A stretch of 64,000 bases of DNA from Eledone cirrhosa (taxonomy: Eukaryota), in contig OZ024741.1 in assembly GCA_964016885.1 (NCBI GenBank), positions 18,972,001 to 19,036,000 on the forward strand. The letters are read 5' to 3'. The stretch's first letter is position 1, and each line of letters begins with the position of its first letter. Under the pieces are notes generated by a model. That model made no database searches and had not been told where the DNA came from. It saw nothing but the letters and a program-made list of their open reading frames with translations. A program made the position numbers and the translations under genes. Shown piece after piece: positions 1 to 64,000 of the stretch.

Positions 1-707
1 ATTTTATTTCCATGTTGTTTATGCTGTTTTTTTTCTTCGATCTCCTTGGCAACATGTAGCTTCCACTGTTTCTCTTCCATTGCTCTCTCCCCTACCAACC
101 TCACCATTCTATCACTCCCATACTTTCACTTCTTCTTTCACCTTCTTGGTCTTGTTTACTTTGAACAAATAATGGAATAGAGAGGATGCTTTAGTCTTCT
201 GGTTTTAGTGTCATAATAAAACACACCCAGTACTCTCTGTAATGTTAGGAAGGACATTCAGCTTTAGAATTGAGACATATGAACAAGACATTGTCCTTCA
301 ACACACCCTGGGTGGTAGTAAATCTGAATAAGAAATTACTTGGACCATAACAACCGACCCAATTTATAATTACTATATTTTTTTTCTTGCAGTTGATGTG
401 ATTTCTTTGTACCCACCTCTCCTCTCTTACACACCTTTTGTAACCTGTCAATGATTTCTTTGAATCCACCTCTCCTCTCCTACACATCTTTTGTATCCTG
501 TCAATGTAATGTCCTCTTCTCCCCATGTGACAAATAATTAGGATTAATCCTACAATGGTCAACTTTGCTTTACATCCTTCCACATAAAGTACCAGTTAAA
601 TACTGGGGTTGATTTTATTGACTTTCGCCAATTGTTGGCCTTGTGCCCAAATCAGAGATCATTATGTTGACAAACAATTATGTTGTTCTAATGATAATTA
701 TTGTTAT

Positions 708-901
708 ATGAGGGTCAGCTGAAAAGTTCACAGGCTGACCAAGATACTCTCATGGAATGACCAAATGAGGTTTATTTTTCAACATAGTTCCTAGAAAGAA
801 ACAATTCCGTTATTAGTAAGAACTGAAATTAATTCAAGATTTCACAGCTCTCGCATCACTCCGTCATAGTCAGCTTATGAACTTTTCAGCTGACTCTAGT
901 A
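708..901. mobile_element. Tc1/mariner-like MITE
   Basis: Terminal inverted repeats gagggtcagctgaaaagttca / tgaacttttcagctgactct with TA flanks; a partial second copy lies near 1630-1720. Confidence 0.7.
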
Positions 902-924
902 CTTTTAAAAGAAATCATTATTTA

Positions 925-1332
925 TTTGTTGTTGTTTGTTTTTGGTTATTGTTATTTAACAGTTTGCTGTTGCTATTGTTTTTGTTACTAGTGTTGTTGT
1001 TGTTATTGTTGTTATTGTTGCTATTGTTGTTGCTGTTGTTGTTACTATTGTTGTTACTATTGTTGTTGTTACTATTGCTGTTGTTACTATTGTTGTTGCT
1101 ATTGTTGTTGCTATTGTTGTTGTTGCTATTGTTGTTGTTGCTGTTGTTGTTGTTGCTGTTGTTGTTGTTGCTGTTGTTGCTGTTGTTGTTGTTGTTGCTG
1201 TTGTTGTTGTTGCTATTGTTGTTGTTGCTATTGTTGTTGTTGTTGCTATTGTTGTTACTATTGTTGTTGCTGTTGCTGTTGTTGTTGTTGCTATTGTTCA
1301 ATTATTATTATTGTTCAATTATTATTATTGTT
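925..1332. repeat. (TTG/CTA/CTG)n trinucleotide microsatellite directly upstream of exon 1
   Basis: Seen directly; source of the poly-Leu and poly-Asn ORFs. Confidence 0.95.
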
Positions 1333-1341
1333 ATATTACAG

Positions 1342-1450
1342 GAGAAATCTATTGAGATTAAAACGAAATTAGATCTTCCTCATTTAAGAGATCCAAACCT
1401 CATTAAAGACAATGATTTAACATCATTGAATTATCTCAATGAACCAGAAG
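1342..1450 (+). CDS. MYO5: Myosin V exon 1 of 24 in window (N-terminal subdomain, EKSIEIKTKLDLPHLRDPNLIKDNDLTSLNYLNEPE)
   Basis: ttacAG acceptor and GTaggt donor; resembles the myosin V LPxLRNP..NDLTxLSYLHEP motif; ends phase 1 and joins the next exon in frame. Confidence 0.9.
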
Positions 1451-1861
1451 GTAGGTTATTTACTCTCTCTCTCTCATCATTCTTGTAGGCTCTGATGTGT
1501 CAACAGCACTGCCATTCTCTACCTAACTAAACATTAACACACACACACACACACTTACAGACACACATACACACACACACACTTACAGACACACATACAC
1601 ATACACACACACACTTACACATACACACACAAGGTTCAGCTGAAAAGTTTATAAGATGACCAAGATACTCTCGTGGAATGACCAAATAAGGTCTATTTTT
1701 CAACATACTCCTTGGAAAGAAACAATGCATCCCACTACATATTACTGTATATATATATACACACACACATTTAAGTACACAATGCATCCCACTACATATT
1801 ACTGTATATATATACACACACACACATTTAAGTACACAATGCATCCCACTACATATTACTG

Positions 1862-1897
<36 letters not shown>

Positions 1898-1943
1898 TTT
1901 AAGTTTAATATTCTACATAAAACTCATTCTGTTTGTATTTCAG

Positions 1944-2000
1944 TTCTACATACACTCAAGGTCCGCTTTATTGATAAGAATATATTCTACACATACTGTG
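1944..2000 (+). CDS. MYO5: Myosin V exon 2 (VLHTLKVRFIDKNIFYTYCG)
   Basis: tttcAG/GTgagt; matches myosin VLHNL..RF..IYTYCG; phases compatible on both sides. Confidence 0.93.
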
Positions 2001-2189
2001 GTGAGTATTCTTTCTTATATAACACACACACACATACAACAAACATCAACCATTTTATGACAGGTTTTGTCTGCTGAAGTTAACTTTGCAGGTCATGTGA
2101 CAAACTTCATGCATGTCTTTTTTTACCGATAGACACCCTTGTTATTACCATTCATCATCATTACCATTTTGCATCCATTATTTGATGCC

Positions 2190-2572
2190 TTGCCTGGAGA
2201 GAAATGAAGCAAGCATGCTCCATTGGATGTGTAATGTCAATGTACATGAATGACCAAGCATAGATGAGTTGAGAAAGAAACTGGGTATAAGAGGGATAAG
2301 TTGTGTTGTGTAGGCTGAGACGGTATGGACATCTGATGCGCATGAAGGATAATCGCTGGGTAAAGAAGTGCCAAGAAATGCCAGTAGAAGGAAGACGCAG
2401 TAGAGGAAGACCATGAAAAACATGGGTGGAGGTGGTGAGAGCAGACCTCAGATTGCTGAAACTCACGGAGATGACTAGGGCCCATGACAAGTGCAGAGAT
2501 GCTGTGCTGAAGAGGACCCGTCCCACCCTTGCAAGCAGGGAAAAGCGGTCGTAAAATGATGATGATATATAT
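2190..2572 (+). mobile_element. RTE-type LINE 3' fragment
   Basis: Degenerate LRRYGHLMRM...VEGRRSRGRP.KTW C-terminus followed by gtaaaatgatgat tail. Confidence 0.8.
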
Positions 2573-2861
2573 ACATCCGTGGGTAATCTGCTGGCCGGAC
2601 AGGATGGTAAATGAAGTAGTCACAAGGCATACTCGTTACCAAGACTACCTATTGGTTGTCTTCCTTTCAATCTTCATTTTCAAATTTTTTTGTCTTTACT
2701 AGACTTTTTTTCTGTTTCTCCATTGTGATCCTGTCTCTATTTTGTACTCCTGAAGAAGGGCTGAAGCCCGACACATAAAAGTTTCTTTCCTCTTTCCAAT
2801 ATAAACTAATAAGACTTTTTGTACCTCTCTTTGTTGTCTCCTTGAACTATATATATATATA

Positions 2862-4890
2862 TCATCATCATCACCATTTTACGTCCGTTCTCCCACGCTA
2901 GCATGGGTTAGATGGGTTGTCCTGTTGTGGGCAGTGTCCGGTTGGCTGACTTTGTCTTGCTCATACGAGAACTAATTCTGGCTTGCTTTCTACAGCTGGA
3001 TGCCCTTCCTAACACCAACCTCATTTACAGTGAGTACTGGGTGCTTTTTTCCGTGGCGCCTACACGTCCACTTTACAGTGTGGGCTGGGTAGGCGTGGAA
3101 CCTCCACGACCAGTTTGCAGTGGGAGGGTGTGGGGGCATATTGTCTATATGCTTCAGCTTCGGCTTGTACTCGTGGGGGTCAGGTCTTCTGTATTACTGC
3201 GTGACGCCAGAGATCACGGTCGTGTGTCATCAACCTTGAGAGGTGTAATTGGGTAAAGTCGGCTTTTATCACCTCATCCCAGGTCTTCTTGGGTCTCCCC
3301 ACTCCGTGGTTTCCATCGACTTCTAGTGCTCTGCACCTTTTTATGCAGCTGTCATCCTTCATATGCATCACATGTCCATACCAATGCAACCGTCTCTCCT
3401 GCACACAGCATTTGATTCCTCTTATGCTCAGTCTCTCTCTCGATTTGTTTATGCTTTGCCGTTCACGTATATTACTATTACACATCCATCGGAGCATGCA
3501 GGCTTTGTTTCTTTCTAATCTATGCAAGTATTCCACAGACAGCGCCCAGGTCTCACTACCATGTAACATTGCTGTTCGGATACACGCATCATACAGTCTG
3601 CCTTTCATTTTGAGGGAAAAGCCTTTTGCAGCTAGCAGTGGCAGTAGCTCCCTGAACTTCTTCCATCACGTTCTTACCCTAGTTATTGTACTTTCCGAAC
3701 ACCCACCTCCACTGCTAATTCAGTCACCTAGGTAGCAGAAGCTGTCTACTGTTTCTACAGAGCCCTCCCAGATTTTGGTGGTACTTGTTTCCTGTGGCTG
3801 TTTGCTGCTTGCTGTCCCAGCACAGCTGCTACATGTGAAGCCTACATTCTTAGTTAAGCTTCCTGAGATCCTTCTACATCTCTTGTGTACCCATTGTTTG
3901 CATTTGGGACAGAGAATGGAGTTCCTACCTATACCTTTCCTACATACTGAGCAAGGCCATTTCCCTGAGGGGATCTGGGTTCTGTTTTCTCATCTACTTA
4001 CAAGGACCTTAGTCTTTGTCAGGTTGACTTTGAGACCCTTTCTTTCTAGTCCCTGCTTCCAAGTTTGGAATTTCTTCTCTCGTTCTACCATAGATTCAGC
4101 TGTAAGTTTGGGGTCATCTGCATACAGGAGTTCCCATGGGCATCCGGTCTTAAACTCCTCCGTTATTGCCTGCAGAACTATGATGAACAGGAGAGGGCTA
4201 AGAACAGAGCCCTGGTGGACACCGACCTGTACGCTAAATTCCTCGCTATAGTCATTGCTAATCCTAACTTTGCTGACTGCTCCCCTATACATGGCTTGTA
4301 CAGCTTTCACAAGCCATTCATCTACTCCTAGTTTTCTAAGAGCCCACCAGATTATAGCACAGGAAACTCTGTCAAAGGCTTTCTCGAGATCGATGAATGC
4401 CAGGTAGAGTGGCTTACTTTCAGCTAGGTACTTTTCCTGTAACTGCCTCACAAAGAAGAGGGTATAAGTGGTGCATCTTCCTGGCACAAACCCAAATTGC
4501 ATCTCATCTAGTTTCACCCGGTCCCTAATCAACTGTGCTATAACTCTTTCTGTTACTTTCATGACCTGGTCCATCAGCTTTATACCGCTATAGTTTCCTC
4601 TATCTAGTGCATCACCTTTACCTCTGTAGCAGTTGACAATGGTGCTAGTGCACCAATCCTTTGGTATGACACCTTCTAGTATTACCTGGTTAACAATATG
4701 TGTGGTTATGGTGTGACCTACCGACCCAGATGCCTTCAGCATCTCGGCAGCTATACCTGATGGACCTGTTGCTTTCCCCGTCTTCATATCTTTGATTGCC
4801 TTACTTAATACGCTGCTGCTGACTTGTACTGCTGGCCCCTCTATAGGGTCTACTTGGCGTAGGGTCTCTTCTTCCCATGCATTCTCCTCA
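2862..4890 (-). mobile_element. 5'-truncated, disrupted RTE-type LINE (RT, Cys-rich finger, C-terminus, 3' UTR)
   Basis: ORF 3990..4961 has QFGF, DLEKAFD, GVHQGSVLSP and YADD; ORF 3180..3608 has HGSETW and GRPKKTW; (ATG)n tail; bounded by (TA)n. Confidence 0.92.
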
Positions 4891-4892
4891 TT

Positions 4893-4923
<31 letters not shown>

Positions 4924-5033
4924 GCATATGTGGTTGACGGCTGAGAGAAAAGAGTTCTCAATAAGGAAATAGTTTTTCATTTCATTAAGGCTAAATTGAG
5001 AGATGTGTTACTCTGTTTATCAAAGGATTATCA

Positions 5034-5083
5034 TCTTGTCTGATAACCCTGTGATAAACAGGTGAAACTTTAGAGTAACACGA
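5034..5083 (+). ncRNA. Type I hammerhead-like motif with G8>A change (probably inactive)
   Basis: CUGAUAA at 5040-5046, stem II CCUGU/ACAGG, GAAA at 5064, near-palindromic stem III ACUUUAGAGU, GUA at 5075-5077, stem I UGU/ACA. Confidence 0.5.
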
Positions 5084-5203
5084 CTCACTATTTAGCCATA
5101 ATAAAATGAAAATATATATATATATAATATGGAAAACGAAGAATCAGGGATGCATTGGAACACAATTTATTACGCAGAAAGAGAATTTACTTTGAAATCA
5201 CTA

Positions 5204-5298
5204 GACATATCTGAGGAACTTGCGAATCCAGAGTCAGGTTCAATCCACAAACAAATCGCACCTCAAGCTGTTTGCCGGAGAAACAATTGTAATACGTT
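5204..5298 (+). ncRNA. Type I hammerhead ribozyme motif with extended stem II
   Basis: GACAUAU-CUGAGGA (5211-5217)...GAAA (5280-5283)-CAAUUG-UA-AUACGUU; palindromic helix III ACAAUUGU; stem II imperfect. Confidence 0.62.
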
Positions 5299-5427
5299 AA
5301 TAAATTGTGTTCCGATGCATCACTGATTCTTCGTTTTCCATATCATACTCTGCTCCGAAGGAGCATAGTGCTCAACCGGCATACCGCCTATGGACGTATC
5401 CTAGCAACCTTACTACAAATATATATA

Positions 5428-7045
5428 TATCATCATCATCACTCGTCGACTACTGTCGAGATGATGGATCTCACTCTCATGCCCCAGAATCCCCTGTCCC
5501 CCATCGCTGCCCCCAGGTCCTGTCTGCTCATTCCCGTATCCATAGAGATAACGTCAGGGAATGACAGCTTCCTACTCCTAGTCAGGCTGGAGTCAGGGTT
5601 CCAGAGCAAGAGAGCGGATATGATTTCATTGCTGGCACGGTGACAGTGGCCAGCAAATTGAGCTCTCCGGGATTTTAGAAGGGCAGAGGCTCGAGGGAGT
5701 TTGCCATAGATTTTAGACAAGGTGGGATGTCGTTTCCAGGATAGGTTTTGCACTCTCATTAAGAGGCTGGTATATGTGCCATCCAATCTCCTCTCAAGTT
5801 GTGATGTTAGTGTCCAAGTTTCGGATCCATAAAGTAATATGGGCTTAATGGTTGCTTGGAATATTTCCAGTTTTAGCTTGTTGGTAAGTTGAGATGTCCA
5901 TATGGCGTGCATGTCATTGCACGCTGACCATGCCATACCCTTCCTGGTTAGAAAATCTTTTTTGGAGGAGGAGATATATGAGCCAAGATACTTGTAATCT
6001 TCCACCTGCTTAAGGGTGGTACCATTAAGGGTTCTGATGGGGTAGTTTGGGCTGTTTGCACATCTGTTCACACACTCAGTCTTGGATTCGTTGAGGTACA
6101 GTCCAACACAGTTGGACGCTTGCTCTAATGACTTCAAAAGACTCTCAGCATTTTGCAGTGACCGACTGATCAATGCGATGTCGTCGGCAAAGTCGGTGTC
6201 AGTCAAGTATTTTGCTGGGTAGCGTGAGCTTCTCCTAGGCTGTAGTTGGTATCCCCTATCCTGAATCCTATCCACAGACATGCGCAAAACATAATCCACA
6301 ACAATGATAAATAGATACGGAGCAAGGGTATCGCCCTGTAAAATTCCAGCGAGGATTGAGAAAGGTGGTGTTTCCCCATCTGGGGTCAGGACAGTTGATT
6401 TGGTATCTGTATACATTACACGTATGGCCGCGATGATTTTATCAGGAATCCCATAGAGTTGTAGAATTTCAAACATCCCCGACCTGTCAACTGAGTCGAA
6501 GGCTTTTGAAAAATCAACAAAGGTGAGTGCAAGGTCTAGATTGCGGTTTTGGGACTCCTCTATAAGTCGGCGAAGGCAGAGAATCTGGCTAAGTGTTGAT
6601 CTACCTCTCCTAAATCCATTCTGGTTGTTACGAAGGATTGGCTCAAGAAATGGGATTAAGCGGTTAAGAAGCTTGTTGTATATTTTTGCAGCAATTGCCA
6701 TGAGAGAAATTCCTCTATAGTTGGTGGCTAAAGAAAGATCTCCTTTTTTGGGCATGGGGATAATTTGAGCTGCATGCCAGACGCTAGGTGGTTTATTGGT
6801 CTCGAAAGTATGGTTACATAAGTTGAGCAAAAGGATGTGGAAATGCTCATCCTTCCAAATCAGGGTAGGTATATTATCCGGCCCAAAGGCTTTTGAGGCT
6901 TTGAGCTGTTTGATGGCTTCTTTGAGCTCAGGCATGGTGAAAGGAGAGGTGTTGATTCCTAAAGGCTCTGAAACCTGAACGGATGGCAGTTGATAGTTAT
7001 CAGGGAGTCTGGCCTTTTTCCCTAGAAGGTTTTTAAAATGAGCAG
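5428..7045 (-). mobile_element. 5'-truncated RTE-clade LINE of a second family, with an uninterrupted RT ORF
   Basis: 539-aa ORF 5439..7058: GPDNIP, NYRGISL, QNGFR, DFSKAFD, GILQGDTLAP, FADD, YKYLG, LYGSETW; (GAT)n tail directly after the stop. Confidence 0.93.
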
Positions 7046-7057
7046 TATATATACACA

Positions 7058-7540
7058 CTTACACCTCTCCAAGACAATGTCACTGGACCGAGACCTTTGG
7101 CGGTACTCAGTAACAGAGAAGACCCGCCTTACCTAAATATATAGTAAAACCTACTCCAGCCAGTAGGCATCCCTAACAAAATACACCCCGTCCCACCACC
7201 CCCACCCCTACCCCATCCACACCACCCCGTCCTATGTAAAGTTATGTTGGTGCCGCGCCATCGAGGCCGAAACAAATGAGATCGTGTAGGTCTCACGACA
7301 AAAAAACACACAGTCCACGCTGTAATGTGGCCGTGTAGGCAACACGGTAAAAACCTCCCAGACTCACACTGTAAATGTGGTTGGTGTTAGGAAGGGCATC
7401 CAACTGTAGAAAACCTGCCAGACAGTCCTATGCGAGCAAGACAATCACTCTTGCCTCAAGTGGGACTACCCCCGTCCAAACCCATGCAAGCGTGGAACAC
7501 GGACGTTAAACGTTGATGATGATGATGATGATGATGATAT
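7058..7540 (+). mobile_element. RTE LINE 3' end and 3' UTR
   Basis: Near-identical to 24037-24530; ends ggacgttaaacg(atg)n. Confidence 0.85.
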
Positions 7541-7597
7541 ATATATATATATATACACATACATTTGTAATAATAATTGTATTCTTCTCTTTGCTAG

Positions 7598-7745
7598 GAA
7601 TTATTCTGGTTGCTATCAATCCATATCAAGATGTGGATATCTATGATGAAACCACCCTAGAGATCTACCGTTACCAGAAGATCTTAAAAAACCTTGATCC
7701 TCATATATATGCTGTGGCTGCTGAAGCTTTTAACCAGATGACCCG
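7598..7745 (+). CDS. MYO5: Myosin V exon 3 (IILVAINPYQ...LDPHIYAVAAEAFNQMTR)
   Basis: gctAG/GTgaga; conserved LVAINPY and PHIYAVA motifs. Confidence 0.95.
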
Positions 7746-7769
7746 GTGAGAATAATAATTATAATAATG

Positions 7770-7985
7770 GTTTCTTATATAGGCACAAGGCCAGCAATTT
7801 CGATGAAGGGGGGAAAGTCAATTAAATTAACCCCAGTGCACTACTGGTACTTTATTTTATCAACCCCATAAGGATGAAAAGCAAAGGTAACCTCAGCGGG
7901 ATTTGAACTCAAAACGTAAAGGGCCGCAACGCTATGCCACAAAGCATGTTATCTGATGCTCTACTGATACTCCCAATCCATTGCC
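7770..7985 (-). mobile_element. tRNA-derived SINE, family A
   Basis: Reverse complement of gagttcaaatcccgc..gcctttcatcctta.ggggt.gataaaataaagtaccagt..ggccttgtgcct; other copies near 24850, 38317, 45530, 49240, 55880 and 59190. Confidence 0.75.
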
Positions 7986-8825
7986 CTAATAGTGATGATA
8001 ATGATTTCTTTATTGGCCTCAGAGGTCACAGCGAAGTATAATTCACTGTACTGTGTCCATCCATGATCAAGACACTTATCTGTTAAGTCCAGTCCATTTG
8101 GCAGTATGTAGGGACCACATAGTTTTCCACATAAATTAATAAAAAGAAGCAGCTTAGCTACCATGAACTCAGGGCCTCTGTCACTGGTGGAATGACCTCC
8201 ACTAAAGTCAGTAATGATGTTAAAGAAAATAATAGCTTGTCTACTATCTAACATTAGAAACAGTTCATCTAATGGCCTTTTACAGTTTCTGTCTACCAAT
8301 TTTCATTTACTATGTTTTGGTTAATTCAAGGCTATAGTATGAGCCATCTATCAATAGCCCAGTCTACCTAGCTGTAAGTAGGTACCACTATGTGGTATAT
8401 TTTACTGTTTTGTATCCATGACCAAGACACTGTGAACAACCCAGTCCACCTAGCTGTAAGTAGATACCACAGTGGGATCACTGTATTGTGTCCATAGCAG
8501 TACAAAATACAGACAGTGACCACATATGTAGATATAATAAATGTTTGTGGAGGTGTGGGTATACTGAACATAACTATATTTGTTTTTCTGTATTATTTAC
8601 TGTTGGGACTGGGAGCTGTTGATGATTAAAATACCCACAAGACTCCTGATGAGATATCAACTCATGGCAAAGCTAACCTCGGCAGTATTTAAACTCAGAT
8701 CATAAAGGGCCATAACCCTATGCCATATAGCATGTTGTTTGATGCTCTACCAAATGCTGCCAATCTACCACACTGCCATAACAGCAACAATAACAATATT
8801 TATTGTCTCAACTTTCTATTTTCAG

Positions 8826-8979
8826 ATTCAAAGTGAATCAATCAATCATTGTTAGTGGTGAGTCTGGTGCTGGGAAGACCGTTTCAGCAAAACATGCCAT
8901 GCATTATTTTGCAAGGGTGGGTGGATCCACCGAGACAGCAATCCATGATAAAGTATTGGCTTCTAATCCCATTATGGAG
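8826..8979 (+). CDS. MYO5: Myosin V exon 4, P-loop ([19 protein letters not shown]...VLASNPIME)
   Basis: ttcAG/GTaagt; GESGAGKT followed by VSAK, typical of class V. Confidence 0.97.
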
Positions 8980-9927
8980 GTAAGTTCATAAAATGTAGCT
9001 CTGCATTTGTATTTGTTGTTGTAAGTGGCTCAAGTCAGATCACCCATCCTTGTTGTTGTTGCGTGTGGCTCAAATCAGATCAATTTGTTGTAATTGATCG
9101 GCTCATGTGAGCTCAGCTGTGCCTATTGTGAGCAGCTCAAGTCATCTCAGTTGTGCCTATTGTTGCTGTTGTTGTAATTGAATAGCTCAATCAGATCAGC
9201 TGTCCCTGTTGTTGTAATTGAGTGGCTCAGCTTATCTATCCCTGTTGTAATTGAGTGCCTCAGTTGTGCCTGTTTTTGAATGGGTCAGATCAGCTGTGCC
9301 TATTGTGATTGTGTTTGTTTAGATACCAGCCCTCTCAACACCACCCTGGCTCATATTACTTAAACACACATGGTATATTACAAAATCCTTCATTTTTTTA
9401 TTTTATTTCACAGTTATTTAAAAACCCTAAGCAGTCTCTTTCATTGACATAGGAATATAAAACTGTTAGTATAAAAACCAACTTTGTGTTAAGTTGGGTT
9501 TGACCTGCTAGAAATAAGAACCAAATCTCCCTTGAACCACACAAAGCATACATTACAATCCTCAATGCACTCTACCTGAAAAAGAAAAGACTGGATGGTT
9601 ATAACTAGAATACTTCAAGGCACAAGTCTGTTGGATCAGGGTTGATCTGGGTTTCAACAATACCAACAACAATACCAACAACAATAGCCAATGACTAAAT
9701 CATATTAACTGTTTTGATACTAAAACACTTGAAACTGGCCTCTGGTTACAAAATACTAAATTTAAAGTGTTTATATTTATGTAAAAACAACAGCAGCTAA
9801 TGAATAAGTCAAATTAAAGTTAGTGGCGATGTATTTGTTTTGCAAGGTTTTTGATATGAAATCGTGTGTTGAAGCAAATATTAAAAAACATTATAGGAAC
9901 ACAACAGGAGGAAACATGGAAACATGA

Positions 9928-9972
9928 TAATCACTGATGATGTCACATATGTGTGACGAAAGATTTATGAGA
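9928..9972 (+). ncRNA. Minimal type I hammerhead ribozyme motif
   Basis: UCA-CUGAUGA (9934-9940)-U-GUCACA-UAUG-UGUGAC-GAAA-GAUU-UA-UGA; 6-bp stem II, 3-bp stem I, near-palindromic helix III. Confidence 0.68.
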
Positions 9973-10407
9973 AGCTATATTTATATTTGTATGTTTAACT
10001 GTTGATCAATCAATAAACATTGATTGCCTGCTAAATTATTTATAGAAATATAAAAATATACTGAAACGAATACCAAACCAAACAGTGAGTGTATTTTACT
10101 ATATTTTTCTGGCAATATTAGTACAACATGACCCTCCCCAAATAAAACAAATTAAAGTTCTTAGCATAATGAGAAAAATGAGAAAACTCGATGCAAGAAT
10201 AGCTGCATTGAGTTTTCTCATTTTTCTCCTTATTCTATGAATTCTAATACACCCGTGTTCTATCTTGGTCTTCGAGACATTGTTTAAATTAAAGATGTTT
10301 TGCTAACATTTCCTAGATACTTGAGGGTGAATGTTTGAGACGTGATAAAAAATAGTTCAAAACAAACTAATGAAGCTGTTTTATTTGTATCTTTTGCAAT
10401 ATTTCAG

Positions 10408-10538
10408 TCATTTGGAAATGCCAAGACAATCAGAAATGACAACAGCAGTAGATTTGGCAAATATATTGAAATTGCATTTGGTAATAAACACTACATCATT
10501 GGTGCTAACATGAAGACATATCTATTGGAAAAATCAAG
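10408..10538 (+). CDS. MYO5: Myosin V exon 5, switch I ([20 protein letters not shown]...YLLEKS)
   Basis: tttcAG acceptor; weak GTtctt donor splits the Arg codon AG|A, completed by the exon at 14037. Confidence 0.95.
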
Positions 10539-10590
10539 GTTCTTCTTTTATTTTTACCTTTGTATATATGCTATAGTCTGTGTAGGATAT

Positions 10591-24525: not shown

Positions 24526-24530
<5 letters not shown>
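23425..24530 (+). mobile_element. RTE LINE 3' part
   Basis: ORF 23593..24114: FRYLGD, HGSETW, RLRWYGHV, GRPRKTW; 3' UTR and (GAT)n tail. Confidence 0.9.
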
Positions 24531-24562
<32 letters not shown>

Positions 24563-25091
24563 CACACAACGTGGAAGAAAGCAGTGAATCTGTAAAGAAC
24601 CGTTCAAATACTGGAGTTGATTTAATCAATTAACCCCTTCCCCCTCAAAATTTCTCGTCTTCTTCCTATGTTAGAAACCATTATTATTAGAATTCAAATC
24701 CCGTTCACTCTGACATAGCTGTATACATAAAGTGGATGTTGTATATCTAATGATAGTAGGCGACCTCATTAGCCTCACTTCAATATGGAGCTGTACAAGC
24801 TGGTTCAGCTTGAAAGTAGATTATTATTATTATTGTTGCTGTTGTTGGTAGAACATCAGACAATATACTTTGAGGCATACAGTTATGGCCCTTTACATTC
24901 TGAGTTCAAATACCGCCATGGTTAGCTTTACCTTTCATCCTTACAGAGTCGATAAAATAAAGTATCTGTAATGCACTGGGGTCAATCAAATTTGCCCTCT
25001 CCTTCAAATTACTGGCCTTGTGCCTAAAGTAGAAACAATTATTATTTTTTTTGTTGTGTTGTTGACATTAAATATTTTATTCTAATTACAG

Positions 25092-25225
25092 GCTGGGTAT
25101 AGCAGAGATGCTCTCGCAAAATTCATCTACGCGCGTGTCTTTGACTGGATTGTAGCCAAAATTAATCGGAACCTCCTGACACATGAAGACACTCAAAACT
25201 TTATTGGAGTGCTCGATATCTACGG
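25092..25225 (+). CDS. MYO5: Myosin V exon 10 ([17 protein letters not shown]...FIGVLDIYG)
   Basis: tacAG/GTttgt; RDALAK and first half of switch II DIYG|FE. Confidence 0.96.
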
Positions 25226-25305
25226 GTTTGTTGTGATTTTGATATTTTAAAAACCACCTCCACCTCTTCTACTTAACTAAATTACTTGATGTTATTTGTG
25301 GTAAA

Positions 25306-26338
25306 TTAACCCTTTAGTTACTAACCCAGCCAAATCCAGCTCTGGTTATAATAATAATAATGAAATATTGTGTACAGTGCTCAGGTGCACTACAATTCAT
25401 CAAAGGTGCATGTATAGTACACAGAATAATGTACAAATGTCAGGAAAATGAACAGTATACGAGTCATGAAATACATGTGTGCATGTGTATGGAGGGGGAA
25501 TATCGGGTATAGTGTTGGTGAATCTCAGGAAGCATGGAGGTTTTAAAGGATGCAGTGTCTCGACAACTAACAACTGATGCAGGTAGTTTGTTGCATACTT
25601 CAGCAACTCTGAGCGTGAAAAAAATGTTTCAGAAAGTCATGGGAGCTGTGCTGCTTTCTGACTTTGTTGGCATGCCCTCGTGGAAATCAAAAAGGTACTC
25701 AGAGTTGTTGTTGGCAAGATGGTTAATAATTTTGTGGGTGTTTACCAAATCAGTTGCCTGACATTGAAGCTTCAATGTATCCATGCCCAGGGAAGCAAGG
25801 CGTTCAGAGTATGGTAGATGCCTGATTGCACGTCTCTGAACAGTTTCCAGGCGGTCAATGTTCTGAGCAAGATAGGGGTTCCAAACTGGTGATGCAAATT
25901 TTAAGTGTGGCCGGAATATAGCTATATACAGCTTTAAATAGATAGCTGGAGAGCAGCTGACAAAGGTCTTGCTGAGTGATGCTAAGACACCCTCGACCTT
26001 CTTGACAATTTTAGAGACGTGCTTCGTCCAAAGCAAATCGCTGCTGACAGTAATGCCCAGGTCACATTCAAAGAAGACTTCTTGATGTTAGTGTTGTGGA
26101 GGGAATATGTGGATGCTGGGTTTTTACTCCCAAAATGCATGGTTCTATGAAATAAAACCAACCTTTTTATAGTTTTCCAATTTAAATTCAAATCTTCCAA
26201 CATAATTTTATATAAGAACCTTACATTAAGTCACTATCATAATAATGAAATAATTATTATAGTAAATCCCTCAAAATTCTTCATTAACTAATTAAAATAG
26301 AGTATATTTCATTAAAAATGCGATCATGAAAGGGTTAA
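25306..26338. mobile_element. piggyBac-like MITE (TTAA-CCCTT...AAGGG-TTAA) split by a CR1 fragment
   Basis: ttaacccttt at 25306 and aaagggttaa ending at 26338; an uninterrupted relative lies at about 51781-52024. Confidence 0.6.
25348..26142 (-). mobile_element. CR1-type LINE 3' fragment
   Basis: ORF 25629..26036: LYIAIFRPHL..ASPVWNP..LETVQRRA; similar to 53660-54480. Confidence 0.88.
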
Positions 26339-26826
26339 ATGTTGTGAAAATATATTTGAAAGAATTTGTCTATTTCATGGACATCAACATGGTTGTGTGA
26401 TTAAGAAGTTTGCTTCACCTGTGTTTTGGGTTTAATGTCACAGTGTTGCTCTAAACCTTGTGTGTGAATTTCAGTCAACAGAAACTGGAAATCTGTTGAA
26501 TGAACTGAGTTTGATAGGCATGATAAATCATTCAGTTTAATGACACCACATGGTTTTGGGGTTCCTGGCAGAGTCTATGTGGATGGTAAACTTAATTTGT
26601 TACTCAGTTAACTCTATAAACAGGTCCTTTGAGTGGTTTTAACTTTCTACTTGGATGGTAGACTTAATCTATCACCCTGTTAAAACTATCAACTCGTTTT
26701 TCGAGTGATTTTAACACAGTCTACTTAGATGATACACTTAATATGTCTATGCATGTATGTGTAGGAGATATTTATGTATTAAAATTTTCAAATTATAAAC
26801 ATTTGTTGGGAATGTTCTGAAGGGAA

Positions 26827-28204
26827 TCTATACTATAAAGCTGACGGCTGTATGTAGGTAACAAACTTTCCGCCAAACGGCTGGACCAAACAGCACCAAA
26901 TTTGCACCATAGATGTAATTTTTTCCAAAAAAGTGAGGGTATTTTTGTCTACTGAATTTTGTTAAAAGATTAAAGACATTATTTAAATATTCACTTTAAA
27001 ATTTCAAATGTCAACACTTCCGGTTATACGTCATTCCTCACTTTTTCTTATGACGTCGTACAACATTCCCCTCTTTTTCTTAGTCTGTCTTTTTAGATAG
27101 ATACATAGCTATAACGTAGCACCCTTATAATATGTCTCTGTATGTCTGACTGTCTGCATTAGATAACGTTTTTCGAAATATTTACTTCTGCATTCACAGA
27201 CTGATTTTTTTTAGTTAAGGATGAAAGCAGTGATTCTTTGCTTAAACTTTAATCTGTTATTTTAATATATATATTCGTGTACAGATATTTTGGCATACAC
27301 AAAAACAAAAACCTATTTATTTCACGAAAGCACAGACGGCTTATCGTCATTGTTACTGTTAGAGGCTAGAGGACCACAGTATTCCAAGATCTGAGAACCA
27401 TCAATGGCCATCAATGTTCCACTTACCGTCTGGCTTGCCAGATGCATGGTATGTTACACGATGACAGCCATTGGCACCTCACTCTGCAAGAAGCAGCAAC
27501 TGCTAAAGTCCCTTCTCAGCTGCGAAAACTTTTTGCTATTATGCTGCACAACTGTGATCTCACCGACTCTCTTCCAATGTGGAACAACCACCGCGAAAGT
27601 CTAGCTGAGGACATCCTCCACCGCACACGCAGACACAATCCGAACGTAACATACGATGTCGTTTTCAATGAGGCGCTCATATTGGTGGTAGGCCTCTAAG
27701 TCACTACAGCTTACCTGCTCCTGACAGGAGTGTCCAAAGGTCAACGTCTACAGAGCTCGTAGCCACGAGACGAGCTTTGAAATCAGTGATTCTCCCATGG
27801 TCAATTGTATGTAGGATGCTCTAGGATGAGCTCACCAAACAATATCTTCATCTTTGCTCTAGAGGCCCAAACAAAAAATATTGTATGCCCTGAGGCTCTA
27901 ACAATGTAATTTAAATATTTTCTGTTACTTGGAATTTCCATTATGGTTGTACAAATTATTGTTTGTTAAGAAATGTGTTCTCTGTTCAGCCTTTATTGTT
28001 GTAACTATCAATTTTCTTTAATGTACTGGCTACTGAACTCGGGAATCCTAAAAACTATTCAAACCCAACATCAGTGCACTTTACCCCCCCCCCCTCACTG
28101 ACTTGAGAGGGCGTGTGGTATCTTTGCACTGGAGTGGAGGGGGATTCATGAAAAGATAAAATGCTGGTATACCTAGCCGGGGACCAGCCAGATGGGCCAA
28201 CTAG
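26827..28204 (+). mobile_element. Internally deleted non-autonomous Helitron
   Basis: 5' TC (a|TCtatactataaag) and 3' CTAG|t, so inserted at A/T; RepHel remnants LHDDSHW..TLQEA..P.QLR.LFA.ML..C...W..H.E.LAED (27442-27699) and PIF1 C-terminal FSHGQLYVGCSR..TKNIV.PEAL (about 27789-27900). Confidence 0.85.
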
Positions 28205-28464
28205 TGTGTAAATAACATCAATGACAATATAGTAAATATAGAAAAACTGTTTCATTATAAAATAATTGCTCCAGATATTTTAGCACCTTATTTACTTAGA
28301 ATTTAAGTTGGTGAAAATCATCAGAATTTTTAAAATAAACCAACTTCAACCACCGTTTTATTACCATCAATCTTTGTTTTTTTTTTTGTCACATATTTCT
28401 CATCTTATACACAAGTATATATGGTAATTTATCATGTCAAAACATTGTTTCATTCAATAATGAG

Positions 28465-28975
28465 CTTCTTCTTCTTGATCTTGCTTAATGAGACTAGGGC
28501 CATCTGAAGTCAGTAATCCCAGAGACATCATCATGTGTAAAGCCTACCAGGTCCACCAGTACCCTCCATTGCTGGCAGTCCTGTACAAGCTCCTCTGCAT
28601 CCTCCAAGGTGATGTCAACCCTCTGGAGATTTTCATTGATGACATCCAGCCATCTGGTGCAGGACCTGCCACGGTGCATCTTCCAGCCTGTAGCTGTTTC
28701 ATCGAACAAGAGTAAGGCCTTGGTAGGTTGATCTGGCAGCAGGCAGAGGACATGTCCATACCAGCGCATGCAGCATATGTCAGGAGCAGTCAGGAGGCTG
28801 TGGGCTGATGCGTGCACATATGTAACTTTTTGTTGGAAATGTGGTAGTACCATCTGATGTTCTGAATGGTCCTCAGGGCTCCACCATCGAAGCTGTCGAC
28901 CTCTTTGCCAGGATCTTTGTAAGAGACCATGTTTCTGCTCTATAGAGGAGAGGACTGACGCATTATAGATATGGA
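28465..28975 (-). mobile_element. Old LINE 3' fragment
   Basis: MRWYGHVL.L...P.K......RGR...RWLD in ORF 28494..29126. Confidence 0.65.
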
Positions 28976-29084
28976 GCTGATGGCATGAATTATCTATAAT
29001 ATATATATATATAGTCCAACCCTTGTTAGCAGGGAATGATGATGTTGATATCTGATTTACTTTTAAATGTTCTATTTTGATCAG

Positions 29085-29166
29085 GTTTGAAACCTTCAAG
29101 ATAAACAGCTTTGAACAGTTTTGCATTAATTATGCAAACGAACGGCTCCAATTACAGTTCAACACG
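29085..29166 (+). CDS. MYO5: Myosin V exon 11 ([27 protein letters not shown])
   Basis: atcAG/GTgagt; switch II and relay helix. Confidence 0.96.
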
Positions 29167-29684
29167 GTGAGTTAACTAACAAACTTTTTACCTCTTTCTT
29201 CACCCCTCTGCCCTTCAGCGCCCTCATTACCTCTACCACCATCACCGATATCATCATCACTACCACCATCATCACAACCCACCATTTGATGTGACCTGAG
29301 AATTTCCTCCCAATATAACATTGAAAAAGGATGTTACAAACATTTAACATTCCTCTTCAGAAATGGGAAATACTTTGTGTTTTGTTCATCAAAAGAATTC
29401 TTTTTCCATTCCTTCCTCTTCTCACCTCTATCATTCTATTTCATCTTTTAAGTCTTATTCTAACTTCTGATGAAGGAATGGTAGCTGAAGCATAAAGACT
29501 CCTTTCCTACTATATTAAGCGTTGAACTAATATATTTCTTTGTTGTGTTGTATTGTTAGCTTTGTTGTTTCTGTTTACGTTTTGCATATTAATGTGTGTG
29601 TGTGTGTGTGTGTGTGTGTACAAAAACGAGATTGAAATCACTAGATATTGATCTAAACCCTTATTATTATTATATAAAGTTTGA

Positions 29685-30305
29685 CTTTGTATGCTGCAGA
29701 TGCACAGGAGAAGTGAGCACATTTGAAATGTATGGCCACAGTTGTGAGGGAGGCTCATTAGAAGTTGTTGATAGCTTTTATTTCATAAGTAGTAACCTAA
29801 TCAGCTGCTGGGAAAATTGCTCCTAAAGTATGTTAACCAAGATAAGGACAGACTGGAAGATGCTTAAGGAGATGGTACCCTTGTTGAGAATGAAGGCCTT
29901 CTCTCCCAGAGTGAAGGCTAGATTGTATGATGCAGTGAAAGGTTGACTGCAGAAGAACTATAAAGGCTAGAAAGTATACCCCAATGGATATGTAATGTTA
30001 GTGAGCCAGAATGATGTAGCATAATTAAGCTGAGAGAGAAACTTGACATAAAAGAAATTAGATGTAGTGTTTAAGAGAGAAGACTGCATTGGTTTGGACC
30101 TGTGATGTATATGGAAGATACCATCTGTATAATGAAATGGAGAGACATTTCAGTGGCTGGGGCCCAAGAAAGAAGCTGACCCCAGAAGACTTAAGATAAT
30201 ATTGTGAAGATTGATTTTAAGAAGCTAAACTTCACAACAGATGACAAAGGACCGTAGGGGCTGGCACTATGCTGTGCTACTGAAGACCCATCTACCCGCA
30301 ATAAA
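29685..30305 (+). mobile_element. Highly degenerate RTE LINE fragment
   Basis: Remnants of gagagaagactgcattggtttgga and cccagaagact, collinear with the other RTE copies. Confidence 0.6.
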
Positions 30306-30823
30306 TGTGACCTGATGCATCCCTATTCCCTCCCCTGCTTCATTGCACACTCCTCACCCCATCAGTTCTCCTTCCACTATCACTCCTTAGGTACCCTCCT
30401 TCTAAAATGCTTAAACACCCTCTCTACCACCCTCTAGTAACTACTTTCCCCATCACTGACACACTGCTGACCACCCCCACCTTCACCCCTCTGCTCTTGA
30501 CCACCTCATCCACTCTCCCTCTGCTATCACCTTAGCTATTCTCACCATCACTACATCCCCCTCCCACAACACTATTAGGGGTCACCTACTCACTCACCCC
30601 ACTGTCAAATCCCACCACACTTACCAATTACCCAAAACATTATTTTTATCTTCTTTCTCCCAACCCACAGAGCACGGAGGGCTCTTCAGTTGGGGCAATA
30701 ACCTGTCTAGTGCTGGTGATAGGAAGGGCACCTCACTGTAGAAGGCATGCCAGCTGTTAATATGAATGTGTGTGTATCTGTATATCTTGTATATTGCTAC
30801 TGTTTTCTGTTCTTCCATTGCAG

Positions 30824-30964
30824 CACGTATTCACTCTAGAACAGCAGGAATATAGACATGAAGGACTTGAGTGGGATGAGATTAGTCACTATGATAATAC
30901 TCCTTGTATAGACTTAATTGAGAGTAACCATGGAATCTTAGCTTTATTAGATGATGAATGTAAG
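30824..30964 (+). CDS. MYO5: Myosin V exon 12 ([13 protein letters not shown]...DN..CIDLIE...GIL.LLDDECK)
   Basis: tgcAG/GTaagt; 47 codons of conserved motor sequence. Confidence 0.96.
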
Positions 30965-31125
30965 GTAAGTAACTTTTCCACTAGTTTCTGTTCATTAACT
31001 ACTAACATCCTGTAATGATATAGCAGAAAATGTCTTTAAAATGGGCTTGTTATTTCAAATGTTTGTTCACTGTAGACAGATCTAAGTGAAAATTTACAGT
31101 ATTAAAATATAGACTTACATTTTTA

Positions 31126-32871
31126 ATGTGATGCAATCATAGTTATTATAATGTGATGCAGTCATAGTTATTATAATGTGATGCAGTCATAGTTATTATA
31201 ATGTGATGCAATCATAGTTATTATAATGTGATGCAGTCATAGTGATTATAATGTGATGCAGTCATAGTGATTATAATGTGATGCAGTCATAGTTATTATA
31301 ATGTGTTGCAGTCATAGTGATTATAATGTGATGCAGTCATAGTGATTATAATGTGATGCAGTCATAGTGATTATAACGTGAAGCAGTCATAGTGATTATA
31401 ATGTGATGCAGTCATAGTGATTATAATGTGATGCAGTCATAGTGATTATAATGTGATGCAGTCATAGTGATTATAATGTGATGCAGTCATAGTGATTATA
31501 ATGTGATGCAGTCATAATGATTATAATGTGATGCAGTCATAATGATTATAATGTGATGCAGTCATAGTGATTATAATGTGATGCAGTCATAATGATTATA
31601 ATGTGATGCAGTCATAATGATTATAATGTGATGCAGTCATAGTGATTATAATGTGATGCAGTCGTAGTGATTATAATGTGATGCAGTCATAGTGATTATA
31701 ATGTGATGCAGTCATAGTGATTTTAATGTGATGCAGTCATAGTGATTATAATGTGATGCAGTCATAGTGATTTTAATGTGATGCAGTCATAGTGATTATA
31801 ATGTGATGCAGTCATAGTGATTTTAATGTGATGCAGTCATAGTGATTATAATGTGATGCAGTCATAGTGATTATAATGTGATGCAGTCATAGTGATTATA
31901 ATGTGATGCAGTCATAGTGATTATAATGTGATGCAGTCATAGTGATTATAATGTGATGCAGTCATAATGATTATAATGTGATGCAGTCATAATGATTATA
32001 ATGTGATGCAGTCATAGTGATTATAATGTGATGCAGTCATAGTGATTATAATGTGATGCAGTCATAGTGATTATAATGTGATGCAGTCATAGTGATTATA
32101 ATGTGATGCAGTCGTAGTGATTATAATGTGATGCAGTCGTAGTGATTATAATGTGATGCAGTCGTAGTGATTTTAATGTGATGCAGTCGTAGTGATTATA
32201 ATGTGATGCAGTCATAGTGATTATAATGTGATGCAGTCGTAGTGATTATAATGTGATGCAGTCGTAGTGATTATAATGTGATGCAGTCGTAGTGATTATA
32301 ATGTGATGCAGTCATAGTGATTATAATGTGATGCAGTCATAGTGATTTTAATGTGATGCAGTCATAGTGATTTTAATGTGATGCAGTCATAGTGATTTTA
32401 ATGTGATGCAGTCATAGTGATTTTAATGTGATGCAGTCATAGTGATTATAATGTGATGCAGTCATAGTGATTTTAATGTGATGCAGTCATAGTGATTTTA
32501 ATGTGATGCAGTCATAGTGATTTTAATGTGATGCAGTCATAGTGATTTTAATGTGATGCAGTCATAGTGATTATAATGTGATGCAGTCATAGTGATTTTA
32601 ATGTGATGCAGTCATAGTGATTTTAATGTGATGCAGTCATAGTGATTTTAATGTGATGCAGTCATAGTGATTATAATGTGATGCAGTCATAGTGATTTTA
32701 ATGTGATGCAGTCATAGTGATTTTAATGTGATGCAGTCATAGTGATTTTAATGTGATGCAGTCATAGTGATTTTAATGTGATGCAGTCATAGTGATTTTA
32801 ATGTGATGCAGTCGTAGTGATTTTAATGTGATGCAGTCGTAGTGATTTTAATGTGATGCAGTCATAGTGAT
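31126..32871. repeat. 25-bp minisatellite, about 70 copies (atgtgatgcagtcatagtgattata)
   Basis: Seen directly; highly homogeneous. Confidence 0.97.
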
Positions 32872-33174
32872 TTTTTTTTTGTTCTACTTTTCAAAAATGT
32901 CTTGCTAATGTGACTTCATGTGGTCTCTTAATTCAAATGGTTTTAGTATACTTGTGAACAGATTGCTTAACTTGATGCATTCATAGTACTTTCTGAACTT
33001 AAGAATATTTTGCTAATGCAGTTCCATGCAGTTCAGGACATTATAAGTTAATAGAAATAAAATAGACTAACTATAATTTTCCAATCATTTTGAAAGTGAT
33101 CAAGAATTTAGAGAGATTTAGTGATACATCTAACTTTCTTGTTAATAATCGGGTGTTTAAGGGTGGTAGATTGG

Positions 33175-35555
33175 ATTACACAGTATAATATGTGGTACAC
33201 AGTATAATACTGGGATACACAGTATACTGGGATACAAGGTGTAATACTGGGACACACAGTATAATACTGGGGTACTCAGTATAATACTGGGATACACAGT
33301 AATACTGGGATACAGTGTAATACTGGAATACACAGTATACTGGGATATACAATATAATACTGGGGTACTCAGTATAATACTGGGATACACAGTATAATAC
33401 TCAGGTACACAGTGCAATACTGGGATACACAGTATAATACTGGGGTACACAGTGTAATACTGGGATACACAGTATAATACTGGGATACACAGTGCAATAC
33501 TGGGGTACACAGTATAATACTGGGATACACAGTATAATACTGGGGTATACAGTGTAATACTGGGGTATACAGTGTAATACTGGGATACAGTGTAATACTG
33601 GGATACACAGTATAATACTGGGATACACAGTATAATACTGGGATACACAGTATTATACTGGGATACACAGTGTAATACTGGGATATACAGTATAATACTG
33701 TGATACACAGTATAATACTGGGATACACAGTATAATACTGGGATACACAGTATAATACTGGGATACACAGTATAATACTGGGATACAGTGTAATACTGGG
33801 ATACACAGTGTAATACTGGGATACAGTGTAATACTGGGATACACAGTAAAATACTGGGATACACAGTATAATACTGGGATACACAGTATAATACTGGGAT
33901 ACACGGTATAATACTGGGATACACAGTATAATACTGGGATACACTGTAATACTGGGATACACAGTATAATACTGGGGTACACAGTATACTGGGATACACA
34001 GTGTAATACTGTGAAACACAGTATAATACTGGGATACACAGTGTAATACTGGGATACACAGTGTAATACTGGGATACACAGTGTAATACTGGGAAACACA
34101 GTATAATACTGGGATATACAGTGTAATACTGGAATACACAGTATAATACTGGGATACACAGTTTAATACTGGGAAACACAGTATAATACTGGGATACACA
34201 GTATAATACTGGGTTACTCAGTGTAATACTGGAATACACAGTATAATACTGGGATACACAGTGTAATACTGGGATACACAGTATAATACTGGGTTACTCA
34301 GTGTAATACTGGAATACACAGTATAATACTGGGATACACAGTATAATACTTGGGTATACAGTGCAATACTGGGATACACAGTATAATACTGGGATACACA
34401 GTTTAATACTGGGATACACATTATAATACTGGGATACACAGTGCAATACTGGGATACAGACTGTAATACTGGGATACACAGTATAATACTGGGATACACA
34501 GTGCAATACTGGGATACAGAGTGTAATACTGGGATACACAACATAATACTGAGATACACAGTATAATACTGCGAAACACAGTATAATACTGGGATACACA
34601 GTGTAATACTTGGATACACAGTGTAATACTGGGTTACTCAGTGTAATACTGGGATACACAGTATAATACTGGGATACACAGTGTAATACTGGGATACATA
34701 TTATAATACTGGGATACAGTGTAATACTGGGATACACAGTATAATACTGGGATACACAGTGTAATACTGGGGTACATATTATAATACTGGGATACACAGT
34801 GTAATACTGGGAAACACAGTATAATACTGGGATACACAGTGTAATACTGGGGTACAGAGTGTAATACTGGGATACAGAGTGTAATACTGGGATACACAGT
34901 ATAATATTGGGATACACAGTATAATACTGGGATACTCAGTGTAATACTGGGATACACAGTGTAATACTGGGATACACATTATAATACTGGGATACACAGT
35001 ATAATACTGGGATACTCAGTGTAATACTGGGATACACATTATAATACTGGGATACACAGTGTAATACTGGGATACTCAGTGTAATACTGGGATACACAGT
35101 ATAATACTGGGATACACAGTATAATACTGGGATACACAGTATAATACTGGGATACACAGTATAATACTGGGATACACAGTGTAATACTGGGATACACAGT
35201 ATAATACTGGGATACAGTATAATACTGGGATGCACATTATAATACTGGAGTACACAGTGTAATACTGGGATACACATTATAATACTGGGATACACAGTAT
35301 AATACTGGGATACAGTATAATACTGGGATGCACATTATAATACTGGAGTACTCAGTGTAATACTGGGATACACAGTGTAATACTGGGATACACAGTATAA
35401 TACTGGGATACACAGTATAATACTGGGATACATAATGTAATACTGGGATACACAGTGTAATACTGGGATACACAGTATACTACCAGGATCAACAGATTAT
35501 ACCAAGATACACAGTATTATACCAGGGTATACAGATTATACCAGGGTATACTCTA
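33175..35555. repeat. 20-bp minisatellite, over 110 copies (cagtataatactgggataca)
   Basis: Seen directly; ends about 80 bp before exon 13. Confidence 0.97.
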
Positions 35556-35631
35556 TATTCCTTATTTTAATCAATACTTTTTTAGAAGTCATATTTTCCA
35601 ATTTCTTTCTTTTTCTTGTCTTTATCTTCAG

Positions 35632-35838
35632 TTGTTGAATGGAAATGATAGTAATTGGTGTACATCATTATTTAAGAAATTATCCCAAACAAAATGTTTT
35701 GAGAAACCCAGAACATCACAGACTTCCTTTACAGTATGCCACTTTGCAGAGAAGGTCACATATACTTGCCAAGGATTCATGGAGAAAAATATGGACACCG
35801 TATCAGATTTACAAGTAGAAACATTGAAAAAAAGCACA
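35632..35838 (+). CDS. MYO5: Myosin V exon 13 (FEKPR.S...F.V.HFAEKVTY...GF.EKN.DTV)
   Basis: ttcAG/GTtagt; 69 codons; HFA.KV.Y is class V-like. Confidence 0.95.
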
Positions 35839-36004
35839 GTTAGTATTGCTATCTTGATAAATCCTGATATCAGAAAGTTTACATTTTATTTAGGGGTTGT
35901 TTTGGAATCTAACTTGTTCAACAACACACACACACACACATATATATCATTATCATCACCATTTAACATTAATTTTTCCATGCTAGCGTGTGTTAGACTA
36001 TATA

Positions 36005-36930
36005 TAGGATAGTCTGCCCCAAATCAATCCAATAGAAAGACCAGTGATGTAAGTTAAAGGTAGTATAATAAGTAAGGCAATCAAAGATATGAAGACAGGC
36101 AAGGCAGCTGGACCTTCGGAGATAGTTCCTGAGATGTTGAAAGCATCTGGAATGGTGGGACATACTATGGTCACCCAGATAGTAAACCAAGTAATACAGA
36201 ATGGGGTCATACCAAAAGACTGGCATAGCAGCATCATCATTAACTGCTACAAGGGTAAAGGGGATGCTCTAGATAGGGGAAACTATAGAGGCATTAAGTT
36301 AGTTGACCAGGTCATGAAGGTCACAGAAAGAGTTATAGCGCAACTAATCAGAGAGCGAATTGATCTAGATGAAATGCAGTTTGGGTTTGTGTCAGGTAAA
36401 AGTACCACAGACGCTCTTTTCCTTGTACGACAACTACAGAAGAAGTACGTAGCTAAAGGTAAACCCCTCTACTTAGTTTTTGTAAACCTGGAGAAAGCCT
36501 TTGACAGAGTCCGCCGCTCCATTATCTCGTGGGCCCTTAGAAAACTAGGTGTAGATGAATGGCTTGTGAGAGCTATACAAGCCATGTATAAAGAAACAGT
36601 CAGTAAGGTTAGAATTAACCTTGAATATAGTGAAGAATTTAGTGTAAAAGTTGTTCATCAAGGCTCTGTCCTTAACCCCCTCCTATTTATTATTGCCCTT
36701 CAGGCTATACCAGAGGAGTTTAAGACTGGATGCCCATGGGAACTTCTATATGCAGATGATCTAACTCTCATAGCTGAATCTATGGCTGAACTAGAGAGGA
36801 AATTCCAAACATGGAAGCATGGCCTAGAATCAAAAGCCTTAAAGTTAACTTGTCTAAGACTAATGTATAAAGGAAAATAGGGCACAGGTGCCCTCTGGGA
36901 AATGGCCATGCTCAGTGTGTAGGAAAGGTA
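36005..36930 (+). mobile_element. Internal RT fragment of an RTE LINE
   Basis: ORF 36089..36880 parallels ORF 3990..4961 (NYRGIKL, QFGF, LEKAFD, HQGSVL, YADD). Confidence 0.9.
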
Positions 36931-37069
36931 ACTAGTCTGTCACAACAATATGGCTGGATTCTTAGATCATCACTTCATCAGACATATGTTTACACTCACA
37001 CTACACATATATATGTGTGTCTGTGCATATATGAAATGATCTTTTTGAGAAAGTATATTTTTCTTTCAG

Positions 37070-37195
37070 AATCCATTTGTATTAGAATTGTTCCAGGAGA
37101 AGAAAGTGGAAAGAAGACTATCAACATTGAGTGAAGAATCCTACTTCAATCCACCAAAGAAATCCAAGAAACATAAACAAACAGTTGGATCTCAG
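37070..37195 (+). CDS. MYO5: Myosin V exon 14, loop 2 (NPFVLELFQE...KKSKKHKQTVGSQ)
   Basis: tttcAG/GTaggt; basic loop 2 ending HK.TVG.Q. Confidence 0.93.
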
Positions 37196-37212
37196 GTAGG
37201 TAATTTGGAGGT

Positions 37213-37490
37213 GTTTACACTGCTTGTGTGGAGGTATGAGGTCTGTGGGAGGCCAGCAGCCATGTTTACACTGCTTGTGCTGATGTATGAAGTCTGGGAG
37301 GCCAGGAGCCATGTTTACACTGCTTGTGTTGATGTATGAAGTCTAGGAGGCCAGCAGCCATGTTTACACTGCTTGTGTTGATGTATGAAGTCTGGGAGGC
37401 CAGCAGGCATGTTTACACTGCTTGTGTTGATGTATGAAGTCTGGGAGGCCAGCAGCCATGTTTACACTGCTTGTGTTGATGTATGAAGTC
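37213..37490. repeat. 49-bp minisatellite, about 6 copies, starting about 17 bp after the exon 14 donor
   Basis: Unit gtttacactgcttgtgttgatgtatgaagtctgggaggccagcagccat. Confidence 0.93.
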
Positions 37491-38057
37491 TTTGCTAAAG
37501 GTGGAAGCCCACCAGCTATGACTGCTTCTATGTGGGGAGAAGAAGAAATAAGAAAAAAAACCTCAATCTATGGGTTGTTCATGTCGGAACAAATTTTTTG
37601 AGGTGTCCAGTTGAAGTTTAAGGCAATTTATTCAGGTGTCTAGTTATCCTCAGTTAAGGGACTAGAGACCTAGTCCTATTCTTTGTAAGACAAGTTACTC
37701 TGATTTAGTTACCTGAGGACCCTGTAATGATGCCACTGTGACCAGCAGTAGCACCATTACATGACTTGCAGCTGTAGGTCCCACACATGTGTTCAACCCA
37801 AAGTTATAGTAAAAAGCACTTTTCCCAAACCCCAGGAGATGGGAGAAGATACTTGTCCAAAGTTCCATGTAATGGGATTGAACCAGAACCATGTGATTGC
37901 AAAGCAAAACTCTTAACTATACATGCCAACAGATTGGCAGAATTAGTAATGTCAGACAAAATACTGTGTGATATTTTGGCTACATACTTTTAAATTCTGA
38001 GTTAAAAATCCCCAAGATTTCACAAATTAATTTTAATTATACTGTTCAATATTTCAG

Positions 38058-38155
38058 TTTAAAGAATCATTGAATAGCCTCATGAAAACCTTGTCAGACA
38101 CAAACCCTCACTATGTTCGTTGTATAAAACCCAATGATGAAAAGAAACCATTCAA
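38058..38155 (+). CDS. MYO5: Myosin V exon 15 ([27 protein letters not shown])
   Basis: tttcAG/GTaagt; [10 protein letters not shown] motif. Confidence 0.96.
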
Positions 38156-38316
38156 GTAAGTTCTTAATATTTAATTCATAGAGGGCAGAAAATTTTGTCT
38201 CTGGTTCTATGAAACAAATCCACCCATTTAAAGGATTTCTTTTAAATTAAAATTTTATATAAGAACCATATGTTAAGTGATGTTCCAAATATTATCTTGA
38301 TATTGAAATAATTAAT

Positions 38317-50124: not shown

Positions 50125-51722
50125 TGAGCCAGCCATTGTGGTGCCATGCTAGATGCTTTTGTAGTCAGCTGTCACTGGTCTCCATCAGGCATAGAATGGT
50201 TCTGGTATTGTGACCTGTTCAGTCTTTGATATTGTTGAACCAAGATTTTCTTTGTCTATCCCTTCTTTACCCCCCTGCGACTGTGCCATGAATGATGGTT
50301 TTAGACAGGGATATGTGGCCCTACCTGACAAGCTTCTGTCATTACATCACCACTAGGAGTGGTTCCTCTTTGCCAGTGTATTTTGTTGACTTGTTGCCTG
50401 ACAAAGCTCTTTGTTTTGTGCTTCTGAGGCACTTGTGTATGGCTGCTTCGGTTCTTTGTTCCACGTGAACTGTAAGAGTCTAACTCTCACATCCATACAG
50501 AATTTATGTTACCAGGGACTTGTAGAATTTGTGCCTTATTGGAAAACTAAGTGAATTGCTTTCCCATATGAGGTTAATCTTTGTCATAGCAGAAGAGGCC
50601 AAACCAATCTTGTCATTATCTTCTTTTGAGATCTGTCATCTTTGGTCAGAGTTGATCCTAGGTACTTGAAGCTGCCCACTTCTTCAAGTCTTTCTCTTAC
50701 TAGCAAGATGTTGGTTGCTGTATTCTGGTTATGACTGTTTACCAGAATCTCACTCTTTTCTGAGCTGATCTCTACTCTGTATGCTCCTGATACTTTTTCC
50801 AGTCTGGCGGTGAACTCCTGGAATTCTGCTTCACTGCCTTCTAACAGGTCATTATAATCAGCAAAGTGTAGCTTGAAAATTGGCCATTCTGCAATGGAAA
50901 CAGGTACATAAGTCTTGGATTGTCTCTTGTGTGATGTTCTCCAGGAAGATGTGGAAAAGCACTGTCGACCTCCAACTGTTGTTATTCAGAAGAGCGACTT
51001 TTTAACATTTTCAGATGCTGCTTCGATTACTTGAATGAAGTGACTGTCAAGGTTGTAATCTCTCATCAACTACCACAAACCCTCAGGCCAAATATGGTCA
51101 AAGGCTTTTTTGAAGTCAATGAAATTATGATAGAAGTTAGATTGTTGCTGCAGATGTTTCTCAGTTAGCCATCTGATGTTAAATATCTGCTCTACTGTAC
51201 TCTTTTTGGACCTGAATCCTGCCTATTCTTGTGCTAGGATTTCTTCTGCCTTTCCTTTAACCCTTTAATGTTCAAACTGGCCAGAATTTTCTACCGCTTT
51301 CTGTTGAAACTGGCTGTAACTTGTCTCTCAGACTGATGTTAAGGTATTGTTCTCAAAATAAATACTTTCAAAATCTCATAGATTCCATATTATGTGAGAT
51401 AATTATGCGAGATAAAGTATTTACCATGAAAATGTAATAGTAAATATAGAGTAATATGAATGCTAAAGGGTTATAATAATAATAATGAAATATTGTGTAC
51501 AGTGCTCAGGTGCACTACAACTCATCAAAAAGTGTATGTATAGTACATAGGGTAATGTACAAACGTCAGGAAAATGAACAGGGTTAAGTTTTGTTAGAAG
51601 AACTCTTATCAATACTTCACTGAGGTATCTAATTAGACTGATTGTTCTGTAACTCTGGCAGTTGCCTTTCTTGGGAATGTATACCATTAGTGATTGTGTC
51701 CATTCCTTTGGCCACTTCTTTG
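50125..51722 (-). mobile_element. Old RTE-clade LINE RT remnant interrupted by younger insertions (about 51260-51580)
   Basis: Minus-strand remnants EWTQSL...PKKG..CQSYRTISLI, DFKKAFD, FADY and FKYLGS. Confidence 0.65.
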
Positions 51723-52397
51723 TTAAAATGTTTAGATTTACTAGAAAACGTTTCATCATAAATTTATGTGAGAACCTTTGTTAACCTTTTTGTTACTAAA
51801 CCACTTGAGACTGTCCTGGTTCTATGACAGGAAACTGTGTTTATATTTTTCTAAATATCTCCCATCATAATTTTATGTAAGAACCTTTGTTGTGTTCCAA
51901 ACACCAACTTAATGAGAAAGTGATGTTACAAACTCTCTCCAAATTCTTCATTGTTTCCAAAATTATTTGGAAATCATAGTTTTTTTCTCTTTTCTTTTAG
52001 AACTAAAGTAATATAAAGGTTAAAATATAAATATTATTCCTGGTTTAAATAAGTATATTTTTAAGAAAGATCATAAAACCTTTAACTGCTGCTTTGCACA
52101 TTCACTTCCTCTTGTGAGCTCAGAAACACCCCATTTGGGTGCTGCTACCCAGATTACAAGACAGACTAATAGACATGAAGCCCAGTAAATCAAAGATTAC
52201 CACCTCTGGTGTTTATATAGAATCAATTCTTCCCACTATCATTGATTTTTCTCTCCTCTCTCTCTTTTCTTTCTCTCTTTCACTCACTCACTTACTCCTG
52301 GATATTAGTATGAAATGCCTACACACAGAACACAATACACCAACACAAGCCAACAATGTATACCAACATGTTAGAAATAACAGCCAGATCGTCCTCA

Positions 52398-52830
52398 TTC
52401 TTCTTCTTTGACCACTTATTCGTGAGACGATTGTGGGGGCAGAGTCCTCAAACACTCCTACCAGTGGGTCCTGCCAGAAGCAACCGTCTCTATCTACTTG
52501 ATAGATTCCTAAGCAAGCCCAGCTAAACTCACGGATGTTATACAATAATCTTGCTCGGGTTCTACCCCTGCGTCTCCTACTGGTTGGTTTTGCTTGTAAA
52601 ATCTGTCCAATGATTCTTTCCTGAGACATTCTAACCACATGTCCATAGTATCAGAGTTGTGATCTCTCAATTCAGAGAAGTAACGGCTCTACCTGGAGTG
52701 ACTCTCTGATCTCCAAGCTATGCACTCTATCAAGTAACATTACTCCAAAGACCCAAGATTCATGACCATAGGTCGTGGTTGGCATGAACACCAAATTGAA
52801 GATAGCAAGTTTGGCTTTTACACCTACCTC
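52398..52830 (-). mobile_element. Old LINE 3' fragment
   Basis: GHVVRMSQER...P..RR.RGR.R.R in ORF 52288..52638. Confidence 0.6.
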
Positions 52831-53641
52831 CCTTGACTGTCTTATAACTTTTCCAACTAGAATTACTTCCCTTGCATCTACACTAATCCTATTAACTTAC
52901 AATATAATGCATTGCAAGGATTTAGTAAAATCATTTTTACTTTAAATTTGAGCTTTAGGACATTGGGTAGACTTAAACGATTGCTCAGTTAAAGACAACC
53001 ATCTGGAATTTGGATAACATTTCAGCCAAATCCCCGACTTGAAGATACTTTCTTACCTCACTTTGAGAAGCCCTGAAAAGTGTCAAGGACATTGCTCTAC
53101 CTCAAGACAAAGCATTGAAACGAACAAGGAAAATCATTTTTTCATAAATTTATGATGGTTTTAATTTAAATTAGAAAAATTTTTAATGGGTGATTTTATT
53201 TCATAGAACCAGAGCTGGTATTGGCCAGGTTAATAACTAAAGTGTTAAAGCAAAATGTTTTTTTTTATATGCCAAACTGAGTAAGGGTTGGGAAGACGCC
53301 TCAGTCATATCAAGGACATGACAGTCTCCTTTGATTTGGTGATCTACACAATAAATGCACCCAGTACATGCTGTAAAGTGGTTGTTGATAGGAAGGGCAT
53401 CCAGCTATAGACACCTTGACAAACAAAGGGCTGGGAGGTCCTTCAGTTGTGTCAAAGACATGACAACCTGCCCTCTGCACTTGGTAGAGTGTGAGACAGT
53501 TCATAAGCAAGACAACAAATCCATGGCTTCTCTGGGAGATCAGTAGCCCTGCATCAGTACTGACTTGGTCTATGTAGACCCATCCATTACTTGCTAGCAG
53601 GGAAAGTGGATATTAACATCGTCATATATGACGACGATCGT

Positions 53642-55578
53642 GATAATAATAATAATGATAATAATAATAATAATGAAATATTGTGTACAGTGCTCAGGTG
53701 CACTACAACTCATCCAAAAGTGTATGTATAGTACATAGGGTAATGTACAAACGTCAGGAAAATGAACAGTGCATGAATCATGATATACACGTGTGCATGT
53801 GTATGGAAGGGGTACATCAGGTATAGTTTTGGCGTATTTCGGGAAGCATGAGGGTTTTAAAGGATGCAGTGTCTCGGCAGCTAACAACTGACGCAGGCAG
53901 TTTGTTCCATGCTTCAGCAACTCTGAACGTGAAAAAATGTTTACGAAAGTCATGGGAGCTGTGCTGTTTTCTGATTTTGTAGGCATGTCCACGTGTGTTA
54001 GACACATGAAGATCAAAAAAGTGCTCAGGGTTGTTGTTGGCGAGATGGTTAATAACTTTGTGGGTGTTTACCAAGTCCATTGCCAGACGTCGGAGCTTCA
54101 ATGAATCCATGCCCAGGGAAGCAAGGCATTCAGAGTATGGTAGGTGTCTGATGGAGGGTATGCGCTTGGTTGCACGTCTCTGAACAGTTTCCAGGAGGTC
54201 AATGTTCTGGGGTTCGAGACTGATGATGCGAGTTCCAAGTGTGGTCGTACCATAGCTGTATACAGCTTTAAATAGATGGCTGGAGAGCGGCTAACAAAGG
54301 TCTTGCTGAGTGATGCCAAGACACCCTCGGCCTTCTTGACAATCTTAGAGACATGCTTTGTCCAATGCAAATCGCTGCTGACAGTAATGCCCAGGTCACG
54401 TTCACAAGAGGACTTCTTGATATCACTGTTGTGGAGGGAGTATGTGGACGCTGGATTTTTCCTCCCAAAATGCATGGTGGTACACTTGTCCACAGCCAGC
54501 TTCAGTTGCCAGTCTGTGATCCATTGCTGCATTGTGTCCAGGTCTGATTGTAGGAAAGAGTTGTAGATTTCAGGATCAGTCCTTTTGATTTCAAAGTACA
54601 GCTTGATGTCATCTGCATATTTCAGTACCGTGGCATTCTTTAAGTTGGCATCTATGTCATTAATATATGCCACAAACAAAAGGGGACCAAGAACAGATCC
54701 CTGTCGTATACCAGATGACATCTCATATGGAGAAGAATGCTGTCCTAGAACCGTGACTACCTCTTTTTGGCTGAGAATGAAGGATTTCAACCAGTTAAAA
54801 AGATCATACTCATTGCAGAGAGTTTTGCCATAAGTCTTTTGTGTGGCACAGAATTAAAGCCTTAGCAAAGTCAAGGTAAACAACGTCCACCCATGAGCTG
54901 CTGTCGGTGATCCGGGTAATGTCTTCAAGGATCTCGATAAGCTGATCACAGCAGCTGGAGTTAGGGATAAATCTAAACTGTGAGGGCCGGATGAGGCTGT
55001 GAGAGCTCCAGAAGTTCCAAAGTGTTTCTCTGACACAGGATTCCATCAGTTTGGCCATACAGCTAGTAAGACTGACTGGACGATAGTTGACAGGTGACAT
55101 GCGGTCGCCCTTTTTGAACAGGGGAATGACACTGGCAGTTTTCCACTACTCCGGAGTAGCACCATTGTTGAGACAGTATTGAAAGAAGAAAGAAAGCTGG
55201 TGCAAAAGGAAGTACCCGCCACGTTTGAGAAGTAGGTATGTAACACCATCAAGACCAGGGGAGGCATAGTTGCGCTTATTCTTAAGGTGACGTCACAACA
55301 TTGCAGGTGTAAATTCCATAGTTGTTATGGAATTTGATGTTAGAGATGGTGGAGATGGTACATTCTGGTTTTCAACAGTAAAAATACTTGCATAGCACTC
55401 AGCAATGAGTTCTGCGCATTCTTTGGGATCGTCAGTGATCTGGCTTGTGTGGGGATTGCGAAGAGGACCAACTGGAGAGTGAGGTCTCTGCTTTGAATGA
55501 ACATATTTCCAGAACACCTTACTGTCAGGATTGGTTGCTATGCACTGTTCAAATTCAAGCACTGCCTTCTTTGTCACT
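53642..55578 (-). mobile_element. 5'-truncated CR1-type LINE with frameshifted RT
   Basis: NYRPVSLTS, YLDFAKA, GIRQGSVLGPLLF, YADD, RPHLE and NTRGH..K....R..FF..RV...WN.LP in consecutive ORFs; (TAT)n tail. Confidence 0.93.
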
Positions 55579-55731
55579 ATGATGATGATGATAACAAGGG
55601 GCTGTGGATTCAAGTGGGTGGCTGGTATGGAAAAGGTTAAAAGATCTTGTTGAGTTTTAAATTAAAGAAATATAAGAAAGTAAACTGATTTCTCTGAATT
55701 GATCTGGAAATTATTGTAATTTATTTTATAG

Positions 55732-55825
55732 GAATCCAAAGTTTTGAATGAGAAGAACTCTGCCCTTAACCAAAAACTTCTCTGTGCTGAATTTAAGATC
55801 AAAGAGGATGAAAAAAAAATCGAAG
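55732..55825 (+). CDS. MYO5: Myosin V exon 23, coiled coil (ESKVLNEKNSALNQKLL)
   Basis: tatAG/GTtttt; phase 0/1 links exon 22 to exon 24 in frame. Confidence 0.8.
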
Positions 55826-56109
55826 GTTTTTACTATTTGAGTATTTATTGTTGTTGGGGCAGTTGAGAGGCAGTATCATTAGAGCCTTTTGAGGCTCTTT
55901 AAACTGTGTTTAAATTCCTTTGAGGTTAACTTTGCCTTTCATTCCTTTAAGATTGATAAAATAAAGTACCAGTCAAGTACTGGGGTTGATTTAACTGGCT
56001 TACCTCTTCTCCCCACGGTACTGGCCTTCTGCTTAAATTACAAACCATTATTATTGTTGTTGTTGTTTGATAGGTGATATGAGCAATTTCTGTTATGCTG
56101 TATAAGATA

Positions 56110-57210
56110 ATTCTATGTTATACTATATGGTGTAACTACTTGTTATCATACTCTATGGTATAACCATCTGTTATCACACTCTATGGTATAACCATCTGTT
56201 AACACACTCTATGGTATAACCATCTGTTATCATACTATATGGTATAACAATCTGTTATCACACTCTATGGTATAACCATCTGTTATCACACTCTATGGTA
56301 TAACCATCTGTTATTATACTATATGGTATAACCATATGTTATCACACTCTATGGTATAACCATCTGTTATCATACTATATGGTATAACCATCTGTTACCA
56401 TACTCTATGGTATAACTACCTGTTATCGCAATCTATGGTATAACCATCTGTTATCATACTATATGATATAACCACCTGTTATCATACTATATGATATAAC
56501 CACCTGTTATCATACTATATGGTATAACCATCTCTTATCACACTCTACGATATAACCACCTGTTATCATACTATATGGTATAACCATATGTTATCACACT
56601 ATGGTATAACCATAGGTTATCACACTCTATGGTATAACCATCTGTTACCATGCTATATGGTATAACCATCTGTTATCACTATATGGTATAACCATCTGTT
56701 ATCATACTATATGGTATAATCATCTGTTACCCCACTCTATGGTATAACCATCTGTTATCACACTCTATAGTATAACCATCTGTTATCTTACTATATGGTA
56801 TAACCATCTGTTACCATACTATATGGTATAACCATCTGTTATCCCACTCTATGGTATAACCATCTGTTATCATACTATAGGGTATAACCATCTGTTATAA
56901 CACTATGATATAACCATCTGTTATCACACTCTATAGTATAACCATCTATTATTATACTATATGGTATAACCATCTGTTATCACACTCTATAGTATAACCA
57001 TCTATTATTATACTATATGGTATAACCATCTGTTATCACACTATGGTATAACCATCTGTTATCACACTATGGTATAACCATCTGTTATCACACTATGGTA
57101 TAACCATCTGTTATCACACTCTATAGTATAACCATCTATTATTATACTATATGGTATAACCATCTGTTATCACACTCTATAGTATAACCATCTATTATCA
57201 TACTATATGA
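56110..57210. repeat. 28-bp minisatellite, about 39 copies, ending about 90 bp before exon 24
   Basis: Unit ggtataaccatctgttatcacactctat. Confidence 0.96.
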
Positions 57211-57301
57211 GATGACTATGTTTTATGTGGTGTGAGATTTGAGATGGCCCAAATGCTTATAATTAATAATGTTCAATTTTTCCTATATTTTCCTTGTTAA
57301 G

Positions 57302-57600
57302 ACTATGTCCAGAAAATTGAGTCCCTATCGGCTGTCGATGTACAGCGGGACAGGGCCATTGAGAAAGCCCACCATGAAAAAATGATGCATGATTATGAAC
57401 AACTGAAACAACACTATGACAAACTACGACATGAAATGACAATACTGAAGCAGAGTCACCATCGTACTCCTTCTGATCACAGTACCATCAGCTTCGAGTC
57501 TGCTGAGGAGGAGGTACCAGCTGCTGAAGTTGAGGAAGATGAGGAACAACAAGCTGCAAATATTGTGGCTGAGATAGTTGCAGAAACAGATGACAGGGAG
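57302..57600 (+). CDS. MYO5: Myosin V exon 24, end of first coiled coil and PEST-like region (YEQLKQHYDKLRHEM..HHRTPSDHSTIS..EEE)
   Basis: ttaAG acceptor, GTaata donor (alternative GTacca at 57514); resembles class V RLEERYDDLKEEM..HKRTDS. Confidence 0.85.
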
Positions 57601-57829
57601 GTAATATATATATATTATTTTTTTTTTTGGGGGGGGGGGGGAGAAGAAGGAGCAATGATATTTACCATTGAATTTCTGTTGTGTGGCTATTTCTGTTGTC
57701 ACATTTTACCCTCAGATATACTTTATTAAATGTGTGTGTGTTGGTATGTTTCAATGTATGTGTGTGTTTGTTGTCACATATACCATAATATACAATTCAT
57801 TGAATGCGTGTTTGTATGTTTCAATGTGT

Positions 57830-58445
57830 GGTGTTCTAGAGGACTTTCGTCCTCAGCCAACTGGACTATTGCTCTTAGCTATGGTCGCCCCACAGTGTCA
57901 AACTAACTGCAGAATCTGAAGCAATCCAATGAAGCTACATCAAGAAGATTGTCTCAATGAAATAGATGAGCTACGGGGAAAGGCTGGACAAACTAAAGCT
58001 TTACTCCCTGGAGCAGAGACAGGAGAGATACGCAGTGATATACATATGAAAGATCCTGGGACGATTAGAACCAAACTTCGACATTGAAGACAGGACCAGC
58101 CCATGACCAGGACGCCACTGTGTAGTGCCAAAGGTCCCATCCATCGCATCAATAAGAAGGACCACATACTGCAATAGCCTGGGGTTCAAGGGACCGCAAC
58201 TTTTTAATAAGCTGTCAAACAATCTGAGAGATCTACATGGTGTACATGTAGATATTTTCAAGAGACATCTTGACATTCTACTGACCAAGATTCCAGATTA
58301 ATCCACAGCACGAGACGAAGAACAAAGAAGAGCAGCAGCAAAAAACTCCCTTTTGTATCAATGGCCAGTCAGGGAAGGCTGGCTATAGAAAGTGCAGCAT
58401 CAATGGCAGTGGCCCAGCATGGCCTCAGGCCCTCAGCTGGAATGC
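57830..58445 (+). mobile_element. CR1/L2-group LINE 3' fragment
   Basis: LYSLEQRQERYAVIYI.KIL...G..LFN.L...R....V..FKR.LD..L..IPD read from the sequence. Confidence 0.6.
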
Positions 58446-59987
58446 GTAATAGAGTGTATGTGTTTGTTGTCACATTTAATTTATATACTTCATTGTATGT
58501 ATGTATGTATGTATGTATGTATGTATGTATGTGTGTGTTTGGTAGCATATATACCATTGTATGTATGTATGTGTGTGTGTGTGTTTGGTAGCATATATAC
58601 CATTGTATGTATGTGTGTTTGGTAGTATATATACCATTGTATGTATGTATGTATGTTGTCCCATACCATAATGTACACTTCCTAGAATGTGTGTGTATGT
58701 ATTTAGTACCTCATATACCAAAATGCCTACTTAATTGAATATATATGTGACTGTATCTAAATTGTTGTTGATGCCTTAGGTTAGCCCAGATCCAAAAAAA
58801 CTTACAATGAAAAGTATTCCAGCCTTGACACGTTATACATGACAAAATAGTACATTGCTAGAAATCCAATATGTTATAAAATAAATAGGATTGGTTGTGG
58901 TCTCAATATGTAAACTAAACGACTAATTCTGTTGTTTTTTTTAATCATCAGGTGCAACTTAGAAAAATTACTGATTTTCCAAACCCCCACTTATTCCACC
59001 CCCACCCCCTATTATTTGGGGCCCGAGAGTAGATGAATTGTGGGTGAATTCAACAGATCCCTTTCCCTCCACAGTGGTCATCCCAACTACCCTTTAATAC
59101 ATATTAACATCTGAACTATCACATTACATATATTCTCCAACTTTCTAATGAATAATTTTTTTCTGGTTTTATTCTCTACCTGTGGTGGACAGTAGAGTTG
59201 GTTGAACAGCAGACACCATGCTTTGCAGCATAGACTTTCCCCCCTTTATGTAGACTTACCTCCCTTTATGCTCTGAGTGTAAATCCCGCCGAGGTTAGCT
59301 TTGCCTTTCATCCTTATGGGGTTGATAAAACAAAGTACCAGTAACATACTGGGACCGATTTAATCAACTTTCACCTCCTCAAAAATCATTGCCCTTGTGC
59401 CTAAATCAGAAACCATCATTCTGTTACCTCTTCATGTGTCAGCTGACACAAGGATGTGATGTAGTGGACTACATACCTCTCTGAATAAGCTAAATAATGT
59501 GGATATTATCATTGACGGTAAAAAGTTCCCAATCCACACTGTAAATGTGGTTGGTGTTAGGAAGGGCATCCAGCCGTAGAAAACCTGCCAGATAGTCCTA
59601 TACGAGGGAGACATGGTCACCCGACCAATCTTGCCTCAAGTGGGACAATTCCCGTCTAACCCATGCTAGCGTGGAAAATAGACGTTAAATGATGATGATG
59701 ATGATAAGATAATAATTGGTGGTTACTCTGTTTCTTGCCTTCATTCAGTTTGTCTCTTTCATCAAATGTCCAGTCCAGTACCAATACTGACTGACAGTAT
59801 GTGTCCACGTGTGTGTATGCATATATGTATGTTTTTTTTTTAGGGTAGGGTAGTAGAGTGAGATACTCTTAGTGTTCATTAAGACTCTAGGAGGAGCTCA
59901 CTCTGATGTAAAACCTCCAACTTAGTTGTATTCAATGATGTAGACCAGTTCTACTTTTTGGGTAAATGCATTCAATGTTCAGAAAGT

Positions 59988-60390
59988 GGGATTGGCCTCA
60001 TACGAAGCCTTACCTCACGGGATTGGCCTCAAATAAAGCCTTACCTCACGGGATTGGCCTCAAATAAAGCCTTACCTCACGGGATTGGCCTCAAACAAAG
60101 CCTTACCTCACGGGATTGGCCTCAAACAAAGCCTTACTTCACGGGATTGACCTCAAACAAAGCCTTACTTCACGGGATTGGCCTTAAATAAAGCCTTACC
60201 TCACGGGATTGGCCTCAAACAAAGCCTTACCTCACGGGATTGGCCTTAAACAAAGCCTTACCTCACGGGATTGGCCTCAAACAAAGCCTTACTTCACGGG
60301 ATTGGCCTCAAACAAAGCCTTACCTCACGGGATTGGCCTTAAACAAAGCCTTACCTCACGGGATTGGCCTCAAACAAAGCCTTACCTCAC
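59988..60390. repeat. 31-bp minisatellite, about 13 copies
   Basis: Unit cacgggattggcctcaaacaaagccttacct. Confidence 0.95.
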
Positions 60391-61403
60391 TTAAAAAAGC
60401 TTCAAGCATTTTTCTTAAGTATCAAGCAATCACATTACTCAAAATTCAGTTTTAGCCAGCATGTGTGTGTGAGTGAGTGAGAGAGTGTGTGTGTGTTTGT
60501 GTGTATGTATGGCCATGATTATATATAGATCAAGAAACACATGCATGTGATTGTGTTTATATATGTATATTAATATTAAATAACTAGTGACAAGTAGGAA
60601 ACAGAGAAGAGAGAAAAAAAAATAATATATAAACAAACAAATAAATAAAAACACATCCACCCAGATATGTTACGAAGGTCTTTGACAATCAAACTATAAT
60701 AATAAATTGAAGTGAAACTCAACTGGTGTGATTTTATTGGCAGTATGACCCTCCCAAACTATAATATCTGTTTCAACACAGGTTTTCACATGAAAAAATC
60801 TTGCAAAACAAATATAAAAACGAAGTACCTTAAGCTATAAGTAAGCTAGCAAGATGCTGGAAACCACTGTTCTGTTGTCTGAAGAAAACAACTTAACAAC
60901 TTCACTTCATAAAACAATGTCTCATCCAGAGTTTACATTAACACTATCAACACCAACATAAAATGACTTCAACTAAAAAAACAAACTTTAATTCTGAAGA
61001 TAAAAATAAAAATCTACACAGAACTAAGCCAACAAGAACAGAAACATACCCTGATACAAGAAATAAGTAAGATCACTACACCAAGAGAAAAAAAGAGAAT
61101 ACATGAATATTATACACCAAGATGAGAAATTCATCACACAGAAATACAATAAATAGATAAGATTGATGGAATAAATGTGGTAGATGTCTGACTGACAAGA
61201 GAGTTCAGTTGTACTACACAAACATATGCAACAGGACCAAAGTAGACCATGACAAGTTGTCCATTCTACAGTTACCACCAAATTATGCCATACAGTAAGC
61301 TAAATATGTCAGAATGCTTATGAGATAGACAAAACTTTTACTAAACTTAGATGAAAACTGAGAAACAAAAACACTAGTTAGTTAATTGTTATTCTGGTTT
61401 TTG

Positions 61404-61437
<34 letters not shown>

Positions 61438-61675
61438 AAAAGTGGACATAAAATGATGATGATATATATTAAGTATAACCGAATTGCAGCTGCGAGTAGC
61501 AGATTCACATTCGATTTTCAGAGGCTGTCACAAAGCACTCAATGAGAGAGTAATCAATAAATCACTCCTCAGAGTAATCACAATAAGTTAGGTAATAGTG
61601 ACACAATGAATAACGTGACCAGAGGCGTGTTGTCACCTTAATACTATAACGAAAAATACAGACAGGTTAAAGATG

Positions 61676-61798
61676 GACCTGGACCTGCTCGATAGGTTTC
61701 TGGAAAATCCCAGAAGTTACATTCCAAGTTGCATAATATATATGCAAGTCAGTAATGTATCCTAAGATGGAACAGGGATTTTCCTTCATCAGCAGGTC
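61676..61798 (-). ncRNA. Type I hammerhead ribozyme with intact core and long branched stem II
   Basis: Minus strand: GACCUG-CUGAUGA-A-GGAAAAUCCC...GGGAUUUUCC-A-GAAA-CCU-aucgagc-AGG-UC|CAGGUC; 6-bp stem I, 10-bp stem II, 4-bp stem III, GUC triplet. Confidence 0.85.
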
Positions 61799-62216
61799 TT
61801 TTGTTCCAGTATCCACTTTCCACGGGTTATGAGATAACATTGCCTTTCAACTGTAGTAGTAAATTTGGCAGTGAGGTTACATGTTCTTTCTCAAAAAAAA
61901 GAGGAAAGTCACATCCGGGTTAAGGCTAGTACATTCAAAAGTGTAAAAATTTATTCACAGCCTTGAAGTAAGCTTTCAACTAGGTTTTCAAACAAACAAT
62001 TAACCCCCCATATATATATATATATATATTAGGTATAGGATTATCGTAGATGCAGTAATGGTTAATTACTACACTGGATAGAGTTGACGTACGGTGAGAG
62101 GTTACTCAACGAGTTATGGAAGAATTGTTGAAGAAACTTAGTTCCTGATCCTTCTGTATTCCGGAGTGTAGATAAAGAATGAATAATAACAGGTAGACAT
62201 CATAAAAAGGTAATTT

Positions 62217-62340
62217 ATTCCGTGGGCTTACAAATGTTTCCACGGTGGTTATACAGCCTAGTTATGCTATGTGCAAATCTATAACTATTTGCAGAACTCA
62301 ATTATCAAATGTTGTGACCACTGTATCATCAGAGCAGAAT
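62217..62340 (-). ncRNA. Type I hammerhead motif, left-arm copy
   Basis: Reverse complement of 63403-63526 (tcatcag at 62326-62332). Confidence 0.65.
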
Positions 62341-63402
62341 GGTTAAAATGTACAATGTAAATACCCTTAAGTGAGGTTATTGGTGAAGATAGAGTAGAAT
62401 AGGAAGAGAGAAAAGAAGGGGAGAGGAAGAGAGAGAGAAAGATATGCAGGGGTTGGAGAAATGGGAGAGAGCGGTTTGTAGATATCTTAATCAAAATGTT
62501 GTGGTAGGGGTTTTATTATACTGGTTACTCTCAAAGCGACCACCTTAAGCGATGCGTTGATAGTGAAGGTTGGAATTATTTATTGCCCCAGAGGGCAGGT
62601 TCATAGATGTGGGGAGGGAGGTAGGCCTAGGGCGAGAGAGAGAGAGAGAGAGTGGAATGGATAGAGAGGGAGTGATAGAGAGGGGACAGACGAAAACTAT
62701 GGGGTGGGTGAACATTGGATTCATAGTAGTAATTTACGAATTGCACTAAGTTCCTATTTATAGTGATAAGCAGGGTATTGTCTTGTAGTGTAAGGGAAGA
62801 GAAAGTGGTTAGATAGAAAGCAATGTTATAGTTACGGGTTCGAATGTTAAGTTATTTTATAGTGAGAGAATTTAGCTTTCAGTTTGTGGTTGCAGTACAA
62901 TGATCGTAACATTCAAACCCGTAACTATAGCATTGCTTTCTAGCTAACCACTTTCTCTTCCCCCACACTACAAGACAATACCCTGCTTATCACTATAAAT
63001 AGGAACTTAGTGCAATTCGTAGATTACTACTATGAACCCAATGTTCACCCACCCCATAGTTTTCGTCTGTCCCCTCTCTATCACTCCCTCTCTATCCATT
63101 CCACTCCCTCTCTCGCCCTAGGCCTACCTCCCTCTCCACATCTATGAACCTGCCCTCTGGGGCAATAAATAATTCCAACCTTGACTATCAACGCTTAAGG
63201 TGGTCGCTTTGAGAGTAACCAGTATAATAAAACCCCTACCACAACATTTTGATTAAGATATCTACAAACCGCTCTCTCCCATTTCTCCAACCCCTGCATA
63301 TCTCTCTCTGTCTCTCCATCTCCTCTTCTTTTCTCTCTTCCTATTCTACTCTATCTTCACCAATAACCTCACTTAAGGGTATTTACATTGTACATTTTAA
63401 CC

Positions 63403-63526
63403 ATTCTGCTCTGATGATACAGTGGTCACAGCATTTGATATTTGAGTTTTGCAAATAGTTATAAATTTGCACATAGCATAACTAGGCTGTATAACCACCG
63501 TGGAAACATTTGTAAGCCCACGGAAT
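63403..63526 (+). ncRNA. Type I hammerhead motif with extended stem II, right-arm copy
   Basis: GCU-CUGAUGA (63411-63417)-UACAGUGGU...ACCACCGUG-GAAA (63503-63506)-CAUUUG-UA-AGC; internal hairpin UGCAAAU/AUUUGCA; distal stem I AUUCU/GGAAU. Confidence 0.68.
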
Positions 63527-63602
63527 AAATTACCTTTTTATGATGTCTACCTGTTATTATTCATTCTTTATATATATATATATATGTATATATATATGTG
63601 TA

Positions 63603-63664
<62 letters not shown>

Positions 63665-63893
63665 TATATAACGAAGGGATTGTGGTAAGGAACCAGATGG
63701 ACCATAATGCACCAGAGTACTCAATACTTAGGGTAGTAGAGTAGGTAATAGGAAAGTGGGTAATATATATATGTGTGTGTGTATATATATGTATGAAGGA
63801 CCGTGACCAGTGGAGAGATGCTGTGCTGAATAGGACCCGTCCCACCCTTGCAAGCAGGGAAAAGCAGACGTAAAATGATGATGATGATGATGA

Positions 63894-63937
<44 letters not shown>

Positions 63938-64000
63938 ATGTATGGAGTTTGTTATTTGCTGAATGCTTTCCATGGTGTTCGTTTCTGATTCTTGACTGTT

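Follow-up and report, generated by a model that had tools for sequence, protein, structure and literature searches.

A variant type I hammerhead motif in a dispersed ~620-nt non-coding element of Eledone cirrhosa, likely spread by Penelope-like elements

A hammerhead ribozyme motif was characterized on the minus strand of a 64,000-nt stretch of Eledone cirrhosa DNA (hereafter the window; genome size 3.0 Gb). As proposed in a first-pass annotation made from the sequence alone, it lies antisense to a myosin, within an intron of a myosin V gene. The gene was assigned from IQ motifs upstream, further coiled-coil exons 5–6 kb past the window end, which we take to be myosin V-like, and a DIL domain ~160 kb downstream on the same strand as the myosin exons. 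Another intron of this gene carries a broken LINE reverse transcriptase (RVT_1; 54098–55661, minus strand). Positions 62040–63560 are occupied by a very high-copy repeat, with a contig depth thousands of times that of the unique flank and with tandem and inverted pieces in a layout resembling Penelope-like elements (PLEs); this repeat is unrelated to the hammerhead.

The hammerhead forms part of a copy of a non-autonomous ~620-nt repeat family. This copy spans 61469–62003 (minus strand), with ~60 nt missing from the start of the unit and 35 nt missing from stem III. The element had been described as bounded by (TA)n at 61470–62010. On the 5' side this was borne out, since six G followed by a (TA)n run, the likely target, adjoin the element directly (62004–62031). 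The 3' side has only a short TA run, at the fixed end of the family (61461–61472), and the span is corrected to ~62003–61469. Over the ribozyme region this copy diverges by ~9% from the column majority of the family.

All parts of the hammerhead were found where they had been placed, at 61676–61798. Along the minus strand they are the 5' strand of stem I (61793–61798), core nucleotides 3–9, CUGAUGA (61786–61792), a domain II of 85 nt (61701–61785), core nucleotides G12–A15.1, GAAA (61697–61700), a shortened stem III (CCU/AGG) with a 7-nt loop (61683–61696) and the 3' strand of stem I (61676–61681). Domain II opens with an A.A apposition (A10.1 at 61785, A11.1 at 61701), followed by a 10-bp proximal helix (61784–61775 with 61711–61702) and the two distal helices reported earlier, UACAUU/AAUGUA and UUGCAUA/UAUGCAA, both of which are present in the MFE structure. 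Cleavage is predicted after C17 of a GUC triplet, between 61682 and 61681, the latter being position +1. A conserved hexamer at 61663–61668 can pair with the 3' strand of stem I, in competition with stem I; with this pairing the 3' cleavage product would begin in a hairpin.

The type I features are present, namely three helices around the core, an open stem I and an NUH site, and the window copy has the full canonical core (C3–G8 or U3–A8, U4 G5 A6 A9, G12 A13 A14, A15.1–U16.1), here with C3–G8; most family copies have a U3.G8 wobble at that pair. The purine–pyrimidine pair at 10.1/11.1 is absent and A.A takes its place. The motif was the sole match of the full structural descriptor in the 64,000-nt window, where no other CUGANGA...GAAA match passed it, and none of 20 Markov-simulated windows gave a match as strict. 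Since the fold also scored z = −4.9 to −5.4 and hundreds of genomic copies exist, the motif is not a chance match. Rfam returned no hammerhead at the gathering threshold or at E up to 10, in keeping with the earlier suspicion that standard searches could miss it.

A DNA search of the genome gave 734 first-look candidates, 40 of which were scored and were 73–90% identical. The family unit is ~620 nt and has no ORF; its start is preceded by TA repeat or, alternatively, by another unit's 3' end. Copies are dispersed and their 5' ends vary. Among 48 copies retrieved with an internal anchor, 35 shared a 3' end with (TTA) or (TA) repeats after it and four ended at a second site near position 515; five carried an inverted 5' piece, two were partial tandems, and one (L140) had a 30–40-nt 3' extension or tail. 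Pairwise identity over the ribozyme is ~83%, which makes the family an old one. A metagenome scan for the core motif gave no matches. In 4 of 30 loci (L007, L010, L026 and L030) the element and a LINE, presumably of the REL-endonuclease, Dong/R4-like type, meet tail-to-tail, with the LINE's (TAA)n end facing the element. That the element is part of such a LINE was ruled out, because the junctions differ and both use (TAA)n.

Core positions were counted in 56 complete copies. The A.A apposition was found in 51, GAAA in 50 and GUC in 45. Positions 3/8 were U.G in 34 copies, U–A in 14 and C–G in two, U3 occurring in 49 overall; nine copies share the core of a U3–A8 subfamily. Stem III is normally lengthened by a hairpin of 30–40 nt. 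Absence of the core from other copies had been named as grounds for rejecting the ribozyme, and a cleavage-compatible core was kept in 42 of the 56. On this comparison, A.A and the ~85-nt domain II, both singled out previously as unusual, are family traits of a genuine type I hammerhead and represent the family design. The canonical C3 and the 7-nt loop 3 are private to the window copy, in which 35 nt have been deleted between two short direct repeats; a further private change, T to G, lies inside its shortened stem III at 61688 (minus strand).

Three copies (L289–L291) belong to an older sister subfamily, ~70% identical, with C3 and C4 in the two of three in which the core is present. In this subfamily the 3' strand of stem III differs and has no first CAGG, and the distal helix of domain II is altered. 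A ~190-nt SINE-like repeat, in one orientation, interrupts the TATATA of loop 3 in 16 copies (among them L102, L096, L106, L109, L242, L267, L280 and L288), which apparently belong mostly to the U3–A8 subfamily. The alignment of genomic copies recommended in the first-pass annotation could be made with 42 copies, but the covariation sought did not emerge above shuffles, as expected for neutrally decayed copies. Helix cells were paired in 88% of cases against 25–46% for slid controls, yet not above shuffles. One U–A/C–G change between the main group and the three older sister copies was seen by eye, and RNAalifold on the decayed copies returned an empty consensus.

Folding was predicted in two dimensions, leaving tertiary contacts and proteins out of account. 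In the window copy the hammerhead fold lay 7.2–11.2 kcal/mol above the ensemble at five fragment lengths, and the predicted fold was a non-ribozyme rod covering the cut site. The 5' strand of stem I is predicted to pair instead with 61682–61689 (AGCAGGUC), in a rival helix that includes the first CAGG before the site and has a probability of ~1.0; stem III is worth only −1.4 kcal/mol. The weak stem III and the pairing of the 5' strand over the cut site both follow from the 35-nt deletion that left the 7-nt loop 3. In the least-diverged copies the 5' strand prefers the true stem I once +6 has been made (6 of 8), and in one natural copy, L030, the hammerhead is the MFE structure (z −3.3). The window copy had been put forward as the best candidate for an active monomeric ribozyme. 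Its weak stem III, its mispaired 5' strand and the private nature of its C3 and 7-nt loop speak against this choice, and we consider it quite probable from the models that it does not cleave as a monomer. Rescue by dimerization also seems unlikely, as there is no neighbouring second ribozyme and loop 3 complementarity is poor. Dimeric PLE hammerheads are reportedly the subject of a paper by Lunse et al. By the same models, better candidates are less diverged copies with a long stem III (L030, L115, L090, L042 and L255).

Could the window copy nevertheless be an active monomer that cuts antisense transcripts within the myosin V intron, its private changes having restored C3–G8, a terminal G–C pair in stem I and a fully paired, perfect stem II? 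It is the sole copy of 56 with CUGAUGA, stem II shows a double change from G–C to A–U, and its domain II is the most stable of all 56 (−30.8 kcal/mol, the next being −26.4), a stability reached in ≤0.2% of decays simulated from the four least-diverged copies. This reading is nonetheless improbable. Apart from the folding energies given above, the rival helix would form before the 3' strand of stem I is made, and C3 itself pairs in that helix with the private G at 61688. A T-to-C rate of 3% per site predicts about two C3 copies among 56, and three were seen; moreover, the window copy was chosen for its canonical look. Less probable still is that it is no longer a ribozyme and has become a perfected hairpin of ~117 nt on both strands, shaped by template switching in replication or by selection as intronic dsRNA in the myosin V pre-mRNA. 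Most of its non-CpG private changes improve rod pairing, folding of the plus strand is almost as good (−41.4 kcal/mol, z −4.7), and the copy is an outlier among the 56. All this comes from one locus, found by looking across hundreds of copies, and the simulation began from copies already decayed. The outlying stability may reflect chance combined with the reader's selection, palindrome correction or selection.

Autonomous PLEs are abundant in the genome, in which 10597 GIY-YIG candidates were found, and both Neptune-like and Hydra-like PLE ORFs are present. A scan of 20 PLE loci revealed other hammerheads with symmetric non-pairs at 10.1/11.1. A.A came with an 89-nt domain II or with a short stem II; U.U came with a 50-nt domain II or in a tandem array. 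The A.A hammerhead with the 89-nt domain II lies in the 3' repeat (pLTR) of a young autonomous PLE that encodes a reverse transcriptase (RT), a CxCx5C linker and GIY-YIG. This element is probably active. Its best 40 matches are ~100% identical and at least 2914 exact matches exist. Its sequence fits the definition of the Hydra clade. Its hammerhead combines a canonical core with A.A and a rod-like 89-nt domain II, and its 3' repeats often occur as inverted pairs (L226–L228 and L188–L207; for example G000:C3:108574500-108583000). The same short T-rich motif stands right after the 3' end of the young PLE and of the ~620-nt element. No significant homology was found between the ~620-nt element and autonomous PLE loci (best E 0.08) in sets of 20 loci, 20 loci (3 overlapping) and 5 loci, a small sample of PLE families.

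In the ~620-nt family, the position of 5' ends relative to the predicted cut was assessed in all 85 exact matches to +1..+17; one (L262) was a chance match and was dropped, leaving 84. Five of the 84 copies start at exactly +1, as compared with 0.22–0.27 expected (P = 3e-6 to 9e-6). This result depends on the removal of 16 SINE-interrupted copies and one chance match and on one hand-corrected end (L239); with the SINE cases left in, P rises to between 2e-4 and 1.4e-3. After SINE removal there were 23 true 5' ends within 100 nt, including the five at +1, and no other position from −1 to −100 held more than two. An apparent truncation hotspot at −20/−27 was an artefact of the SINE in loop 3, upstream of which the element continues in 16 loci (apparent ends −7 to −39). 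In a second sample, anchored at +77, three of 48 copies start at +1 and one at +2, two of the three +1 copies being shared with the first set. Three copies of this sample also start at the anchor edge (+77), and piles can thus arise otherwise. Among loci found with a 3'-end query, a biased sample, 6 of 30 begin at +1.

Overall, 11 distinct loci start at +1, and at 10 of them TT stands just upstream, not the element's own TC. Eight of the 11 have an upstream direct repeat of +9..+26, although six of these came from a search that required it; the proportion in the unbiased set is 2/5. In the eight (L033, L047, L051, L054, L159, L161, L163 and L165), the repeat of ~+9..+26 has one common end point, where a T5 run starts. 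It may have originated by an RT jump to an RNA ending there, or by repair synthesis; snap-back self-priming is ruled out, as it would give an inverted and not a direct repeat. Three further hits of the direct-repeat search (L162, L164 and L167) were chance matches. A loose contig end with the +1 junction was recovered at the predicted place in one (X2) of three DNA runs, which come from one sample, maybe the assembly source, and are not independent.

The excess at +1 is likely a genomic footprint of cleavage in vivo. The simplest reading of these starts is that RT ran off where the ribozyme had made a 5' end and that a short jump or repair came next. Most copies (79/84) pass through the cut site, which indicates that most templates were uncut or religated, as for the PAc element discussed below. 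Cleavage of the family at a low rate is, in our judgement, distinctly probable. The footprint is not general, since starts at the predicted cut numbered none among the first 100 listed of 2914 matches of the young PLE and none of 16 in the short A.A family.

That absence, together with the many copies that run through the site and the variation of core positions 3/4/8 by subfamily (U3.G8, U3–A8, and C3 with C4 in the older sister group), as under relaxed selection, would suit a hammerhead already vestigial in the family master, the +1 ends then arising from RT stalling at the 3' hairpin or stem III, from transcription start or from nuclease trimming. We think this unlikely, for the pile falls on a single base that had been predicted beforehand, it shows no TA microhomology and has TT upstream in place of the element's TC, and stalling at a helix would be expected to stop RT at −3 or at that helix's 3' foot (+7 or +19) rather than at +1. 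The copies are also circular permutations of the unit with an intact ribozyme in the middle, accompanied by partial tandems. This is what a classical circular-RNA retrozyme would leave, in which a circle of ~620 nt arises by double cleavage and ligation and RT copies it through more than one round; the model was proposed in PMC4209133 and shown for coral, mussel and axolotl in PMC7229834. Among the loci examined, however, none holds two full ribozyme-bearing units, only partial tandems being seen, although a source array may exist. The unit exceeds the 170–400 nt reported in PMC7229834 and 10.64898/2026.07.22.740005, and a circle, having no 5' end, leaves the +1 starts unexplained, although both templates could coexist. 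A purely circular route therefore seems doubtful as well.

Published work helps to place the family. According to Craig et al. (2021; PMC8557442), Hydra clade PLEs have CxCX5C and (TA)n targets, and U.U stands at 10.1/11.1 in 14 of 26 rows; a U.U at the base of helix II is also given for an axolotl retrozyme family (PMC7229834; 10.64898/2026.07.22.740005). Given these published natural exceptions, A.A at 10.1/11.1 does not exclude membership of the type I class. The hammerheads in Hydra-clade pLTRs resemble the present one in being type I, in lying in sense near the 3' end, in their (TA)n targets, symmetric 10.1/11.1 non-pair and tandem or inverted insertions. They differ in having U.U rather than A.A (no A.A among the 26 rows tabulated in PMC8557442) and loops of ≤10 nt rather than a domain II of 80–90 nt, while the long stem III, the U3 cores and the lack of an ORF set the ~620-nt family apart. 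The min-HHRs of PLEs, as described by Cervera and De la Pena (2014; PMC4209133), share the PLE association, mostly solitary copies, a tendency to a long helix II and low expected activity, and include the U3–A8 variant as a natural covariation in Schistosoma. In contrast, they keep G10.1–C11.1 with an additional 5' base, and their helix III is minimal and they act as dimers, whereas the ~620-nt family has a long helix III, of the monomer type as in fungal and protist PLEs, and is mostly U3.G8. Both U3.G8 and A.A are expected to weaken catalysis (PMC3088659).

Animal retrozymes are PLE derivatives (PMC7229834; Li et al., 10.64898/2026.07.22.740005). Like the ~620-nt family, the metazoan non-LTR retrozymes of these papers are small non-coding units with a type I hammerhead, low GC, PLE dependence and many monomers. 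Their units are 170–400 nt, as against ~620 nt and no full tandem array among the loci examined here, and they have circular RNA (PMC7229834), while the ~620-nt family is known from genomic DNA. The Poseidon element PAc of Anolis (Frangieh et al., 2024; PMC11167929) shares an internal RT start that gives fixed 3' ends, an optional tail and an ATT-rich target. Its hammerhead cleaves only with protein and its dominant template is uncut RNA; no reads start or end at its cut site in the data described there, whereas genomic copies of the ~620-nt family do start at theirs. Searches of a largely open-access literature gave no account of the ~620-nt family or of A.A at 10.1/11.1. Nor did they turn up elements of this kind with an 80–90-nt domain II, or genomic copies whose 5' ends fall on the cut of a PLE hammerhead.

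The motif and the family are real, and they add a new variant to the PLE-associated type I hammerheads. The element bears the marks of a PLE derivative: its 3' end is fixed and its 5' end truncated, partial tandems and inverted 5' copies occur, there is a tail and a (TA)n or ATT-rich target, and the same genome has autonomous PLEs. The fixed 3' end, 5' truncation and tandem or inverted copies are features described for PLEs in PMC8557442. We infer a PLE partner, with no sequence match among the PLE loci examined. Our preferred reading, to which we give a probability of roughly 0.65, is that the window contains an old and likely inactive member of a non-coding ~620-nt family, that a PLE, probably one from the Hydra clade, likely spread this family, and that the family's variant hammerhead likely cleaved a minority of its RNAs. 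A PLE protein would nick (TA)n, and reverse transcription would begin at an internal (UUA) junction of a tandem transcript. Most templates would be uncut, giving copies that run through the ribozyme; on templates that had been cut, RT would reach the 5'-OH and run off, and the resulting copies would start at +1. By prediction, a long stem III keeps the first CAGG hidden and thereby permits folding of the ribozyme; the loss of 35 nt together with two point changes is predicted to lock the RNA of the window copy in the rod over the cut site.

Whether PLE hammerheads cut in vivo has been an open question, the only reconstituted PLE having neither needed cleavage nor yielded RNA reads that ended at the site (PMC11167929). 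Copies that start exactly at the cut offer DNA evidence for cleavage and a cheap assay for other families. A.A joined to a long domain II occurs both in a decayed family and in a young PLE present in thousands of copies, which broadens the hammerhead consensus. A caution also follows, in that the copy with the most canonical look probably does not represent the working form. More tentatively, and with the balance of probability somewhat against it, PLE hammerheads with A.A and an 80–90-nt domain II, missed by Rfam, might be active in vivo even with U3.G8 and gated by a built-in alternative pairing such that some transcripts are cut, the 5' ends of copies forming a genome-wide fossil record of PLE ribozyme cleavage that could be read for any family.

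Three more short elements, all non-coding and with a hammerhead, are candidate retrozyme families: a 459-bp tandem whose hammerhead has U.U and a 50-nt domain II (L169, at 6199 and 6658), a tandem array of ~490 bp with a U.U hammerhead (L179:7567-9052), and a solo element of ~330 bp with an A.A hammerhead (L185:3357). Neptune-like PLEs with open frames of 844–938 aa were present at L168, L169, L173, L177 and L180, and their terminal repeat carries a minimal hammerhead with a U3–A8 core.
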